Part shown: positions 1 to 64,000 of the stretch, piece after piece | How positions within the stretch are numbered: the first letter of the stretch is position 1 | How the letters are laid out: each line of letters begins with the position of its first letter | Assembly (NCBI GenBank): GCA_963663225.1 | Contig: OY760142.1 | Span: 32,001 to 96,000, forward strand | Reading direction: 5' to 3' | From: Nitrospirota bacterium | Lineage (GTDB): Bacteria; Nitrospirota; UBA9217 | DNA length: 64,000 bases | Notes under the pieces: model-generated | The model's input: only the letters and a program-made list of their open reading frames with translations | What the model was told of the DNA's origin: nothing | The model's database searches: none | Position numbers and translations under genes: made by a program

Positions 1-226
1 GTAGTGATTTCGATGAGGGTATTATTCGCAACTATCTTTAACATCGTGAAACCTTTCATCAAGCAGGCCTGGCTGTGTATGCTCAGGCTAGAATTGATGG
101 CCTTCTGCTGTCACTCACCGCAGATTTGGAACGTTCGGGAGAAGAACAACGAGTTGGAAATTATTATGATATCCAGCGTTTCAGAATCATTGTCGATGGC
201 TTCCGCACTGAAAAAAAACTGTGAAA

Positions 227-586
227 CTACCAATAGAGATCCTTCACAGTTACCGACACGGGCAATTCATAATCAGTGCCGCCTGAGTCCACGTACTCGC
301 GGCAGGACGGATACTGTTGATAGCAATACAATGCATGAATACTGATGTTCGAAAGTTTGTGTTCGGCCGACATGGTATCAAAAAAATATTCCCACTCGTC
401 AGTGGAATCTTCGCTATTTGCTCCGCGAGGCCAGAAATGGCCGGCACGGTAACCGTAACCAAGGTTTGGAAACGGCGGCGCCGGCGGCGCTGCATTCGCT
501 GCATCATCCTGATAACGCATCAGCCATGCCCACCATAATGCCACAAATTCATATTGCTTTGATCGTTCGATTAAGCTGCTGTCCAT
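227..586 (-). CDS. hypothetical protein
   Basis: 119-aa ORF with GAGGAAG RBS-like sequence before ATG; no recognisable domain. Confidence 0.4.
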   Translation of the reverse strand: MDSSLIERSKQYEFVALWWAWLMRYQDDAANAAPPAPPFPNLGYGYRAGHFWPRGANSEDSTDEWEYFFDTMSAEHKLSNISIHALYCYQQYPSCREYVDSGGTDYELPVSVTVKDLYW

Positions 587-1079
587 AGTTCTCTTCCTCG
601 CAGACTAGTTATCGTATTGAGTCGTAATGTTATATCGACAAAGGAAACATTTTCCGCTTGCCTTCGGGAAACGCTCCTCGCAATCAATAAAGTCATTTGT
701 TTTTAAATCAAACAATTATTACAATCTCGACAAGCATGGTGTACGTGCGGTTTAAAAGAAGAGCTTGATATCAGACTGATATTAATATCAGAATAAAATT
801 GTTACCATATAACTCCGGAACCGAATACCACTGCCCCCTGCCAGTCAATAGTTAGCCCAAACCGCTCAGAATAACCCTTCTTTCCGAATTTACTCGAAGT
901 GAGAAGGGTTTTACATAATATCAAAAACGTCTTTTTTATGCAAACAAAAAGAAACAAACTCCATCATGGCTGGGGGGGGGAAGCAGTATTTCTCGTTACG
1001 TACAAAAAAATAAAAAACTGTTCTTGTCGCATCATTCCTTTAAGGACTTACGGCATTAAAGTGGCAGGTGGCCGCATTA

Positions 1080-1478
1080 TCAGTCTTTAAAATGCGATTT
1101 TGCTTTTTCAAAAGCCTTCTCAAAGTCATCCGCTGCTTTATTCAATTCGCTTGAAAGTTTATGCCACTTTTTTTCTGACTCTTTTTGTATCATTTCAAAC
1201 TTCTGTGAGGCTATTTTCTGTTTTTTTTCTGCCTCTGCGAGATATTTATTCAAGTCCTTGTTTGCCCGCTCCTTCATGGCTGCTGCTTTGGTTCTCAACT
1301 CCTCCATTTGCGTGCCCAGTCGATCTAAGCGTTCTCCCATTTTTTTTTCAAACTGCTGCCTTTGTGCCGTTATATCCTGTGATATCGATTGCTGTTCTTT
1401 GGCGTATCCCGTTGTCAGGAACGTGGTACACGAGATAAACAAGGCACCTGTCAGCGCAAGTGAAATAAGATGTTTCAT
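1080..1478 (-). CDS. secreted coiled-coil protein
   Basis: GGAGAGG RBS before ATG 1478 (MKHLISL); signal peptide ending TGYA; K/E-rich helical body. Confidence 0.7.
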   Translation of the reverse strand: MKHLISLALTGALFISCTTFLTTGYAKEQQSISQDITAQRQQFEKKMGERLDRLGTQMEELRTKAAAMKERANKDLNKYLAEAEKKQKIASQKFEMIQKESEKKWHKLSSELNKAADDFEKAFEKAKSHFKD

Positions 1479-1696
1479 AAACACCTCTCCTTTCGTTAAA
1501 CAACGCTTGAAATCCATGCGAATATACTATTATTTATGATAGCACAATTCCAGAAAAGCAGCGATGAAGAGGCCGGGGAAATGATTATTTTGGCATCTTC
1601 TATTGATACCCTTATGAAAGTCGAATTTCTGCCCGGAAACGATTCATATGGGTTGCATTGACAACGTTGGATACTGCGATGAAAACTTTTCAACCT

Positions 1697-2281
1697 TTAT
1701 CCTATTAATGTCACAATAAAAGACATTACGCCTCCCGATACAAGAGGTATTAAAAGGTTATCGTTCACCGGAAGCGGCAGGAGTTCCACACCCGCAGCAA
1801 TAAACGCGCCGATCACGACCAAACCATACATTATCGGAATGCCGGTCAGCGAGAGCAGCATTCCTCCTGATATCGCGGCGGCAACAAAAGCAATGCTCCC
1901 TTCAACGCTTTTATTTCCAATTTTTGTTTTACCATACCGTTCACCTGCAGTCGTGGCTGCAACATCGCCAAAGGCAAGAAAACAAATAGCCAATGTGGCA
2001 ATATCTTCACGGTAGAAATAAAAAGTCAAACCAATTCCTAAAATGTAGGAAGCGGTGCCCGTAATCTTCCGCTTCTCGCTCAAACGGATAAAGTTTCGGA
2101 ACTTATCATGAATAAAACGATTGACCAGCGGTAGTTTAAGGCGAACTATATCCAGCGTGAGAACAATAGCAAACAATACTGCATACAACAAAAGCGCCTG
2201 ATTTCTGCCAAGAAAATAGTAAAGTGAGACAAGGGACAAGCCGCCTAAAAGGTGATATAACTTTCTGCCTAGCTGGTTCAC
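1697..2281 (-). CDS. SEC59/DGK1/VTE5-family CTP-dependent polyprenol/diacylglycerol kinase-like membrane protein
   Basis: RKLYH at N-terminus, FGDVAA..G..YG, KSVEGS and NDNLLIP motifs; multi-TM. Confidence 0.8.
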   Translation of the reverse strand: MNQLGRKLYHLLGGLSLVSLYYFLGRNQALLLYAVLFAIVLTLDIVRLKLPLVNRFIHDKFRNFIRLSEKRKITGTASYILGIGLTFYFYREDIATLAICFLAFGDVAATTAGERYGKTKIGNKSVEGSIAFVAAAISGGMLLSLTGIPIMYGLVVIGAFIAAGVELLPLPVNDNLLIPLVSGGVMSFIVTLIG

Positions 2282-2438
2282 CGAAATCCTCGCTTGTAAT
2301 AAAAAATATTTTGTAAAGATTTTTCACGCAACAGTATTCCATCTTTTAGTCTATTGTATTTTAGAAAGATCATATGAGCAATCGTTTTTTATAACAGTTA
2401 ATTAATACGCGATCACACCTATCTTTTGCGAATGGTGA

Positions 2439-2494
2439 ATTATATTAAATGTATGTTACGGTATTATGAAAAGATTATTACAATCGGGTTACTA
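2439..2494 (-). promoter_or_regulatory. Pho-box-type promoter of the lipid kinase gene
   Basis: Minus-strand heptamers TAGTAAC, TTGTAAT, TTTTCAT, CCGTAAC at 11-bp period (2488, 2477, 2466, 2455), then 10 bp, then TATAAT (2444-2439). Confidence 0.75.
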
Positions 2495-2563
2495 CTAAAA
2501 AATTAATACTATCATAGCTAAACATGATTTTTACGCCACACCTCTCGGCAGAATACTAAAATT

Positions 2564-2619
2564 TTTTCACGCATTTTTAACCTGGTTGTAATATTCCCGT
2601 AATAACCTTTTATCAATAT
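2564..2619 (+). promoter_or_regulatory. Pho-box-type promoter of psiE-GH1
   Basis: TTTTCAC, TTTTAAC, TTGTAAT, CCGTAAT at 2564/2575/2586/2597 (11-bp period), 10 bp, then CAATAT -10-like. Confidence 0.7.
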
Positions 2620-2651
2620 GACAACAATTGATTTTATAATTTGGTGAAACT

Positions 2652-3074
2652 ATGATCGTAGAATACTTCGGCAAAATAGTCGACAATATGATCAAACTGC
2701 TGATCCCCATGGTAATCATTGCATTGTTGATGGGAATTGCGCGACTGGTTCTTGACTTGCGTTCAGTTTTCGGGAGCCAAACAATAGGAGCAGCTTTTGA
2801 TATGATGGTGACGAATATTCTTTCCATGTTCATCGTCATTGAACTCTTGAGAAGCGTAATAGAATATTTCAGCGTGCATCGTTTGAAAATAACCTTCATC
2901 ACCGATGCCGCGCTGGTATTCGTGTTAAGGGAAGTTATGGCTGGTCTTTATGAGCACACACTGCAGACTCCCATGATTTTTGCCCTTTCTGCGCTGATAC
3001 TGGTAATCGGATGTCTCAGAACGCTTGCAGTGGTTTTTTCACCGAAAAAATATCTAGAATCGGAGCAAAAGTAA
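2652..3074 (+). CDS. psiE: phosphate-starvation-inducible PsiE family membrane protein
   Basis: Four TM segments; FIVIELLRSVIEYF and ALVFVLRE motifs typical of PsiE family; Pho box upstream. Confidence 0.75.
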   Translation: MIVEYFGKIVDNMIKLLIPMVIIALLMGIARLVLDLRSVFGSQTIGAAFDMMVTNILSMFIVIELLRSVIEYFSVHRLKITFITDAALVFVLREVMAGLYEHTLQTPMIFALSALILVIGCLRTLAVVFSPKKYLESEQK

Positions 3075-3191
3075 TATGGACAACAGCATGAACAATATTG
3101 ATGGAAAATCGGAAAATAAATATGAAGAAGCAGTCCTATTCGCAATTGCTCTATTAGGCCTGCTCGGAATGGTGCTCTATTGGCGATAACA

Positions 3192-4466
3192 ATGGGAAAA
3201 AACCCAGATTGCAGAGATAATGAAACCGTTTTCCCGATTGATTTTCAATGGGGAATCGCCACATCTGCATTTCAAATTGAAGGTTCGCCTCATGCGGATT
3301 GGACAACATGGGATCCCGATCTTGAAGGAATGCCGAATATAACGGACCACTACAATCGCTATCGTCAGGATCTTTATTTATTAAAGGAATTAGGCGTCAA
3401 CAGTTATCGTTTCTCTATAGAATGGAGCAGGATTCAGCCACAGGACGGGGTCTGGAACGAGGAGGCCATAGGTCACTACCAGGACATTATCAATATCCTT
3501 CGAAGCTACAATATTGAACCCATGGTGACATTGCACCATTTTACAAATCCCTCCTGGTTTATTGAACGTACACCGTGGCACCGGACAACATCTATAGAAA
3601 AGTTCCTGCGCTTTACCGAAAAAATGGTATCTACTCTCAAAGGCGTGCGTTATTGGATAACATTTAATGAACCGTACGTCATTCTGCTGGGTGGTTATCT
3701 CGAAGGATGCACACCTCCGGGGATTCAGGATGTACCGAAATCACTTCGTGCTTTAAAAAATATCTTCACCTGCCATGGAAAAGCATACGACCTTATCCAT
3801 AGTTACGTTCCGGACGCCCAGGTAAGCCTCTCTCATAATATGTCCGTTTTTGCGCCCTGGAAAAAATGGAACCCTCTGGATCGGGCACTCAAAAAAACAG
3901 CAAATTTTTTCTACAATCATTCAATCATAGATGCATTTAAAACAGGTAATTTTGTCATTAAATTTCCATTCTCGCGCCCTATCGAGATAGAAATTCCTAT
4001 TAAAGGAAAGCTCGATTTTTTCGGTGTGAACTATTATACTCGCATTCATCTTCGTTTCAATCCCTTCAAGAGGATGGGAGTGGAGCTCCGGCATCTCGAC
4101 ATCGATGGTCACGGCCTTACGAATATCGGTTGGGAAATTCATCCCCGTGGAATTGAAAAGGTCCTCAGATATGCTTCCCGTCTTCAGGTTCCGCTGATAA
4201 TCACGGAAAACGGCATTGCGACACATGATGCCGAAAAAAAAGTGAAATATATGAAGCGGCACGTTGACATGTTGGAGCGGTGCCTGAAAAATGGCCTTGA
4301 CATACGGGGTTATTACTATTGGACGTTAATTGATAATTACGAATGGCTCAATGGTCTTGATACCCGGTTCGGACTTTATGGGGTGGATTTCAAAACACTC
4401 CAACGCCACCCCACAAGCGCCGCAGCATACTATTCTTATTTAATTCACAGCCGATCGCAATTGTAA
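3192..4466 (+). CDS. glycoside hydrolase family 1 (beta-glucosidase-like)
   Basis: FQWGIATSAFQIEG, YRFSIEWSRI, catalytic TFNEP and ITENG, DNYEW; start 3180 (TTG) or 3192 (ATG). Confidence 0.92.
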   Translation: MGKNPDCRDNETVFPIDFQWGIATSAFQIEGSPHADWTTWDPDLEGMPNITDHYNRYRQDLYLLKELGVNSYRFSIEWSRIQPQDGVWNEEAIGHYQDIINILRSYNIEPMVTLHHFTNPSWFIERTPWHRTTSIEKFLRFTEKMVSTLKGVRYWITFNEPYVILLGGYLEGCTPPGIQDVPKSLRALKNIFTCHGKAYDLIHSYVPDAQVSLSHNMSVFAPWKKWNPLDRALKKTANFFYNHSIIDAFKTGNFVIKFPFSRPIEIEIPIKGKLDFFGVNYYTRIHLRFNPFKRMGVELRHLDIDGHGLTNIGWEIHPRGIEKVLRYASRLQVPLIITENGIATHDAEKKVKYMKRHVDMLERCLKNGLDIRGYYYWTLIDNYEWLNGLDTRFGLYGVDFKTLQRHPTSAAAYYSYLIHSRSQL

Positions 4467-4516
4467 CAGCAATTTAATATATCCGTAATATACCCGTAAT
4501 ATTAAAAAAGTATATT
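4461..4516 (+). promoter_or_regulatory. Pho-box-type promoter of PHP-GT21-acyltransferase operon
   Basis: TTGTAAC, ATTTAAT, CCGTAAT, CCGTAAT at 4461/4472/4483/4494, 10 bp, then TATATT (4511-4516). Confidence 0.75.
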
Positions 4517-4524
4517 TAATCACA

Positions 4525-5217
4525 ATGATACTATGTGATTTTCACATTCATACCACGTACTCTGACGGGTTTGTGGAAATGAGAAAAACAATCGATCTTT
4601 TTGGACAGGCGGGTTTTGACGTCATTGCTATTACAGACCATGTGGTAAACGGGGACAATGTATTAGGAAAGTTTGCTCAAAAATTCAATCTCTCCGTCAA
4701 ACAAGATAATTTCGATGAATACCTCTTGACGATTCGCGAAGAGGCAAAAAGAGCCATGAACAAATACGGAATGCTGGTCGTTCCGGGTGTGGAAATAAGC
4801 AAAAATTACTTATCAGAAGACGAATCAGCGCACTTTTTGCTTCTTGATATAAAAAAATTCATCCCTGCCTGCATGAATTGTGAAGAAATATTCATCGAAG
4901 CAAAAAAACAGAATGCACTCATCATCGCGTGCCACCCTCACCACACCACGGATGCCACGACCATGGATACTTTGTTTCTCTGGAACAACCGGGATAAATA
5001 CACCAAATACATCGACGCATGGGAAATTGCCAATCGTGACGATGTGTTCAATGTGATCAGCTTAAAAAAATATCCATACGTCGCTAATAGCGATTTCCAC
5101 AAACCGCATCATCTGTATTCCTGGAAAACGCTCTTGAATTGTGAAAAAACCATCGATTGCGTGAAAAATTGTATTAAGCACAACAGAGGAGTGGCGATCA
5201 CACTATTCAGGAACTGA
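4525..5217 (+). CDS. PHP-domain metal-dependent phosphoesterase
   Basis: DFHIHTTYSDG, AITDH, GVEIS, CHPH and NSDFH PHP motifs. Confidence 0.88.
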   Translation: MILCDFHIHTTYSDGFVEMRKTIDLFGQAGFDVIAITDHVVNGDNVLGKFAQKFNLSVKQDNFDEYLLTIREEAKRAMNKYGMLVVPGVEISKNYLSEDESAHFLLLDIKKFIPACMNCEEIFIEAKKQNALIIACHPHHTTDATTMDTLFLWNNRDKYTKYIDAWEIANRDDVFNVISLKKYPYVANSDFHKPHHLYSWKTLLNCEKTIDCVKNCIKHNRGVAITLFRN

Positions 5218-5267
5218 ACGATGAAACTTTATATTCTTCTACACATTACCTATGATGGAGGCATACC

Positions 5268-6512
5268 ATGATTTTGTTTACCATCTGCGTAATACTTTCA
5301 ATCATCGGCATCATGCTCTGTCTGCTCCAGGCAGGCGCAGTATATGATACTCTTCTCAGAAAAAAACGCGGACCAGTAAATCCTGACACGGAAATCAATC
5401 CCACCTCACAACCACCCATCTCAATTTTAAAACCACTGAAAGGCCTCGATGACAATCTTTTTGATAATCTAGCCAGTTTTTGCATTCAGGACTACCCGGA
5501 GTATGAAGTTATTTTTGCTCTTCAGGACCGTAATGATGCTGCGTATAAAGTAGCGTCAAAAATCAAAGCTAAATATCCCGATAAAAACATACGGATCGCG
5601 GTCGAAAAATGCAACGCAGGACTCAATCCGAAGATAAACAACCTCATTCCCGCATATCGGACGTCCCGTTTTTCTCACATACTCATCAGCGACAGCAACG
5701 TTATGGTGGATAAAAATTATCTGACGGAAATTGTAAAGCATATTCAGAATCCCGCAGTCGGGTTGGTAAGTAATGTAATCCACGGCGCAGGAGGACGCAG
5801 CGTTGGTGCGCTTTTAGAAAATCTCCACTTAAATTCTTTTATCATAGGGAGTGTCAGTTTTCTCGATAAATTTCTGAGAATGCCATGCGTCATAGGCAAA
5901 TCAATGCTCATGAGCAAAAAAGACCTCGAAAAGCTTGGTGGCTTTACAGCCTTCAAGGATATTCTTGCGGAAGACTTTATTATCGGCAGAGAAATGGACC
6001 GCATCGGTAAACGGGTAGTCCTGTCAAATTATCTAGTCAGCAATGTAAATGAATACTGGAGCATAAAACGCTTTTTGAACCGCCACACACGATGGGGAAA
6101 ACTCAGATGGAAGATCGGCGGATATAAATATTTTTGCGAGCTTCTCAGCAATCCTGTTTTCATATCTGTTTTACCGATTCTTTTCACAGGTCCTACCCAG
6201 CTATCATTATTCTTTGCAGGCATTATAGGACTTGTTAAGTCCGGCATAGACCTGCTTATGGGAAAATTCATCGAGGCCTCTGCGGACAAAAAAGAATTAC
6301 ACAGGCCATCAGCGCTCGCTTATGCTCTCAGTCCTGTAAAAGATTTGATAATAGGTTTTGTATGGTTTGTGCCTATTCTGAGTTCCACAGTAATCTGGCG
6401 GGGAAACCGCTATTGTATCGTAAAAGACTCGCGGTTAATGCCCTGCCCTGAAACCGGAGTATGGTCATGGAAATATCGAATCTCGAACGTCATTCGAGAA
6501 CGTTTTGCATAA
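5268..6512 (+). CDS. ceramide glucosyltransferase-like glycosyltransferase (GT21/GT2, HpnI-like)
   Basis: N-terminal TM, ISILKPLKG, NPKINNL, ISDSN, LAEDF, RHTRW; C-terminal TMs and WRG. Confidence 0.85.
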   Translation: MILFTICVILSIIGIMLCLLQAGAVYDTLLRKKRGPVNPDTEINPTSQPPISILKPLKGLDDNLFDNLASFCIQDYPEYEVIFALQDRNDAAYKVASKIKAKYPDKNIRIAVEKCNAGLNPKINNLIPAYRTSRFSHILISDSNVMVDKNYLTEIVKHIQNPAVGLVSNVIHGAGGRSVGALLENLHLNSFIIGSVSFLDKFLRMPCVIGKSMLMSKKDLEKLGGFTAFKDILAEDFIIGREMDRIGKRVVLSNYLVSNVNEYWSIKRFLNRHTRWGKLRWKIGGYKYFCELLSNPVFISVLPILFTGPTQLSLFFAGIIGLVKSGIDLLMGKFIEASADKKELHRPSALAYALSPVKDLIIGFVWFVPILSSTVIWRGNRYCIVKDSRLMPCPETGVWSWKYRISNVIRERFA

Positions 6513-6624
6513 ACAATAAACACCTTGGTCTTTTCAAAGACGACAAAGAACCATGATGATGCACCATCCGACTCGCTTAACGAGCGTACTTTTTAAATAT
6601 TTTTACAGACAACGGGAGGGACGT

Positions 6625-8478
6625 ATGCTGCCGCAGAACCAGTCGAATCGAATTTTCAATCTGTCTCTCAATTTTAAGGACCCAGTGCAAAACATGCTTT
6701 TTTCTCTGATAAAAAACCCGATAGAACATTTTTTAGCATTTCCGCGCTTGAACAGAGTATATAGCGACATCACATCCATGGAAGACGGCAGATCTTTTCC
6801 GGAAAAAGCTCTGGAGCGCTTGAGTGTGGCATACGATCTGGCAGAAGCGGACCGAAAACGGATAGCTATTTCACACGGACCTGTTCTTATCGTTGCAAAC
6901 CATCCTTTCGGCGGCATAGAAGGCATTATTCTGTCGTCGATTCTGCGTTCAGTACGAAGCGATGTAAAATTCATGGCTAATTATCTGCTCAAATACATAC
7001 CGGAAATGAGGGATTCTTTTATTGCTGTAAACCCGTTCAACACGAAAGCATCTATCAAGGAAAACATCAAGCCAATCAGGGAATGCATACAGTGGCTGAA
7101 ACAAGGAGGGATGCTGGTCGTCTTTCCAGCCGGTGAAGTCTCGCATTTCAATATTCAGAAAGGCGCAATTACCGACCCGGACTGGAGCTCTAGTGCTGCC
7201 CGGATCAGCAAAATCACATCCGTTCCCGTGCTGCCGGTCTTCTTTCGTGGAACGAACAGCGCCGCCTTTCATATGGCGGGAATGGTGCACCCGCTGCTTC
7301 GGACTGCCATGCTGCCGAACGAACTTTTCAATAAAAAATCTAAAAAAATACAGGTCAAGGTAGGAGAATTAATTCCCTCAGAAAAATTGAGTGAATTCGA
7401 CCGGGATGATGATTTGACCAGATATCTAAGGCTTCGTACATATCTTCTCGAGTTAAGCAACAATCGCAGCAAGAAGAAAATTCCGGGGCCGTTGTTGCCG
7501 ATCACGAAAACTAAAACTCCAGAATCTATCATACCGGCACAAAATCCGGTGCGCATGGCCGAGGAAATAAGCTTGCTGCCGCCTGACCAAATTCTTATTG
7601 AGAACGGCAACCTCATGGTTACTTATGCCAGATGTCATCAAATCCCCTGTCTTCTGACTGAGATCTGCCGATTGCGGGAAAAAACATTTCGCGCCGTCGG
7701 TGAAGGAACGGGAAAAGCACTGGATAGAGATCAATATGACACGACGTATGTTCATCTTTTCATCTGGAACAAAGAAACCTGTGAAGTCGTAGGCGCTTAT
7801 AGACTTGGTAAAACGGACGAACTCATTCATAAGCAAGGATTACACGGTCTGTATACCAGCACGCTCTTTCACTATAAATCAGGTTTTCTTGAACGCATGG
7901 GTCCGGCACTGGAATTGGGACGTTCCTTTGTACGTCCTGAATATCAAAAGTCCTATACTCCCCTCCTGTTGCTTTGGAAAGGAATCGCACAATTTCTGGT
8001 TCTGCATCCCAAGTACAAAACGCTTTTCGGCCCGGTAAGCATAACCCGTGAATATCAACCGTTATCAAAACAACTGATGGTCGACTACCTTACAACAAAC
8101 CGATACCAGTCCGACCTTGCTGAATTCGTCCAACCGAAAAAACCATTTCGTTCGAAAGGACTTCGTAAATGGGATATTGACGGCATCGTACGCATGTTAA
8201 AAGAAGATTCCAACGATTGTTCCGACCTTATCTCATATATTGAAGATGACCGCAAGGGCATTCCGATCCTTTTAAAACAATATCTTAAACTCGGCGGGCG
8301 AATCATCGGCTTTAATGTGGACCCTGCGTTTGGTCATGTGCTCGACGGCCTCATCACGGTTGATTTAATGCAGACAGATTCAAAAATACGAGAACGATAT
8401 TTTGGAAAAGAAGGAGCATTAAAATTCACCGAGTACCATGAAGCAATAAATAAAAAAATTCTGGCACCGTGCGCTTAA
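6625..8478 (+). CDS. bifunctional acyltransferase (PlsC-like O-acyltransferase + GNAT N-acyltransferase), OlsF-like
   Basis: ANHPFGG and FPAGEVS PlsC blocks; C-terminal RLREKTFR, D.D.YD, VVGAYRLG, LELGRSFV, LLLLWKG; GGGAGG RBS before ATG 6625. Confidence 0.82.
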   Translation: MLPQNQSNRIFNLSLNFKDPVQNMLFSLIKNPIEHFLAFPRLNRVYSDITSMEDGRSFPEKALERLSVAYDLAEADRKRIAISHGPVLIVANHPFGGIEGIILSSILRSVRSDVKFMANYLLKYIPEMRDSFIAVNPFNTKASIKENIKPIRECIQWLKQGGMLVVFPAGEVSHFNIQKGAITDPDWSSSAARISKITSVPVLPVFFRGTNSAAFHMAGMVHPLLRTAMLPNELFNKKSKKIQVKVGELIPSEKLSEFDRDDDLTRYLRLRTYLLELSNNRSKKKIPGPLLPITKTKTPESIIPAQNPVRMAEEISLLPPDQILIENGNLMVTYARCHQIPCLLTEICRLREKTFRAVGEGTGKALDRDQYDTTYVHLFIWNKETCEVVGAYRLGKTDELIHKQGLHGLYTSTLFHYKSGFLERMGPALELGRSFVRPEYQKSYTPLLLLWKGIAQFLVLHPKYKTLFGPVSITREYQPLSKQLMVDYLTTNRYQSDLAEFVQPKKPFRSKGLRKWDIDGIVRMLKEDSNDCSDLISYIEDDRKGIPILLKQYLKLGGRIIGFNVDPAFGHVLDGLITVDLMQTDSKIRERYFGKEGALKFTEYHEAINKKILAPCA

Positions 8479-8526
8479 AATCAGCCGGACTTAATGCCGT
8501 TGTAGATTCAGCAAGCGGAGGATACT

Positions 8527-9369
8527 ATGATTATCGAACAAAGACAATCTTTTGTCTCTCAAAAAACTCTGACGCCTCAGACCACACTGCTGCAGTTTTC
8601 GCAAATAGCCGAAACGATGAGAGCAAATAATCAGGCAACGAGGTCCTCTGTTCTCACAAAAGTTCCCTTCCTTCACGATACAACCAGAGACTTGGGCTAT
8701 TTTCTTTACGAAATTCTCGCGATAACGGACCTGATGAGAGAAGCGTATGTAAACAAAGACATGGAAAGCCTTCAAAACAGACTTGGTCTTTTGAAAGCAA
8801 AAACGTCTAGCTTTGCAAAGACCTTGTCCGCTCTTGTTGACTCAAAAACTCCGGCACCAGCAACAGATCCCCTGGAACTTTGCATTTTCGACATTGATGC
8901 GCTGTTGCAAGAAATATTGGAGAAAACGCAGTTGCTTGTAAGGGACAAACCGGTAAAAGTCACATATATTTCTTCTCCATGTCCTTTGTTAGTTTTTTCA
9001 AATCGTTTTACGATCAAAGAAATTATCATGGAACTCTGTACCAATGCCGCACAATATACAAATCACGGCCGAATTGCCGTCATCCTGAATAAAGACAAGA
9101 ACCGAATCCGTTTTACTGTCACCGATACGGGAATCGGCATGACGCCCGACGAGATTACAACATTACTCGCGCACTCTGAGCCGAGCACGATGAATCAAGA
9201 TGTGCAGCACTCCGAAACTCTGCACCCAGGTATTACCATGGTCTTGCAGTATTTAAAGACACTAAACGGCACCATCGTAATTTCCAGCAAATTTAGAGAG
9301 GGAACTATTGTCGAGGTCGAATTGCCGATCGAATATACCGATCACTCATCGACCCAGAAGTACAGATGA
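8527..9369 (+). CDS. HATPase_c domain protein / atypical histidine kinase
   Basis: N box (ELCTNAAQYT) and G1 (VTDTGIGM) present; G2 box and H box degenerate. Confidence 0.7.
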   Translation: MIIEQRQSFVSQKTLTPQTTLLQFSQIAETMRANNQATRSSVLTKVPFLHDTTRDLGYFLYEILAITDLMREAYVNKDMESLQNRLGLLKAKTSSFAKTLSALVDSKTPAPATDPLELCIFDIDALLQEILEKTQLLVRDKPVKVTYISSPCPLLVFSNRFTIKEIIMELCTNAAQYTNHGRIAVILNKDKNRIRFTVTDTGIGMTPDEITTLLAHSEPSTMNQDVQHSETLHPGITMVLQYLKTLNGTIVISSKFREGTIVEVELPIEYTDHSSTQKYR

Positions 9370-9566
9370 CGATAAAAAACCAATAACCCACTGAAATAAT
9401 AAAACTTACAATACGATTCTTAAAACAATATTTCCGACTTTTCATATATGCAGGCTTTATAATTAACTGCCTAATTAAACAATAAAAGTACAACTTAATC
9501 GAATCAGAGTCGTTTCATAATTGAAAACCAAGAATAAAATTTACACAAAAAATACAATTATTTTCT

Positions 9567-9622
9567 GTTTAACATAATTTTAACAGTACCATAACAGTTC
9601 TGTAATAATAAAATGTGATAGT
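9567..9622 (+). promoter_or_regulatory. Pho-box-type promoter of the kinase/receiver cascade
   Basis: GTTTAAC, TTTTAAC, CCATAAC, CTGTAAT at 9567/9578/9589/9600, 10 bp, then GATAGT. Confidence 0.7.
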
Positions 9623-9644
9623 GTCCTCTCGGGAGCGTCTCACT

Positions 9645-10763
9645 ATGAACGAATCAATCCTTATTGTTGACGACGAAGATGATTTGAGAGAATTACTCCG
9701 GTACAATCTGGAAAAAGAAAACTACAAAACAGCTGCAGCTCGAAACGGCAAAGAAGCAATTGACAGCATGCAGCACCATATACCTGATTTGATACTTCTC
9801 GACGTCATGATGCCGGGTCTGGATGGCTGGGAAGTATGCCGTATCGTGAAAAAAAATACAGCGTGGAAATACATTCCGATTATCATGCTGACGGCGCTCA
9901 CGGATGAAAAAGACCGCATAACGGGACTTACACTCGGCGCAGATGATTATATGTCAAAACCCTTCTCGCTCTCGGAATTGCTGCTCAAGGTACGAAAAAA
10001 TCTTGAGCATCGTAGCATTCTGAAAGAACTCCAAACGAGCGAACGCGAAAAAGAAACTTCGTTGCGGTATTTCATTCACGAGATGGGAAATTCATTGACT
10101 ACTATCAGCGGTTTTTCTTCACTTGCGATAAAAAAAAATGGCGAGCAACGACATTTAAAAATGATCAACACTATCGCCATGCACGCGGAAAGTCTTTTAC
10201 GGGATGCATCGCTCCTCAGTCAACTTGAAAAAGACCATAATTCCTTGCCGCTGGAATCCATAAATATCACCGCGATAGCCGAAGAGGTTATCGATTTCTT
10301 TGATGAACAGGCAAAAAGAAAAAATATCGAAATACTGGCAATGCAAAAAAGTCATCCAATAATGATCAAGGCAAATAAAACCGCCGTCCGGCAGGTTTTG
10401 GTGAACATTCTCTCCAATGCAATCAAATATAGCAAGAAAAGCGGGAACGTATGGGTTAATTTCGAAACAACCGGTAACTGCACAAATATCACGATCAAAG
10501 ATGACGGTTGTGGAATATCACGAGATGAAATACCCAGAATATTCGATAAATTCTATCGCGCCGCTGGAAGCGAATCTGTCAAAGGAGCAGGACTCGGTCT
10601 CTATATTGTGAAACTTCTCACGGAATCCATGCGCGGCAAAATAACGGTATCGAGTATGCCGGGATCGGGAAGTACTTTCATTTTAACGTTTCCTCTGGAA
10701 AATGACCCCGTACAGTACAAAAGAAGAGGGCCTGAATTCACGGTCCAAGAATGTCGACTATAA
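9645..10763 (+). CDS. hybrid response regulator-histidine kinase (PhoB/OmpR-like REC + HisKA + HATPase)
   Basis: ILIVDDE..LRYNL..LLDVMMP..GADDYMSKPF receiver; HEMGNSL H box; NAIKY, DDGCG, GAGLGL; GGGAG RBS before ATG 9645. Confidence 0.88.
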   Translation: MNESILIVDDEDDLRELLRYNLEKENYKTAAARNGKEAIDSMQHHIPDLILLDVMMPGLDGWEVCRIVKKNTAWKYIPIIMLTALTDEKDRITGLTLGADDYMSKPFSLSELLLKVRKNLEHRSILKELQTSEREKETSLRYFIHEMGNSLTTISGFSSLAIKKNGEQRHLKMINTIAMHAESLLRDASLLSQLEKDHNSLPLESINITAIAEEVIDFFDEQAKRKNIEILAMQKSHPIMIKANKTAVRQVLVNILSNAIKYSKKSGNVWVNFETTGNCTNITIKDDGCGISRDEIPRIFDKFYRAAGSESVKGAGLGLYIVKLLTESMRGKITVSSMPGSGSTFILTFPLENDPVQYKRRGPEFTVQECRL

Positions 10764-10865
10764 ACAATCCAAGATAAGTCTTAATACAATGTACAAGACA
10801 ATCGCATCGATAAATAAAGTCCTCGTACCTGAAACAATCCAGATTCAGCAAACCATGGAGGACCC

Positions 10866-12071
10866 GTGCCGCCAGAATTTGTAATAGACAACATACTTCC
10901 CGTTGGAAAACTGATCGTTTCAGATGATCATGTTCCTCCGCACGACAGTGTAACAAACATCGCGGAAAAATTTTTCAGCACGACCGACCTGGAAGCAATA
11001 GCAATTGTTAATGAAAACAGGCCGGTAGGACTCATCACACGGACCAAACTGCTGTTTACTCTTTTTCGAAGATTCGGTTTTGAACTCTACGGCAAACACT
11101 CAATCATTACGCTCGCAGAAAGAAACCCTCTTATTGTGCCTGAAAACATGGCGCTCAATGAAGTCATTGATATGGCCCTCGAACGGCCCACTCAAGACAT
11201 CTACGATGAAATTATTGTTACGCATGATAACGGAATCTTTCGTGGTCTTTTATCCGTAAAGCAGCTTGTAATACAACAGAGCAACGCACTTGCAAGCAGT
11301 ATTTTGCAAAAAGAAATTGCGAGTGCGCGCGCGCAAGAGCTTGAAAAAATGAGCCAGATAAAGTCGCAATTTCTCGCCAACGTTACTCATGAACTCCGGT
11401 CACCTGTAAATGCCATTCTTGGGCTGGCAGAATTGCTCCGTATGGCGGCTGAAAAAAACTCCATCGAACAAATTAAGGAGCGACTCTCGTTTATGATTAC
11501 CAGTGCAACAAATCTCAGAACAATTATCACCAATATTCTCGATTTGTCGAAGATTGAAGCGGGCAAAATGACCGTTCTGTATCAACCGGTCGATGTTTCA
11601 GCTCTCATAGAGGAAATCGCTCAGACAACGCGTATTCTTATCGGCAACAAACCGGTGAATGTTATTACTACTTCCTCTCCCGGATTTATCACCATTGTTA
11701 CGGATTCTGTCAAACTACGGCAGATTCTTACGAACCTTATAAGTAACGCAGCCAAGTTCACTGAAGCCGGCACTATTACCATAAGGGTAATCATGCAAGG
11801 CGACACTCTGGAAATTTCGATAACCGACACGGGCATCGGCATTAAAGAAGAACATCTTATAAACCTTTTTACCGCTTTCACACAGGTGGAAGACGCAAAA
11901 ACGAAGCAATATGAAGGAACCGGACTAGGATTAACAATCAGCAAAAACCTTGTCGGACTAATCGGCGGATCTATTGCCGTATCCAGCACATTTGGCACGG
12001 GAACTATTTTTACAGTAACACTTCCATTTCAAAACGACAAGAAGCAGGAAGATATCCACTATGAACTATAA
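10866..12071 (+). CDS. cytoplasmic histidine kinase with N-terminal CBS-pair-like domain
   Basis: PVGLITR and FRGLLSV CBS-like repeats; HELRSP, NAAKFT, DTGIGI, GTGLGL; GTG start with GGAGG RBS. Confidence 0.85.
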   Translation: MPPEFVIDNILPVGKLIVSDDHVPPHDSVTNIAEKFFSTTDLEAIAIVNENRPVGLITRTKLLFTLFRRFGFELYGKHSIITLAERNPLIVPENMALNEVIDMALERPTQDIYDEIIVTHDNGIFRGLLSVKQLVIQQSNALASSILQKEIASARAQELEKMSQIKSQFLANVTHELRSPVNAILGLAELLRMAAEKNSIEQIKERLSFMITSATNLRTIITNILDLSKIEAGKMTVLYQPVDVSALIEEIAQTTRILIGNKPVNVITTSSPGFITIVTDSVKLRQILTNLISNAAKFTEAGTITIRVIMQGDTLEISITDTGIGIKEEHLINLFTAFTQVEDAKTKQYEGTGLGLTISKNLVGLIGGSIAVSSTFGTGTIFTVTLPFQNDKKQEDIHYEL

Positions 12072-12423
12072 CAAGAAAAAAATACTGGTAATTGATGATG
12101 ACGAACTACATCTTTATACAACCAGTGAATTGCTCCAGGACGAACAATGGCTGGTGTTTACCCACAAAAGCAACCATGGAATAGGAGTAACGACCCTGGT
12201 AAAAGAGCTGCAACCGGATCTCATACTGCTTGATGTCAACATGCCGGGACTTTCGGGCGACCAGCTGGCAAAACTTCTTCGCTGGCGTGCATCGTTCATA
12301 TTCTATTCTTCGAACGATGAAGACAGTCTTCGTGATTATGCCGTGCGATATGGAGCGAAAGGCTATATCTGCAAGGGATGCATAGGAGAACTGAAAAAGA
12401 AAGTTAAAAGTATTCTCCAGTAG
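12061..12423 (+). CDS. single-domain response regulator
   Basis: ILVIDDD, ILLDVNMP, GYICK. Confidence 0.85.
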   Translation: MNYNKKKILVIDDDELHLYTTSELLQDEQWLVFTHKSNHGIGVTTLVKELQPDLILLDVNMPGLSGDQLAKLLRWRASFIFYSSNDEDSLRDYAVRYGAKGYICKGCIGELKKKVKSILQ

Positions 12424-12495
12424 CCGCGCCGAAACTTGCACAACCATATACCTTTCTACGATTATTGATGGACAGGATGTGGAGGTAAACGGGCC

Positions 12496-12903
12496 ATGAA
12501 TGCTGATTGGGATGCAAGGAACGGTCATCAAGCTAAAAAAAAGATATTTGTAGTTGATGATGATGAAGTGCATCTCGATATCGTCAAAGAGCTGGTAGAG
12601 GACGAAACTATTGAGGTAGTCACCCATCATAATGGATTCGGTGCGGTCAATCGTATATTGGATATACAACCGGATCTGGTACTGCTCGATATAAATATGC
12701 CGGGAATATCGGGCGATAAACTTGCAGCACTGCTGCGTTCCAATCGTGAAACAAATCGAGTTCCCATCGTATTTTATTCTTCCAATGATGAATGCAGTTT
12801 GAGGGAAATTGTTTCAGTCTGCAATGTCCAAGGATATATTTGTAAGGGTGATATCGTCAACCTCCGGCAGCACATTAATCAATATCTCAAAAGCGCTTTC
12901 TGA
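12496..12903 (+). CDS. single-domain response regulator
   Basis: VVDDD, VLLDINMP, GYICK; paralogue of upstream gene (shared FYSSNDE). Confidence 0.85.
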   Translation: MNADWDARNGHQAKKKIFVVDDDEVHLDIVKELVEDETIEVVTHHNGFGAVNRILDIQPDLVLLDINMPGISGDKLAALLRSNRETNRVPIVFYSSNDECSLREIVSVCNVQGYICKGDIVNLRQHINQYLKSAF

Positions 12904-12982
12904 GTTCTTAAAACAAAAGCAATGCCTGACCGGTGTCGGTGCTGTGATACAATTATTCTTATCAAACTTCATTTTTATAAAA

Positions 12983-13027
12983 TTGTAATGGAACTGTAAC
13001 ATAATTGTAATAATTCAATTGTATGTT
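12983..13027 (+). promoter_or_regulatory. Pho box promoter of pstS
   Basis: TTGTAAT, CTGTAAC, TTGTAAT at 12983/12994/13005, 10 bp, then TATGTT; resembles E. coli CTGTCAT-N4 repeat geometry. Confidence 0.85.
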
Positions 13028-13061
13028 TATGTCAGCTATTTAACAATAAGGAGGAGTACTG

Positions 13062-14084
13062 ATGAAAAAAATTGCAATATTGACCTTAAGTGCAGTGATG
13101 TTGGTGACGTTTATGTTGATGACGGCCATAGTACATGCGGAAGAAACATTAAATGGCGCCGGGGCTTCATTTCCTGCGCCTTTATACTCAGCATGGGCGC
13201 ATGAATACAACAAAATAACAGGTACCAAGCTTAACTATCAGTCCGTCGGGTCCGGTGCAGGACAGCGCCAGATTGTCGAACGGACCGTGGACTTCGGCGC
13301 TTCAGACGATCCGCTGGAGTCAACAAAGCTGAAGAAAGACAATCTGATTCAATTCCCAACCGTTATCGGCGGCATCACCCCGGTCATTAACATCAAAGGC
13401 ATCAAGTCGGGCCAGCTAAAACTCGATTCAGCTGTATTGGCCAAAATTTTTCTCGGTGAAATCAAAAAATGGGACGATGCGCAGATCAAGAAGCTTAATC
13501 CCGGCCTGACACTGCCGTCAGCTGACATCACCGTTGTTCACCGCTCTGACGGATCAGGCACAACGGCAATCTATACACACTATCTTGCTGATTCTTCGGC
13601 AGAATGGAAAAGCAAAGTTGGAGAAGGAAAATCCGTGTCATGGCCCGTTGGCATCGGCGGCAAGGGCAATGAAGGCGTCGCCAATTATGTAAAACAGACA
13701 AACAATTCCATCGGCTATGTTGAATTTGCCTATGCAAAGCAAAACAATCTCGTGTATGTGATGCTCAAGAATTCCGCCGGCAAGTTTGTTGAACCGACCT
13801 TCGAGTCCTTTGAAGATGCGGCTGCCTCAGGAAATTTTGATCCCGCCAAGGATTTCTATGTCTGGCTTACCAATTCTCCGGGCAAAAAATCGTGGCCCAT
13901 TGCAGGCGCGACCTTTATTCTGATGGCAAAAGACAAAAAAGACGCAAATGTTAAAACCGCAAAATTTTTCGACTGGGCTTATGCAAACGGCAATCCGACA
14001 GCTAAAAAACTGATTTACATCCCGCTGCCGAAACCGTTGCAGGAGAAGGTCAAAGCCTATTGGAAGGCAAACGGAATTCAGTAA
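13062..14084 (+). CDS. pstS: phosphate ABC transporter substrate-binding protein
   Basis: Signal peptide; GAGASFP, YQSVGSGAG, DFGASD, HRSDGSGTT. Confidence 0.97.
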   Translation: MKKIAILTLSAVMLVTFMLMTAIVHAEETLNGAGASFPAPLYSAWAHEYNKITGTKLNYQSVGSGAGQRQIVERTVDFGASDDPLESTKLKKDNLIQFPTVIGGITPVINIKGIKSGQLKLDSAVLAKIFLGEIKKWDDAQIKKLNPGLTLPSADITVVHRSDGSGTTAIYTHYLADSSAEWKSKVGEGKSVSWPVGIGGKGNEGVANYVKQTNNSIGYVEFAYAKQNNLVYVMLKNSAGKFVEPTFESFEDAAASGNFDPAKDFYVWLTNSPGKKSWPIAGATFILMAKDKKDANVKTAKFFDWAYANGNPTAKKLIYIPLPKPLQEKVKAYWKANGIQ

Positions 14085-14121
14085 ACCCGGCAGCTAAATT
14101 ACTACTCTGTTTGACTCTCTT

Positions 14122-14160
14122 GGGTCAGATAGCTATAATTTACTATCTGACCCTTTTTTT
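14122..14160 (+). terminator. intrinsic terminator / stabilising hairpin after pstS
   Basis: GGGTCAGATAG...CTATCTGACCC 11-bp stem followed by T7. Confidence 0.85.
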
Positions 14161-14214
14161 ACTTATCAGGTAAATCCTTAAGTCGCAGACTTTTTTTTAC
14201 AGGAGTCAGGTTCG

Positions 14215-15156
14215 TTGGCAATTATACCTAAAAAAAATCCCTGGGATTTTGCTTTTTCAGTCCTTACTGCCATTGCATCGCTTTCGGTAATTCTGATCAT
14301 ACTCGGCATCTTCTGGATATTGATTCATGAATCCTCCCCGGCAATCAACAAATTCGGCATTCTTAATTTTCTGACATCCACCGACTGGAATCCCGTCAGG
14401 GAAAGTTTCGGTGCAGCCACGAATATTTACGGCACCTTCATCACGACGGGACTTTCTCTCCTCATTGCGGTCCCCACCGCGATCGGCATTGCCATATTCG
14501 TGACGGAAATTGCTCCGAATGTCCTAAAAAGCCCCATCGGCATCGCGATCGAACTGCTTGCGGCCATCCCGAGCATTATCTATGGCATGTGGGGCCTTTT
14601 CACGCTGGCGCCGATAATGAGCAAATACATAGAGCCCGCCCTACAAAACACTATCGGTCAGCTTCCCGTGTTTGAAATTCTTTTCCGCGGCACTCCGCTC
14701 GGCATCGATATTCTGACCGCAAGCGTCATCTTGAGCATCATGATCATACCATTCACCGCCAGCATTGCCAGAGATTCATTCAACCTCACGCCGTCGGTGG
14801 TAAAGGAATCTGCTTACGCTGTCGGCGCGACACAGTGGGAAGTGGTAAAGAATATCGTACTCCCCTACTCCAAATTAGGCGTGTTCGGCGGGGTGGTGCT
14901 CTCTCTCGGCAGAGCGCTTGGTGAAACCATGGCCGTGGCTTTTGTTCTCGGCAACAATCATAAAATCGCCACATCATTTTTCGATGCGGCCGCGACCATT
15001 ACCGTAACTCTGGCAAACGAATTTACCGAGGCTGACAATGATGTGTACCTGTCTGCCCTTTTTTATCTTGCACTCGTGCTGTTCTTAATGAGCTTTATCA
15101 CCCTTGCGATTGCGAAATTATTCCTGATCAAAGCGGAAAAAAAATATTCACGATAA
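14215..15156 (+). CDS. pstC: phosphate ABC transporter permease
   Basis: IELLAAIPSIIYGMWG, GRALGETMAV. Confidence 0.95.
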   Translation: MAIIPKKNPWDFAFSVLTAIASLSVILIILGIFWILIHESSPAINKFGILNFLTSTDWNPVRESFGAATNIYGTFITTGLSLLIAVPTAIGIAIFVTEIAPNVLKSPIGIAIELLAAIPSIIYGMWGLFTLAPIMSKYIEPALQNTIGQLPVFEILFRGTPLGIDILTASVILSIMIIPFTASIARDSFNLTPSVVKESAYAVGATQWEVVKNIVLPYSKLGVFGGVVLSLGRALGETMAVAFVLGNNHKIATSFFDAAATITVTLANEFTEADNDVYLSALFYLALVLFLMSFITLAIAKLFLIKAEKKYSR

Positions 15157-15201
15157 AACAGGTATGCCATACTGGACTCAGCTTTCATTTTCTCAGATGA
15201 T

Positions 15202-16041
15202 ATGAATATTGAAAAAAAACGTAAACTAGAAGGTTTCATTGCCCTCACGCTCAGTTCACTGGCGGCCGTAACCGGTTTGTTCTGGCTTATATTCATTCTC
15301 GGTGATGTCATTATTAACGGCATCGGCTCGCTTAATCTCAGCCTCTTTCTTCACGACCCCGTTCCTCCGGGAGACACGGGCGGGGGGCTCAGACATGCAT
15401 TTATCGGGCAGTTGATGATCACGATTTTTGCAACACTCATCGGGGTTCCGCTCGGCGTTCTGGGAGGAACCTTCCTCGCAGAATATGCCAAAAGGACCCG
15501 CTATGCGCGCGTTATCAGCGTACTGGCGGATATCATCGTCAGCGTTCCTTCCATCGTAGTAGGCACCTTCATCTATGCTTTGCTCGTGAGGCCTCTGGGA
15601 CATTTCAGCGGTTGGGCCGGCGCCGTTGCCCTTGCCGTTATCATGATTCCGGTGATCCTCAGAACTACGGAAGATATGCTGTCCATGGTGCCCTGGACTT
15701 TGCGGGAGGCCGCGTTCGCCCTGGGTGCCCCTTACTATAAGGTGATCATCCAGGTTGTTTATCGCGGGGCGGCAACAGGAATTCTGACCGGTATCCTGCT
15801 TTCCATAGCCCGGGTCGCCGGAGAAACAGCGCCCCTGCTCTTTACTTCATTCAACAACAATTTCTTTTCCCTGGACATGAATCGTCCGATAGCATCACTG
15901 ACGGTCACCATCTTTCAGTTTGCCATGGGGCCATACGACGACTGGCACAAACAGGCCTGGGCGGCATCCTTCGTCATAACGCTCTTTATTCTCATTGTGA
16001 CGCTCCTCGGCAGGCTTCTTCTTAAGTGGAGGTATAAATAG
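15202..16041 (+). CDS. pstA: phosphate ABC transporter permease
   Basis: [29 protein letters not shown]. Confidence 0.95.
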
Positions 16042-16805
16042 TGAACTCGACAACAGAAATCGAGGTCAAAAAACTGGATTTTTTCTACAGCGCCGATGTT
16101 CGTGCGCTTCAAAATATCTCGCTGCCGATTTATAAAAACAATGTCACCGCACTAATCGGTCCGTCGGGATGTGGAAAAACAACGCTCCTCCGCTGTTTCA
16201 ACCGGATGCATGACCTCTATCCCAATCACCGGTATGAAGGAGAAATACTGTTCCAGGGGTCCAACATCCTGTCAGGCGACGTTGATCTGATCAGTCTCAG
16301 AAGCAGGATCGGCATGGTTTTCCAGAAACCCACGCCGTTCCCCATGTCCATTGCCGACAATATCGCGTACGGCCTGAAACTGAAGGGCATCAAAAACAAA
16401 GGGGAGTTGACCGGGCGGATCGAACAGGCGCTTAAAAACGCCGTCCTCTGGAATGAAGTGCGGGACAAACTGAACGCGAGCGCCTATGAACTGTCGGGCG
16501 GACAGCAACAGAGGCTGGTGATCGCACGGGCCCTTGCCGTTGAACCGGAAGTACTGCTCTTCGATGAACCGACGTCGGCACTGGACCCCATTTCAACGGC
16601 AAAAATCGAGGAACTGGTCGTGACGCTCAAAAAAGATGTTTCGATCATTATTGTGACGCACAATATGCAGCAGGCAGCACGGGTATCGGACATGACAGGA
16701 TTTCTGTATATCGGTGAACTGATTGAATACGGGACTACCGAGAAAATATTCACCAACCCCGATAAAAAACAGACCGACGACTACATTACCGGAAGATTCG
16801 GATGA
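16041..16805 (+). CDS. pstB: phosphate ABC transporter ATPase
   Basis: [33 protein letters not shown]. Confidence 0.97.
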
Positions 16806-16869
16806 TTTTTGATCAAATCGGAAACGCAGAGCATGCCGTTTGCTTTTGAAATGACTGAAGGAGAACTCT

Positions 16870-17562
16870 ATGTCCACACAAAAAGAGCAGGACCTTACCA
16901 AGCTCAAGGAAAAAATACTGAAGATGGGTGCAGCCGTTGAGGATGCAATCAAAAAATCCATCAAGGCGCTGGTGGACCGGGACCGGGACCTGGCACGCCG
17001 CGTAATAGACGGCGATTCCATCATTAATACGTATGATGTGGAGATCGAGGAGGAATGCATCCGATTTCTCGCTCTCTGGCAGCCAACCGGCAGCAATCTC
17101 CGCTTTGTGACCACCGCCATCAAGATCATCACGGATTTAGAACGCGTGGGAGACCTGGCCGTGGATATCTGCGAGCGGGTGATCGAGCTGTGCGATGAGC
17201 CTCCCCTCAAGCCGTACATCGACCTGCCGCGCATGGCTGAAGCCTCCCAAAAAATGCTCAAAGACAGCCTCGATGCTTTTCTGAAAAGGGACGCCGACCT
17301 CGCCATGCAGATATGCGCAGCGGACGATTTCGTCGACAACCTGAATCAGCAGATATTCAACGAGCTTCTGTTGTTCATGCTGAAAGATCCTCAAACCATA
17401 TCTCGGGCGGTACGCGTTACCGCCATCACAAAATACATGGAGCGCATAGCGGACCACTCAACAAATATTGCCGAAATGGTAGTCTATATGGTCAAAGGCA
17501 AGGTGATCCGGCACATGGCGTGCGAGGCCCCGCGTAAAGACAGCACACCTGATAAAAAATAG
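16870..17562 (+). CDS. phoU: phosphate signalling protein PhoU
   Basis: DLERVGD and MERIADH repeats; follows pstB. Confidence 0.95.
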   Translation: MSTQKEQDLTKLKEKILKMGAAVEDAIKKSIKALVDRDRDLARRVIDGDSIINTYDVEIEEECIRFLALWQPTGSNLRFVTTAIKIITDLERVGDLAVDICERVIELCDEPPLKPYIDLPRMAEASQKMLKDSLDAFLKRDADLAMQICAADDFVDNLNQQIFNELLLFMLKDPQTISRAVRVTAITKYMERIADHSTNIAEMVVYMVKGKVIRHMACEAPRKDSTPDKK

Positions 17563-17629
17563 CAGTATTTCCACCTGTTCATCCGCTCCTTTTTCATCCC
17601 GTGTTTTTCGAATAAACCAGTTAGGCTGC

Positions 17630-17661
17630 GATGGCCCCCTAGCCTCTGTTCAGGGGCCATC
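17630..17661 (+). terminator. GC-rich hairpin downstream of phoU
   Basis: GATGGCCCC...GGGGCCATC inverted repeat; no strong U-tract. Confidence 0.4.
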
Positions 17662-17700
17662 CTTCCACCTCTCATTCAATTCCTCAAAAAATTTAAATGT

Positions 17701-17729
17701 TTGACAAAGCATACAGCACAAGGTAAAAT
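17701..17729 (+). promoter_or_regulatory. sigma70 promoter of arn operon
   Basis: TTGACA-17bp-TAAAAT. Confidence 0.7.
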
Positions 17730-17839
17730 CTATGCTCTGATAATATGCGCTATCAGTACGGCCATTCCTTGGCACATTGAGGCACGGCCACTCTCAAATC
17801 GGAATCCTTGTAGGCACGATCCACGCCAAACTAAAAATC

Positions 17840-19546
17840 ATGATGGTAAGCACCAAATCAACAGGAGGTCGGCTTCCTTTGCGCGACCTTATTCTTTTGA
17901 CCATTTTTTCCACGCTGCTTTTTTCCTTCATGCTCGGCAACCGTCCGCTGTCCGTGCCGGATGAAGGACGGTATGTGGAAATCCCCCGGGAAATGGTTGT
18001 TTCCGGAGATTATCTCACCCCCCGCCTGAACCAGGTAAAATATTTTGAAAAACCGGTGTTGTTTTACTGGCTCGAAGCCTTTTCCATAAAGCTTTTTGGT
18101 CTTCACGAATTTACGCTTCGCCTCTGGCCTGCGATAATGGCCCTTCTCGGCTGTCTTGCCGTTGCCGTCGCAGGCGCGAGGCTTTTCGACCGCATGACCG
18201 GAATTCTTGCAGGCGCAATACTCGCCACAAGTATTTTATATTATGCACTGAGCCGGGCAATTATTCTGGATCTCACGGTTTCGACCCTGTTGACTGCCGC
18301 ACTTCTCTCTTTTCTCATCGGAACACACGAGCCAGTCGGAACAAGGCGGCGGCTCTACCTCTGGTGTTTTTGCGCCTTCTCTGCGCTTGCAGTCCTGACC
18401 AAGGGGCTGATCGGCATTCTGATCCCGGGCATGGTGATCGGGGCCTGGATCCTGCTCCTGGGTGAATGGCGCATATTGAAAACCATCTATCTGCCGACGG
18501 GTCTTGCCCTCTTTTTGCTTATTGCGGCGCCGTGGCACATCATGGTCGGCAGGGCTAATCCCGAATTTTTCAATTTTTATTTTATCCATGAGCATTTTGT
18601 CCGTTATCTGACCAAAGTGCACGGGCGATATCAGCCGTTCTGGTTTTTTGTCCCGATCCTTCTTCTGGGTTTGTTTCCCTGGAGCGCTTTTCTTATTCAA
18701 TCGATCAAGCACAGCATGCCTTCTTCCTGGAAAGAGCGGCATGAACACCGGGACGCTCTTTTTCTCCTGCTGTGGGCCGGTTTGGTCTTCATTTTTTTCT
18801 CCATTTCCGACTCAAAACTGATCCCTTATATTTTGCCGATTTTCCCCCCTCTTGCCATTCTGATCGGCCGCTATTATGCCGCGGCATGGGACCGCAGCGA
18901 TTTCCCCGGCATTCGGGCCGGCTATCATGCCCTTGTCATTGTCGCACTTCTGCTGGCCGCGGTGTTGATTTCCCTGCCCTATTTCCGGCCCATCGTCTCC
19001 GCTGATGCGGGAGACATCCGGATGCTGGGCTACTGGCGGATCACAATCGCAGTGACCGTTGTCAGCGGCATTGCAGCATCGTGGGCTCTGGCGAAGTACC
19101 GTGGTTTCCGGCACGCTTTTATTGTCCTGACCGTGACTGCTGCGCTCTTTCTGATGGAAGCAAACGCGGCGGCGCCGCTTGTAGACACAAAATCCGTAAA
19201 AGATATTGCAATCGTACTCAAGACCAAAATCAAACCAGGTGAGGAAGTGGCAAGCTATCATACCTATTATCAGGACCTGCCGGTATATCTGGAACAGCGC
19301 ATTACCGTCGTGGATTGGAAGGGCGAACTGGAATTCGGCACCGAGGTGGAAGACACCAGCCAGTGGATGATCGACACCGCAACCTTCTGGAAGCGCTGGG
19401 AGGGACCTGTAACCATGTACATGATAACAAAGATTGAACTCTATGATGCTCTGCGCGTCAATCCGCGGATTAAGCTCTTTCCTGTCGCCCGGAATGCCAG
19501 ACATATCATTGTGTCCAATAACGAGGTGAAAGGGGTCGGTCAATGA
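17840..19546 (+). CDS. arnT: 4-amino-4-deoxy-L-arabinose transferase (GT83/PMT family)
   Basis: PDEGRY, YFEKPVL, LTKGLIG, SKLIPYILP; context of arn genes. Confidence 0.9.
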   Translation: MMVSTKSTGGRLPLRDLILLTIFSTLLFSFMLGNRPLSVPDEGRYVEIPREMVVSGDYLTPRLNQVKYFEKPVLFYWLEAFSIKLFGLHEFTLRLWPAIMALLGCLAVAVAGARLFDRMTGILAGAILATSILYYALSRAIILDLTVSTLLTAALLSFLIGTHEPVGTRRRLYLWCFCAFSALAVLTKGLIGILIPGMVIGAWILLLGEWRILKTIYLPTGLALFLLIAAPWHIMVGRANPEFFNFYFIHEHFVRYLTKVHGRYQPFWFFVPILLLGLFPWSAFLIQSIKHSMPSSWKERHEHRDALFLLLWAGLVFIFFSISDSKLIPYILPIFPPLAILIGRYYAAAWDRSDFPGIRAGYHALVIVALLLAAVLISLPYFRPIVSADAGDIRMLGYWRITIAVTVVSGIAASWALAKYRGFRHAFIVLTVTAALFLMEANAAAPLVDTKSVKDIAIVLKTKIKPGEEVASYHTYYQDLPVYLEQRITVVDWKGELEFGTEVEDTSQWMIDTATFWKRWEGPVTMYMITKIELYDALRVNPRIKLFPVARNARHIIVSNNEVKGVGQ

Positions 19547-19908
19547 TATATCTTCCCTTAATTTTGCTCGGCGTGCTGCTGAATGCTGCGGCGCAGCTTT
19601 TTCTCAAGGAAGGAATGCGCAGAATCGGCTATTTCGAATTCACCTGGACCAATGCCATCCCCATCGGACTGCAGGCTGCCGGAAATATATTTGTGCTCGG
19701 TGGCCTGCTCTGCTATGTCATAAGCGTCGTGGTCTGGTTGATGGTTCTCTCCCGCGTAGAAGTAAGTTATGCCTATCCGTTACTGAGCGTTGGGTACATC
19801 GTAAATGCCGTCGCGGGATACTATCTCTTTCAGGAAAATCTTTCCCTGGTGCGCATCACGGGGATACTGATCATTTGCATCGGCGTGTACTTTGTTACAA
19901 AGAGCTGA
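19543..19908 (+). CDS. undecaprenyl-P-Ara4N flippase subunit (EamA/SMR, ArnE/F-like)
   Basis: 121-aa four-TM protein, LSRVEVSYAYP. Confidence 0.85.
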   Translation: MIYLPLILLGVLLNAAAQLFLKEGMRRIGYFEFTWTNAIPIGLQAAGNIFVLGGLLCYVISVVVWLMVLSRVEVSYAYPLLSVGYIVNAVAGYYLFQENLSLVRITGILIICIGVYFVTKS

Positions 19909-19951
19909 TCGTCGTAACAGTATCGATACCCATAAGGAATGAGGAACCTCT

Positions 19952-21127
19952 ATGTCAAATACTCAAAATGATGAATTCCTTCCCTTCTCGCGTCCTTCCA
20001 TCAGTCAGGCAGCCATCGATGAAGTTGTGGCGTGTTTGAAATCGGGTTGGATCACCACGGGGCCGCGCGTAAAACAGTTTGAGGATGACCTGAAGGCCTA
20101 TCTCGGAGCACCACATGTGCTTGCCCTTACCTCGGCAACTGCGGGCCTGCATCTGGTGCTTGTCGCGCTTCAGTTGAAACCCGGCGATGAAGTGATCACG
20201 ACCCCCATGACATTCGCGGCCACTCTGAACACGATCGTTCTTGCCGGCGGCAAACCGGTTCTTGTGGACGTCGAACCGGGCACCTATAACATGGATGTGT
20301 CAAAAATTGAACGGGCTCTCACCAAACGCACCCGCGCCATCATGCCCGTTCATTTTGCCGGTTTGCCGGTGGACCTTGACCCGTTGTACGACATTGCACA
20401 AAAATACAACCTTCGGGTTATTGAGGATGCAGCCCACGCCATCGGCACGGAATACAAAGACAAACGCATCGGAAGCTTCGGCGATGTTCAGGTCTTCAGT
20501 TTCCATCCCAACAAAAACATGACAACCGGCGAAGGCGGCTGTGTTGCCACGCGCGACGAAAAATTAGCCGCCGACATAGCGCTTCTGCGGTTTCACGGCA
20601 TGGACCGCGAAGCATGGAACCGCTTCGGGAAAAAAGGCAGCCAGCATTATGAAATAATCTCGCCCGGGTACAAGTATAATATGATGGACATTCAGGCGGC
20701 CATCGGAATTCATCAGCTGAAGCAGCTGGATGGATTCATCAAACGGCGGACGGAAATTGCCCACAGATATCACTCACTCCTCGCGGACTGGCCGCAATGG
20801 ACGCTGACGTCCTCCCCGGTGTTTTCGCATCTGCATGCCTGGCACCTTTATACGCCGCTCATCAATCCGCAGGCGGCGGGCATGGACCGTGATGCCTTCA
20901 TGCAAGGCATGAAAGACCGCAATATTGGCACCGGCCTGCACTACCGTGCTGTGCATTTGTATCCGTACTATCGAGAACAGTTCGGCTTTAAGCGCGGAGA
21001 CTTTCCGCACGCTGAAACCATCTCTGACCGCATCGTAAGTCTTCCGCTGTTCCCGGCCTTGACTGACGCAGATCAGGACCGTGTGGTCGAGGCCATGGCC
21101 GATCTCTTCGGGAGGAAACCCGTATGA
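19952..21127 (+). CDS. arnB: UDP-4-keto-arabinose aminotransferase (DegT family)
   Basis: FLPFSRP, SGWITTGP, IEDAAHA, FSFHPNKNMTTGEGG. Confidence 0.92.
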   Translation: MSNTQNDEFLPFSRPSISQAAIDEVVACLKSGWITTGPRVKQFEDDLKAYLGAPHVLALTSATAGLHLVLVALQLKPGDEVITTPMTFAATLNTIVLAGGKPVLVDVEPGTYNMDVSKIERALTKRTRAIMPVHFAGLPVDLDPLYDIAQKYNLRVIEDAAHAIGTEYKDKRIGSFGDVQVFSFHPNKNMTTGEGGCVATRDEKLAADIALLRFHGMDREAWNRFGKKGSQHYEIISPGYKYNMMDIQAAIGIHQLKQLDGFIKRRTEIAHRYHSLLADWPQWTLTSSPVFSHLHAWHLYTPLINPQAAGMDRDAFMQGMKDRNIGTGLHYRAVHLYPYYREQFGFKRGDFPHAETISDRIVSLPLFPALTDADQDRVVEAMADLFGRKPV

Positions 21128-22065
21128 GCAAACCCTCCATAAGCGTTGTCATACCGGTTTATAACGAGCAGGACAATCTTGAAACTCTTTTTGCGCGTCT
21201 GACGGCGGTAATGGACAAACTCGGGAAGTCCTTTGAAATCATATTTACCAACGACGGAAGCCGCGACCGTTCCGGTGTCATGCTGAAAGAATTTCATGAC
21301 CGACGGCCGAAGCAGGTGCGTGTTATCGATTTTAACGGCAATTTCGGCCAGCATATGGCGATCATGGCCGCGTTCGAACGGGTGCGCGGCGAAATCATCA
21401 TAACTCTCGACGCCGACCTTCAAAATCCTCCGGAAGAAATCCCCAAACTGGTTGCTGCCATGGAAGCAGGGCATGACGTGGTCGGAGGATACCGTAAAAA
21501 CCGCCAGGACACTTTTTTCAGAAAATATGCCTCGCGTGTTATCAACGGCATCCGCGCAAAAATCACCAATATCCGCATGCGCGACCAGGGGTGCATGCTC
21601 CGGGCGTACCGAAAAAACATCATCGAGAATATTGTTGCAAGCGAAGAAGCCTCGACTTTCATCCCCGCCCTCGCGCACAGTTTCGCATCGAATCCAACCG
21701 AGGTGGAAGTGGAACACGCGGCCCGCGCAGCAGGGGAGTCAAAATACAGGCTTTATGACCTGATCCGGCTTAACTTCGATCTTATGACGGGCTTTTCCGT
21801 GGTCCCCCTCCAGATATTTACACTTATCGGCATGGTCGTATCAGTGCTCTCCATCCTGTTTGTAATATATCTGTTCATCCGCAGGTTGCTGATCGGCCCC
21901 GAAGCAGAAGGTGTGTTCACACTGTTCGCGATCCTCTATTTTCTCGTGGGCATCGGCATCATGGGACTCGGCATTATCGGCGAGTATGTCGGCCGCATCC
22001 ACAAGGAAGTACGCAGACGACCCCGCTTTGTAATCCGGAAAGTGTATGAGAGGACCGATGAATAA
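21124..22065 (+). CDS. arnC: undecaprenyl-phosphate Ara4FN transferase (GT2)
   Basis: VIPVYNE, NFGQHMA, TLDADLQNPPEEIP; two C-terminal TMs. Confidence 0.92.
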   Translation: MSKPSISVVIPVYNEQDNLETLFARLTAVMDKLGKSFEIIFTNDGSRDRSGVMLKEFHDRRPKQVRVIDFNGNFGQHMAIMAAFERVRGEIIITLDADLQNPPEEIPKLVAAMEAGHDVVGGYRKNRQDTFFRKYASRVINGIRAKITNIRMRDQGCMLRAYRKNIIENIVASEEASTFIPALAHSFASNPTEVEVEHAARAAGESKYRLYDLIRLNFDLMTGFSVVPLQIFTLIGMVVSVLSILFVIYLFIRRLLIGPEAEGVFTLFAILYFLVGIGIMGLGIIGEYVGRIHKEVRRRPRFVIRKVYERTDE

Positions 22066-22993
22066 ACCCAGTATACTGGTTTTTGCCTACCACGACGTAG
22101 GATATGAATGCCTGAACCTCCTGATAGAACGCCGCGAAAACATTCTGGCCGTCATCACCCATGAAGACAATCCGACGGAACAGATATGGTTCAAATCCGT
22201 GAAGGAGCTTGCCGCCCGGAACAACATTCCGGTATGTACCCCCCAGTCTGTCAACACCCCTGAGTGGATCGACCGCATCCGGGCCTGGGCGCCGCAGCTG
22301 ATATTTTCCTTTTACTACCGCAATATGATCAAGGAAGATATTTTAAGCATCCCGCCCCTCGGCGCTTTCAACATGCATGGTTCTCTCCTGCCCAAATACC
22401 GGGGACGGGTGCCGATCAACTGGGCCGTCCTGCACGGTGAAAAAGAGAGCGGTGTGACCCTGCACTACATGGTGAAGCGGGCCGACGCAGGCGACATTGT
22501 TGACCGGCAGGCTGTTCCGATTTTGCATGATGATACCGCACAGGCTGTATTTCAAAAAGTAGTAAAAGCCGCCCATGTCGTCCTCGAGCGCCAGATTGAC
22601 GCATTGCTGAACGGAACGGCGCCCCGCCAAAAACAGGATGAATCGCAGGCAACCTACTTCGGCGGACGGAAACCGGAAGACGGAAGGATTGACTGGACAC
22701 AGAGCGCTGAAAAGATATATAATCTCATCCGCGCGGTTACCCATCCGTATCCGGGGGCTTTCACCGAACAAGACGGAAAGCGCCTCTTCATCTGGTGGGC
22801 GCGACCATGCAAAGACCATGATTTCAGCGGTGCACCAGGACAAGTTTTGTCCGAAAAACCTCTTCGGGTGGCAACCGGCAGCGGCTGCCTCGAAATTTTG
22901 ACGTTTCAGTGGGAAGGATCGGAAGAGCAGAACGCCGCGGACGAAACACACAATCTGCGCAAAAAACAGTTTCTGGGAAGCCAGGGACTTTGA
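22058..22993 (+). CDS. arnA: UDP-Ara4N formyltransferase (stand-alone ArnA N-terminal domain)
   Basis: FAYHDVG, FSFYYR, NMHGSLLPKYRG, DAGDI. Confidence 0.88.
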   Translation: MNKPSILVFAYHDVGYECLNLLIERRENILAVITHEDNPTEQIWFKSVKELAARNNIPVCTPQSVNTPEWIDRIRAWAPQLIFSFYYRNMIKEDILSIPPLGAFNMHGSLLPKYRGRVPINWAVLHGEKESGVTLHYMVKRADAGDIVDRQAVPILHDDTAQAVFQKVVKAAHVVLERQIDALLNGTAPRQKQDESQATYFGGRKPEDGRIDWTQSAEKIYNLIRAVTHPYPGAFTEQDGKRLFIWWARPCKDHDFSGAPGQVLSEKPLRVATGSGCLEILTFQWEGSEEQNAADETHNLRKKQFLGSQGL

Positions 22994-23029
22994 ACCGGAA
23001 AGAAATTTATCAGATCGGAGAATTACATT

Positions 23030-24070
23030 ATGGCCCTCAAGATTTTAATCCTCGGAGTAAACGGTTTTATCGGAAACAGCCTTACGGAATATATCTTAAA
23101 ACACAAGGACTGGGAAGTATACGGCATGGACATGTCCTGTGATAAACTTGATCAATGCCTGGGTCATGAACGGTTTCACTTTGTCGAGGGCGACATTACC
23201 ATCAATAAAGAATGGATCGAGTATCATGTCCGAAAATGCGATATCATCATCCCGCTCGTTGCCATTGCCACGCCGGCGACGTACGTGCTGGATCCATTGC
23301 GGGTGTTTGAACTCGATTTTGAGGCCAACCTCGCTGTTGTACGCAAATGCGTGCAATACAAAAAACGGGTGATTTTCCCGTCAACATCGGAAGTATACGG
23401 TATGTGCGCCGACCGGGAATTTGATGAAGAATCATCAAATTTAATACTCGGACCGATCAACAAACCACGCTGGATATATTCCTGTTCCAAACAGCTGCTG
23501 GACCGGGTCATTCATGCCTATGCCATGAAAGAAGGCCTGCGGTACACGCTCTTCCGTCCGTTCAACTGGATTGGTCCAAAACTCGACAACATCCTTGAGC
23601 CGAAGGAAGGCAGTTCACGCGTGCTTACGCAATTTATCGGCAACACGCTGCGCGGAAAAGACATTCTGCTGGTCGACGGCGGCGCACAACGCCGGAGCTT
23701 TACGTATATCGACGACGGCATCGAAGCACTGATCCGCATCATCGAGAACAAAAACAACTCCGCTGACGGACGCATTTTCAATATCGGTAATCCGGCAAAC
23801 GACATGTCAATCCGGGAACTTGCGGAAACACTCATTGCGCTCATAAAGACATACCCCAACTACGCGAAACTCGCGGAAAGCGTCAAGATCGTAAACGTAC
23901 AGTCCAAAGAATACTATGGAGAAGGATACCAGGATATCCAGACCCGCGTTCCATCCATTAAAAATGCGGAAAAGTACCTTGGTTGGAAACCGACCACCGA
24001 TTTCAAAACCGCGCTCAAGAAAACACTGGATTATCATCTCGGAAGGCCGTCAAGCGAACTGAGCGAATAA
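23030..24070 (+). CDS. arnA: UDP-glucuronate decarboxylase (stand-alone ArnA C-terminal domain)
   Basis: ILGVNGFIG, PLVAIATP, FPSTSEVYG, RWIYSCSK, GSSRV. Confidence 0.92.
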   Translation: MALKILILGVNGFIGNSLTEYILKHKDWEVYGMDMSCDKLDQCLGHERFHFVEGDITINKEWIEYHVRKCDIIIPLVAIATPATYVLDPLRVFELDFEANLAVVRKCVQYKKRVIFPSTSEVYGMCADREFDEESSNLILGPINKPRWIYSCSKQLLDRVIHAYAMKEGLRYTLFRPFNWIGPKLDNILEPKEGSSRVLTQFIGNTLRGKDILLVDGGAQRRSFTYIDDGIEALIRIIENKNNSADGRIFNIGNPANDMSIRELAETLIALIKTYPNYAKLAESVKIVNVQSKEYYGEGYQDIQTRVPSIKNAEKYLGWKPTTDFKTALKKTLDYHLGRPSSELSE

Positions 24071-24135
24071 CGGATTCAGAGCCATGCCGGTTCGCAGCAA
24101 AACTGGCTGTTGCTCCTGCTTCCTGTGCAAAATGA

Positions 24136-25065
24136 ATGCATAACATGGATACGGAAAATCCCATCCTCGCCATCAAAATAGACGTTGACACTGACCGTGG
24201 TACCCGTATTGGCGTCCCGAACCTTGTCGACCTTTTTGAGGAGTTTTCCGTCAAGGCAACATTCCTTTTCTCCCTCGGCCCGGACAATACGGGCCGCGCC
24301 ATAAAACGCATTTTCCGACCCGGATTTCTCAAAAAAGTGAGCCGTACCAGCGTCCTCTCCACATACGGCATCCGTACTCTTCTGAACGGCGTGCTCCTTC
24401 CCGGCCCTCATGTCGGAAGACACAACGAAACTATCATGCGAAAAACGCGCGACCTCGGCCATGAGGTAGGAATCCACTGCTACGATCATATACGCTGGCA
24501 AGATGGACTTGTGAATATGTCAAAGAATGAAGTATATGAAGAATTCGGCAAAGCACGGCGGGAGTTCGAACGCATTTTTAGCAGACCAGCCACAACCGCA
24601 GGAGCGGCAGGCTGGCAGGCAAACGGCTTCAGTCTTGCTGCTTATGACGATGCCGGCCTCTTGTATGCCAGCGATACGCGGGGGTCCCACCCCTTCTTTC
24701 CGCGTATAGCCAATACTGTCTACAAGACCATCCAGATACCCTCGACACTCCCCACACTGGACGAACTGCTCGGCCGACCGGAATACCCCGAGCAGCGCAT
24801 CGTCAACCATTACCTGTCACTCCTCCGGCCCGGCACATTGAATGTCTTTACGATCCATGCTGAAATAGAGGGCATGAGCAAGATGCCCCTGTTTCGCTCG
24901 TTCCTGGAAGCCGTAAAGCAGTCGGATATTCAAATCGTTACGCTGGACGTCTGGGCTCGTCGTCTGCACGATAATCCTTCCCGTGTTCCTGTCTGCGACT
25001 TGATTCAGGGAACAGTTGATGGACGAAGCGGCACACTCGCGGTCCAGCAATGCCCCGACAGATAA
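24136..25065 (+). CDS. arnD: Ara4FN deformylase (polysaccharide deacetylase fold)
   Basis: KIDVDT, FSLGPDN, HEVGIH.YDH, TLPTLDE, TIHAEIEG. Confidence 0.9.
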   Translation: MHNMDTENPILAIKIDVDTDRGTRIGVPNLVDLFEEFSVKATFLFSLGPDNTGRAIKRIFRPGFLKKVSRTSVLSTYGIRTLLNGVLLPGPHVGRHNETIMRKTRDLGHEVGIHCYDHIRWQDGLVNMSKNEVYEEFGKARREFERIFSRPATTAGAAGWQANGFSLAAYDDAGLLYASDTRGSHPFFPRIANTVYKTIQIPSTLPTLDELLGRPEYPEQRIVNHYLSLLRPGTLNVFTIHAEIEGMSKMPLFRSFLEAVKQSDIQIVTLDVWARRLHDNPSRVPVCDLIQGTVDGRSGTLAVQQCPDR

Positions 25066-25131
25066 TCACACCGGTTCCACGGCCAAAACCTGCTTCGTTT
25101 CCCATTTCTGCATAGTGATTCCAGATTCTTT

Positions 25132-25160
25132 TTGACAATTCTCTTATATTCCTCTATAGT
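25132..25160 (+). promoter_or_regulatory. sigma70 promoter of mtnA
   Basis: TTGACA-17bp-TATAGT. Confidence 0.7.
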
Positions 25161-25206
25161 TAAGGTACATGAAGCAACCCTGTCAAATCAGCTGAAGGAG
25201 ATATGA

Positions 25207-26268
25207 ATGATCCCGACCATAGAATGGAAAGACGGTGTCGTGCGGATGCTGGACCAGTCAAAACTGCCCCTCGAAACCATCTATATTGAATGTAAAGACT
25301 ATCAGACAGTGGCCCGCGGAATCAAGGAACTCTGGGTTCGCGGCGCCCCGGCAATCGGAATATCGGCAGCCATGGGGCTGGCGCTCGGCGCAAGGCAGAT
25401 ATCAGCCGATACTTTTGATGCATTCTGGACACAGTTTGAGGAAATCTGCGCTTTTATGGCTGCCACGAGACCGACCGCGGTAAACCTCTTTTGGGCCATC
25501 GAGCGGATCAAAAAAATAGCACAAGACAACAGGGAGAAGGAACTGGATGCCCTAAGGGAGATCATTGTGCAGGAATCGCAGCGTATGCTGGAAGAAGATA
25601 TCGAGACAAACAAATTGATCGGAAGCTATGGCTCTCTGTTTGTATCAGATGGCGACAATATCATCACGCACTGCAATGCAGGATCCATCGCGACTGCCGG
25701 TTATGGGACGGCGCTCGGCGTAATGAGAACGGCTTCGTCTGAGGGGAAAAAAATCCATGTTTTCGTTGATGAAACACGCCCTGTGCTTCAGGGTGCGCGT
25801 TTGACTGCGTGGGAACTCATGCAAGAAAAAATCCCCTGCACACTGATTACCGACAATATGGCCGGATACTTTATGTTCCGTGATATGGTCGACCTCGCCG
25901 TTGTCGGAGCGGACCGCATTGCACGCAACGGTGATGTAGCGAACAAAATCGGCACCTACAGCCTCGCGGTGCTCTGCAAGGAGCATGGAATTCCGTTTTA
26001 CGTGGCTGCTCCCTTTGCAACACTGGATTTCAATCTTGAATCAGGCTCATCGATCCCCATCGAGGAGCGCGATCCTCGTGAAGTTACCCATGTTTTCGGC
26101 AAAGTCCAAATAGCACCAGATGGCGTGACGGTACTGAATCCGGCATTTGATGTTACTCCGGCCCGTTACATTACAGCCATCATAACTGAAAAAGGCGCTT
26201 TCCACCCGAAGGACATCCGCAAACTTGCCGATGGGAAAACCGACCCGGAACAACTGAGAATAAAATAA
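25207..26268 (+). CDS. mtnA: methylthioribose-1-phosphate isomerase
   Basis: [43 protein letters not shown]. Confidence 0.96.
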
Positions 26269-26344
26269 CATAGTGCCGCTCTTTCCGAAGTTCTGTGCAT
26301 TCTCCGCTCAGAAGACTGATCTTATGCATACATGAGGGGGCTAC

Positions 26345-27424
26345 ATGAAACATACTGTTCTCCATCAAAGGCATCTTCAGTTAACTGCAAAAATGACCGA
26401 CTTCCAGGGATGGCAAATCCCGGTCCAATTCTCCGATCCTCAAAATGAGTATCTTGCAGTCCGTACTGCCGCGGGCCTCTTTGACGCAGGATTTCTCGGC
26501 AGAATTGAAGTGAGCGGTGTGAATGCTTCCAAATTTCTGAACACCATCGTTGCCCGCAACATCTCGAAAATACCGGAAGGCGCTTTCTGCTATGGCCTGA
26601 TTTGCAATCACCAGGGTGGCATTATCAGCGATGCATTAATTCTCCATGTGCCGGACAACCGATATCTGATCACAACAAACCCCATCAATACCGAGAAATT
26701 GATTGCGTGGCTAAAAAAACACGCAGAAGACAATATTACCATTGCAGAGAAAACGCAGGATATCGCTCAATTCGCTCTTCAAGGCCCTCGCTCAGAAAGA
26801 ATTCTTGGGAATCTTGCGGCACAACATATGAAAAGAATGAAACCGAAAACGCTGCAGGAGCTGACGATTTTGGACACGACGATAATCGTGTCCCGGGCCA
26901 GCTATACCGGTGAACATGGCTATGAATTTTTTGTGCAGTCCGACCGTGCTGAACAGTTCTGGGACGCAATCATGGCCGCCGGAAGCGAAGCAGGCATCTT
27001 ACCGTGCGGATTCGCAAGCCGGGATATTCTGCGATTAGAAATGGGATATCTCCTGTACGGCAACGATATCGATGAAACGCGCACCCCGTTCGAAGCAGGT
27101 CTTGCATCTTACCTTGACTTCAAAAAAGATTTTATCGGCAAAGATGCTCTAGTCAAAATGGATGCCGGAAAAAGCAAGGAAAAGCTTGTCGGATTCGAAC
27201 TGCTTGACAAGGGACTGCCCAAAAACGGCGGCAGCATTTTCTCTGAAAACCGCGAAATCGGGACCGTAACCAGCTGTGGGCAGTCGCCCCGTGTCCGGAA
27301 AGGCATCGGCCTCGGGTATGTCGCGAGCCGATATGCTCAGCCGGGCCAGGAAATAGAGATAGAAGTCCGGGACCATGAAGTCGCCGCCAGAATCGTGTCT
27401 ACGCCTTTTTATCATAGACCGTAA
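26345..27424 (+). CDS. gcvT: GcvT-family aminomethyltransferase
   Basis: ALQGP, YTGE.GYE, RDILRLEMG..LYGNDI, GTVTS; several motifs diverged. Confidence 0.8.
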   Translation: MKHTVLHQRHLQLTAKMTDFQGWQIPVQFSDPQNEYLAVRTAAGLFDAGFLGRIEVSGVNASKFLNTIVARNISKIPEGAFCYGLICNHQGGIISDALILHVPDNRYLITTNPINTEKLIAWLKKHAEDNITIAEKTQDIAQFALQGPRSERILGNLAAQHMKRMKPKTLQELTILDTTIIVSRASYTGEHGYEFFVQSDRAEQFWDAIMAAGSEAGILPCGFASRDILRLEMGYLLYGNDIDETRTPFEAGLASYLDFKKDFIGKDALVKMDAGKSKEKLVGFELLDKGLPKNGGSIFSENREIGTVTSCGQSPRVRKGIGLGYVASRYAQPGQEIEIEVRDHEVAARIVSTPFYHRP

Positions 27425-27548
27425 AAGCTGATTTTCCCACATATGCCGGATGCCGGGCACTTCTTTGAGTTCTTTTATTATCAGTGACCGGCATTCCCTG
27501 TATTTCCAGTCCCCTGTCTTCTTCTCTGCGCATGTGCTAAAATAAAAT

Positions 27549-29978
27549 ATGGAAACGAAAAAAGCCATCATCCCGATACGAGGCATGAGTTGCGTCAATT
27601 GCGCCGCAGCAATCCAGAAGGATATCGCGAAGCTGCCCGGCGTGCAAACCGTGCATGTCAACTATGCAAATGAAAAAGCAGTGGTGGAGTTTCATCCCGA
27701 ATCCATCAAGGCGGAAAAATTCATCACCAGCATCAACGAACTCGGCTATCAGGCCGTTTTCGAAACAGCCGTTCTTGCGGTTTTGGACATGAATTCCTCC
27801 CGTGCACAAAAACTCGAAGATATTTTGACAAACCTTGAAGGCGTGGTAACGGCCTCGGTGAATGCAGCGACCGGCATGACAGAGATACAATACATGCCTG
27901 ATCAAATAAGCCTGCGCGACATCCGCAGAACCGCTGAGCGTGAAGGCTTTCGTTTCCCGCACCAGGAAGAAAGCATTGTCGAGCCTGATGCAGATAAAAT
28001 CGCCCAAGAAAAAGAATTATCATCACTGCGCAACAAACTGGTTCTGAGCGCCGTCCTTTCAACGCTGATTCTGATCGGAAGTTTTCAGGACATGCTCCCA
28101 TTTTTGACGATTTTCCCCCAACAGGTCATGTGGATTATTCTCCTTGTCCTGACGACACCCGTGCAATTCTGGGCGGGGCGCCACTTTTATCAGAACGCGT
28201 GGGCATCAATCAGGCATGGCAGTTTGAACATGAATACCCTTGTTGTTATCGGTACGACCGCAGCCTATGGATACAGCGCCATGCTTACTTTTTCTCCTTC
28301 TCTCTCAGGCCATGGCGGTGCATATTTCGACACCGCGGCAATCATCATCACTCTCGTACTGTTCGGCAGATATCTGGAGACAAGGGCAAAAACACGTACA
28401 AACGAGGCCGTTAAAAAACTCATGAAACTGAGTCCACGAACCGCAAGGGTGATTCGAGAAAACAAAGAGCTGGACATTCTTATCGACGAGGTCGAGTACG
28501 GAGATCTCATCGTCGTACGGCCGGGTGAGCGAATACCCGTGGACGGCATAGTCCGAAACGGGTCATCCTCCGTGGATGAATCAATGCTTACCGGCGAAAG
28601 TCTTCCCGTGGACAAACAAACAGGAGATACTGTTATCGGGGCAACGCTGAACAGAACCGGCTCTTTTATCTTTGAAGCGACGAAAATCGGCAAAGATACA
28701 ATGCTTGCGCAAATTATCCGGATGGTACAGGAGGCGCAGGGGTCCAAGGCCCCCATTCAGCGTCTGGCCGATTCTATTTCAGGCATTTTTGTCCCAGTCG
28801 TTATTGGTATCGCGCTGGCCACATTCGTTCTCTGGTATGTCTTCGGGCCGCCTGAAACACGCATTACTTTTGCGCTGCTTAATTTCATCGCCGTGCTGAT
28901 CATTGCGTGCCCGTGCGCCATGGGGCTCGCCACCCCTACAGCCATCATGGTCGGGACCGGAAAAGGTGCTGAGTTCGGAGTCCTGTTTAAAAATGCAGAA
29001 AGTTTGGAAATGGCCGGAAACATTGATACAATCGTTCTTGATAAAACGGGGACGCTCACCCGCGGGGAACCAATGGTTACCGATATTGTCTGCAAAAATA
29101 TGGACGAAATAACAATGCTTTTTTTTGCCGCTTCCGCCGAAAAGAATTCAGAACACCCGATGGGAAAAGCCATAGTACGTGCAGCCATGGAGAAGAAAAT
29201 ATTATTTACACAACCGGACAATTTTAAAGCCCTGCCCGGTTATGGCGTCCATACGGTAGTAAACGGCAAGGAAGTCTTTCTCGGCAATGACCAGTTAATG
29301 GCTCAAAAAGGCATCGAACTAAAATCACTGGACGAGACGGCACAAAAATTTTCCGCCACCGGAAAAACGCCGATATTTATTGCTGTTGACAGCCAGGCTG
29401 CAGGCATCATTGCCGTTGCCGACACATTAAAGGAGCAATCAAAAGATGCAGTCAAAGAATTGAAGCTGCTCGGCCTTGATGTCGTTATGCTGACAGGAGA
29501 CAATAAAAACACCGCCGATGCCATAGCGGGTTCCCTTGGAATCACTCGCGTGCTGGCAGAAGTTCTCCCGCGCGATAAAATGGCCACGATACAAAAACTG
29601 CAAACAGAAGGCCGCACCGTGGCTATGGTCGGCGACGGCATCAATGACGCACCTGCTTTGACGCAGGCTGATGTGGGGATTGCCATCGGCACGGGCACGG
29701 ACGTGGCAATCGAGGCATCGGATATCACCTTGATCAAGGACGACCTCCGATCAGTCGCTACTGCCCTGCGGCTCTCAAAACGCACGCTGCGCACAATTAA
29801 AATGAACCTTTTTTGGGCATTCTTCTATAACACGCTCGGCATTCCTGTTGCGGCTGGCATCCTGTTTCCTTTTTTCGGGACAAAAGGACTTTTGAATCCC
29901 ATGCTGGCCTCCCTTGCCATGGCCTTCAGTTCCATCAGTGTTGTTTCTAATTCACTGAGGTTAAAAAAGTTCTCATAA
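27549..29978 (+). CDS. copA: P1B-1 copper-translocating P-type ATPase
   Basis: GMSCVNC metal-binding domain, TGES, CPC, DKTGT, SEHP, GDGIND, YN and MAFSS. Confidence 0.93.
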
Positions 29979-30043
29979 CCCGCAGGAACCGGGACGTAAC
30001 GGCATGACAATACTGATTCAGGTCCGTTATACCATGGCCATAT

Positions 30044-30496
30044 ATGAAGAAATTTGTTGCTGATGTTATGCTGGGCAGGCTCGCGAAACAATTGCGTTTG
30101 CTGGGGTTCGATGTGTTGTATGAGCGTACATTCGGCGATGATGAAATCATCCATCTCTCGCTTGTGCAGCAGCGCGTAATTCTGACACGGGACGCCGCAC
30201 TCGTACGAAGGCCGCTGGCGTCAAATCACTGTTATCTTAGGTCCGAGAAAACCGCTGAGCAGCTTAAACAGGTGCTTGCGGATTTTTCTCTTTCGGATTC
30301 TGCGACTCCTTTGACGCGCTGTTCCCTTTGCAATGAGCCACTTATCCCGATTCCAAAACAAAATGCGCAGGACAGCGTGCCCCCGTTTATTTATGAGCAA
30401 ACTAAAAGATTTTTACACTGCAACCGCTGCAATAAAACATACTGGAACGGCAGCCATATACAGCGGATGTATTTTCTGCGAAGGAAAGGCTGCTAA
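30044..30496 (+). CDS. Mut7-C RNase (PIN-like + Zn ribbon) protein
   Basis: DVMLGRLAK.LRLLGFD, ILTRD, RCSLCN, CNRC..YWNGSH. Confidence 0.88.
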   Translation: MKKFVADVMLGRLAKQLRLLGFDVLYERTFGDDEIIHLSLVQQRVILTRDAALVRRPLASNHCYLRSEKTAEQLKQVLADFSLSDSATPLTRCSLCNEPLIPIPKQNAQDSVPPFIYEQTKRFLHCNRCNKTYWNGSHIQRMYFLRRKGC

Positions 30497-31443
30497 TGCG
30501 TTGGAGTTGGTCTCGACTGCTGAATGGCAGGTTTGACTTTCTGTGCCGTACCGGACTGTTGAGAAGATATCTGCGTACGCTGTTGCCCCACCATGCCCGG
30601 CTTCCGCGGAGGAGTTTGCTGTTGCACGGCTGATTGCTGGGGCGAAGGCTGGTTCTGACGGAGCGCCGGTTGTTCCTGTGCCGCTTTCTTTGCTTTTGCA
30701 TATTCCGCGGGGGTCTTTTTGGTGACAATACCTGCCGCTGTAATAGTCAGGTCCCGTATCACGGTGTTTTTGGGCTCGGTCACAACTAATTCATGGCCAT
30801 TGAGAGCCAGTTTAAGCGCTCCTGCACTGCCGTAGCTCACCAGAAAACGTTCATCAGCGCTCCAGGTAAGCGCTTCTCCTTTTTGGAGAACGGCTTTTTT
30901 CTGCGGACTGGTATCGGTCCTTACCAGAATCCACGTATTCTCCAGAGCAGTGACCTCAAGATAGATTTTACTCGGCCTGCCTGTTGTTGACGTCTGGATC
31001 GAAGATATTCCCTGAGACACCACCCCTTGCGGGCCAGCCTGGCGTTGCTGCCGCGCCGGCAAGGCAAAAAAGAAAAACAGCGAGAGTGCGAGGACTATTC
31101 CTGCGCCCCATATAAACGGCTCTATGGATGTTTTGAGAGGTATTTTCTTTTCAGCAACGGTTTCAGGCTGAGGCTTCTCTTGAGGCTCTTCCACCGGCGG
31201 TAAGGATTTACAGGGCTTCAGTTCATGGTATTTCTGCATCACCGCTGATTCATCAAGGCGGAGAAATTTCGCATAATTCTTCAGAAACCCCTTGACAAAA
31301 ACCTCCCCCGGCAGCCTCGAAAAATCCTCGTCTTCCAGAGCCTTAAGATAGTGGCTACTGATACGGGTGTGTTGGGCAGCATCACGCAAGTCAATTCTCT
31401 GCGACTCTCTGGCGTCGCGCAGGTATTTCCCCAATGTCTCCAT
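30493..31443 (-). CDS. RodZ-like protein (HTH_25 + TM + DUF4115)
   Basis: LGKYLRDARE..YLKALE..FVKGFLKNYA HTH; single TM; periplasmic DUF4115-like domain. Confidence 0.85.
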   Translation of the reverse strand: METLGKYLRDARESQRIDLRDAAQHTRISSHYLKALEDEDFSRLPGEVFVKGFLKNYAKFLRLDESAVMQKYHELKPCKSLPPVEEPQEKPQPETVAEKKIPLKTSIEPFIWGAGIVLALSLFFFFALPARQQRQAGPQGVVSQGISSIQTSTTGRPSKIYLEVTALENTWILVRTDTSPQKKAVLQKGEALTWSADERFLVSYGSAGALKLALNGHELVVTEPKNTVIRDLTITAAGIVTKKTPAEYAKAKKAAQEQPALRQNQPSPQQSAVQQQTPPRKPGMVGQQRTQISSQQSGTAQKVKPAIQQSRPTPTH

Positions 31444-31451
31444 GTATTGTA

Positions 31452-32195
31452 TTACCTCAAGGTCTTAATATAGTCGTTCGCCTTTGCCGCTATGTCGCTC
31501 TGGGGAGCAAATTCTACAGCTTTTTTAAACTCTGACAGTGCCAGATTCTTTCTGCCCGCCTTCAGATATGCCAAGGCCAGATTATACCGCATACCGGCGT
31601 TCTTCGGGGCAACTTTTATCCCGTCAGAAAATTCATTGATTGCTTCCTTTGTTTTTCCCGATTCAAACAACGCGGTTCCGAGTGCATTAATGATAAAGTC
31701 CAGGCTTGCGTTCCGCTTTGCATCGCGAAATGCTTCAATAGCCTTTTCATAATCCTTCTGCGCCATATATACCTGGCCGATATTATAATAAGGCAGATGG
31801 GGAGTAGTATACAGCTTATTATCGAGAGCTTTGTTATATGCTTTCAAAGCTTCTTGCCATTTTTGCTGTCGTGAGTACGTCGTCCCGATCGCATTGTAAG
31901 CTTCGGAAAAATTTGAATCCGCGTTGATTGCCTCTTTATAGAAGCCCACCGCGTCGTCAAACTTCTCCCGAGAATCGCTGATGATGCCCAGATAGTAATA
32001 TGACCATTTGTTAGAGCTGTCCGTCTGAATGGACCGGTGAAACTCGACCGTTGCAAGTTCGTATTTGTTTTCCTGGAAAAAAGCAAGGCCTTTCATATAG
32101 TAGCCTTCCGCCATTTTCGTGTTATCCACAGTATTACCGCCCGTGGTCACGCATCCGGCAAGTGCCAGAACAAGGATCACTACAAGTGTTCTCAT
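31452..32195 (-). CDS. TPR lipoprotein, PilF/PilW/Tgl-like secretin pilotin
   Basis: Lipobox LAGC; multiple TPRs; LY.TP motif; upstream of RodZ-like gene. Confidence 0.75.
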   Translation of the reverse strand: MRTLVVILVLALAGCVTTGGNTVDNTKMAEGYYMKGLAFFQENKYELATVEFHRSIQTDSSNKWSYYYLGIISDSREKFDDAVGFYKEAINADSNFSEAYNAIGTTYSRQQKWQEALKAYNKALDNKLYTTPHLPYYNIGQVYMAQKDYEKAIEAFRDAKRNASLDFIINALGTALFESGKTKEAINEFSDGIKVAPKNAGMRYNLALAYLKAGRKNLALSEFKKAVEFAPQSDIAAKANDYIKTLR

Positions 32196-32215
32196 CTCTG
32201 AATACTCCTTTCAGA

Positions 32216-33268
32216 TCAGAATGATGCTAGAAGACGTGCAAGCGCTTCTCGATCGCGGCTCACCAAACCGGCCCCTGTCTTGATCTCAGCGCTCAGGTCT
32301 TGGACCGGCGGTTTTGCTATCCCTGATCTGATCGCATGCTGCATAATTTCTTGCTGCTGTCTTGCTGAGATTTTTGCCTGTCGCTGTGGCTTTGGGGCTT
32401 CATTCTGATGCGGTCGAGAATCTGAGCGTTTCTGCAGTCGTGCGTCCGGTTCTTCCGTGGTTTGTGAACGGGATGCTTGTTGCTGCGTTGAAGGGGCTGG
32501 TGTCGCTATTTTGTCCTTTTGCAGTGGTGGGACCTTTTGCACCGAAGGACTCTGCAATGGCTGAAAGGTTTCCTGTGCAGCAGAGCTCTGGGGCTGTACC
32601 GGCGCCACCGATTGCGGCATATAAATCACTTGTGGGTGTATGATTTGCTGAATCTGTTGTTCAGGTGGTGCTGGTAATGGTTCAGGTGTCTGAGGGAGGA
32701 GCGTGTCTGAAGGCTGTACTGATTCCTCTTGTTGAGACATCGGGGGTGTTTGTGGTTGCGTCGCCGGCTGCGGAGTCTGTTGGAGCGGTGGTGCCGGCAA
32801 TATCTCTATCGTCTGAGGCACCGCAGTGCTGCTTGAGGACCGTACCGATACGGCCGGTTGCGAAAGCGGCGGTGTTTCGGGCGGCATAGTGTTAGCAAAA
32901 ATATCCTGTTCATCGATCCAGCGGTCCTGCTCTGAAGCGGATAACTTTAAAACGGCAACTTCGTCCAGCATCGCGCCTAGCCCTTCGGCGAACGCAAAGG
33001 CTTCCTCTTCAACGTCATTCATTTGCTCTTCAGGGAATGGATTGGAGGAATGGGCGTAGAACATCCGCCGGTTTGTCGTAAGAAGGTGCAGTGCTATATA
33101 TGCTGAAAAGTTCCCTTTGCGTTCCTTGAAGAAAAGAACATAACTTTTTGCATCTTCCAGCATCATCTCGGGAGTTGCTACCTGATGTACATTCATGGAA
33201 AAGAACACTTTGAAAATGTTCCGTTCCTTAATATTGAGATCGGTTATTTTAAGATCGATAGCGAACAT
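32216..33268 (-). CDS. hypothetical protein with Pro/Gln-rich linker and C-terminal LARLLASF
   Basis: 350-aa ORF in operon position; globular N-terminus, low-complexity middle. Confidence 0.75.
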   Translation of the reverse strand: MFAIDLKITDLNIKERNIFKVFFSMNVHQVATPEMMLEDAKSYVLFFKERKGNFSAYIALHLLTTNRRMFYAHSSNPFPEEQMNDVEEEAFAFAEGLGAMLDEVAVLKLSASEQDRWIDEQDIFANTMPPETPPLSQPAVSVRSSSSTAVPQTIEILPAPPLQQTPQPATQPQTPPMSQQEESVQPSDTLLPQTPEPLPAPPEQQIQQIIHPQVIYMPQSVAPVQPQSSAAQETFQPLQSPSVQKVPPLQKDKIATPAPSTQQQASRSQTTEEPDARLQKRSDSRPHQNEAPKPQRQAKISARQQQEIMQHAIRSGIAKPPVQDLSAEIKTGAGLVSRDREALARLLASF

Positions 33269-33320
33269 ATCCCGAATCAGTTCACAAGGCTAAGGTAATG
33301 GTTTGTCGAAATGTTGCCGG

Positions 33321-34229
33321 TTAAATATCTTCGAAATGAGTCAGCTTTTTGAACTCCCGATATCTGTTTTCAATTTCCCGATAATCAAGACTTCTCAGCC
33401 GGTCAAGGCTGAAAGATTCTACGTTCAGCGATGCCATTACGCTGCCGAAAATAACCGCCTTTCGCATGCTTTCCTCGGAAAAGTTCATCGTGCTCGCGAG
33501 GTATCCCATGAAACCGCCGGCGAACGTGTCTCCCGCGCCGGTAGGGTCGAAAACAGATTCGAGTGGATATGCAGGTGCGTTGAATATGCTGTGACCGTTA
33601 AACAGGAGGGCGCCATAGCTTCCCTGCTTGACAACAATGGATTTCGGCCCCATGGCCTGCACTTTTTTGGCAGCCTTGACCAGGCTCGCCTCCCCGGAAA
33701 GCTGCCTGATTTCAGCCTCGTTGATTGTGAGCAAATCTACGTTTTTTAGTATCCGCTTCAGCGCATCCAGTTTGCTTGAAATCCAGTAGTTCATGGTATC
33801 GCATGCCACCAGTTTCGGTTTTTCTATTTGCCGGAGCACATCAAATTGGATTTCAGGATCAATATTTGCCAGGAAAACGATGTCTGAATTCTTGTAATCA
33901 TCAACAATGGTTGGTTTGAAAGTCGCAAGAACGTTCAAATGGGTGGCGAGAGTATGCGCTTCATTGAGATCATACCCATATTCTCCCTTCCATCTGAAGG
34001 TTTCTCCCTTTTGGACTTCTAAACCCCGAACATCAACGTTCTTGCTTTTCAGAAACTGTATGTGCTCATGGGGAAAATCATCGCCGATCACGGCGACGAG
34101 CCGTACATCAGCGAAATAGCTGGCAGACGTTGAAAAATAGGTGGCGGAGCCGCCCAAGGCATTATCCACGGTCCCGAATGGGGTTGTAACTGAATCAAGC
34201 GCCACAGTGCCGACAACAAGCAGACTCAC
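33321..34229 (-). CDS. PfkB-family carbohydrate/nucleoside kinase
   Basis: LGGSA N-terminal motif, DPTGAGDTFAGG; GTG start with GGAGG RBS. Confidence 0.9.
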   Translation of the reverse strand: MSLLVVGTVALDSVTTPFGTVDNALGGSATYFSTSASYFADVRLVAVIGDDFPHEHIQFLKSKNVDVRGLEVQKGETFRWKGEYGYDLNEAHTLATHLNVLATFKPTIVDDYKNSDIVFLANIDPEIQFDVLRQIEKPKLVACDTMNYWISSKLDALKRILKNVDLLTINEAEIRQLSGEASLVKAAKKVQAMGPKSIVVKQGSYGALLFNGHSIFNAPAYPLESVFDPTGAGDTFAGGFMGYLASTMNFSEESMRKAVIFGSVMASLNVESFSLDRLRSLDYREIENRYREFKKLTHFEDI

Positions 34230-34315
34230 CAAATACCTCCATTCCAATTCGACGGCATACAGCATGCGTGAGCAGCAACCCGGAACGTGTTCTCTCTCTG
34301 CTCAGCATAAATATC

Positions 34316-35206
34316 TTATTTTATTTTCAAATATTTTCCGATAATCGGCGCCAGATCCCTTTTTGTCTTAGCAGGAACGATTTTTTCAGGAGTCATGATG
34401 GTATTTTTGAGAGAATCCCCGCAAGCACAGGACCTGGTCTCCGGCAGAACTCGTACTGCTTCACGAATCATGGCCTTGGATGTTTCAATATTTTTTTTCA
34501 TCACCGCCAGAACCGATTCCACCGTCACAGGCTCTTCGCTGTGGTGCCAGCAATCGTAGTCTGTGGCAAGGGCGATGGTGCTGTAGCATATTTCAGCTTC
34601 ACGGGCAAGTTTTGCTTCGGTCGCGTTTGTCATGCCGATCACGTCAACATTCCATGTGCGATAAAGAAGTGACTCCGCCTGGCTTGAAAACTGCGGGCCC
34701 TCCATGCACAAATAGGTGCCGCCCCGGTGAACAACTGCGCCTGTTGCAGTCCCGGCCTGGGCAATAATGTCGCACAGTTCGGCGCATACGGGGTTTGCCA
34801 TGCCTACATGGGCGACGATCCCGTTTCCGAAAAACGTGCTTCGTCTGTGTTTTGTATGATCATAGAACTGGTCGGGAATGACGATATCGCCCGGGTTTAT
34901 CTCTTCCTTCATGCTGCCGACAGCGCTTACTGAAATAATCCTCTGCACACCGAGCTTCTTCATGCCGAAAATATTAGCGCGGTAGTTGATGTCCGTCGGC
35001 ATAATGCGGTGCCCTTTTCCATGGCGGGGCAGAAAAGCTATTTTTCTCCCGAAGAGCGTGCCGACTATATATTCATCCGAGGGTTTTCCAAATGGAGTTG
35101 AGACGCTCACCGACCTTAAATTGGTAAGGCCTTCCATGGTATACAGACCACTGCCGCCGATTACACCTATGTCAATTTTTCCCAATCGGGAACTCTGTCG
35201 TGCCAT
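34316..35206 (-). CDS. mtnP: S-methyl-5'-thioadenosine phosphorylase
   Basis: IGGSG, TPFGKPS, PRHG, EGPQFS, GMT, TDYDCW. Confidence 0.93.
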   Translation of the reverse strand: MARQSSRLGKIDIGVIGGSGLYTMEGLTNLRSVSVSTPFGKPSDEYIVGTLFGRKIAFLPRHGKGHRIMPTDINYRANIFGMKKLGVQRIISVSAVGSMKEEINPGDIVIPDQFYDHTKHRRSTFFGNGIVAHVGMANPVCAELCDIIAQAGTATGAVVHRGGTYLCMEGPQFSSQAESLLYRTWNVDVIGMTNATEAKLAREAEICYSTIALATDYDCWHHSEEPVTVESVLAVMKKNIETSKAMIREAVRVLPETRSCACGDSLKNTIMTPEKIVPAKTKRDLAPIIGKYLKIK

Positions 35207-35277
35207 CCGTAAAACACCTCAGAAAAGTAAAAGATCAGATTGTAAAAGAATTACGGAAAAACTTTTTTCCAATATGC

Positions 35278-35547
35278 TCAGCCCTGTGCGGTGCTCTGTT
35301 CAGGAGATGTCTTTTTTGCATCCCCTTCCTCCAGAAACTCAACAGGTTTGTCGGGAATGATGGTAGATATTGCATGTTTATAAACAAGCTGCTGGTTTTC
35401 CTGCTTCATCAGAATGACGAAATTATCAAACCCCTTGATGGTTCCGGTGAGACGCGCACCGTTTACCAAATACACGGTAACTGAAATTTTTTCCTTGCGC
35501 ATCTGATTGAGAAAAATGTCCTGAAGATTTACCTGCGACTTTCCCAT
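35278..35547 (-). CDS. hfq: RNA chaperone Hfq
   Basis: [26 protein letters not shown]; downstream of miaA. Confidence 0.97.
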
Positions 35548-35631
35548 CAATCCTCCCTTTTTAAGCCGTTCCAGCACGGGCAAAAGCCCGTAGCTACCAT
35601 GCATGTTTGCTCAGTAAAAAGTTTTTTCATC

Positions 35632-36579
35632 TTATACCAACTTATTTGAAATTTCAATGCTTTTCTTTATTCGTGCGACGATTTCCTCCGGCTGTGAAAG
35701 GCCGGTAATGTCTATCCACGCCGCCTGCGGTTCACGCCGGAACCAGGTAAACTGGCGTTTGGCAAAACGCTTTGTATCACGCTTCAGAAAAGCCGTTGCA
35801 TCATCGCGCGATGATGTTCCGCGGCAAACGCCGATGAAATGCTGATATCCCAATCCTTTCATGGACACGAGATCGGGGCTGTATCCGCGGGCCATCAAGC
35901 CCCTGACCTCTGATTCCAGTCCATCCGCAATCATCTGGTCCACACGCTTTTCTATTCGGGGATACAGTTCCGTTCGCTCTCTGGTAAGGAACAGCAGGGT
36001 AAACCGATACGGCACATCGTTAAATGCGTGCTCCCGCTGGAACTCGGAAAGTTTTTTATCTTTCAGATAATAGACCTCCAGCGCCCTCATCGTGCGTCGA
36101 AGATCGTTCGGATGTATCCTTGCCGCAGCATCAGTGTCCCGTTTTACCAACTCAGCATACAGTGTCCCGGGGCTGTTTTCCATCTCCCGCTGGTGCAGTT
36201 GTGCCCGCAAATCCTTGTCTGCAGGAGGCCCTGAAAACAATCCGCGAGTAAGCGCCCGTATATACAAGCCTGTTCCTCCCACGACAAGAGGAGTCCTGCC
36301 GGAAGCCAGAATACGGTCAATGGCAGAGCGGGCATCCCTGAGATAATCTCCAACGCTATAAGCTTGCTCCGGCTCCACGATGTCGATCATATGATGAAAC
36401 ACCAATTCGCGTTGTTTTTTAGTTGGTTTGGCGGTGCCTATGTCCATCCCGCGATATATCTGCATCGAGTCCGCACTCACAATCTCGGTGCGGAATTCCC
36501 GGGCAAGGAGAAGGGACGCTTCCGTCTTGCCCACTGCGGTTGGGCCGGCAATAATCAGAATGGATTTTTTATCCGACAT
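35632..36579 (-). CDS. miaA: tRNA dimethylallyltransferase
   Basis: GPTAVGKT, SADSMQIY..MDIGTAKP, GGTGLY, AKRQFTW. Confidence 0.97.
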   Translation of the reverse strand: MSDKKSILIIAGPTAVGKTEASLLLAREFRTEIVSADSMQIYRGMDIGTAKPTKKQRELVFHHMIDIVEPEQAYSVGDYLRDARSAIDRILASGRTPLVVGGTGLYIRALTRGLFSGPPADKDLRAQLHQREMENSPGTLYAELVKRDTDAAARIHPNDLRRTMRALEVYYLKDKKLSEFQREHAFNDVPYRFTLLFLTRERTELYPRIEKRVDQMIADGLESEVRGLMARGYSPDLVSMKGLGYQHFIGVCRGTSSRDDATAFLKRDTKRFAKRQFTWFRREPQAAWIDITGLSQPEEIVARIKKSIEISNKLV

Positions 36580-36581
36580 AA

Positions 36582-36971
36582 TCAGTGAAGTATGATTTCA
36601 ACAGGGTAGTCACTGTTTCTCCAGCCTTTCATATGCCCCTCCAGTACATACACGTGCTCATAGCCTGACAGAGACAGTGAAAAAACGGCGATTGTCGCCC
36701 GCGGACCATGCTCGCAATAAAGAATGACCGGGTCTTTCTTTGAATAGCCGATTTCACGCAAACCGGAATCGATTGCTGAAAACGGGATATGGACAGCGCC
36801 GGGTACATGGTCCCGTTCGTATTCTCCCTGCGACCGCACATCGACAATCAACGGTGCAGTTCCATTCTGCATGTTCGTAAGAAGCAGCTCGGATGTCACG
36901 GTGGCCGCGCAGGCAGTGCAGAGTAAACAGCACACGAACGCGGGAAATACAATGCGAAGGCAGTTTGTCAT
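36582..36971 (-). CDS. rhodanese-domain protein, probably exported/lipoprotein
   Basis: DVRS..EY..HVPGA, LYCEHGPRA, LEGHM.GW; Cys-rich signal peptide. Confidence 0.85.
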   Translation of the reverse strand: MTNCLRIVFPAFVCCLLCTACAATVTSELLLTNMQNGTAPLIVDVRSQGEYERDHVPGAVHIPFSAIDSGLREIGYSKKDPVILYCEHGPRATIAVFSLSLSGYEHVYVLEGHMKGWRNSDYPVEIILH

Positions 36972-37004
36972 CGTGGTAAACCGCAGTGTGTCTTTATGAG
37001 GACA

Positions 37005-38774
37005 TCATGACCGTTTGAACATTTTTCTTATTTCATCCATGGTAAAACGCACAATTGTCGGTCTGCCGTGGGGGCAGGTATGCGGCATCCGGCATTGCTG
37101 AAGATCATCCAGCAGCGTTTCCATTTCTTTTCGTTCGAGCCGACGATGAACCTTGATGGCGGGGTGACAGGCCATGACGCTCAGAACTTCATCATACAGT
37201 TTATCCAGCCTGGCATTGCTCTCATGGGCGTTCAATTCATCAAGCATGTCAAGCAGCAATTGTGTATAGTCCGCTCCAGCCGCAAGAGCCGGTACTGCTT
37301 TTATCATGAAGGTGTTACTTCCGAACTCTTCGACAATAAAACCGAATTTTCCCAGCTCCGTCAAATATTCAGCGAGCAGACGTCCCTGGGCCGGACCCAG
37401 TTCCACCGGGGCGGGGATAAGAAGCTCCTGAATAGGAATGGAACCGCGGGAAAAAAGGTCCTGGAGCTTCTCGAATAAAATCCGTTCATGAGCGGCATGC
37501 TGATCGACAACGGCCATACCGTTCTGATATTGTGCAATGACATAGGAGTCATGCAGTTGTGCGAGCGGATGCATGCCCTGCCCCAAGAAAGAAGGCGTTT
37601 GGACGGCCGATTCATCGAGCACTGCGTGCCCTCCGGGCAGCTCATCAGGGAAGGCTGATCTTTCAGCTCTCTGATGGTCAAATACAAAAGGGGTTTTTTG
37701 CACCGGTCCGGTAGTGCCGGAATATGCAGGATTTTTGAGATAATCCGCATATGCTTCCTGTACCCGATCCTCACCGGGCATCTCATGCGCACGCAGGTTT
37801 TCTCTGATAGCATTCCGAAGCAAATCGTGAATCTGCGCCTGGTTCCTGAACCGTACTTCTGCTTTTGCAGGATGCACATTCACATCAACCAGTGCGGGGT
37901 CGATTTCAATAAAAATGAACCCGACAGGATGCCGATCACGCATAAGCATGTGATCGTATGCGCTGTACAGCGCGTGGTTCAGCGAGGGGTTCTTTATCGC
38001 ACGGCGATTGACATAAAAATCCTGGTACGTGCGGTCTGCCCGGGTGTACGCGGGACGACCGATAAAGCCATGCAGATATATACCGTCTCGTTCCTGTGAA
38101 AAGCCGATAAGATTATCGCTCAGTTCACGGCCATATAACTGAAACAACCGTTCCCGTTCATCCGGGGAAGCAGGAAGATCAAATACCAGCTTTTTGTTGT
38201 GGGTAAGCCTGAAATGTATGGAAGGACAGGCCATGGCCTGCCGTGACACGACGGACAGAATGTGTGAAAACTCGGTCGCCAGGGCTTTTAAAAATTTAAG
38301 CCTTGCAGGCGTATTGAAAAAAAGATGGCTGATTTCAAATGTAGCGCCCTGGGACGCTGCGGCATCGGCGACCGTTTTTACCGTACCGCCTTCGATCTCA
38401 ACCAGCACCCCGGCGGAAGCTCCCCGCTCCGCGGTAAGAAGCCGTACATGCGACACTGAAGCAATGCTTGACAGCGCCTCTCCGCGAAACCCCATGGTCC
38501 GGACAGCTTCCAGGTCCGAGTCGCTTGTTATTTTGCTCGTGGCATGGCGTTCGAAGGCAGTCTGCGCATCCGTTTTTGACATCCCGCTTCCGTTATCGGT
38601 AATGCGGATAAGCCTTCGTCCGGCCTGTTCAATGTCGATGAAAACAGCGGTTGCTCCGGCGTCGACGGAATTTTCGATGAGTTCCTTGACGACCGAAGCC
38701 GGACGCTCCACTACCTCTCCCGCGGCAATTTTATTGATAACATGATCGGGAAGTATTCTGATTGATTGCACCAT
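37005..38774 (-). CDS. mutL: DNA mismatch repair endonuclease MutL
   Basis: IAAGEVVERPASVVKELIEN, GFRGEAL, DVNVHP, DQHAAHER, CPHGRP. Confidence 0.98.
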   Translation of the reverse strand: MVQSIRILPDHVINKIAAGEVVERPASVVKELIENSVDAGATAVFIDIEQAGRRLIRITDNGSGMSKTDAQTAFERHATSKITSDSDLEAVRTMGFRGEALSSIASVSHVRLLTAERGASAGVLVEIEGGTVKTVADAAASQGATFEISHLFFNTPARLKFLKALATEFSHILSVVSRQAMACPSIHFRLTHNKKLVFDLPASPDERERLFQLYGRELSDNLIGFSQERDGIYLHGFIGRPAYTRADRTYQDFYVNRRAIKNPSLNHALYSAYDHMLMRDRHPVGFIFIEIDPALVDVNVHPAKAEVRFRNQAQIHDLLRNAIRENLRAHEMPGEDRVQEAYADYLKNPAYSGTTGPVQKTPFVFDHQRAERSAFPDELPGGHAVLDESAVQTPSFLGQGMHPLAQLHDSYVIAQYQNGMAVVDQHAAHERILFEKLQDLFSRGSIPIQELLIPAPVELGPAQGRLLAEYLTELGKFGFIVEEFGSNTFMIKAVPALAAGADYTQLLLDMLDELNAHESNARLDKLYDEVLSVMACHPAIKVHRRLERKEMETLLDDLQQCRMPHTCPHGRPTIVRFTMDEIRKMFKRS

Positions 38775-38850
38775 AGATTAGTTGACTACACGATGGGCAG
38801 CGTGTGGCGGCACAGCACTGCGATCTTTTCTGCGAGAAAACAACAATATC

Positions 38851-39588
38851 TCAGCAATTGTAATACCGGTGTCGCGACATGCCTTCTTTGACATGGTCCA
38901 GAATATAGGTTTTTATCAAGTCCCTGTCTACCGGGCTGATTTTCTCAAATTTCATTCCCATCCCCGGTCTTTTAAAGGACCCTTCTTCCTCTGCGGTGCG
39001 ATACAGGACGACGGCTTCAAGCAGAATCATCCTGCCCATAAGCTCAAAACTTATCGGGATACGCGCATGCATCGGTCTGGGTTCGAGGCTTTGCAGAAAG
39101 ACACCGTCCTCCGACAGGTCGCTGACAAAACCTTTTCCCTCTTTCGGCTTGTCTTCGAGCGTGGCGGTGAGCCGGGTGGGTATTCTGATGTTGCGGCGCC
39201 GTCCCTTTTCAATAACTGACTGAAGAGTCCGGTACAATTCTTCCACATTGACGGGTTTTCTGAGATAGGCGGCAGCATTCCCTCCTCGGCTCAGAAAATC
39301 CTCCAGAATTCTATCGGAAGAGGTCAGCAGTATGAAAGGGACCTCGGAAAAATGAGGGTCTTTCTGCATCTCGAACAGGACGGGCAGATCGGCAGAACCG
39401 GCGGCTGCAACAACAAATGACGGTTTTACCATGGCCATAAATGCAGTCGCCTCTTCCTTTGTATTGGCCGTGACAATATAATAACCGAATCGCTGCAGCA
39501 GCAAACACGTCGAAAAGCGGTCAAGAACATTTGCATCAATGATCAGAACATACTTTTTATTCTTGTCTCGTGTATCAGTTTCCTGCAT
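38851..39588 (-). CDS. pseudo-receiver + PilZ domain protein
   Basis: REC-like N-terminus with KP but no phospho-Asp; PilZ RRRNIR and DLSEDG. Confidence 0.8.
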   Translation of the reverse strand: MQETDTRDKNKKYVLIIDANVLDRFSTCLLLQRFGYYIVTANTKEEATAFMAMVKPSFVVAAAGSADLPVLFEMQKDPHFSEVPFILLTSSDRILEDFLSRGGNAAAYLRKPVNVEELYRTLQSVIEKGRRRNIRIPTRLTATLEDKPKEGKGFVSDLSEDGVFLQSLEPRPMHARIPISFELMGRMILLEAVVLYRTAEEEGSFKRPGMGMKFEKISPVDRDLIKTYILDHVKEGMSRHRYYNC

Positions 39589-39768
39589 TGCATGTTCCCT
39601 TCACCAGGACTCTGTTCCGCTGTGATCGACTGAGGCAGTATATTGCAGGCTCGATATCCCGCGCTGCAATTACATACTAGTATAGTTGACAAAAAGTTTC
39701 AAGAAATATCCGTGTTCTTTTTTTGGATGGTGAATCCATGCTGCCGCGTTTGGCGCATCACAGCACCA

Positions 39769-40572
39769 TTATCCATGTATTTTTTGGTACATCCATAATC
39801 TATGGGAGAGGGCCTGCGCAAACCCGTCTAGACCGGGAAACAAGCTTTCCCGGTGAATATTCATTTTATGCAGTTCCTTCAGTGCGCGCAATCTGTCCTC
39901 AATACTCATCTCGCAGTGAATTTTAATAACGGCATTGGCATTCTGCCACTCTTCCAGGGCCTGCAGATTTTCTTCAAACGACACCGCCACATTCCCGGAG
40001 CAGAGAAAAACGCCCTGCTGAATATTCAAGCGTTGGTTGAAAAAAAAGGGGTTCTCCAATCCCACCATTTTATAGGGTTTCTCATTCATATAGAGTGGGA
40101 TAAAGGACGCGTCAGTTCTTGTTTCATATTTATTCCGCTGCTCATAGCGGCGGTCTCCCATAATCACACGGGCTTTTTTACTCCACCACATCTGGTTCAC
40201 ACACCAGACAATGCTCGATCCGCTCGAAAATTCCAGCGCAAAATAGAGCGCCACATACGGAGAATACGTCCAGTCCAGCAACCGTGTCGGGGCCCCGTGA
40301 TGCTGCATCAAAGCCAGACAATACAACGTGTCCGAAAGCACAAACTGCTGATCGTTCCCGTCATAACGGCGTCGGAAATTTGTTATCAGCGCCTGTTCCA
40401 GAGACGGAGCATCGTGCAACTTAATATTTGACCGCTCACAGGCCCGCTCAAGGCTCGTTTTAAGCGGCCAGTCTTCAGATTGTCCCCGGTAAATCCAGGT
40501 ATCTTCTGTAAGAAGCGACAATTGTAGAAATCCCTCCCAGGTGGTTATCTTTATTGTGCTGACATCCTTCAT
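39769..40572 (-). CDS. FRG domain protein
   Basis: YRGQS, L.TSL.R, MQHHGAPTRLLDWT.SP.VALYFA, R..QQG.F, SLFPGLDG. Confidence 0.9.
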   Translation of the reverse strand: MKDVSTIKITTWEGFLQLSLLTEDTWIYRGQSEDWPLKTSLERACERSNIKLHDAPSLEQALITNFRRRYDGNDQQFVLSDTLYCLALMQHHGAPTRLLDWTYSPYVALYFALEFSSGSSIVWCVNQMWWSKKARVIMGDRRYEQRNKYETRTDASFIPLYMNEKPYKMVGLENPFFFNQRLNIQQGVFLCSGNVAVSFEENLQALEEWQNANAVIKIHCEMSIEDRLRALKELHKMNIHRESLFPGLDGFAQALSHRLWMYQKIHG

Positions 40573-40758
40573 GGTGCGACCTCCAGCTGATTACATGATT
40601 ACCGCGGGTAAGAATAAACAGGCCGGGAAGTACACAGGTTTGCGTACATCCGTGCGGAAAAAAGACTGCTTCGTCGGTCTGTCCATGGATAGTATCGCTT
40701 ATCTTCGCAACAAAAGTAAAAAAAATGCTGTAAAAATCCAGTTGCATGGTTCCCATTC

Positions 40759-41904
40759 TCAGCTCTGAACGGTGGACACTGCACCTTGTTTCTTCGGAAG
40801 CATGAGATGAAATGCGCAACCATTGCCATAGTCAGATTCTACCCATACTTTTCCTTTATGGATTTCAGCGATCATTTTGACGTTGGCGAGACCTATTCCG
40901 ATCCCCTTAGTGTCGCCCGGAACGACATAATACTCATCAAAAATAAAAGCAACTTTGTCTTTGGGGATACCGCGGCCATCGTCTCTGACCGTGACAATCA
41001 CATTTTCTTTTCGCTCCCTTACCAGGACTGATATCTTCTTTTTTGCATGTTTTATGGCGTTTGAAAAATAATTTCCTACAGCCCTGAACAGCAGTTCTCG
41101 GTCCGCTATGGTTCTGATGGAAGGAAGATACCCCCAGTTTTCCGGTTTTTTCCTATTAATTGTGAAGGTACAGCATTTGTGTTCGATTTCCGGCAGCAAA
41201 ACCGTGGCCGCTTCCTTGCACACCTCGACAACATCTGCATCGCTCAACTTCAGGCATGTTTTCCGATTTTTTAAACTGCCATAGGTAAGGGCATGATCAA
41301 TGATGCCTGACACCTTTTCTCCACTCTGCTTGATAATTTTCAGGAATTTTATTTTCTTCTGCTCCGGCAATGGTTTTTCCACCATGAGTTGGGCAAATCC
41401 GGTCACTCCAATAAGAGGATTTCGCAGGTCGTGAATAAGAGCACTCAGAAATCGTTCATGAGTTTTTTCAAGTGTCTTGAAATACGTGCGCGACATAAGG
41501 CCGATTATACCATGATAAAGATGTTCGAGGGTACAGCGCACATAATCAATTTTTTTGGGAAAGCACTTCTTCAGGTAGGGTGCTATTGACTCTTCGAAAA
41601 AATGAAAAAAAATCAACAGATTGTCGTATCGTTCTCTCGCTTTTGCGAAGGCCGCGCCTGTTTTCTGAACTCGTCTAAAATAACCGGTGAAATTGCCGTC
41701 TTGCAAGGAGGTAAGAAGGAACCATACAGCGTGTTGAAAATTTCGCTCTGATCTTGCATGGGGTTGATGAAGCGTTTTGGACGATACATAAAACTGGTGC
41801 CAGGTGAAGGCAATTTCTTTTTCGAACGGTTGCAATGCCCGTGCAACGGCAACGATTGTTTCCTGTTCATGAGGAGTCAAGCTGACTATCTCATTAACAG
41901 GCAT
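40759..41904 (-). CDS. cytoplasmic histidine kinase with helical (globin/RsbRD_N-like) sensor
   Basis: HDLRNP, NAIKH, DDGRG, GIGIGL; no TM. Confidence 0.82.
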   Translation of the reverse strand: MPVNEIVSLTPHEQETIVAVARALQPFEKEIAFTWHQFYVSSKTLHQPHARSERNFQHAVWFLLTSLQDGNFTGYFRRVQKTGAAFAKARERYDNLLIFFHFFEESIAPYLKKCFPKKIDYVRCTLEHLYHGIIGLMSRTYFKTLEKTHERFLSALIHDLRNPLIGVTGFAQLMVEKPLPEQKKIKFLKIIKQSGEKVSGIIDHALTYGSLKNRKTCLKLSDADVVEVCKEAATVLLPEIEHKCCTFTINRKKPENWGYLPSIRTIADRELLFRAVGNYFSNAIKHAKKKISVLVRERKENVIVTVRDDGRGIPKDKVAFIFDEYYVVPGDTKGIGIGLANVKMIAEIHKGKVWVESDYGNGCAFHLMLPKKQGAVSTVQS

Positions 41905-42031
41905 TTTTCACCACCCCCCGCCGCAGAATTGCTGTACGCATTCATCTTGCTGATAATTCTATTATATCGTACTTGCATGGTGACTTGGGAAAATATCAGG
42001 GAGATCCGGCGTTGCATCATCAACAAACCAT

Positions 42032-42220
42032 TTACTCGCTCCAGCGTATTGCCGTAACAGGGCAGATATCAATTGCCTCCTGACAATTGCAGGTACCACA
42101 TTTTTCAGAATTTATCACATATGCCTTCTGATCGTCTCTCAGTTCAAACACTTCAGGACATGCATCGATGCACGCTCCGCAACCGATGCAGGCCTCCTGA
42201 TCCACAATTGGGATTTTCAT
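42032..42220 (-). CDS. ferredoxin
   Basis: CIGCGAC...CP and CP at C-terminus; GGAGG RBS before ATG 42220. Confidence 0.9.
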   Translation of the reverse strand: MKIPIVDQEACIGCGACIDACPEVFELRDDQKAYVINSEKCGTCNCQEAIDICPVTAIRWSE

Positions 42221-42253
42221 GAAATACCTCCGTTGCAAGCAATTTCAACAGCA

Positions 42254-42412
42254 TCATATTTTGACAAAAGCATCCTTGCCTGCTCCGCAAACCGGACAAA
42301 CCCAGGAATCAGGAATTTTTTCAAAAGGCGTGCCCGGCGCAATACCATTCTCGGGATCGCCAACGGCAGGGTCATAAATCCAATCACAAATGGTGCATTT
42401 CCATTTATCCAT
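42254..42412 (-). CDS. rubredoxin (52 aa; absent from the ORF track)
   Basis: Manual translation [52 protein letters not shown]; GGAGG RBS. Confidence 0.96.
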
Positions 42413-42924
42413 GCAAACCTCCTGAAAAAATATAAAAATTTGTTCATGCAGGGGTAGTTATTATGAGGGCTTAGATACTAGTATAGCATATGCATCCTCT
42501 CATCAAGGTCTAGCTTTTTGTCACTATTACCATCTGATGGATACCAGATGGAAGCATCCTTTGGCCTAAGGGCTGGGAAATTGCCTTAATGAAAATACAA
42601 GCAAAAGTACCACGAAATGGCCAATCGTGAGAAAAGGAAGTAACTCCTTGCCAATAAGTTAATTTGTATTATTCGGCAATATAACGAGCATTTAGAGGAT
42701 GTCTGAGTAACCGGACGTTTGTTTCAAAATAGCTATCCGATCTGCAACAAACAGCACTTATTCTGGCCGCCTTTGAAGAATACTTTACTATATATTTCAC
42801 TGTGACATATGGAACAAAGCCAGGCCCTCATTCTGTGATGTTCACCTACGATTCTGCACTGAGCAAATTGTCAACAGCATACAAGACTTCTAGTCAAATC
42901 ATGCATTTTTTATAAAACCTTGGG

Positions 42925-43149
42925 TTACTTTTTTTTGCTTCTTTCCTTAAAAAATACTTTTTCAAATAACATAGTAATGAATACTGCGATAGGAATGATC
43001 AATATAAGTTCAAAAATATTTTTTAATGAAAATATATCATTATTGCTAGAGACCGATATCTGATGTAACTTAACGATAATAACGAGTGCCAAGCAGAGAA
43101 CTACTCTAACAATTATTTTGGACTTATTTTTCTTCATAAAGTGGTTCAT
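42925..43149 (-). CDS. small AT-rich two-TM hypothetical protein
   Basis: 74-aa ORF, two hydrophobic segments flanked by Lys clusters. Confidence 0.5.
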   Translation of the reverse strand: MNHFMKKNKSKIIVRVVLCLALVIIVKLHQISVSSNNDIFSLKNIFELILIIPIAVFITMLFEKVFFKERSKKK

Positions 43150-43560
43150 TTAATTTAATCTGTCCTAAAGTTTGAGAGGTTTAAATAACCAGGAAGTTTT
43201 CAGTATGCGTATTATATATGATAATCTGCAGTTTCGAAAGAGTTCTTATTATTTGTCGCCCCCCTCCGTTTAGACAAGTTATGGTAGACTGTCGGACAGA
43301 ATCTTTAGCCCTTGGGGCAGAAAGAAACTTATCCTGAGCAAACTGGTCACAACATCCCCACAACGCGATTGGTAAATCACCGTCTATTGTTCTAAAATTG
43401 CAAACAGAGGAAGTATCTTTTTGGCCAATCATGCAGCTTACATCGCATATGTTAAATTATTTTAGCTAGATACAAGCATGAAATACAGTTTACTTAACGA
43501 AAAGGAAGCATCTTTTGGCCAAAATGGTCAAAAGATGGCAATAGTGACCCTTTTTGTTCA

Positions 43561-44745
43561 TCAATTCATCCGCTTTCTAAAACGAAGTGCGCTCAGAGCC
43601 ATAACCACGCATCCGATGAGGAGCAAAATCAACATCTGGGGCCAAAGAATATCAAGGCCCACCCCTTTCAAAAAAACACCCCGGATAATGACGAGGAAAT
43701 ATCGGAGAGGGTTGAGATACGTCACATACTGAAAGACATCCGGCATGCTCTCAATGGGGAACGCAAAACCCGAAAGCAATATGGCGGGCATGACGAAGAG
43801 CATCGAGGCCATCAACGCCTGCTGCTGAGTTTTCGATACTGTGGATATGAAAAGACCGGTGCCCAGTACCGAAAGAAGATAGATGACTGTGCCTGCTAAA
43901 AGAATCAGGAGAGATCCTTGAATGGGCACATCAAACCAGAATATCCCCATTATTGTTACAAGCAACATGTCGACAAGTCCGATTACGGCAAACGGGATCG
44001 TCTTGCCGAGCATGAGTTCGAAGGGCATGATAGGCGTTACCATGAGCTGTTCCATGGTTCCCACCTCGCGTTCACGCACCACTGCCATTGAGGTAAGCAT
44101 CAGCGCGATGATCAAGATAACGGTCGCGATAACTCCTGGGACGTAATAATTTCTGCTTTTCAGATCGGGATTGTACCATGCCGTGGCTCGCAAATCGATT
44201 GCCGCCCCTGAAACACCTATAGCCGGCTTCATCGAATCAAGCGCAAATTCTCCGATGATTCTGTTCGCATAGCCCTGCGCAATAAGGGCCGTATTGGAAT
44301 ACGTCCCGTCGACAATCACCTGGACCTCGGTCGGGACTCCTTTTTTCAGGTCCTTTCCAAAACCCCGGTTAATCTGTACCGCACACAGTACTTTTCCCCG
44401 GTCGAGCAGATCCTTGATCTCCTCGATTGATGCCGGTGTATGCTTTGTCGTGAAGTAACCGGAAGCTTCGAATCTCCGCATCAATTCCCGGCTCTCATAC
44501 GATTTGTCGAGATCCAGGAACGCCGTGGAGATACTGTTGACGTCCATGGTAACAGCATAACCGAACAGGATAATCTGAATGAGCGGAGGCGCAAAAAGAA
44601 AAAATCTCAGCTTTTTATCCCGAAATACATGGATAAATTCCTTGATGACAATTTGTTTTATCCGTTCAATTCTTCTTTGCCAGGGACCCAATGAAAACTC
44701 CTGTCGGACCGGGCGCAGGTCCGTCGCGCACATGCGCACCTTCAC
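43561..44745 (-). CDS. ABC-2 permease (YbhR-like)
   Basis: KEF..RD, FGYAV, WYNP, VREREVGTMEQL. Confidence 0.9.
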   Translation of the reverse strand: MKVRMCATDLRPVRQEFSLGPWQRRIERIKQIVIKEFIHVFRDKKLRFFLFAPPLIQIILFGYAVTMDVNSISTAFLDLDKSYESRELMRRFEASGYFTTKHTPASIEEIKDLLDRGKVLCAVQINRGFGKDLKKGVPTEVQVIVDGTYSNTALIAQGYANRIIGEFALDSMKPAIGVSGAAIDLRATAWYNPDLKSRNYYVPGVIATVILIIALMLTSMAVVREREVGTMEQLMVTPIMPFELMLGKTIPFAVIGLVDMLLVTIMGIFWFDVPIQGSLLILLAGTVIYLLSVLGTGLFISTVSKTQQQALMASMLFVMPAILLSGFAFPIESMPDVFQYVTYLNPLRYFLVIIRGVFLKGVGLDILWPQMLILLLIGCVVMALSALRFRKRMN

Positions 44746-45851
44746 ACGACCTTTTTCCTGAATTTCTTGTTCACCAGCCCAAATATGATAATCCCGTACA
44801 AAACCAGCAGCAGTACTTCGCCGGCAAGGATCTGCAGGGAGCTTCCCTTCAAAAAAAGGTCATTCAATATAGTGACAAAGTAGCGTGCAGGAAAAAGATA
44901 GGTGACGAATTGCAGGGGTTTGGGCATATTCGCAATGGCGAACATAAATCCGGAAAGCAGGAACGCCGGTAAAAACGTGCTTAGAAGTGACATCTGGCTC
45001 GCCACAACCTGGGTCTTGGCAACAATAGAGATGAGAATGCCCCAGCAAAGCGCCCCGAAGAGGAAAATACACGAGAGGGCAAAAAGGAGAAAAAGACTTC
45101 CCCGAAGCGGTACGTCGAATATAACAGTGGCCATAAAAACAGACCCAACCGTGTCTATAAAGCCGATAATAAAATAAGGGATGAGCTTCCCGATGATAAG
45201 TTCCGGAGTCTTGATCGGTGTGGATATTAGCTGTTCCATCGTACCGCGGTCCCACTCTTTCGCAATGGTGAGCGACGTAAGCAGGGCGGCAATAACGGAC
45301 ATGATCAACGCAATCAATCCAGGTATGATAAAATTCTTCGATTTGAGTTCCGAATTGTACCAAACCCGGGTACGGGCATCGATAAGAGGTTTTACACGTA
45401 CTCCTCTCAGCCTCTGGGTATATTGTTCCGCTATTGCCGTAACATATCCCTGGGCAATGGTCGCCGTGTTCGAATCGCTTCCATCCATAATTACGCCGAC
45501 TTGCGAGGACCGTCCTGCATGAAGATCCTTTGAAAAATCCTGCGGGATAATGATGGCGAGCTTGGCCCTGCCGGAGTCGAGATACCGGTCTATCTCCCGA
45601 TAGCTCTCAATATGAGCGACAATGGTGAAGTATCCGGATTCCCTGAGCTCCGCCGCATACTCGCGGCTCATGCTGCTGGAATCTAGGTCGTACACCACCG
45701 CCGGGATATCATTGATGTCGATGGTAACAGCGTATCCGAAGATGATCAAAAGTATGACCGGCATCAGAAACGCCATGGCGAGGCTGTAGGGATCCCGCCA
45801 TATCTGGACAAGTTCTTTTTTGGCTATGGCTTTGATGCGGAGTAGTTTCAT
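44742..45851 (-). CDS. ABC-2 permease (YbhS-like)
   Basis: KE..Q..RD, FGYAV, WYN, KEWDRGTMEQL. Confidence 0.9.
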   Translation of the reverse strand: MKLLRIKAIAKKELVQIWRDPYSLAMAFLMPVILLIIFGYAVTIDINDIPAVVYDLDSSSMSREYAAELRESGYFTIVAHIESYREIDRYLDSGRAKLAIIIPQDFSKDLHAGRSSQVGVIMDGSDSNTATIAQGYVTAIAEQYTQRLRGVRVKPLIDARTRVWYNSELKSKNFIIPGLIALIMSVIAALLTSLTIAKEWDRGTMEQLISTPIKTPELIIGKLIPYFIIGFIDTVGSVFMATVIFDVPLRGSLFLLFALSCIFLFGALCWGILISIVAKTQVVASQMSLLSTFLPAFLLSGFMFAIANMPKPLQFVTYLFPARYFVTILNDLFLKGSSLQILAGEVLLLVLYGIIIFGLVNKKFRKKVV

Positions 45852-45880
45852 ATGCCTTGCTCAATAGGTCGTCTGCCGGA

Positions 45881-46810
45881 TCAGGAAACCTCAATCAACG
45901 TAACAAATACATCCTCAAGCGAGGGCGCTATTTTCGCGACTCTGCCGGGTGCGATTCCCGATCTTGCGAGTATTTCGTGTATGACCGGCAGAGAAGCTTC
46001 GGCATCCTTCACGGTAGCATGCAGGGTGCTGCCGAAAATAGCGGCTTCCATGCCATGTTTGTTGAGCACGTCAAGTGCTTCAACCGTTTTCTCGGTCGTT
46101 ATTTCGAGCACGTCCCTGGTCATATATTTCACTCTCAACTCGTTCGGCGTGCCTTCCGCAATGATCTTCCCGCGATAGATCAGGGCGAGACGGTCGCAAT
46201 AATCGGCTTCGTCCATATAGTGCGTCGTTACAAACACCGTCGTTCCGGCGCCGGACATTTCATAAATCAGGTTCCAGAAATTCCTTCGTGAAACCGGGTC
46301 GACACCCGACGTCGGCTCGTCCAGAAACAATATCTTCGGCTCGTGAAGAACAGCGCACCCAAGAGCAAGCCGTTGTTTGAAGCCACCGGGAAGCGTTTTG
46401 GTAATAGCGTTTTTTCTGTCGGATATCCCGGCCATGTTCAGAACCCACTGCATGCGGGCCGCTCGCCTTTCCTCCGGAACATTGTAAACGCCGCTGAAAA
46501 AAGCGATGTTTTCGGCCACCGTAATATCATCATAGAGGGAAAATTTCTGCGACATGTATCCGATGTTCTGCTTTATCATTTCGGATTGAGTAATGATATC
46601 GTATCCGCCTACAGTTCCCACCCCTCCCGTGGGCAAAAGAAGCCCGCAGAGCATGCGGATGGTGGTCGACTTTCCCGCTCCATTCGGGCCGAGGAACCCG
46701 AATATCTCACCTTTTTTTACCTCAAGATTGATATTGTCCACAGCGGTAAAGCGTCCGAACGTCCGTGTAAGTCCCTGCACGGTGACGGCTATGTTTTCCC
46801 GGTTCTCCAT
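45881..46810 (-). CDS. ABC transporter ATPase (YbhF C-half-like)
   Basis: GPNGAGKST, GYMSQKFSLY, LDEPTSGVDP. Confidence 0.92.
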   Translation of the reverse strand: MENRENIAVTVQGLTRTFGRFTAVDNINLEVKKGEIFGFLGPNGAGKSTTIRMLCGLLLPTGGVGTVGGYDIITQSEMIKQNIGYMSQKFSLYDDITVAENIAFFSGVYNVPEERRAARMQWVLNMAGISDRKNAITKTLPGGFKQRLALGCAVLHEPKILFLDEPTSGVDPVSRRNFWNLIYEMSGAGTTVFVTTHYMDEADYCDRLALIYRGKIIAEGTPNELRVKYMTRDVLEITTEKTVEALDVLNKHGMEAAIFGSTLHATVKDAEASLPVIHEILARSGIAPGRVAKIAPSLEDVFVTLIEVS

Positions 46811-46863
46811 TTTTCAATTTATGAGCAAAAACGCATAACTGCACGATGCATGCATCGAAACTG

Positions 46864-47781
46864 TCATCGTTCAACCATCGAAATAAATACATCTTCCAGA
46901 GAAGGCGTAATGTCCCGGCTGTCCTTTATCGCAACTCCCGCATCATGAAGTCTTCGAAGCACAGCAGGAGCGGCTTCCCGATTATCCAGGGTCAAATGCA
47001 ATTTGTCGCCGTAAATGCTGACACGTTTGATGCCAACGACACTCATGGCTTTTTTCTGGGCAGTTCGGGCGTTCTCCGTCCACAATTCGATCATCGGCAA
47101 ACCGAGCGACAGCTTCACGTTCACCGGTGCATTTTCAATCAATATTTTCCCTTTATGCAAAAGCCCGATCCTGGTGCACCGTTCCGCTTCGTCGAGATAG
47201 GCGGTGGAAACAAATATGGTGACACCTTCCTTCAGAAGACTATAGAGAATCTTCCAAAAATCCCTGCGGGATACGGGATCGACACCATTCGTAGGTTCGT
47301 CAAGAAACAGCACCTCCGGCGTGTGAACAAGAGAACAGGCAAGCCCCAGTTTCTGCTTCATGCCTCCCGAAAGCGCACCCGCAAGCCGGTCCTTGAATGG
47401 GGTCAGATTGCTGAAACCCAGCAGCCGTTCAATCCGGGGAGGACGGTCCCGCTTCGGGACTTCGTACAGATCGGCATAAAATTGTATATTTTCCATTACC
47501 GTCAGGTCTTCGTACAATCCGAATCGCTGCGACATGTACCCGATCTTTTCTTTGACGATCTCTTCTTCGGTAAGGATTGAGTGTCCTGCAATCCAGGCCT
47601 CTCCTCCGGTAGGATCCATAATCGCCGAAAGAAGACGCATGATCGTGGTTTTTCCCGCTCCGTCTGGCCCCACGAGGCCGTAGAGTTCTCCCTTCTTGAT
47701 CTCGAGGTTAAGATCGTTTACCGCAATGGTATCGCCGAAGGACTTGGTAAGGTTGGTCGTCTTGATGCTAATCACATTCAT
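46864..47781 (-). CDS. ABC transporter ATPase (YbhF N-half-like)
   Basis: GPDGAGKTT, LSGGMKQKL, LDEPTNGVDP. Confidence 0.92.
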   Translation of the reverse strand: MNVISIKTTNLTKSFGDTIAVNDLNLEIKKGELYGLVGPDGAGKTTIMRLLSAIMDPTGGEAWIAGHSILTEEEIVKEKIGYMSQRFGLYEDLTVMENIQFYADLYEVPKRDRPPRIERLLGFSNLTPFKDRLAGALSGGMKQKLGLACSLVHTPEVLFLDEPTNGVDPVSRRDFWKILYSLLKEGVTIFVSTAYLDEAERCTRIGLLHKGKILIENAPVNVKLSLGLPMIELWTENARTAQKKAMSVVGIKRVSIYGDKLHLTLDNREAAPAVLRRLHDAGVAIKDSRDITPSLEDVFISMVER

Positions 47782-47796
47782 AACTGGAGCTCTGTT

Positions 47797-48663
47797 TTAT
47801 TGAAGGATAATTTTAACGTCTGCGGGCATTCCGGGCTTGAGTTCATTATTCTCATTTTTGACTTTCACTTTGACCCCGAACACGAGCTTCACCCGCTCTT
47901 CCTGTGTCTGGACGTTTTTGGGGGTGAATTCCGCTTCCGAGGAAATATACGACACGGTCCCTTCATATGTTTTTTGGGGATGGGAATCCGTCCGCACCTC
48001 CGCTTTTTGTCCCAGTTTTACAAAACCGAGTTTGCTTTCCTTTACATAAACTTTTATCCATGGATTTTCAAGATCACCGATCGTAAAGACAGGCGTTCCG
48101 GCCCCCACGGTTTCCCCTTCTTCCACGTTCTTGATAAGCACAACACCCGAAACCGGCGCCTGGAGGAGGGTGTCCTGCAATCTCACTTCGGAGGTCTTGA
48201 GCGTTGCGCCTGAGAATCTGAGTTGCGAGTTTGCCGCGTCGTATGCTGTTTTTGCAGCATCCATTTGCTGGGATGTTATTACGCCCTGACGATGGAGAGG
48301 ACCATACCGCTCGAAATCCTTCTTCGCTTTTTCCAACTGTGCTTCTGCATTGCTCACAGCGGCCCGGTTCTGTATCACGAAGCTTTCTTGTTCGGCACTG
48401 TCAAGAACGGCAATTCTTTCCCCCTTGGAAACAACTCTTCCTTCGTCTGTGTAAAGGTTCTGCACCCGTCCGGGTATTTTAAATCCGACCCGAACCTCGG
48501 TCACCTCCACGTTGCCTGACAGTTCCAGTATGTTCGTATTCTGACTCCTGCTGATCTGCCTGAACGCAACAACTGTCCCTATCAGTCCTAGTATGACGAT
48601 GAGACCGACGATTATGAAGGCCTTCTTTTTCTTCCGCGCGTTGCCGCTCTGTTCTTCAACCAT
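47797..48663 (-). CDS. HlyD-family periplasmic adaptor (YbhG-like)
   Basis: N-terminal TM, lipoyl halves, AEFTPKNVQT..ER, LKPGMP. Confidence 0.9.
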   Translation of the reverse strand: MVEEQSGNARKKKKAFIIVGLIVILGLIGTVVAFRQISRSQNTNILELSGNVEVTEVRVGFKIPGRVQNLYTDEGRVVSKGERIAVLDSAEQESFVIQNRAAVSNAEAQLEKAKKDFERYGPLHRQGVITSQQMDAAKTAYDAANSQLRFSGATLKTSEVRLQDTLLQAPVSGVVLIKNVEEGETVGAGTPVFTIGDLENPWIKVYVKESKLGFVKLGQKAEVRTDSHPQKTYEGTVSYISSEAEFTPKNVQTQEERVKLVFGVKVKVKNENNELKPGMPADVKIILQ

Positions 48664-48687
48664 ATGCTCTCCCGCTCCCCTCCCGGG

Positions 48688-49992
48688 TTATTTTCCACTC
48701 CCCTGAACCCCATACACGCCCTGAAGATCTTTCCCCATGGAGTACAACAGCCCCGCCTCTGCCCGCTCCGCGTCATACCGCGCCCGCCACCAGTTCGTCT
48801 GGGCCGTGGACATGAGCGTGACCGCATCCAATACTTCAATGGCTGTTCCGACTCCCTCCTGGTACCGCAGCCGCTGCAGCCGGAGGTTCTCCTCTGCCTG
48901 TGCCACCGATGTCTTCATGACCTCGATCCGCTGCTCCGAACTCCGCAGATCCTGATGCGCGTTCTTTACATCCAGCCGGACCGCGTCAATGATCTTCTCT
49001 CTCGTGATCCGGAGCGAATGGAGTTCCGCTTTGCCCGCGGCCACCCTGGCACGGGTCCCTCCGCCGGACGACAGGTTGATGCTGATCCCGGCAAGCAAAG
49101 ACCAGTTGTCCTGGTGCACGACGTATTGGTTCTCCTGGTACTGGTATCCTCCCTGCAGGAAGAGGTTCGGCAGATATTCCGACCGGATGGACTTGATGCT
49201 TTCCTCCTGGCCTGAAATCCCGGCGTCTATTACCCCGATTTCCGGACTCTCCGCCTCTGCCGTTGCCCAGGCCTGTTCGAGCGTTATGGCCGGTATCGGG
49301 CTTTTGGCGACCTCCTCCGGCTGTACCGGGTCATTTAACGGCCGGAGCAGCTGGCTGTTCACCCGGGACGCCCGGAAGGACCGGAGGTTCTCTGCTAAAA
49401 GCAGCCGCTGGCGGGAATCCGCCAGCTTCACATCCGCTTCCAGCACTTCGTTCCGGGTGACCACGCCCGCGCTATACCGCGCGTCGGCGTCTTTTTTGTG
49501 GCCTTCGTACCGCTGGACGTCTTCCCCGGCCACCTGGAGCAGCTTGTCCGCTTCCAAAAGGTCATAATATGCAATGATAAAATCCAGGGCTGACCGGTTT
49601 GCGGCCCGCCGGGTCTCGATCTCTTTTGCTTTGAGTGCGTATTTTGCCGCGTCTATGGAAGAATAGGTCTTGCCGAAATCGTACAGTATCTGGGTGGCGC
49701 TCAGACCGTAGGCGTAATACCGGTCATTGGATGTGGGCATGGTACCGAAGGGGGTTTTGGCCGCGGGCTGGTTTGCGAGCCACGTCTGGTTTGCGTAGAC
49801 GTCAATCCTGGGAAACAGGCCGGAGCGCGCCGCCCATACGCTGCTCTGGGCCGACTCCTCGCGGGTCCGAGCTATCCGGATGTCCCGCCCCGTCTCTCTC
49901 ACAATCCGAAGACCCTCTCCCAAATTCAATGCCTCCGCTCCCAAGGGAAACAGAAAAACACAGAACATAAAAAGAAAAAGCAGGTGTCTCAT
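48688..49992 (-). CDS. TolC-family outer membrane efflux protein
   Basis: Signal peptide from ATG 49992 (ATGA overlap with tetR stop); two OEP repeats (RY.AG / RYQEG). Confidence 0.9.
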   Translation of the reverse strand: MRHLLFLFMFCVFLFPLGAEALNLGEGLRIVRETGRDIRIARTREESAQSSVWAARSGLFPRIDVYANQTWLANQPAAKTPFGTMPTSNDRYYAYGLSATQILYDFGKTYSSIDAAKYALKAKEIETRRAANRSALDFIIAYYDLLEADKLLQVAGEDVQRYEGHKKDADARYSAGVVTRNEVLEADVKLADSRQRLLLAENLRSFRASRVNSQLLRPLNDPVQPEEVAKSPIPAITLEQAWATAEAESPEIGVIDAGISGQEESIKSIRSEYLPNLFLQGGYQYQENQYVVHQDNWSLLAGISINLSSGGGTRARVAAGKAELHSLRITREKIIDAVRLDVKNAHQDLRSSEQRIEVMKTSVAQAEENLRLQRLRYQEGVGTAIEVLDAVTLMSTAQTNWWRARYDAERAEAGLLYSMGKDLQGVYGVQGSGK

Positions 49993-50615
49993 GCTTTTGC
50001 ACCGCTTTTTCCGGCAAGAATGCATTTTTCGAAATTTTTCCAAAGCTTCATTCCCTCTCTTCTTAGAGAAAATGAAAAACCACTCAACGACCACCTGAAT
50101 GCCAGCCCCTGCACCATTGCGATAAACATCAAAGCAACCGTCTGAGGAACAAGATCGGCCCGTATGTCTTTTTGTTGTTGTCCTTCTTTCAAGATTGAGG
50201 CGAGCCGTGCTGAAAAAGCGTACATTGTCTGGATCACCTTTTTTCTTAATTCCTTATTTACGTGAAGTTCTTCGGAAAACAAAAAGCGCGGAAGTCCCCG
50301 GTTGTTTTCCATAAGATCAAGTTGAAGAGAAAAAAATCGTCTCAAAATTTTGATGGGAGAGGAAGCGGCCTGGGAAGCGGCCTCAACATTTTCCCGGATT
50401 CTGCCCCGAACGTATTCAAAACAGGCGACATAAATCTCGTCCTTGCTCCTTACATGACGGTACAGGTTTGCCTCGGACATGCCGACTTCCCTGGCTATTG
50501 CCGCCGTCGTCAGGCTGCTTATGCCCTGCGCGCCGATGATTTTCAGGACTGCCTGCACGATTTGCTCCCGACGAACATCTCCGCGTATTTTTTTTGATTT
50601 TGAAGAAATCTGCAC
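49989..50615 (-). CDS. TetR/AcrR family transcriptional regulator
   Basis: RREQIV..IAREVGMSEANLYRH..SKDEI HTH. Confidence 0.92.
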   Translation of the reverse strand: MQISSKSKKIRGDVRREQIVQAVLKIIGAQGISSLTTAAIAREVGMSEANLYRHVRSKDEIYVACFEYVRGRIRENVEAASQAASSPIKILRRFFSLQLDLMENNRGLPRFLFSEELHVNKELRKKVIQTMYAFSARLASILKEGQQQKDIRADLVPQTVALMFIAMVQGLAFRWSLSGFSFSLRREGMKLWKNFEKCILAGKSGAKA

Positions 50616-50625
50616 GGTTCACCTC

Positions 50626-50679
50626 ATGTAAGTAAATGTTCACTTACATTAAGTATAAATCGTTTCGTCTTTTTGTCAA
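50626..50679 (-). promoter_or_regulatory. tetR promoter with palindromic operator
   Basis: TTGACA (50679-50674)-16bp-TATACT (50657-50652); ATGTAAGT-N8-ACTTACAT palindrome at 50626-50649. Confidence 0.8.
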
Positions 50680-50883
50680 GTCGATTTTTCAGTGCGAATT
50701 ATTTTTTTCTGCTGTCAAACACGTTGTCAACCGGCTAAAACAAGGCAGGGTTCTGAAGCAGCTTTTTGACTGAGTGGAGCCATTTCCGGCGGGAGCCGGA
50801 GGCTCCCTCGATAAACGTGAGCGCAGGGCACGGTTTACTGCATTCCTCCCCCGATTAAAACGGGAGATTCTCTGTCGCAGGGA

Positions 50884-50911
50884 TTGACAGCGGGAAAGAA
50901 GCCGTTATAAT
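50884..50911 (+). promoter_or_regulatory. consensus sigma70 promoter of thermonuclease gene
   Basis: TTGACA-16bp-TATAAT. Confidence 0.75.
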
Positions 50912-50981
50912 AACGTATTCCAAGAGGTGCAGCTTCTTCAAACGAAAATTCATCAATGCATTTCTGCAGACGGAGTCTAAA

Positions 50982-51533
50982 ATGTTCCTGCGTTCTTTCA
51001 GCAAAAACAAATACTCAATGGTAGTTATTTTTTTCAGCTTTTTTTTGATACTGCCGTATGTCGGCAATGAGCAGTCACTTGCAAACCCTTCGCTCCAGGA
51101 GGCACGGGTAACGAATGTCAATGACGGAGATACCGTAACGCTCTCAATAAACGGACGGATTCACCGCACGCGCCTTATCGGAATTGACGCCCCTGAGATG
51201 GGTCAGAAGCCCTGGGGCGAAAGGTCGAAAGAACACCTTATCGGCATTATGAAGCAAAACGGCTGGATGGTTTACGTCGAAACCGATATCGTAAAAACCG
51301 ACAAGTATAACCGGCTCCTCGCCTATCTCTGGACAAAGGAAAACGAACTTATCAACGAGCGCATGCTGCGGGATGGTTATGCGGTACTGTTCACCATACA
51401 ACCGAACAGCAAACATGTGCAGCGTTTTAAAAAAGTACAGCGCATTGCCCGCCAGGAAAAAAAAGGCATCTGGGGACCCGACGGCCTCAGGGAAAAACCA
51501 TTGGATTATAAAAAACGACATCCACGAGAATAA
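50982..51533 (+). CDS. exported thermonuclease (SNase family)
   Basis: DGDT, RLIGIDAPE, DKYNRLLAY, GYA, GIW; N-terminal hydrophobic segment. Confidence 0.93.
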   Translation: MFLRSFSKNKYSMVVIFFSFFLILPYVGNEQSLANPSLQEARVTNVNDGDTVTLSINGRIHRTRLIGIDAPEMGQKPWGERSKEHLIGIMKQNGWMVYVETDIVKTDKYNRLLAYLWTKENELINERMLRDGYAVLFTIQPNSKHVQRFKKVQRIARQEKKGIWGPDGLREKPLDYKKRHPRE

Positions 51534-51568
51534 ACCGGCCCCTTCAGAACACATACGTACGAACTAAC

Positions 51569-51596
51569 GACCGGAATCACCGTTTTGATTCCGGTC
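51569..51596. terminator. hairpin between convergent genes
   Basis: GACCGGAATCA...TGATTCCGGTC 11-bp stem. Confidence 0.6.
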
Positions 51597-51615
51597 CGGG
51601 TAATACTCCCCCAGT

Positions 51616-52338
51616 TTAACCCTTTTTCAAAATATTCCCTTTTATACCGATAATCGTTTCATCATACGGGATGCTTTTCCCTGAGTTTTTTACTGCTTCC
51701 TTCACGATATGAGTCAGTCCGGCACAGCACGGCACCTCCATCCTGACCACGGAAACACTCCGGACAGGGTTTTCAGAAAAAATCTGGGTTAGTTTATCCA
51801 AATAATAGCCCGCGTCATCGAGCTTCGGGCAGGCAATAATCAGCTTTTTATTCCTTAAAAATGAATTGTGAAAACCGGCTATTGAAAAAGCCGTGCAGTC
51901 CGCAGCAATCAGGATGTCCGTATTGTTAAAATACGGGGCATGAACGGGCACCAGCTTCAACTGCACCGGCCAATTGGTAAGCTCCGATCCCTGTGCATCC
52001 GCTGCCGGAGCGGAAGTAGTTGCGCGCTCTTTAAATTCAACAACCATGGAGCCGGGGCAACCGCACGGTTTGTCCGAAACCTCTGTTTTCTTTCGTTGCA
52101 GCGTCTGGACATGGCTTTTCGTCGCCTGTTCATCGAAGCCTGCTGCCTCGCGCTGGGTTATCGTTAATGCCCCTGTAGGACAGGTTCCGATGCACGCACC
52201 AAGGCCGTCACAGTAAATGTCCTTAACAAGTTTTGCTTTCCCATCGATAATCTGAAGCGCTGATTCTGCGCAGCTCGTTACACACTGTCCGCAACCGTTG
52301 CATTTGCTTTCATCAATCTCAATAATATTTCTTTTCAT
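51616..52338 (-). CDS. 4Fe-4S dicluster protein (FrdX-like, typically hcp-associated)
   Basis: CNGCGQC...C, CDGLGACIGTCP, GCPG, NWPVQL, AADC, CPKLD, MEVPCC. Confidence 0.85.
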   Translation of the reverse strand: MKRNIIEIDESKCNGCGQCVTSCAESALQIIDGKAKLVKDIYCDGLGACIGTCPTGALTITQREAAGFDEQATKSHVQTLQRKKTEVSDKPCGCPGSMVVEFKERATTSAPAADAQGSELTNWPVQLKLVPVHAPYFNNTDILIAADCTAFSIAGFHNSFLRNKKLIIACPKLDDAGYYLDKLTQIFSENPVRSVSVVRMEVPCCAGLTHIVKEAVKNSGKSIPYDETIIGIKGNILKKG

Positions 52339-52369
52339 GGCGGTTTCCTCCTCACCGTATCCTGATATT

Positions 52370-52411
52370 ATTATAGGTGCAACGCATAAACTTTTCCATG
52401 ATGTAGATCAT
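52370..52411 (-). promoter_or_regulatory. class II CRP/FNR-family activated promoter
   Basis: Palindrome ATGAT-GTAG-ATCAT (52398-52411) centred about -41.5 relative to TATAAT at 52375-52370. Confidence 0.7.
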
Positions 52412-52544
52412 ATCGATGCTTATGCTCAAAAAACATGCCGGCAGCTCTTTCTGCGCCACAAACAGTTGAACTTTTATCCTACCGTCCCACGTGTTTTTAT
52501 ATTATACTGAAACTAAACCACATGGCACAGGAGGAACCCCAAGA

Positions 52545-52814
52545 ATGAGCGAAGCTCTATTGAACATCGGATGGGCAATAATTTTCTCATTTATAGGAGG
52601 GATTGTCGGTATTATTCTGGTCCTGATTGCGACCACGTTGCTTCCCCGGCTCATCGATAAACTTACTCCAAAGATCGATGAAAACAAGGAAATTGCACGC
52701 GGCAATCAGGCGGTTGCTGAATATTTCGGCAGAATCACCTCGGCGGGAATCATCGGTATCAGCATCGTGATCGCAGCGGCGGTCCTCGGCGGGATCATCG
52801 CCGGCTTGCACTGA
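52545..52814 (+). CDS. DUF350 (YjfL-like) small membrane protein
   Basis: DKLTP.ID...EI..GN.AVA..IIGISIVIAAA motif; GGAGG RBS before ATG 52545. Confidence 0.8.
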   Translation: MSEALLNIGWAIIFSFIGGIVGIILVLIATTLLPRLIDKLTPKIDENKEIARGNQAVAEYFGRITSAGIIGISIVIAAAVLGGIIAGLH

Positions 52815-52894
52815 TAAGTCTCCGGGGTGCGTCTCGGCCGTACAATCTAAATGGGAAATTTTTTATTAAAAATCACGAGATTTTTGCTCACAAT

Positions 52895-55519
52895 ATGAAA
52901 AAAATCTTTATCTTCACGATATGCGCTATTTGTTTTCTAGCGTCAGGTTTCACACTTCATGCACGCGGTGGGGGTGGTTGCCTGATGCAGGGAACTCCCG
53001 TTCTCACACCATCGGGAAATGTTCCGGTGGAACAGTTGAAACCCGGCGACGTTGTGTTTGGAGTTAACAGAGGAACCCTGACCCGCGCTGTCGTCCGGTC
53101 TTTGAGCATGGTGCAGCCTGATCATTATATCCAAATTATCGTAAATGGGAAAATCGGCCTTGCGGTCACCCAGGAACATCCTATAGAAGTGTCCCTTGGC
53201 GTGTTCAGAATGGCTTCCTTGCTGAAATCCGGCAATAAGGTCAATATCATCAGCCAAAACAGGTTTATGACAGGAACCATAACCTCCATTTCCACCATAC
53301 CGGCCCGCCTGCCTGCATATAACCTGCTGGTGTCACCCGCAGGAACGTTTGTTGCAAACGGAATTGTTGTACACAATAAAGGGTGTTTTCTTCCCGAGAC
53401 CCTCATCAGAATGGCGGACGGCACCAGGATGCCCATATCTCAAATTAAGCAAGATGACCGGGTGCTCGCATTCAAGACTGACGGTACGATCGTCGCATCA
53501 CGCGTCAATACTATACTGTCCCATGATGTGGATGAATACCGTGTGGTGACCGCCGGCAATATGCTTTTGCACGTGACCAGCGAACACCCGTTTTATGTCG
53601 GGGCGGGAACATTTAAAACCCTTGATTCACTGCATATCAACGATACAGTCGTTATTTTCGACGGTGTGGGTCTCAGCAGCCAGAAAATCACGGATATCCG
53701 TACAGTACACAAAAAAATCCGTGTTTATAATCTCCAGACAGACAGTCCTCATACGTTCTTTGCAAATGGCGTCGCAGTGCATAATAAGGGAGGCGGATGT
53801 TTTCCTGCGGGCACGATGATACTGACGCCGCGCGGTGCTATCAGGATAGAAAGTCTTTTATCCGGGGATATAGTAACGGCAATTGACAGAGCAGGAAATC
53901 CTGTCGCAGTACCCGTCAAAGCAGTATACGTGACGTCCTCACCCCTGCTGATCGTCAGGACACCGCATGGTGTTTTAAGAACAACTCCGGAACATCCTCT
54001 CGCACTCGCATCAGGAGATTTCCGTCCGGCAGGGAATTTATTGCCCGGCAATGAAGTATTGATCTGGCAGAATTCAGAACAACGACGTGCAAGGGTACAG
54101 GCTGTCCAGCAGATAAGTACCTATGAGTCTGTTTACAATCTGACTGTGGATTTACCCCACACCTTTGTGGCCGACGATTTTATCGTGCATAATAAAGGCG
54201 GCGGAGGCTACCGCGGCGGCAGCTATCACTCGTCCGGCAGGTCATCCGGCACTTCCTCTGATGAATCAGTGATTGTGTTTGTTATCGCATTTTTTGCCGT
54301 TAGCGCATCCATAATAATAATTGCCGCTTTGCTCGTTAAAAGTTCGCAAAAAGGAAACCTGGACCATCTTTACAGCATTTCTCAAATTCGGGGCAAAAGC
54401 GATAAGACATTGAAACTCCTTGCATTTCTCTCAAAACAGGATTCGTTGATGGCCCCGAATGCGCTGAAGAAGACTACCGAATCCGTCTTTCTAAAACTGC
54501 AGTCATGCTGGCAGTCACGTGAATACGTTCCCATGAAACCGCTTCTGATGCCGGACCTCTACCAGAACCATCTTGACCAGATACAGAGCATGCTGCGCAA
54601 CCATGAAATCAATATCATCGACCACCTAAAGATCGAACGAATTGATCTCGTCAATGTTCGATACACGCTGAAGCAGAATGACCGGGAATTTACCGCTCTC
54701 GTCTCGGCAACGGCACAGGATTATTATCTTGACGACAGAACACGGAGCAAGCTGCGGGGAGATGAGGCGCCTGCTCAATTTCAGGAGTTCTGGACATTCC
54801 AGTATCTGGATGGAACATGGCTGTTGCGCGAAATCGAACAATCGGCTGAATCGGATATATTAAAAGAAGATAATTTTGTAGAACAATTAACAGACAAGGC
54901 AATAGAACAGATTTACGGGCAAACAGTCCCACGGTCCGGATTGTCCGGCCCCTGGCTCGAAAGAAATGTGGAAGCGAAGGAAACGCGCGTAGAAAGAATG
55001 TTGAACTTTCTGGTACAAACGGACAAACTCTGGAACCGCAGTGCAATGCTGCTTACTGCAAGAAATGTTTTTATCAAACTGATTGCTGCCTGGGAATCCG
55101 GGGACACGGCGCGAATCCCTTCTGACGATCTTTTCGCCGATATGGCATCGGATATGGAAAAACAGATTGCGAGGAACCGGACTGCTGAAACCGCTCTCGA
55201 ATTCCGGAATTTGTGCATCCGGAAAACAGAGTTGCTTCTTATCAACAATTTCTCCGATAACAGCAAGGATGAATTTGTGGTACGCATTCGCGCACACGCC
55301 CAAAAAATTCTTAAACAGCATGGAGTATTGGTACACCAGGATGAAGAGGTGGCCCCTTTCGAACAGTATCTGACATTCGGCAGGTTGAATAATCAATGGA
55401 AATTAAAAGAGGTTGTGAATGAAGGAACAAAAGACTCGCTGATTCAGCAGGAAAATATTGACCAGGAGTCTTCTCCACAGCAGATACAGTGGTACTATCA
55501 GCATAAGCGCGCTCTGTAG
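52895..55519 (+). CDS. exported protein: signal peptide + 3 tandem Hint domains + Gly-rich linker + TM + 2 Tim44-like domains
   Basis: Signal peptide ending LHA; three C...TxEHP...YNL...F...VHN units; TM aa 459-481; two units with Q/A..W, F.E.W/L.F and W.L.E motifs of Tim44-like fold. Confidence 0.88.
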   Translation: MKKIFIFTICAICFLASGFTLHARGGGGCLMQGTPVLTPSGNVPVEQLKPGDVVFGVNRGTLTRAVVRSLSMVQPDHYIQIIVNGKIGLAVTQEHPIEVSLGVFRMASLLKSGNKVNIISQNRFMTGTITSISTIPARLPAYNLLVSPAGTFVANGIVVHNKGCFLPETLIRMADGTRMPISQIKQDDRVLAFKTDGTIVASRVNTILSHDVDEYRVVTAGNMLLHVTSEHPFYVGAGTFKTLDSLHINDTVVIFDGVGLSSQKITDIRTVHKKIRVYNLQTDSPHTFFANGVAVHNKGGGCFPAGTMILTPRGAIRIESLLSGDIVTAIDRAGNPVAVPVKAVYVTSSPLLIVRTPHGVLRTTPEHPLALASGDFRPAGNLLPGNEVLIWQNSEQRRARVQAVQQISTYESVYNLTVDLPHTFVADDFIVHNKGGGGYRGGSYHSSGRSSGTSSDESVIVFVIAFFAVSASIIIIAALLVKSSQKGNLDHLYSISQIRGKSDKTLKLLAFLSKQDSLMAPNALKKTTESVFLKLQSCWQSREYVPMKPLLMPDLYQNHLDQIQSMLRNHEINIIDHLKIERIDLVNVRYTLKQNDREFTALVSATAQDYYLDDRTRSKLRGDEAPAQFQEFWTFQYLDGTWLLREIEQSAESDILKEDNFVEQLTDKAIEQIYGQTVPRSGLSGPWLERNVEAKETRVERMLNFLVQTDKLWNRSAMLLTARNVFIKLIAAWESGDTARIPSDDLFADMASDMEKQIARNRTAETALEFRNLCIRKTELLLINNFSDNSKDEFVVRIRAHAQKILKQHGVLVHQDEEVAPFEQYLTFGRLNNQWKLKEVVNEGTKDSLIQQENIDQESSPQQIQWYYQHKRAL
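52979..53377 (+). other. Hint / bacterial intein-like domain 1 (aa 29-161)
   Basis: G|CLMQGTPV, VTQEHP, AYNLLV..TFVANGIVVHN|K. Confidence 0.9.
53384..53785 (+). other. Hint / bacterial intein-like domain 2 (aa 164-297)
   Basis: G|CFLPETLI, VTSEHP, VYNLQT..HTFFANGVAVHN|K. Confidence 0.92.
53798..54193 (+). other. Hint / bacterial intein-like domain 3 (aa 302-433)
   Basis: G|CFPAGTMI, TTPEHP, VYNLTV..HTFVADDFIVHN|K. Confidence 0.92.
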
Positions 55520-55578
55520 GAGCTGGATGGCCGGCAATCGCACAAGATCGGCGCAGAAGGAGAAAAGGGGAGAAAAGG

Positions 55579-55941
55579 ATGGAAAATGTTGCCGTCGTGG
55601 GTGCAAGCCCAAAAAGTGACCGCTATTCTTATCAAGCCATGATATTACTTGAAGAGTCCGGGCACAATCCGATTCCCATTGCTCCGGTGAAACAGGAAAT
55701 ACTCGGGAAAAAAGTCTACCCGACGTTACAAGACGTACCGGATCGTATCGACACTATTACAGTGTATATCAGGCCTTCGCTGCAGGCCGCAGTACTCGAT
55801 GATGTTGTCCGTCTTAAACCTAGCCGCATCATTTTTAACCCGGGGACAGAGAATCCCAGAGAATACGACCGGCTCCGGAAAGCAGGCATTGAAGTGCTCG
55901 AAGCATGCACCTTGATTCTGCTGAGAACAAACCGGTTCTGA
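55579..55941 (+). CDS. CoA-binding domain protein (YccU-like)
   Basis: VAVVGASPK.DRYS, IDTIT.Y, IFNPGTEN, ACTL. Confidence 0.88.
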   Translation: MENVAVVGASPKSDRYSYQAMILLEESGHNPIPIAPVKQEILGKKVYPTLQDVPDRIDTITVYIRPSLQAAVLDDVVRLKPSRIIFNPGTENPREYDRLRKAGIEVLEACTLILLRTNRF

Positions 55942-55986
55942 AAAACCTGTGGAGGCAGGAGGCCCCATCGCATCCAGCCGTATCCG

Positions 55987-57417
55987 CTATCCTTTCACGC
56001 AGGCGATGGGTTTGACCCGCGCGACCCTTCTGGCAAGATTTGCGTTATGAGCGGCCTCAACTACTTCACCTACATCCTTGTATGACTCCGGCGCTTCTTC
56101 GGCAATGCCGGAGTATGAATGACCACGAATAAGTATCCCCCGCTCTTCCAGCGACGCAACAATCTCCTTCCCATGCCATCTTTTTTTTGCCTGCGTCCGG
56201 GACATTGCCCTTCCGGCGCCATGGCATGCGGAACCGAACGCGGTCTCCATTCCTTCATCGGTTCCGACAAGAATATACGACGATGTTCCCATGGTTCCGC
56301 CGATCAGAACCGGCTGCCCGACATGGCGGTATTCCTGCGGCAGATCAACTCGACAGGCCCCGAACGCCCGGGTTGCGCCCTTGCGGTGAACGTACAGTCT
56401 CTTCTTCTTTCCCCTGATCATATGCGTTTCAATCTTGCACGTATTGTGGCTGACGTCGTACAGCATCGTGATTCTGCTCTCGGGATAAACTTCAGAAAAT
56501 ATTTCCCGAACCAGATGGGCAATGATCTGACGGTTCGCCAATGCGCAGTTGATTCCGGCGCTCATTGCGCCAAAATATTTTTTCCCTTCAGGCGATATGA
56601 TCGGGGCGCAGGCCAACTCCCGGTCCTGTACAGTAATATTGTATTTGCGCAGAGTGACGGCAAGGTTTTTCAAATAGTCGGTGCCGATCTGGTGCCCGAG
56701 ACCGCGTGATCCGCTGTGGATGGAAATGAGAACGTCGTTTTTTTGAAGGCCCATGGCCTGCGCTGTTTCCTCCTGATAAATATCAGCCACCACCTGCACT
56801 TCGAGATAATGGTTTCCACTGCCCAGTGTCCCCATCTCGCGATGTTGCCGTTTTTTTGCCGTATCCGAAACAGCGTCCGGTTCCGCTCCTTCGACTCTGC
56901 CATGGTCTTCAATATATGCAAGATCTTCCGGGACTCCATAGCCTTTCCGTACTGCCCATGCAGCTCCTGCGGCAAGCATTTCGTCAATGTGCGCCGAAGA
57001 GAGTCTGATCAGCCCCTCAGACCCTACTCCCGCCGGCACTCGGGCATAAAGTTGGTCAATAAGCGATTGGAGTCTGGGCAGGACTTCCTCCCGCGTCAGA
57101 CCGGTCTTCATCGTCCGGACGCCGCAGGAAATATCGAAACCCACGCCACCCATGGAGATGATCCCGCCTTCATCCGGATCAAATGCGGCAACACCTCCGA
57201 TGGGGAAACCATATCCCCAATGCGCATCAGGCATTGCAATGGAAGCGAGCTGAATGCCGGGCAGCATGGCGACGTTTATCACCTGTTCGCGCACTTTCTC
57301 ATCCATCTCCCTGATTAATTTTTCGCTTGCGAAGATCCTGCCGGGGACCCGCATGGCGCCCTGCTGCGGTATCTCCCAGGTATAATCAGTAAGTTGAAGG
57401 AAGGATTTCGGATCCAT
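55987..57417 (-). CDS. rtcB: RNA ligase RtcB (archaeal-type)
   Basis: MPDAH.GYGFPIG, GFDISCG, GTLGSGNHY, HSGSRG, HRKGAT, HGAGR, EEAP..YK; likely ATG 57417. Confidence 0.96.
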   Translation of the reverse strand: MDPKSFLQLTDYTWEIPQQGAMRVPGRIFASEKLIREMDEKVREQVINVAMLPGIQLASIAMPDAHWGYGFPIGGVAAFDPDEGGIISMGGVGFDISCGVRTMKTGLTREEVLPRLQSLIDQLYARVPAGVGSEGLIRLSSAHIDEMLAAGAAWAVRKGYGVPEDLAYIEDHGRVEGAEPDAVSDTAKKRQHREMGTLGSGNHYLEVQVVADIYQEETAQAMGLQKNDVLISIHSGSRGLGHQIGTDYLKNLAVTLRKYNITVQDRELACAPIISPEGKKYFGAMSAGINCALANRQIIAHLVREIFSEVYPESRITMLYDVSHNTCKIETHMIRGKKKRLYVHRKGATRAFGACRVDLPQEYRHVGQPVLIGGTMGTSSYILVGTDEGMETAFGSACHGAGRAMSRTQAKKRWHGKEIVASLEERGILIRGHSYSGIAEEAPESYKDVGEVVEAAHNANLARRVARVKPIACVKG

Positions 57418-57481
57418 AAAAACTCCGGGACTCAAATACGCCAATTGCGGTTCGAGGAGGATGTATCTGGATTGCTTTTTA

Positions 57482-57898
57482 TCATACATCGACTACGCAT
57501 TGCGCAGTATATATTCCGTTTTTCTCAACCACACTCAATTGATGGTATGTGGCGCCTTTTACTTCCACCTTTGGTTCGTGGCGCTCCGTATCGAGACGTT
57601 CTCCCCACGCCGTTCCCGTCAGCGCCATATTCCGAATCGTTACTTTAAACGCAGAAAACACTATGTGTTCGAGGTCTGATACCGACAGCAGTGCGTTAAG
57701 CCATTCGACGAGAAGAAGCTCCGTGTCAGGCGCCGCAACAGTGACGGTCAAGGTCTCTTTCGGCTGCACCGCTTCGGTTTTTACCATGATGGAATACAGG
57801 GCCGCCGCGGCATTTTCAAAAGCCTCCTCCATGCTGCTGCCGGATCCCCGGATACCGATATCTGATTCGTGCTCAAACGTCTCGTATAACGCTCCCAA
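57482..57898 (-). CDS. archease
   Basis: EH.SDIG, EAFENAA, VKGATYH, C-terminal VDV; adjacent to rtcB. Confidence 0.93.
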   Translation of the reverse strand: MGALYETFEHESDIGIRGSGSSMEEAFENAAAALYSIMVKTEAVQPKETLTVTVAAPDTELLLVEWLNALLSVSDLEHIVFSAFKVTIRNMALTGTAWGERLDTERHEPKVEVKGATYHQLSVVEKNGIYTAQCVVDV

Positions 57899-57948
57899 TA
57901 ACTGCTCCTTATAAATTGTAATTCAAATTCTCTGCCGGAAACTACTGA

Positions 57949-58956
57949 TCACCAAAGCCCCGCTATATTTGCACCACAATAGCCACAGGTTCCTGCCTTT
58001 ACCATATTTTGAAGAACACGAAAACCTATCCGCTGAACCAGCGTTCGTTTACAATTCCAGCAGATTGTATCTTCTCCCTCGCCGGGAATATTTCCTTCAT
58101 ACACGTACCGGAGACCCGTTTCAAAACCAATCTGCCTGGCGCGGGCAAGTGTCTCCAGCGGCGTTTTCGGCTGGTCAAACAGTCTGTACATCGGATGAAA
58201 GCGTGATACATGCCACGGAATATTTTCACTTACCGATTTTATGAAACCGGCAATTTTTCTGAGTTCTTCGTCTGAATCATTATATCCGGGGATAATCAGA
58301 GTAGTAATTTCAACCCAGATGCCGATTTCCTTGTAAAGCCGTATCGAATCAAGCACCGGAGCAAGCCGCGCGCCGCATATCTTCGTATAAAAATCATCAC
58401 TGAAAGCCTTAAGATCGATATTTGCAGCATGGAGATACGGCTGTATCGTCTTCAGCGCTTCAGAAGTAATATATCCGTTTGTTACAAACACATTTTTCAG
58501 GCCGGATTCGCTTGCCAAACGGGCCGTGTCATAGGCCAATTCAAAATATATCGTCGGTTCGGTATAGGTATAGGAAATGCTGTCGCAACCGCGGTCACGG
58601 GCCTCCTTGACGATGGCACTTGGCGTTGCAGATTCACCTGCCAGGAGTCCGCTGTGATCCTGCGGAAGTTGAGAAATATCGGAATTTTGACAGTGCTTGC
58701 AACGGAAATTGCACCCGGGTGTTGCAATGGAGTAGGACAGGCTGCCTGGTCGAACATGAAAGAGGGGTTTTTTTTCAATGGGATCAACGTGACGGGCGAT
58801 CACCTTGTCATAGACCAGGCTGTACAGGACGCCATCGCGGTTTTCGCGAACAGCGCAAACGCCGCGTTTTCCGGGTGAAATAAGACAATGATGGTTGCAG
58901 AGGCCGCATTGTACTCTCTTGTTCTCTTTCGGCTGCTGGAACATTGCCTGTTTCAT
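57949..58956 (-). CDS. amrS: AmmeMemoRadiSam system radical SAM enzyme
   Basis: C..C...C N-terminal cluster, DPIEKKPLFH, GCNFRCKHCQN, YTYTEP, Y.GN. Confidence 0.9.
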   Translation of the reverse strand: MKQAMFQQPKENKRVQCGLCNHHCLISPGKRGVCAVRENRDGVLYSLVYDKVIARHVDPIEKKPLFHVRPGSLSYSIATPGCNFRCKHCQNSDISQLPQDHSGLLAGESATPSAIVKEARDRGCDSISYTYTEPTIYFELAYDTARLASESGLKNVFVTNGYITSEALKTIQPYLHAANIDLKAFSDDFYTKICGARLAPVLDSIRLYKEIGIWVEITTLIIPGYNDSDEELRKIAGFIKSVSENIPWHVSRFHPMYRLFDQPKTPLETLARARQIGFETGLRYVYEGNIPGEGEDTICWNCKRTLVQRIGFRVLQNMVKAGTCGYCGANIAGLW

Positions 58957-59018
58957 AGTTTCACCTTCTACGCCGCAGGCTTCTCATACTGCAGCCCGAC
59001 ACTTGGAAGGGTTCTTTT

Positions 59019-59816
59019 TCAACGCGCAGTCGATTTTTTTTGCTTTTCAATGCTGCGCTTATGGTCAAGCGCTTCAGCCTGAATCCTGATTTTACAGTGT
59101 GAACAGATAATATCCGGTGAAGCATTCCCGCAAGATAAACATTTTTTGTCTGGTTCTGATTCTGCTCCTTCGACGAGAAATATTTTTTCGAGAAAATCAC
59201 CTTCTGAAATGTCGCCATGCACCTGAAGATTGTTACCGGAGATTGTCGTGGGAAACACGCCAATGTTGTTTTTTTTGACAAGCTCGGGGAATTCATCAGC
59301 GTTGATAATGGCAGTCCTTATTTGTTCATTTTCAAGCGCAAGTCCGACGGCCGTTTCCGCAATCGATCGGCACAACGCATTGTCCTGATTCACAAAAATG
59401 TGCACCTGAACATGGCCGGTCAGCCGTTTCAAAGAATGCCTGATGCCGTCCGGGAGCCATGCTTTCGTTTCAGATACGAGCTGGATCGTGTCTAAAAGTA
59501 TTTCCAGAAACATCTTGCCGGTCGATCCATAAAATACCACTGAGCGCCCCGTCACTCCCAGAACCACCAGCGCAGGCACGCGTTGAATTCCATAGAGTTC
59601 CGTCTGATCCTTGTCCATAACGAGATCGTACGCTTCAACGCCTATTGTTTCCATTTTCCCCTTCACGGCACGAGCAAGTGCCAGCACAGCGGGGCATACC
59701 TCCGGGGCAGCGTTTTTAGTAAATACAATCAGTTTTACCGGTTTTGCAATTTTGGCGGTACTCGACCGGATGATACTCAGTTTTTCTTCCTCATGCATGG
59801 CAATCTGATCCTTCAT
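59019..59816 (-). CDS. double-thioredoxin (PDO/AhpF-NTD-like) protein lacking CxxC, with C-terminal Zn ribbon
   Basis: Two Trx folds (IVFT..PEVC, RVP; IFV..NALC, VFP); C-terminal CLSC...CSHC. Confidence 0.7.
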   Translation of the reverse strand: MKDQIAMHEEEKLSIIRSSTAKIAKPVKLIVFTKNAAPEVCPAVLALARAVKGKMETIGVEAYDLVMDKDQTELYGIQRVPALVVLGVTGRSVVFYGSTGKMFLEILLDTIQLVSETKAWLPDGIRHSLKRLTGHVQVHIFVNQDNALCRSIAETAVGLALENEQIRTAIINADEFPELVKKNNIGVFPTTISGNNLQVHGDISEGDFLEKIFLVEGAESEPDKKCLSCGNASPDIICSHCKIRIQAEALDHKRSIEKQKKSTAR

Positions 59817-59912
59817 GATTCGTCAGAATATATAAAGTATAGCAAATTCAGCGGCAAAGAATATAAAAAAGTCTTCAGTCTTTTTACGCACCGGTTTCGT
59901 CCGCGTATTTGT

Positions 59913-60875
59913 TTACAGCAACGATGGTGCTTCATGTATCCGTGCGTACAAATCAAAAATAATTCCTTCGCGCAATCCCCAATCGCTCACCATCATCGAC
60001 TGAACTCCAAAATAATCCATAATTTCCTGCACGATCAGGGAACCAGCCGGAATAATGTCTTCGCGTCCTTGCTCCAAGCCTGGCATGGTTCGTCGTTCTT
60101 CGAGAGTGCTTGTGCAGAGCCTGTTTGTAATCATGCTCACCGTTTCTTTTGACATGATGTAACCGTTAATTTTGTCTGGATCATATTCGGCAAGCTTCTG
60201 GTCAATGGCCGCAAGCGTAGTGATTGTGCCTGCAGTTCCGACGAACAATCCGGAATGATCATCCAGCATTTCAGGACATTTTTGCTGTAGCAACGTCTGC
60301 ACCCACGTTCGAAGATGTTGAATTTCATCAAGCAGAGGCGGATCATGTTTGATAAACCGTTCGGTGAGATAAACGGCGCCAAGCGGAAGACTTTTTATCA
60401 ACAAACCATTGTTGGAACTGGTCATAATGATTTCCGTGCTCCCGCCGCCAATGTCGATTACGAGTGCCGGCGTATTGAGGCTGCCTCTCCAAAGGCTCGT
60501 GTTTTTCAATACCTGCATGACGCCTATAAGGGTGAAGCGGGCCTCCTCCTCGCCGGATATTACTCTGATGACAAGTCCCGTTCTTTTTTCAACTTCCTCG
60601 ATAAATTTTTGGGCATTGGATGCAATTCTGAACGCGCTTGTGCCGACCACTGCAATATGATCAGCCCCATACCGCTGAATGCTGGCGGAGAAGTCAGACA
60701 GCGCGCGCAGAGAACGTTCTTCAGCATCCGGGGAAAATCTGCCCGTTCGGTCGATATCCTGTCCTAAACGGGTAATTTTTCGGCCTGAGTACAATTCACG
60801 AAATGTTCCCCCGGCTGCTTCCAGCACGAGCAAGCGGATGGTATTGGTACCGATGTCGATTCCGGCAAGAATCAT
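59913..60875 (-). CDS. ppx: Ppx/GppA phosphatase (short form)
   Basis: IDIGTNTIRL, GTSAFR, ISGEEEA, DIGGGSTE, GLREG. Confidence 0.9.
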   Translation of the reverse strand: MILAGIDIGTNTIRLLVLEAAGGTFRELYSGRKITRLGQDIDRTGRFSPDAEERSLRALSDFSASIQRYGADHIAVVGTSAFRIASNAQKFIEEVEKRTGLVIRVISGEEEARFTLIGVMQVLKNTSLWRGSLNTPALVIDIGGGSTEIIMTSSNNGLLIKSLPLGAVYLTERFIKHDPPLLDEIQHLRTWVQTLLQQKCPEMLDDHSGLFVGTAGTITTLAAIDQKLAEYDPDKINGYIMSKETVSMITNRLCTSTLEERRTMPGLEQGREDIIPAGSLIVQEIMDYFGVQSMMVSDWGLREGIIFDLYARIHEAPSLL

Positions 60876-61324
60876 GAAAGGAGAAAATCTTTGAGTTTTT
60901 CGCTATAGACTCTAATGCGCATTGCAAGAAGCTTTGCGATGGTGAGAAGGACTTTAGCTGCGGTCTTTGGATCAAGATCAAGAAGTGCCTGAAAATCTTT
61001 GCGTGTCAAGGTAAGAAGATCGACTTGAGTTTCGGCCCGAGCGGTCACTTGTCTGTTCGTTTCCTGGATCAGGGCCAACTCACCGAAAAATTCTCCGGGT
61101 CCGAGCAGCAGCAATCCCATTTCTTCTCCCTCGCCTGCCATAAGGGAAATCCTGACTGTGCCTTTTTTTATAATATACAGTGCCTCAGCAGGCATATGCT
61201 CCGTAAAAATGGTAGTATTCTGCTTTATCTGCCGCTCCTGGAACATTTCAGCCAGCAGTTCGATTGATTCCTTGCTGCAACCTTTGAAAAGGGCTGAATT
61301 CTGCAAAAGCGCAAGGTTATCCAT
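60872..61324 (-). CDS. stand-alone cyclic-nucleotide-binding domain protein
   Basis: LYIIKKG, GEFFGELAL; no HTH; likely ATG 61324. Confidence 0.88.
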   Translation of the reverse strand: MDNLALLQNSALFKGCSKESIELLAEMFQERQIKQNTTIFTEHMPAEALYIIKKGTVRISLMAGEGEEMGLLLLGPGEFFGELALIQETNRQVTARAETQVDLLTLTRKDFQALLDLDPKTAAKVLLTIAKLLAMRIRVYSEKLKDFLLS

Positions 61325-61452
61325 ACAATCTCTGGCTACTCCGTTCAAAATAATACGATTAGACGACATGCTGCATGTACGAAACGAGGATTCAATATTC
61401 CCGGCTGTAATTCTCGCACAGTAAGCAAGACAAACCAAAAAAAATTTTTAGT

Positions 61453-61481
61453 ATTATAGGTTCTGTAATTTTATTTGTCAA
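61453..61481 (-). promoter_or_regulatory. consensus sigma70 promoter of cNMP-ppx unit
   Basis: TTGACA (61481-61476)-17bp-TATAAT (61458-61453). Confidence 0.75.
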
Positions 61482-61514
61482 GAAACAAAGAGTAAAGAAC
61501 AGGCAGGCAGCAGT

Positions 61515-62723
61515 TTATTGTTTCATGCAATTCCGAATTGCATCAATGATATGCTCTGCGACGCGTGATTTCGGCATGACGGGAAGTTTTGTTTCGTTGC
61601 CGGTCCGGTCGATTATCGTGACTGCGTTGGTGTCAACTCCGAAACCGGCTCCTGTTTGGAGCAGGTCGTTGGCAATGACCAGATCGAGGTTCTTTTTCTG
61701 CAGTTTGTTTACAGCGTTTTGCTCGATATTGTCGGTCTCAGCCGCGAACCCGACCAGCAGGCGAGTCCCTTTTATTTTTCCAAGTTGCAGCAGAATATCA
61801 TCTGTGCGTTCGAGCGGCACAGCGGTTGGAGCTTCATCCTTTTTGATTTTACGATTTGATGCTTCGACAGGCCGAAAATCAGAGACTGCCGCCGCCATAA
61901 TGACGACCTGAGCGCCGTCGATATTTTCCATGACAGCATCATGCATTTGTTTTGCGCTGACTACAGAAAGGAATTTCACTCCCCGGGGAGTTGCCAATGC
62001 GGTCGGTCCTGATATCAGGACGACTTCCGCTCCTCTGTCGCGGGCAGCTTCGGCAAGTGCGTACCCCATTTTCCCGGTGGAAGGATTGCTGATGAAACGA
62101 ACCGCATCAATGTATTCTCTGGTTGGTCCAGCCGTAATAAGAAAGCGCCTGCCGGCAAGATCGCGGGCCGCGAAGCGGGCCACCACTGCTTCCAGAATTT
62201 TATCGATATCCGCCAACCGTCCCTGCCCCACAGTCCCGCATGCAAGGTTTCCGACCCCTGGTTCGATAATATGAACTCCCAGATTTTTAAGAGCAAGGAT
62301 GTTCTTTTGCAGAATCGGATTGCGGTACATGCGCTCATTCATCGCCGGAGCAACAAGCAACGGGCAACCAAGCGCCATAATTGCAGAGGTAAGAGCGTCA
62401 TCCGCGATGCCGGAGGCAATTTTCCCGATAATATTGGCTGTTGCAGGAGCGATCAGTGCGAGGTCAAGGTTGTCGGTAAACTCAATGTGGCCGATAGGGA
62501 CTTTGTTATAATCGCCGAATTCATCACACATCACCGGTTGGCGGGAAAGAGCCTCAAAAGTAAGTCGCGGAACGAAACGCTCGGCGTTTTTTGTCATTAC
62601 GACATGGACTTCAGCGCCGCGTTCCGTAAGCTTGCGCAAAATCTCCACAGCCTTATATACGGCAATACCGCCGGTCACTCCGAGCAGAATGCGCTTTCCT
62701 GACAAAGAATTAGGCGATGACAT
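61515..62723 (-). CDS. coaBC: phosphopantothenoylcysteine decarboxylase/ligase
   Basis: GVTGGIA.YK, APATAN, PAMN, ACG..G.GR, TAGPTRE.ID.VRFISN.STGKMG, GFAAET. Confidence 0.97.
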   Translation of the reverse strand: MSSPNSLSGKRILLGVTGGIAVYKAVEILRKLTERGAEVHVVMTKNAERFVPRLTFEALSRQPVMCDEFGDYNKVPIGHIEFTDNLDLALIAPATANIIGKIASGIADDALTSAIMALGCPLLVAPAMNERMYRNPILQKNILALKNLGVHIIEPGVGNLACGTVGQGRLADIDKILEAVVARFAARDLAGRRFLITAGPTREYIDAVRFISNPSTGKMGYALAEAARDRGAEVVLISGPTALATPRGVKFLSVVSAKQMHDAVMENIDGAQVVIMAAAVSDFRPVEASNRKIKKDEAPTAVPLERTDDILLQLGKIKGTRLLVGFAAETDNIEQNAVNKLQKKNLDLVIANDLLQTGAGFGVDTNAVTIIDRTGNETKLPVMPKSRVAEHIIDAIRNCMKQ

Positions 62724-62728
62724 AACAG

Positions 62729-63163
62729 CTACTCCTCTGTGTCTTCGGAAGCTTCGCTTTCATCGCTGCTTTCTGTTTCAGCATCTTCGTGGTCTTCAAC
62801 AAGGGGCTCTTCCCCTCCTTCTTCATCATGAGTTTCTGAAAGATAGGCGCTGAGTTCCTTGCGTATTTCTTCTTCCTTTGCCGAAAGCTGTTCTTCCATG
62901 CGGGCGCGTTCTTCCTGCTGCCGGAACTCTTCTTTTGCTTTTTTTGCCTCTTCTCCGGTAAGAACCGTCAGTTTCCCTGCAACTGCTTCTTCAAGGGCAA
63001 TGGTCGTGTCCTTGATGGAGCGCGTGGCGACCTGCAACGGTACGCCTGCGGACAGCTGCCGCACCCGCTGGGACGCGATATGGACAAGACGGAATTTCGT
63101 ATCGGCAATCGCATCCTGCATCTCGATCGGCAAACTTATCAAATCATCAGCTGTTTTTTGCAT
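62729..63163 (-). CDS. rpoZ: RNA polymerase omega subunit with acidic C-terminal extension
   Basis: KFRLVHIASQRVRQL..K.TTIALEE; position between gmk and coaBC; GGAGGA RBS before ATG 63163. Confidence 0.88.
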   Translation of the reverse strand: MQKTADDLISLPIEMQDAIADTKFRLVHIASQRVRQLSAGVPLQVATRSIKDTTIALEEAVAGKLTVLTGEEAKKAKEEFRQQEERARMEEQLSAKEEEIRKELSAYLSETHDEEGGEEPLVEDHEDAETESSDESEASEDTEE

Positions 63164-63186
63164 AGCATCCTCCTGGGTTGTTCGCT

Positions 63187-63795
63187 TCAGAACATCCGTT
63201 CTATCGACTCTCTGTTCATCAATGATGTCCGGCAACGCTCGGCAGTAATAATGGAACGAAGCTCAGTAAGCGCCCGGTCAAAATCGTGGTTTACAATAAG
63301 ATAATCATACATGGTGTAATCTTTAATCTCCTCACGCGCTCTTCGCATCCGCTTTTTTATCTCTTCGTCCTGATCAGACTTGCGTTTGCGAAGCCGTTCT
63401 TCAAGGATATCAAAAGAAGGAGGCATGATGAAGACATAGACCGCGGCAGCGTACTTCTGTTTTATCTGCTTGGCGCCCTGCGTATCAATATCCAGTATGA
63501 CATCGATGCCTTTGGTGATCATATCATCAAGCGCGCGCCTCGATGTGCCGTACAGGTTTGAATGGACTTCCGCCCATTCTGCAAAATCACCGGATTGCAC
63601 CATCTCTTGAAAACGCTCCACGGTCACAAAGTGATAGTCTCTGCCGTCAATTTCTCCCACCCGCGGTTTTCGGGTGGCAAAGGAAACCGAATGGGTAAGA
63701 TTTTCCAGAGATTCTGCAACGGCCCTGCACAGGCTTGTTTTACCTGCGCCTGACGGCGCGGACACCACAAAAAGCAATCCTTGTCTCTTGTTCAA
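63187..63795 (-). CDS. gmk: guanylate kinase
   Basis: [32 protein letters not shown]. Confidence 0.97.
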
Positions 63796-64000
63796 GATTC
63801 ACCCCGGCCTGAAAATCGTTGCAACAGCGTCTCCACCTGCACCGCGGAAAGTATGACATGGTCACTGTCAGTGATAATGATGGCCCGTGTTTTCCGGCCT
63901 TGTGTCGCGTCAAGAAGCCTCTTCTGTTCTTTTGCTTCTTCCTTGAGACGGCGCATGGGAGCCGAATCCGGCGTAAGAACTGCAACAACCTTCGTTGCCA
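63792..64000 (-). CDS. remA: RemA/DUF370 family protein (5' truncated by window; not in ORF track)
   Basis: Manual translation ..[51 protein letters not shown]..; conserved position upstream of gmk. Confidence 0.88.

Follow-up and report, generated by a model that had tools for sequence, protein, structure and literature searches.

Tandem Hint domains in a predicted exported Tim44-like membrane protein and its paired DUF350 gene

What could three consecutive intein-like Hint domains do in the presumably exported part of a bacterial membrane protein? The question is raised by a gene in a stretch of 64,000 nucleotides from a Nitrospirota bacterium (contig OY760142.1, positions 32,001 to 96,000), the whole of which is referred to here as the window. 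An earlier note on this DNA described three Hint copies in an exported Tim44-like protein and proposed a selected autoprocessing or ligation function.

The gene at 52895..55519 and its product

The gene is an open reading frame under translation table 11 and encodes a protein of 874 aa. Its features, together with the gene directly upstream, are given below in window coordinates.

52545..52814, plus strand: DUF350 small membrane protein, 89 aa, with two TM-like segments, directly upstream of the Hint-Tim44 gene
52895..55519, plus strand: whole reading frame, comprising signal peptide, RGGGG, three Hints, Gly/Ser tail, TM helix and two Tim44-like domains
52895..52963, plus strand: predicted Sec signal peptide, aa 1-23, a hydrophobic segment with putative cleavage after LHA
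52964..52978, plus strand: R-G-G-G-G, aa 24-28, the N-flank of Hint 1 (R24-GGGG28 before the first Cys)
52979..53377, plus strand: Hint 1, aa 29-161, 133 aa, type 1 'CLxxGT' (C29-N161; Cys1, TQEH, YNL, HN at 160-161)
53378..53383, plus strand: linker K162-G163, the +1 Lys of Hint 1 and the -1 Gly of Hint 2
53384..53785, plus strand: Hint 2, aa 164-297, 134 aa, type 2 'CFLPET' (C164-N297; Cys1, TSEH, YNL, HN at 296-297)
53786..53797, plus strand: linker K298-GGG301, between Hint 2 and Hint 3
53798..54193, plus strand: Hint 3, aa 302-433, 132 aa, type 3 'CFPAGT' (C302-N433; Cys1, TPEH, YNL, HN at 432-433)
54194..54268, plus strand: tail K-GGGG-YRGGSYHSSGRSSGTSSDES, aa 434-458, the invariant +1 Lys followed by a Gly/Ser-rich segment
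54269..54337, plus strand: predicted transmembrane helix, about aa 459-481 (hydropathy scan 455-485, peak 3.04), then the basic residues KSSQKGN
54392..54874, plus strand: Tim44-like domain 1, about aa 500-660 (Pfam Tim44)
54965..55516, plus strand: Tim44-like domain 2, about aa 691-874 (Pfam Tim44, best stretch aa 715-840)

The domain lengths proposed in the earlier note for the three tandem Hints proved exact, and its statement that only KG and KGGG separate them, after an initial RGGGG, was confirmed. The strongest Pfam match of the protein is PT-HINT, in three stretches (74.7 bits against a cut-off of 27.7, E 1.1e-20); Hint_2 (2.1e-17), Hint (2.8e-16) and Intein_splicing (7.1e-15, three stretches) also lie above their cut-offs, and NCBIfam contributes intein_Cterm three times and intein_Nterm twice. 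Pfam Tim44 matches in two stretches (62.8 bits against a cut-off of 29.6), and the two Tim44-like halves are homologous to each other (26% identity, E 2e-9). Assignment to the Tim44/TimA adaptor subfamily (NF033779) was rejected at 33.1 bits against an NCBIfam cut-off of 80. The protein has no endonuclease or toxin family in Pfam or NCBIfam and no ubiquitin family match in Pfam; a defence system was also considered and set aside, with no PADLOC match for the Hint-Tim44 protein.

The remaining layout drawn by the note, namely a signal peptide, a Gly/Ser linker, one TM helix and two Tim44-like domains, is borne out by prediction, hydropathy and Pfam. The hydrophobic segments of the protein are aa 1-23 and 455-485. 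At the proposed signal-peptidase site, position -1 is Ala in 133 and position -3 is Ser, Ala, Leu or Val in 147 of the 160 family members with an R-Gly-Cys start, and [AGSP]RGGGG stands ahead of the first Hint in 117 of 120 members. Export and signal-peptide cleavage are predicted, and the positive-inside rule suggests a topology with the Hints outside and the Tim44-like domains inside.

That the array is an artefact of assembly or annotation, or a set of non-catalytic structural repeats, is scarcely credible. DNA repeats of the Hint region are only 15-21 nt long and fall at codons of conserved motifs, and the three Hint units share merely 28-32% pairwise identity. The same architecture is found again in 43 genome loci that were assembled independently, and among 882 database matches. 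Run X1, possibly the source sample, yielded a contig that runs across the stretch and differs from it at 0 positions. The near-invariance of the catalytic residues argues against purely structural repeats, and the earlier treatment of the repeats as genuine is upheld.

A widespread family with a conserved partner gene

Hint and Tim44 domains occur together in all 120 relatives listed among the 882 matches of a whole-protein search, and the Hints number 2-6 per protein. The relatives come from at least eight phyla, and databases auto-name them 'polymorphic toxin-type HINT domain-containing protein' or 'TIM44-like domain-containing protein'; with so many matches, already named, the architecture is not singular. 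On its homologues, we place the gene in a large, widespread, uncharacterised family of predicted inner-membrane proteins. The literature search found no published description of the Hint-array/Tim44 architecture, in agreement with the note. Searches of 72,556 plasmid and 50,697 phage records turned up no orthologue and just one unrelated single-Hint match per set.

Three copies turned out to be no fixed feature but one state in a range of 0 to 6 Hints across relatives. The note's proposed check for homologues with 0-3 Hints is answered by Hint-less and few-Hint forms, in a series that extends to 6. Hint-less forms make up 13 of 60 full-length representatives and are scattered among Hint-bearing clades in the C-terminal tree; close relatives differ in Hint number (two in P0158, five in P0159). 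Because the number is variable and Hint-less forms are scattered, the array is dispensable for the Tim44 module, and copy-number change between close relatives is as compatible with a passenger as with a functional element. Recent lineage-specific tandem duplications link units 1 with 3 and 2 with 4 in P0125, and units 2, 4 and 5 in P0159. Hint-less relatives keep the 'A|RGG' start followed by a Gly/Ser-rich stretch, an N-terminus that, in its sequence, resembles a spliced product. Hint arrays with other C-termini were sought among 397 matches at E<=1e-10; of 28 non-Tim44 matches inspected, most looked truncated or frameshifted, and a clearly different C-terminus was seen only in P0340.

Junction statistics were compiled from 446 Hint units of 120 family proteins. 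Cys1 is present in 442 units, the terminal His-Asn and the +1 Lys each in 445, and block B TxEH or TxDH in 433, while Cys1 is the single Cys in 343; the retention of catalytic residues described for the three Hints thus extends to near-invariant junctions across the family. Where the block F motif was found (308 units), 293 carry Asn as YN or FN, a position at which many canonical inteins carry Asp. All 325 non-empty inter-Hint linkers consist of Lys plus 1-5 Gly and nothing else, with a Gly-linker length specific to the unit type (1, 2 or 3); a KG pair stands ahead of 123 of the 127 type-2 units, neither K162 nor G163 varies in a 45-sequence alignment, and the three position-specific unit types are kept across phyla. 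From +2 to the TM helix, the tails of 120 relatives comprise 41% Ser, 39% Gly, 6.6% Arg and 0.4% Lys; a further Lys occurs in only 10 of them, and two Hint-less tails contain 1 and 0 Lys. Given this scarcity of Lys relative to Arg in the tails, the +1 Lys is best regarded as part of the Hint unit rather than of the tail.

The Hints are under purifying selection and are as constrained as the host domains: measured against two relatives, dN/dS is 0.08-0.21 for the Hints and 0.13-0.18 for the Tim44 part. This supports the earlier claim of selection on the Hints. The further claim that the array is selected rather than selfish survives in part: purifying selection and the retained catalytic residues speak for it, whereas the 0-6 Hints, the Hint-less forms and the passenger explanation weighed below speak against it.

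Two points bearing on function that the note had missed are the invariant +1 Lys and a conserved DUF350 partner gene. The partner matches DUF350 (PF03994) at 27 bits, barely above the Pfam cut-off of 26. Its true start is assigned to ATG 52545, not GTG 52491; AGGAGG lies upstream of this ATG, and homologues, 54-96% identical, align from the same Met. In 34 of 44 loci the gene immediately upstream, in the same orientation, is a DUF350 gene; its gap to the Hint gene is 2-190 nt in 33 of the 34, the value for locus L014 not being meaningful, and 29 aligned partners share the loop TPxIDExKEIxRGNxAVA. Among 401 sampled genomes of the source phylum, 10 carry the Tim44 gene, and 9 of these also have this DUF350. 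The distribution of the gene pair is patchy, with 10/401 and 5/401 genomes in two phylum samples, the latter being Planctomycetota; judged by open-frame length, none of these five is Hint-less. The only Hint-less locus available for comparison, L047, lacks a DUF350 gene over the 3.4 kb that precede it. By gene order and homology, we recognise DUF350 and Hint-Tim44 as a conserved two-gene unit, a new observation; the partner may have a role of its own. A match of the partner to PycTM (14 bits, E 0.007) was taken as chance similarity of TM segments.

An all-against-all comparison of the 44 loci revealed no conserved neighbour beyond DUF350, LemA being found in only 6, and no immunity gene near the Hint-Tim44 gene. 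The statement that endonuclease, toxin and immunity gene are lacking therefore holds for Pfam, NCBIfam and the neighbour comparison. No Rfam match at E<=0.1 was found within 52250-55700 and no tRNA within 40000-64000. A promoter/terminator scan stayed at shuffled background (8 against 4.2 +/- 2.4, and 4 against 3.6 +/- 1.8, respectively), with no terminator seen between the two genes. The genus offered no clean empty site: genome G179, which lacks the pair and has the flanking Fer4 gene, has other neighbours.

Possible functions of the Hint array

We tentatively favour, with somewhat less than even confidence, a reading in which the Hints are exported, single-turnover autoprocessing modules of the BIL type that excise themselves and join their linkers. 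Each Hint would act once, after export to the periplasm. Cys1 would attack the carbonyl of the preceding Gly in an N-S acyl shift, giving a Gly-thioester; the terminal Asn would cyclise and cut the His-Asn|Lys bond; and an amine of the +1 Lys would resolve the thioester. This amine could be the alpha-amine that the cut liberates, as in the splicing of BILs that lack a nucleophile, or the epsilon-amine, as in Tetrahymena BIL2. The Hints would thereby be excised and the R/K-Gly linkers joined into a Gly/Lys-rich periplasmic tail resembling the Gly-rich tail of Hint-less relatives. Both the chemistry and its products are inferred, and excision with ligation is less certain than plain cleavage, because the products of BIL domains are mainly cleaved rather than spliced as described in PMC7664689. 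The dispensable array, the change of copy number between close relatives and the Asn at block F also weigh against this reading.

The same residues could instead serve an intermolecular ligase, which we consider unlikely. The Hints would then be single-use, ATP-independent donors of a Gly-thioester that is resolved by an amine on another molecule. This amine might belong to the +1 Lys in a neighbouring copy, to a Lys in some other envelope protein, or to peptidoglycan or lipid. Cross-links or branched Gly-Lys conjugates would arise in a periplasm free of ATP, and the Hint number would set their valency. Tetrahymena BIL2, among the two closest solved relatives (E 1e-14), performs such Gly/Lys-epsilon chemistry, forming a Lys-epsilon-NH2 isopeptide with a C-terminal Gly in the absence of ATP, according to section 2.4 of PMC8616854. 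The invariant -1 Gly and +1 Lys, the depletion of other Lys in the tails, a copy number varying from 1 to 6, and the retention of catalytic residues between flanks that are mere linkers imposing no need to splice all point the same way. However, the acyl group from Hint 1 is only RGGGG, hardly a useful cargo, and the DUF350 partner, with two TM segments and a conserved loop, exposes almost nothing to the periplasm. A bolder reading is distinctly improbable in our estimate: the array would be the equivalent, in a prokaryotic periplasm, of ubiquitin-like conjugation through protein splicing. Each Hint would conserve the energy of one peptide bond in a Gly-thioester and use it a single time, without ATP, to make a Gly-to-Lys(epsilon) isopeptide, with Hint number (1-6) as valency and the DUF350/Tim44-like module as the membrane platform that is modified or anchored. 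The bond could lie within the tail (branched Gly/Lys), between copies or to other envelope molecules.

Two further explanations dispense with ligation or with function altogether. Cleavage alone, by thioester hydrolysis and Asn cyclisation at the N- and/or C-junction, would shed the array and short R/K-Gly peptides into the periplasm and leave a Lys-Gly/Ser-tailed membrane protein, and could serve timed maturation or tail release. The PT-HINT match links the Hints to domains thought to release downstream parts. BIL domains 'produce predominantly cleaved products' for want of a +1 nucleophile in the account of PMC7664689, and A-type BILs are described as prone to C-terminal cleavage (PMC5874633). 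This nevertheless seems improbable: it leaves the +1 Lys and the type-specific Gly-linker lengths unexplained, and loss of the array, which does occur, would yield an equal end product. A slightly better, though still low, probability goes to Hints that are passengers without host function, endonuclease-free intein-like elements tandemly duplicated in a tolerant Gly-rich tail, whose catalytic residues are kept only because unexcised Hints are harmful. The varying Hint number, the nested Hint-less forms, the recent duplications in P0125 and P0159 and the patchy gene pair suit this account. It is opposed by the absence of a homing endonuclease to drive spread, by unit types conserved across phyla, by a constraint equal to that of the host domains, and by the expectation that a dead Hint should be tolerated in a low-complexity exported tail, yet Cys1 and HN are almost never lost.

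The family offers hundreds of natural examples of bacterial intein-like domains in one fixed context, and a natural copy-number series from 0 to 6 with sharply defined junctions, Gly at -1 and Lys at +1. If the favoured BIL-type reading is true, these would be self-contained, ATP-independent cutting or joining modules outside the cytoplasm, of interest to envelope biology and to protein engineering (Lys-acceptor splicing or ligation, several orthogonal Hints per chain). The DUF350 pairing provides a first handle on the bacterial function of two widespread domains, Tim44-like and DUF350/YjfL.

Relation to known systems

The Hint/BIL domain type is known; the Hint arrays on a Tim44-like host and the DUF350 pairing are apparently new. 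Unlike other bacterial Tim44-like proteins (PF04280), this one has a duplicated Tim44 domain fused to a Hint array predicted to be exported; no solved Tim44 structure gave a sequence match at E<=1. According to PMC11237479, members of the YjfL family turn up repeatedly in envelope operons linked to PspA and polyamines; the passages drawn on here make no mention of a pairing with Hint-Tim44. Compared with the YjfL forms of 4 or 8 TM segments described there, the partner is a single two-TM copy of 89 aa.

Class-1 mini-inteins share Cys1, TxxH and His-Asn with the array, and the family profile matches RecA, DnaX, gp41-1 and DnaB at E 1e-9 to 1e-11. The array differs from them in its tandem arrangement and in its insertion point, which is no conserved site within an essential protein. 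The +1 residue is Lys rather than Cys, Ser or Thr, R/K-Gly linkers of a low-complexity tail form the flanks, and some relatives have no Hint at all, for which reasons a canonical class-1 intein was rejected. PT-HINT (PF07591) is the strongest Pfam match, and several relatives are so named by NCBI. PT-HINT domains are thought to release downstream parts. A polymorphic-toxin module does not fit, since a TM helix and Tim44-like domains follow the Hints instead of a toxin domain, and there is no immunity gene. A Hedgehog Hog domain, in which a sterol-recognition region comes after the Hint and C-terminal Asn cleavage is absent, was likewise discarded: each Hint ends in HN followed by Lys-Gly, and Hedgehog structures match weakly (2e-7).

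As in BIL2 of the Tetrahymena thermophila BUBL locus, a Gly precedes the Hint, and several Hints reportedly occur in one BUBL polyprotein, as Dassa is said to have described in 2004. BUBL Hints, however, belong to the eukaryotic cytoplasm and lie between ubiquitin-like domains that act as cargo and acceptor, whereas here the flanks are 2-6 residues long, with Lys at +1, in what is predicted to be the bacterial periplasm. A BUBL polyprotein was rejected on its flanks, which are linkers of 2-5 residues with no ubiquitin family match.

The nearest relatives are BIL domains. In a family-profile search of the PDB the BIL domain 2LWY was best (E 1.4e-23, Hint 3 entry), followed by Tetrahymena BIL2 (6TMM/6Y75, 1e-14) and mini-inteins at about 1e-11; by single sequence, Hint 2 matched BIL2 6TMM best (E 9e-9). 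The features of A-type BILs are present, namely an N-terminal nucleophile (Cys or Ser, here Cys1) with block B TxxH, a C-terminal His-Asn and no Cys, Ser or Thr at +1. A conserved C-terminal His-Asn is given as a BIL feature in PMC7765530, BIL domains without a +1 nucleophile are described in PMC7664689 and PMC5874633, and the products reported in these three sources are cleaved and in some cases spliced. Like BIL domains, the Hints are about 135 aa long, lack an endonuclease and occupy a presumably exported, variable part of a bacterial protein. Relative to the BIL descriptions drawn on here, what sets them apart is their arrangement in tandem arrays of up to 6, with Lys-Gly(1-5) spacers and an invariant +1 Lys and -1 Gly, on a Tim44-like membrane protein whose gene is paired with DUF350.

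The Hint/Tim44 protein and its family

The gene studied encodes, in an uninterrupted frame, a product of 874 aa. The sizes of 133, 134 and 132 aa that the earlier note had assigned to its three Hint (intein-like) domains agree with the boundaries found here, and the features are arranged as follows.

52545-52814 (+), window: small DUF350 gene directly 5' of the Hint/Tim44 gene
52895-55519 (+), window: Hint/Tim44 gene
R24-GGGG28: flank preceding Hint 1
C29-N161: Hint 1
K162-G163: linker between Hint 1 and Hint 2
C164-N297: Hint 2
K298-GGG301: linker between Hint 2 and Hint 3
C302-N433: Hint 3
K434-GGGG: segment following Hint 3

Pfam matches, all above the cut-off, comprise PT-HINT and Intein_splicing (three stretches each), Hint_2, Hint and Tim44 (two stretches), and the NCBIfam intein C-terminal motif occurs three times. 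No endonuclease or toxin family was matched in the protein by Pfam or NCBIfam, in agreement with the earlier note. The three Hints share just 28-32% pairwise identity and no DNA stretch longer than 21 nt, the short repeats lying at the codons of VHNKGGG and TxEHP; a contig from run X1, possibly the source sample, covers the stretch with 0 differences. Hydropathy analysis delineates two segments, aa 1-23 and aa 455-485, and because basic residues follow the second, the Hints are predicted to lie outside the membrane and the Tim44-like domains inside.

The window's own genome carries a single copy of the gene and no further PT-HINT match. Outside the window, it also holds a weak single Tim44-like paralogue (G000:C1:2313546-2313986, locus L045), with 24% identity to aa 504-649 (E 4e-11) in a frame of 341 aa. 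Long antisense ORFs within the Tim44 part, at 54690-55396 (-) in the window and at equivalent positions in 41 loci, are taken as shadow frames of a conserved gene and not as genes.

The Hint/Tim44 proteins are a large family, not a singleton. The whole-protein search returned 882 matches at E<=1e-3 among 8000 candidates scored, and all 120 of the matches listed combine Hint and Tim44 Pfam domains. Counted with an HMM built from the three window units, these 120 proteins contain two Hints in 3 cases, three in 34, four in 79, five in 2 and six in 2. The C-terminal 435 aa retrieved 1042 matches at E<=1e-3, 130 of them at E<=1e-30, from 1.84 billion cluster representatives; the representatives matched bear 0 to 5 Hints each. 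A scan of species-representative genomes yielded 43 loci, the closest in Nitrospiraceae and Nitrospiria (92% and 77% identity). Further groups are Victivallales, Lentisphaerae, Sedimentisphaerales, Phycisphaeraceae, Planctomycetia, Gemmataceae, Thermoguttaceae, Verrucomicrobiota, Kiritimatiellaeota, Syntrophaceae, Smithella, Myxococcales and Thermoanaerobaculales. Within single phyla, carriers are rare and patchily distributed: 10 of 401 sampled genomes in the window's phylum, among them 2 of the 5 other genomes assigned to the window's genus, and 5 of 401 in the phylum to which locus L018 belongs.

Among 28 non-Tim44 matches inspected, protein P0340 is the sole clear alternative host. JGI names it "TIGR03000 family", Pfam assigns it no Tim44 domain, and its two Hints, flanked by KGG-C and HN-K, belong to the same subfamily and sit on a different, His/Gly/Tyr-rich C-terminus. 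In a genome of the same family, a copy of the Tim44 part (G087:C43:6534-7579, loci L068 and L070) is split in two with one in-frame TGA, perhaps through decay, perhaps through misassembly; this genome gave no DUF350 match.

Conserved junctions and a changing array

The junctions are the most conserved part of the Hint array. Out of the 446 Hint units in the 120 listed proteins, 442 begin with Cys (some of the 4 others belong to N-terminally truncated records), 445 end in His-Asn, and 445 have Lys at +1, the residue after the terminal His-Asn. All 325 non-empty linkers between Hints consist of Lys and Gly only (KGGG 140, KG 132, KGGGGG 26, KGG 25, KGGGG 2), and [AGSP]RGGGG precedes the first Hint in 117 of the 120 proteins. 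TxEH or TxDH stands at block B in 433 units, and 343 contain no Cys besides Cys1. Across 45 aligned sequences with three Hints, what stays invariant in the exported part is essentially the block B T/H, the H-N-K-G-C of every junction and a few positions in blocks F and G.

The Gly/Ser tail that separates the last +1 Lys from the TM helix is composed of 41% Ser, 39% Gly, 6.6% Arg and 0.4% Lys, and only 10 of 120 tails contain a further Lys; the two Hint-less tails counted have 1 and 0. Since the tails are Lys-poor while the +1 Lys is near-invariant, this residue is part of the Hint unit, in much the same way that an intein's reaction includes the +1 nucleophile.

A tree of 128 Hint units from full-length representatives resolves three old types. 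Type 1 (C-x3-GT), which follows RGGGG, as a rule opens the array; type 2 (CFLPE/D) as a rule comes second or stands alone, with KG before it in 123 of 127 cases; and type 3 (CFPAG), which follows KGGG, KGG or KGGGGG, as a rule closes the array. Recent lineage-specific tandem duplications are superimposed on these types, as in P0125 (units 1 and 3, 2 and 4), P0159 (units 2, 4 and 5), P0181 and P0193.

The C-terminal tree covers 60 full-length representatives, with a Met start, the C-terminal query covered and complete first units, the others being left out as probable fragments. Thirteen of the 60 have no Hint, 10 have one, 12 two, 17 three, 7 four and 1 five. Hint-less forms are dispersed among Hint-bearing clades, and Hint number varies between close relatives. 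One kind of Hint-less protein resembles a spliced product: it runs from a signal peptide through A|RGG and a Gly/Ser/Tyr-rich stretch to a TM helix and two Tim44 domains. In the second kind there is only an N-terminal TM helix. Against the two closest relatives, dN/dS is 0.08-0.21 for the Hints and 0.13-0.18 for the Tim44 part. The Hints are thus as strongly constrained as the remaining protein, yet the whole array can be lost.

Two further relatives differ at the N-terminus. Of the Hint-less representatives, P0123 comes nearest to the window protein in the C-terminal part; in place of signal peptide and Hints it has a Gly-rich N-terminus with apparently several TM segments, and its only Pfam matches are two Tim44 domains. 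The 930-aa Thermoguttaceae relative at L030:4756-7548 differs in its N-terminal region, of about 500 aa, and has a Hint remnant of just 24 residues and one Tim44 Pfam match.

A DUF350 partner gene

The ORF upstream of the Hint/Tim44 gene encodes an 89-aa DUF350 protein with two TM segments, starting at ATG 52545 behind AGGAGG. In 34 of 44 loci, a DUF350 gene on the same strand immediately precedes the Hint/Tim44 gene; the gap measures 2-190 nt in 33 of them (the value for L014, not being meaningful, is left out). The 10 loci without it include 7 that lack upstream DNA on the contig, L043, itself only a weak relative, and two true absences: L041, where another gene abuts, and the Thermoguttaceae locus L030. 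At the one Hint-less locus examined (L047), no DUF350 was found within 3.4 kb upstream.

An all-against-all ORF comparison of the 44 loci disclosed no conserved neighbour besides DUF350. Within the 401-genome sample of the window's phylum, 12 genomes have DUF350 of this subfamily, 10 have the Tim44 gene and 9 have both; at 9 of the 12 loci with DUF350, the following gene encodes a signal peptide and then ARGGGGC. Conservation of the partner (54-96% identity, mean column identity 70%) exceeds that of the large protein, and its invariant positions fall in the loop TPxIDExKEIxRGNxAVA, predicted to be cytoplasmic. Gene order suggests that DUF350 may interact physically with the large protein.

Other neighbours are restricted to particular lineages. 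Six deltaproteobacterial loci (L008, at 5036-5593, L009, L010, L011, L024 and L039) have a LemA-family gene (PF04011, E 1.3e-56) directly upstream of DUF350, forming a lineage-specific LemA-DUF350-Hint/Tim44 trio. In genus g3 of the phylum sample, L055, L056 and L058 carry DUF350 of the same subfamily (53-57% identity) without a Hint/Tim44 gene; in two of them, L056 and L058, DUF350 is followed by an unrelated ORF (about 207 aa). In the window, an RtcB-Archease-radical SAM cluster lies downstream (55987-58956, -) and a Pfam SNase-family nuclease with an apparent signal peptide upstream (50982-51533, +). Since conservation of these neighbours is limited to the two closest relatives, neither is considered part of the unit.

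Putative autoprocessing and known intein-like systems

We tentatively propose, at a little short of even chances, that the Hints process themselves in three steps after export and join their linkers into a tail. Once the protein has been exported by Sec and its signal peptide removed at LHA|R, a thioester would form between each Hint's Cys1 and the preceding Gly (-1); the terminal Asn would then cyclise, cutting before the +1 Lys; and an amine of this Lys would resolve the thioester. The Hints would leave, and the linkers, now joined, would read R-G4-K-G-K-G3-K-G4..., a tail resembling the one in Hint-less relatives. Two other outcomes appear unlikely to us, each to the same degree: the thioester might be passed to another molecule, giving cross-linking or conjugation, or the Hints might cleave without ligation.

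Why the Hints are there is a separate question. That they are passenger elements without host function seems rather doubtful. In favour of a selected function, the catalytic set is kept near-perfectly although its flanks are mere linkers, the +1 Lys is invariant, linker lengths are unit-specific and unit types are conserved across phyla. Repeated loss of the array, flux in copy number and patchy distribution nevertheless speak against a selected function.

In open-access PubMed Central and bioRxiv, we found no work joining bacterial intein-like, Hint or intein domains with Tim44 or Tim44-like domains, no relevant work joining DUF350 with Tim44, and no description of tandem Hint or BIL (bacterial intein-like) domains of this kind, so that the earlier note's statement that it knew of none holds within this literature. 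The repeats treated in the pertinent part of PMC3207474 are internal repeats of the hedgehog domain. Databases carry the family under automatic names only. We place the Hints themselves as BIL-type. Four features are undescribed in the open-access literature: their arrangement in tandem, the Gly(-1)/Lys(+1) rule, a host protein of Tim44-like type and its pairing with DUF350.

A canonical intein does not fit the +1 residue or the insertion site, and a polymorphic-toxin module does not fit because neither a toxin nor an immunity gene is present. The family profile ranked the bacterial intein-like domain 2LWY first among PDB entries (E 1.4e-23, on Hint 3), followed by BIL2 of the Tetrahymena BUBL locus (6TMM/6Y75, E 1e-14, on Hint 2), mini-inteins (1e-11 to 1e-9) and hedgehog (2e-7). 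When a single sequence was searched, E was 9e-9 for 6TMM and 4e-8 for 2LWY. As characterized in the relevant passages of PMC7664689, PMC7765530, PMC5874633 and PMC4287609, A-type BILs have intein-like motifs, a conserved C-terminal His-Asn and no +1 nucleophile, and reside in variable regions of non-conserved, often secreted bacterial proteins; the window's Hints share all the features listed there. BIL2, according to PMC8616854, splices without requiring ATP through an isopeptide bond that links a Lys epsilon-amine to the Gly at the C-terminus of the ubiquitin-like domain preceding it. BIL2 is a direct precedent for a Hint coupling a Gly-thioester to a Lys amine, as would occur here.

Follow-up and report, generated by a model that had tools for sequence, protein, structure and literature searches.

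Tandem Hint domains with fixed glycine and lysine flanks in the predicted exported tail of a bacterial Tim44-like protein

What is the purpose of three intein-like Hint domains that lie almost back to back in a Tim44-like membrane protein, with flanks made up nearly entirely of glycine and one lysine? The question is raised by a gene on the plus strand (52895..55519; 874 aa) of the window, the 64,000-nucleotide stretch of a Nitrospirota bacterium contig analyzed here, and the gene is present as a single copy in the 3.26-Mb one-contig genome. Bacterial intein-like (BIL) domains have been known since 2003, and to our knowledge their purpose is poorly understood beyond pre-toxin release. A literature search found no paper on a Hint-array/Tim44 architecture.

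The protein begins with a putative signal peptide (residues 1-23, MKK...LHA; 52895..52963), recognized by inspection from a type-I signal-peptidase-like site that ends before Arg24; the signal peptides of relatives end in SWA↓R, LHA↓R or AWG↓R, where the arrow marks the junction bond. The first N-extein RGGGG (residues 24-28; 52964..52978), defined by the sequence and by family conservation, precedes Hint1 (C29..H160-N161; 52979..53377), identified by Pfam and the structure model and belonging to a first-position type. A KG linker (residues 162-163; 53378..53383) separates it from Hint2 (C164..H296-N297; 53384..53785), assigned by Pfam, structure search and typing to a CFLP type, and a KGGG linker (residues 298-301; 53786..53797), with pLDDT <50 in the AF2 model, leads to Hint3 (C302..H432-N433; 53798..54193), which Pfam, the model and typing place in a CFPAG type. 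The segment KGGGGY (residues 434-439) then opens a Gly/Ser/Arg/Tyr/His-rich tail (residues 434-457; 54194..54265) that is predicted to be disordered, with pLDDT <50 over residues 434-458. The original prediction had described junctions of Gly↓Cys...His-Asn↓Lys at all three Hints and exteins RGGGG, KG, KGGG and KGGGGY, all of which agree exactly with the ORF translation; its interval of 52964-54210 spans the Arg24 codon into the Tyr439 codon.

Beyond the tail, a transmembrane (TM) helix (residues 458-481; 54266..54337), which is helical in the model, is followed by KSSQK and by two Tim44-like domains, the first at about residues 495-650 (54377..54844), where the model has helix and sheet elements, and the second at about residues 690-851 (54962..55447), with its best Pfam stretch at residues 715-840. 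A Pfam search of the 874-aa protein places Tim44 (PF04280) above cut-off in two stretches (62.8 bits against 29.6), and two alpha+beta domains are modeled in this part by AF2. The likely topology is Hints-out and Tim44-in, judging from the Lys after the TM helix and the positive-inside rule, with export proposed by inspection of the N-terminus.

The best Pfam match of the repeats is PT-HINT (PF07591; 74.7 bits against a cut-off of 27.7, in three stretches), with further matches to Hint_2, Hint, Intein_splicing and Vint, and the intein C- and N-terminal region models TIGR01443 and TIGR01445 also match. The three domains are mutually 32-34% identical, and the all-beta horseshoe Hint fold is found in each of them in the AF2 model (pLDDT mostly 70-92). 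Foldseek gave at least 103 PDB matches at E <= 0.001, the 50 best of those listed being Hint, BIL, intein or hedgehog structures throughout. The Pfam search found no homing-endonuclease, toxin or ubiquitin-like domain in the protein. The catalytic set is kept family-wide, with Cys1 in 588/588 and the terminal His-Asn in 602/602 HMM-bounded Hints, and block B (TxxH) retains Thr in 456/459 and His in 458/459. The block-F Asp and His are mostly missing from first-position Hints and present in the other types, so the Hint copies may differ in chemistry.

The flanks were surveyed in 267 relatives with an HMM of the domain body alone, in which the flanks were left unmodelled, yielding 605 Hints in 187 proteins. 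The -1 residue is Gly in 586 of 588 Hints and Ser in the other two, while Lys at +1 and Gly at +2 are each found in 602/602, an invariance equal to that of the catalytic residues. Neither the window protein (0/3) nor any of the 602 family Hints has Cys, Ser or Thr at +1. Conservation of G↓C and N↓K in homologues, which the original prediction had named as its check, is thus borne out, and the possibility that Lys is not conserved is refuted. No Hint precedes the first extein, whose opening residue is Arg in 168/171 relatives and Lys in 1, and the exact sequence RGGGG stands ahead of Hint1 in 113/120. Linkers range in length from KG to KG7 (2-8 residues), the commonest being KGGG (178/414).

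As a control, 30 PT-HINT loci were fetched from 151 Planctomycetota genomes and 28 of them analyzed; excluding two Hint-Tim44 family members and two sequences lacking a His-Asn end left 24 domains. In contrast to the family, where G↓C and HN↓K-G are fixed and the domains occur as 1 to 6 tandem copies, +1 is variable in these 24 (N5, K4, T3, G3, A2, and I, E, S, C, R, V and D one each), as is -1. A Lys+1 subclade of PT-HINT was considered and rejected; against the family HMM the four non-family Lys domains reach 25-75 bits, and domains with N, V, I and G at +1 are mixed in among them, leaving no clean clade. As +1 is always Lys in the family, yet the first extein opens almost always with Arg, the +1 position seems to require an amine, more than a positive charge. 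The +1 Lys could equally serve Asn-cyclization catalysis, partner recognition or the new N-terminus.

At least 997 clusters at 90% identity, among the 7,999 best candidates, match the Hint part, and family loci come from Nitrospirota, PVC phyla, syntrophic deltaproteobacteria, Myxococcales and Acidobacteria. The Hint count is 1 to 6 in Hint-bearing members and 0 in Hint-less relatives. Hint copies within a protein have a median identity of 33%, and the nearest domain in another protein is of the same type for 158/166 CFLP and 150/166 CFPAG domains. Against two orthologues, dN/dS is 0.08-0.21 in the Hints and 0.13-0.18 in Tim44, and purifying selection acts on all three Hints with about the strength that it has on the Tim44 part.

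Genuine Hint-less relatives came from an exhaustive search. In P0305, P0362, P0306, P0321 and P0318, a signal peptide is followed by A↓R-G/A-G-G..., a Gly/Ser-rich tail, a TM helix and Tim44; the closest of these forms are ~35% identical, and their Gly-rich tail is continuous but low-complexity. The layout of Hint-less bacterial Tim44-like proteins (PF04280, 'predicted lipid-binding transport protein (Tim44 family)'), as in P0305, P0362 and L045, is the same minus the Hints, L045 being a paralogue in the window genome with one Tim44 domain rather than two. As relatives and paralogue share this exported-tail layout, the Hints are probably placed inside a Gly-rich exported tail. The 'micro-exteins' of the original prediction are accordingly real as short segments, but are better described as pieces of one Gly-rich tail that is uninterrupted in the Hint-less relatives. 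Two other groups of candidates were set aside. Of the 120 hits listed in a word search for shorter Hint-less forms, the majority are gene calls that are cut short or fragments from the ends of contigs, P0144, for instance, beginning within the last Hint; such hits lend no support to split or Hint-less genes. Members without Tim44 (P0022, P0025, P0036, P0049, P0068 and P0096) carry the family architecture in truncated or frameshifted form.

Directly upstream lies a gene on the same strand (52491..52814, with Met19 at 52545 as the likelier start) for a small two-helix membrane protein of the DUF350/YjfL type. Its Pfam match (PF03994) is marginal at 27.0 bits against a cut-off of 26, covering profile positions 11-65 of 133 (half of the profile). 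A DUF350 homologue occupies this position at 33/43 genome loci, and 7 of the 10 loci without one have <200 nt of upstream DNA. DUF350 is the only constant neighbor, with LemA at 6/43 loci (one member Pfam-confirmed); other large neighbor clusters were dropped as antisense shadow ORFs within the DUF350 and Hint-Tim44 genes. A promoter and terminator scan gave counts not above those of shuffles and is uninformative on an operon.

Among the known systems closest to these Hints are the type-A BIL domains: the C. thermocellum BIL (PDB 2LWY; phmmer E 4e-8, Foldseek TM 0.85 over target) has in common with them the Hint fold, Cys1, TxxH, His-Asn and a +1 residue other than Cys, Ser or Thr, and in both cases the Hints lie in the exported part of a protein. 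The C. thermocellum BIL has Ala at +1. In the part of one review that deals with their chemistry (PMC4031507), type-A BILs are described as forming a thioester and cyclizing Asn, with ligation via the free amino group of the C-fragment and products arising mainly from cleavage; this agrees with the original prediction that such domains cleave, and can ligate by aminolysis, without a +1 nucleophile. As the M. magnetotacticum BIL carries Tyr at +1 (same section of PMC4031507), aminolysis by an alpha-amine would have no need for Lys. PMC7765530 places type-A BILs in hypervariable regions of secreted proteins that are not conserved and often bear toxins. The Hints here instead hold a fixed site immediately after RGGGG, in a protein that is conserved, as is its partner gene in the two-gene module. 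Class-1 mini-inteins (Npu/Ssp DnaB, Mtu RecA; Foldseek TM 0.85-0.87 over target) also share the fold and catalytic blocks; however, the Cys, Ser or Thr that they need at +1 for trans-esterification is replaced by Lys, and they sit at a conserved site of a cytoplasmic enzyme, whereas the Hint-Tim44 domains are tandem, paralogous and selected in a low-complexity exported tail. In other BILs, one mutation sufficed for conversion to a normal intein (PMC7664689).

The reading that we tentatively prefer, at somewhat less than an even chance, is that the Hints are type-A-BIL-like self-excising modules kept by the host, with the +1 Lys giving the capturing amine and the tail being re-joined. The setting would be the exported N-terminal Gly-rich tail of a Tim44-like inner-membrane protein, partnered with the small DUF350 protein, and processing would start after export and removal of the signal peptide. 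The Gly↓Cys bond would be converted to a Gly-thioester by an N-S acyl shift via Cys1 and the TxxH block, after which the terminal Asn of His-Asn would cyclize and cut the C-terminal bond of the Hint. The Gly-thioester would then be captured by an amine of the invariant +1 Lys, made mobile by the invariant +2 Gly, so that the Hints are excised and the short Gly-rich pieces re-joined without a +1 Cys, Ser or Thr. The products would be a tail like that of the Hint-less relatives and free periplasmic Hint domains; excision and re-joining would thereby recreate a known protein form, since those relatives have such an uninterrupted tail. From sequence we infer the processing itself, ligation beyond cleavage and Lys as the amine source, and ligation is the weaker step of the proposal because reviews have cleavage as dominant in BILs.

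By analogy, the acting amine of the +1 Lys may be either alpha, which would make a peptide bond in line with the proposal for the C. thermocellum BIL, or epsilon, which would make an isopeptide bond of the kind reported for BIL2 of Tetrahymena thermophila (BUBL1 locus; PDB 6Y75, 6TMM). BIL2 is the closest solved structure by sequence (phmmer E 3e-10) and, among the matches listed, the closest by fold (Foldseek E 5e-11, TM 0.80 over target). According to its depositors (PMC8616854), splicing yields a K(epsilon-NH2)-C-terminus isopeptide in which the upstream Gly is joined to Lys without ATP, and the upstream domain is conjugated to several substrates. Its N-flank ends in R-G-G before Cys1, as given in a portion of PMC9200820, which resembles the R-G-G-G-G flank of Hint1. 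Differences are that BIL2 is eukaryotic, cytoplasmic and placed between folded ubiquitin-like domains, whereas only Gly-rich linkers flank the Hints here, and that BIL2 takes its Lys from the domain downstream or from other proteins. Capture of Gly-thioesters by a Lys amine, as originally proposed, therefore has a precedent in BIL2.

That the +1 Lys epsilon-amine itself replaces the intein +1 Cys, Ser or Thr, attacking the Gly-thioester to give a branched amide while Asn cyclization frees the Hint, is possible but doubtful. Such a cassette would ligate Gly to Lys by an isopeptide bond, independently of ATP and beyond the cytoplasm, and so would be the bacterial equivalent of the BUBL 'ubiquitin-dispensing' BIL; through the same thioesters, lysines or other amines of envelope components might become cross-linked to the tail or to the freed Hints. 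Its sequence signature would combine the invariant +2 Gly with the contrast between a strict Lys at +1 and a strict Arg at the first extein. More broadly, the conserved G↓C...HN↓K-G cut sites point to an unstudied self-processing reaction that seemingly needs lysine. As this is a widespread family whose flanks are as fixed as its catalytic residues, whose domains are under selection and whose exteins are nearly all Gly plus one Lys, it offers a clean, small test system, in which it can be asked whether a lysine amine is the designated nucleophile of a Hint, whether stored thioester energy makes amide or isopeptide bonds in the ATP-free periplasm, and how BIL domains benefit their hosts. If the lysine chemistry is true, protein engineering would also gain a ligation tag that is compact and cysteine-free. 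A separate point on host benefit is that a product merely equal to the Hint-less form would leave the gain from carrying 1 to 6 Hints unexplained.

An alternative that we consider less probable, but still a serious one, is that only cleavage occurs: the thioester would be hydrolysed and Asn↓Lys cut, giving free periplasmic Hints, Lys/Gly peptide waste and a new K-G-G-G-G N-terminus that mimics the R-G-G-G N-terminus made by signal peptidase in Hint-less relatives. The useful product would then be the free Hints, a timed unmasking of the N-terminus, or both. This is consistent with the mostly cleaving behavior of characterized type-A BILs, as noted above from PMC4031507 and as a passage of PMC7664689 likewise states for BILs (predominantly cleaved products), and with the Hint-less relatives, which after the signal peptide begin with a basic residue and a Gly run as a C-cleaved protein would. 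A role after release would also accord with the position-specific types and with purifying selection that spans the entire Hint. What cleavage alone leaves unexplained is the conserved RGGGG before Hint1, if everything upstream of the last Hint is discarded, and the absolute preference for Lys over Arg at +1, since the N-terminus of the Hint-less relatives is Arg.

Transfer in the manner of Hedgehog, also an option of the original prediction, is improbable. In such a scheme, the Gly-thioesters would react with amines or hydroxyls of envelope components such as peptidoglycan, lipid head groups, polyamines or other proteins. Whatever lies upstream of each thioester, be it a small peptide or a Hint ending in K-G(n), would thereby be linked covalently to its acceptor in the ATP-free periplasm. 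G↓CF is the Hedgehog cut site, and Hint2 and Hint3 start with it; the secreted context and thioester chemistry are also alike, the Hedgehog Hint module (PF01079) matches at E 2.8e-16, and the Hedgehog structures 1AT0 and 6TYY are among the structure matches. The several substrates of BIL2 (PMC8616854, as above) and the sharing of operons between DUF350/YjfL genes and polyamine-metabolism genes, mentioned in part of PMC11237479, would suit such a transfer. Hog domains, however, have a sterol- or adduct-recognition region and need no terminal His-Asn, whereas His-Asn is invariant in the Hint-Tim44 family and each Hint is followed only by a short K-G(n) linker or the Gly/Ser tail, with no room taken by an adduct (sterol) recognition region. 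The genome loci likewise hold no conserved acceptor gene nearby, only DUF350 and the occasional LemA.

It is very unlikely that the Hints are mini-inteins, selfish or in decay, which spread within a permissive low-complexity tail and do nothing for the host. Their varying number (0 to 6), Hint-less relatives that resemble spliced products, and the patchiness of the gene, matched in 12/201 genomes of the phylum and 1/4 other genomes of the genus, would be expected of such elements. Against this, the domains have neither a homing-endonuclease domain nor a +1 nucleophile, the low dN/dS extends over whole Hints, and the paralogous types, which are old and tied to position, persist across phyla, with flanks that are fixed. 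In the 3 other genomes of the genus without Hints, the Hint-linked double-Tim44 gene was likewise not found, so that the whole module appears to come and go, not the Hints alone.

Least probable of all is the original suggestion that cuts on both sides free KG- and KGGG-thioesters which close to cyclo(Lys-Gly), cyclo(KGGG) and the like: twin-intein layouts do serve peptide cyclization, a dipeptide thioester with a free amine cyclizes readily, the order Hint-short peptide-Hint resembles that layout, and KG regularly precedes CFL-type Hints (150/162), but the linker drifts from KG to KG7, HN↓KG is kept at the last Hint although no thioester comes after it, and it is also kept in the single-Hint members (18/162 of those parsed with complete N-termini), which have no internal peptide, making small cyclic peptides a by-product at most and unlikely as the conserved purpose.

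The window carries an 874-codon ORF at 52895..55519 (+ strand), the translation of which opens with a signal-peptide-like start, MKKIFIFTICAICFLASGFTLHA, ending in LHA. This is followed by an RGGGG extein and three intein-like domains recognized by sequence and by Pfam: Hint1 (C29...H160-N161; 52979..53377, + strand), Hint2 (C164...H296-N297) and Hint3 (C302...H432-N433), joined by the linkers KG and KGGG, respectively. Directly after Hint3 come KGGGGY and a Gly/Ser/Arg/His-rich stretch, then a hydrophobic helix and about 390 more residues. The original prediction placed this array at 52964-54210 with RGGGG, KG, KGGG and KGGGGY as its "micro-exteins", and both the coordinates and all four sequences are exact on translation of the ORF. 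Analysis using Pfam gave a PT-HINT match of 74.7 bits (cut-off 27.7), further matches to Hint_2, Hint, Intein_splicing and Vint, and Tim44 in two stretches (62.8 bits); NCBIfam matched both the N-terminal and the C-terminal splicing region of inteins. The three Hints share 32-34% pairwise identity. An AlphaFold2 model, built on an input alignment of 34 three-Hint relatives (mean pLDDT 80.5), displays three all-beta domains and two of alpha+beta type, a helix spanning 458-481, and disordered linkers at residues 298-301 and 434-458. The signal peptide and the Lys after the helix predict a topology with the Hints outside and the Tim44-like domains inside.

The nearest solved chain to Hint2 is BIL2, a bacterial intein-like (BIL) domain of the Tetrahymena BUBL1 locus (6Y75, 6TMM; E 3e-10), followed by the C. 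thermocellum BIL (2LWY; E 4e-8), with inteins and Hedgehog as more distant matches; Foldseek on the AlphaFold2 model ranks the solved relatives in the same order. The TxxH block reads T-S-E-H-P-F-Y in Hint2 and T-F-D-H-P-F-Y in 2LWY, and F/G blocks ending V-H-N are common to Hint2 and the aligned solved relatives. The feature is real and strongly conserved, and is a type-A BIL-like Hint. At the residue after the terminal His-Asn (+1), the C. thermocellum BIL has Ala. Another BIL has Tyr at this position, and the upstream flank of BIL2 ends in RGG, as described in PMC4031507 and PMC9200820, respectively. No paper combining a Hint domain with Tim44, or an intein with a Tim44-like domain, was found in the full text of openly accessible articles, and the tandem Hint-Tim44 architecture is absent from the titles and opening abstract lines of papers on bacterial intein-like domains and from the listed papers on BIL domains.

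A homologue search with residues 1-450 returned at least 997 protein clusters at E ≤ 0.001 (7,999 candidates scored), and the same architecture is seen in the best 120 of these. A regular-expression parse, which presupposes part of the pattern, gave Lys plus one to five Gly in 337 of 339 linkers between Hints, and 458 of 459 domains ended in HN; for this reason an HMM was built of the Hint body alone, from Cys1 to the terminal Asn with the flanking residues unmodelled. Run on 267 proteins (the best 120 and 147 cluster representatives from a search with residues 434-874), it recognized 605 Hints in 187 proteins. The residue before Cys1 (-1) is Gly in 586/588 and Ser in the other two, Cys1 (588/588) and the terminal His-Asn (602/602) are invariant, and +2 is always Gly (602/602). 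The +1 Lys, on whose conservation the original prediction partly hinged, is likewise kept in 602/602, and the predicted Gly|Cys and Asn|Lys junctions hold across the homologues. The 414 linkers are all Lys followed by Gly, with the one exception of KGGS (KGGG 178, KG 166, KGG 37, KGGGGG 26, KGGGG 4, longer 2). As a control, 151 Planctomycetota genomes were searched for PT-HINT; 32 had a match, 30 loci were fetched and 28 examined, two partial matches without a C-terminal end being omitted. Of the 28, two belong to the window Hint family and two are without a His-Asn end, whereas in the 24 others -1 varies and +1 is Asn (5), Lys (4), Thr (3), Gly (3), Ala (2) or one each of Ile, Glu, Ser, Cys, Arg, Val and Asp. 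Since these 24 vary at both positions, the fixed G|C and HN|K-G flanks are, on this comparison, a property of the window Hint family and not of BIL domains generally. Single PT-HINT domains in unrelated proteins of three Planctomycetota loci (L070, L072 and L083) also end in HN|K, with V, Q or S in place of Gly at the next position; +1 Lys therefore occurs sporadically outside the family.

The first extein, which follows no Hint, is RGGGG in 113 of 120 relatives and opens with Arg in 168 of 171 proteins and with Lys in one; the two basic residues do not trade places at either site, Lys standing after the Hints in 602/602. This Arg/Lys contrast is the strongest sequence argument, and suggests that an amine, or another Lys-specific property, matters at +1. 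In the best supported reading, to which we give slightly less than an even chance, each Hint would form a Gly-thioester at its N-terminal junction and cut at Asn|Lys, an amine of the +1 Lys would capture the thioester, and the Hint modules would leave with the tail re-joined. A role for the Lys side chain is favoured because Lys and the following Gly are invariant and Arg is discriminated from Lys. Attack by the alpha-amine would work with any small residue, giving some weight to the epsilon-amine; this route has a precedent in BIL2, which is reported to form a Lys epsilon isopeptide (PMC8616854), and is conceivable but rather unlikely.

For the host tail, HMMER was run exhaustively on 1.84 billion cluster representatives with residues 434-874 as the query, resulting in 1,098 matches at E ≤ 0.001 (130 at E ≤ 1e-30). 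Among the best 150 of the 1,098, members with one to six Hints are present, all with HN|KG; proteins with complete N-termini bearing 1, 2, 3, 4, 5 and 6 Hints number 18, 15, 39, 87, 2 and 1, respectively. Five Hint-less relatives (P0305, P0362, P0306, P0321 and P0318) have a signal peptide, A|R-G-G-G-G..., a Gly/Ser/Tyr-rich tail, a TM helix and Tim44, the last confirmed in two of the five; in others without Hints, the N-terminus is a plain anchor or the exported tail differs. The genome to which the window belongs has just one other Tim44-like gene, a 339-aa paralogue at locus L045 (1495..2514, - strand; C1:2313546-2313986 region). Its product combines a signal peptide and a ...YA|RAGGGRSSGSSGS... 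tail with a membrane stretch rich in Gly, Leu and Met and a single Tim44 domain, and by its layout is a Hint-less version of the window protein's design. As these proteins share the layout, the Hints sit within the Gly-rich exported tail, right after its R-G-G-G-G start, and the "micro-exteins" are pieces of this tail. Re-joined RGGGG+KG+KGGG+KGGGGY... or a C-cleaved KGGGGY... N-terminus would in either case resemble the Hint-less proteins.

Cleavage without ligation is the main rival, a minority reading less probable than re-joining. Type-A BILs are described as ligating through the free amino group of the C-fragment (PMC4031507), but cleavage is mostly what characterised BILs do, its products being dominant (PMC4031507, PMC7664689). 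By exposing a K-G-G-G N-terminus, cleavage would also give the protein a start like the R-G-G-G of the Hint-less relatives; however, it is a poorer account of the conserved RGGGG ahead of Hint1 and of the lack of any change from Lys to Arg. Transfer of the Gly-thioester to an outside nucleophile is improbable, as neither a recognition region nor an acceptor gene was seen.

Compared with the orthologues at L001 (92% identical) and L002 (77%), dN/dS is 0.09 and 0.08 for Hint1, 0.13 and 0.12 for Hint2, 0.19 and 0.21 for Hint3, and 0.18 and 0.13 for the Tim44 part. Median identity between Hint copies of one protein is 33%, and these copies are, by their divergence, old paralogues of position-specific types (first-position; CFLP, usually after KG; CFPAG, usually after KGGG), the nearest relative of each being the Hint at the equivalent position in other proteins. 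The Hint-Tim44 gene is accessory: of 201 genomes in the phylum 12 gave a match, 7 of them a strong one, and of the 4 other genomes in the genus only 1 did. That the Hints are a selfish element is very unlikely, contradicted by the Hint dN/dS of 0.08-0.21, by the age and position-specificity of the paralogues and by the absence of an endonuclease domain in the protein (Pfam); the double-Tim44 part is also not found in the three congeners without the Hint gene, one of which has a weak match to the single-Tim44 paralogue only. The Hints thus look to be kept by the host. Small cyclic peptides, another product put forward in the original prediction, would be by-products at most and are the least credible outcome, as HN|KG persists in members with a single Hint and the linkers vary in length.

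The block-F columns (Hint2 D120 and H123), equivalent to the intein block-F Asp by alignment only, differ by Hint position. At the D120 column, Ser (78/149) or other residues occur in first-position Hints and Asp (144/166) in the CFLP type; at the H123 column, the former carry Gly (129/149) and the latter Asn or His. The tandem copies may therefore be chemically non-equivalent, not all running the same steps. Hint1 (52979..53377) belongs to the first-position type, mostly without the block-F Asp and His of the other two types. Cys1 is the only Cys in 441 of 585 Hints, and their predicted location is outside the cytoplasm; conditional processing is therefore a possible benefit of the array, others being a role of the released Hints or a store of acyl energy for use in the periplasm, where ATP is absent. 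The chemistry of the array is directly testable.

Conservation of gene neighbours is limited to the DUF350 gene immediately upstream, which encodes a small two-helix protein (52491..52814, + strand; Pfam 27.0 bits, cut-off 26) and is present in 33 of 43 loci, with 7 of the 10 misses having under 200 nt of upstream DNA. The 43 loci belong to Nitrospiraceae, Lentisphaerae/Victivallales, Sedimentisphaerales, Planctomycetes, Verrucomicrobia, Kiritimatiellaeota, Syntrophaceae/Smithella, Myxococcales and Thermoanaerobaculales. A LemA-family gene lies just upstream of DUF350 in 6 of the 43 loci, as at L008 (5030..5593, + strand; Pfam E 1.4e-56), with none in the window. In PspA-type envelope-stress operons, DUF350/YjfL genes are noted beside polyamine-metabolism genes (PMC11237479); this offers context for the window locus, not evidence of function. 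Downstream, at 55987..57898 (- strand), the gene for a 500-aa RtcB RNA ligase (Pfam E 5e-168) is followed at once by one for an archease (138 aa), with a radical-SAM protein encoded at 57949..58956 (- strand); L001 and L002, the two closest relatives, retain the RtcB-archease pair. The 240-aa product of a gene at 51616..52338 (- strand) begins with a 2x[4Fe-4S] ferredoxin domain, and its C-terminal part is Cys-rich and without a Pfam match; the gene is conserved beside the Hint module in the same genus only (L001, L002). Further upstream are an exported staphylococcal-nuclease-like protein with a signal-peptide-like start (50982..51533, + strand; SNase E 1.7e-21) and an outer-membrane efflux protein gene overlapping or adjoining a TetR-family regulator (48688..50615, - strand), suggestive of an efflux operon.
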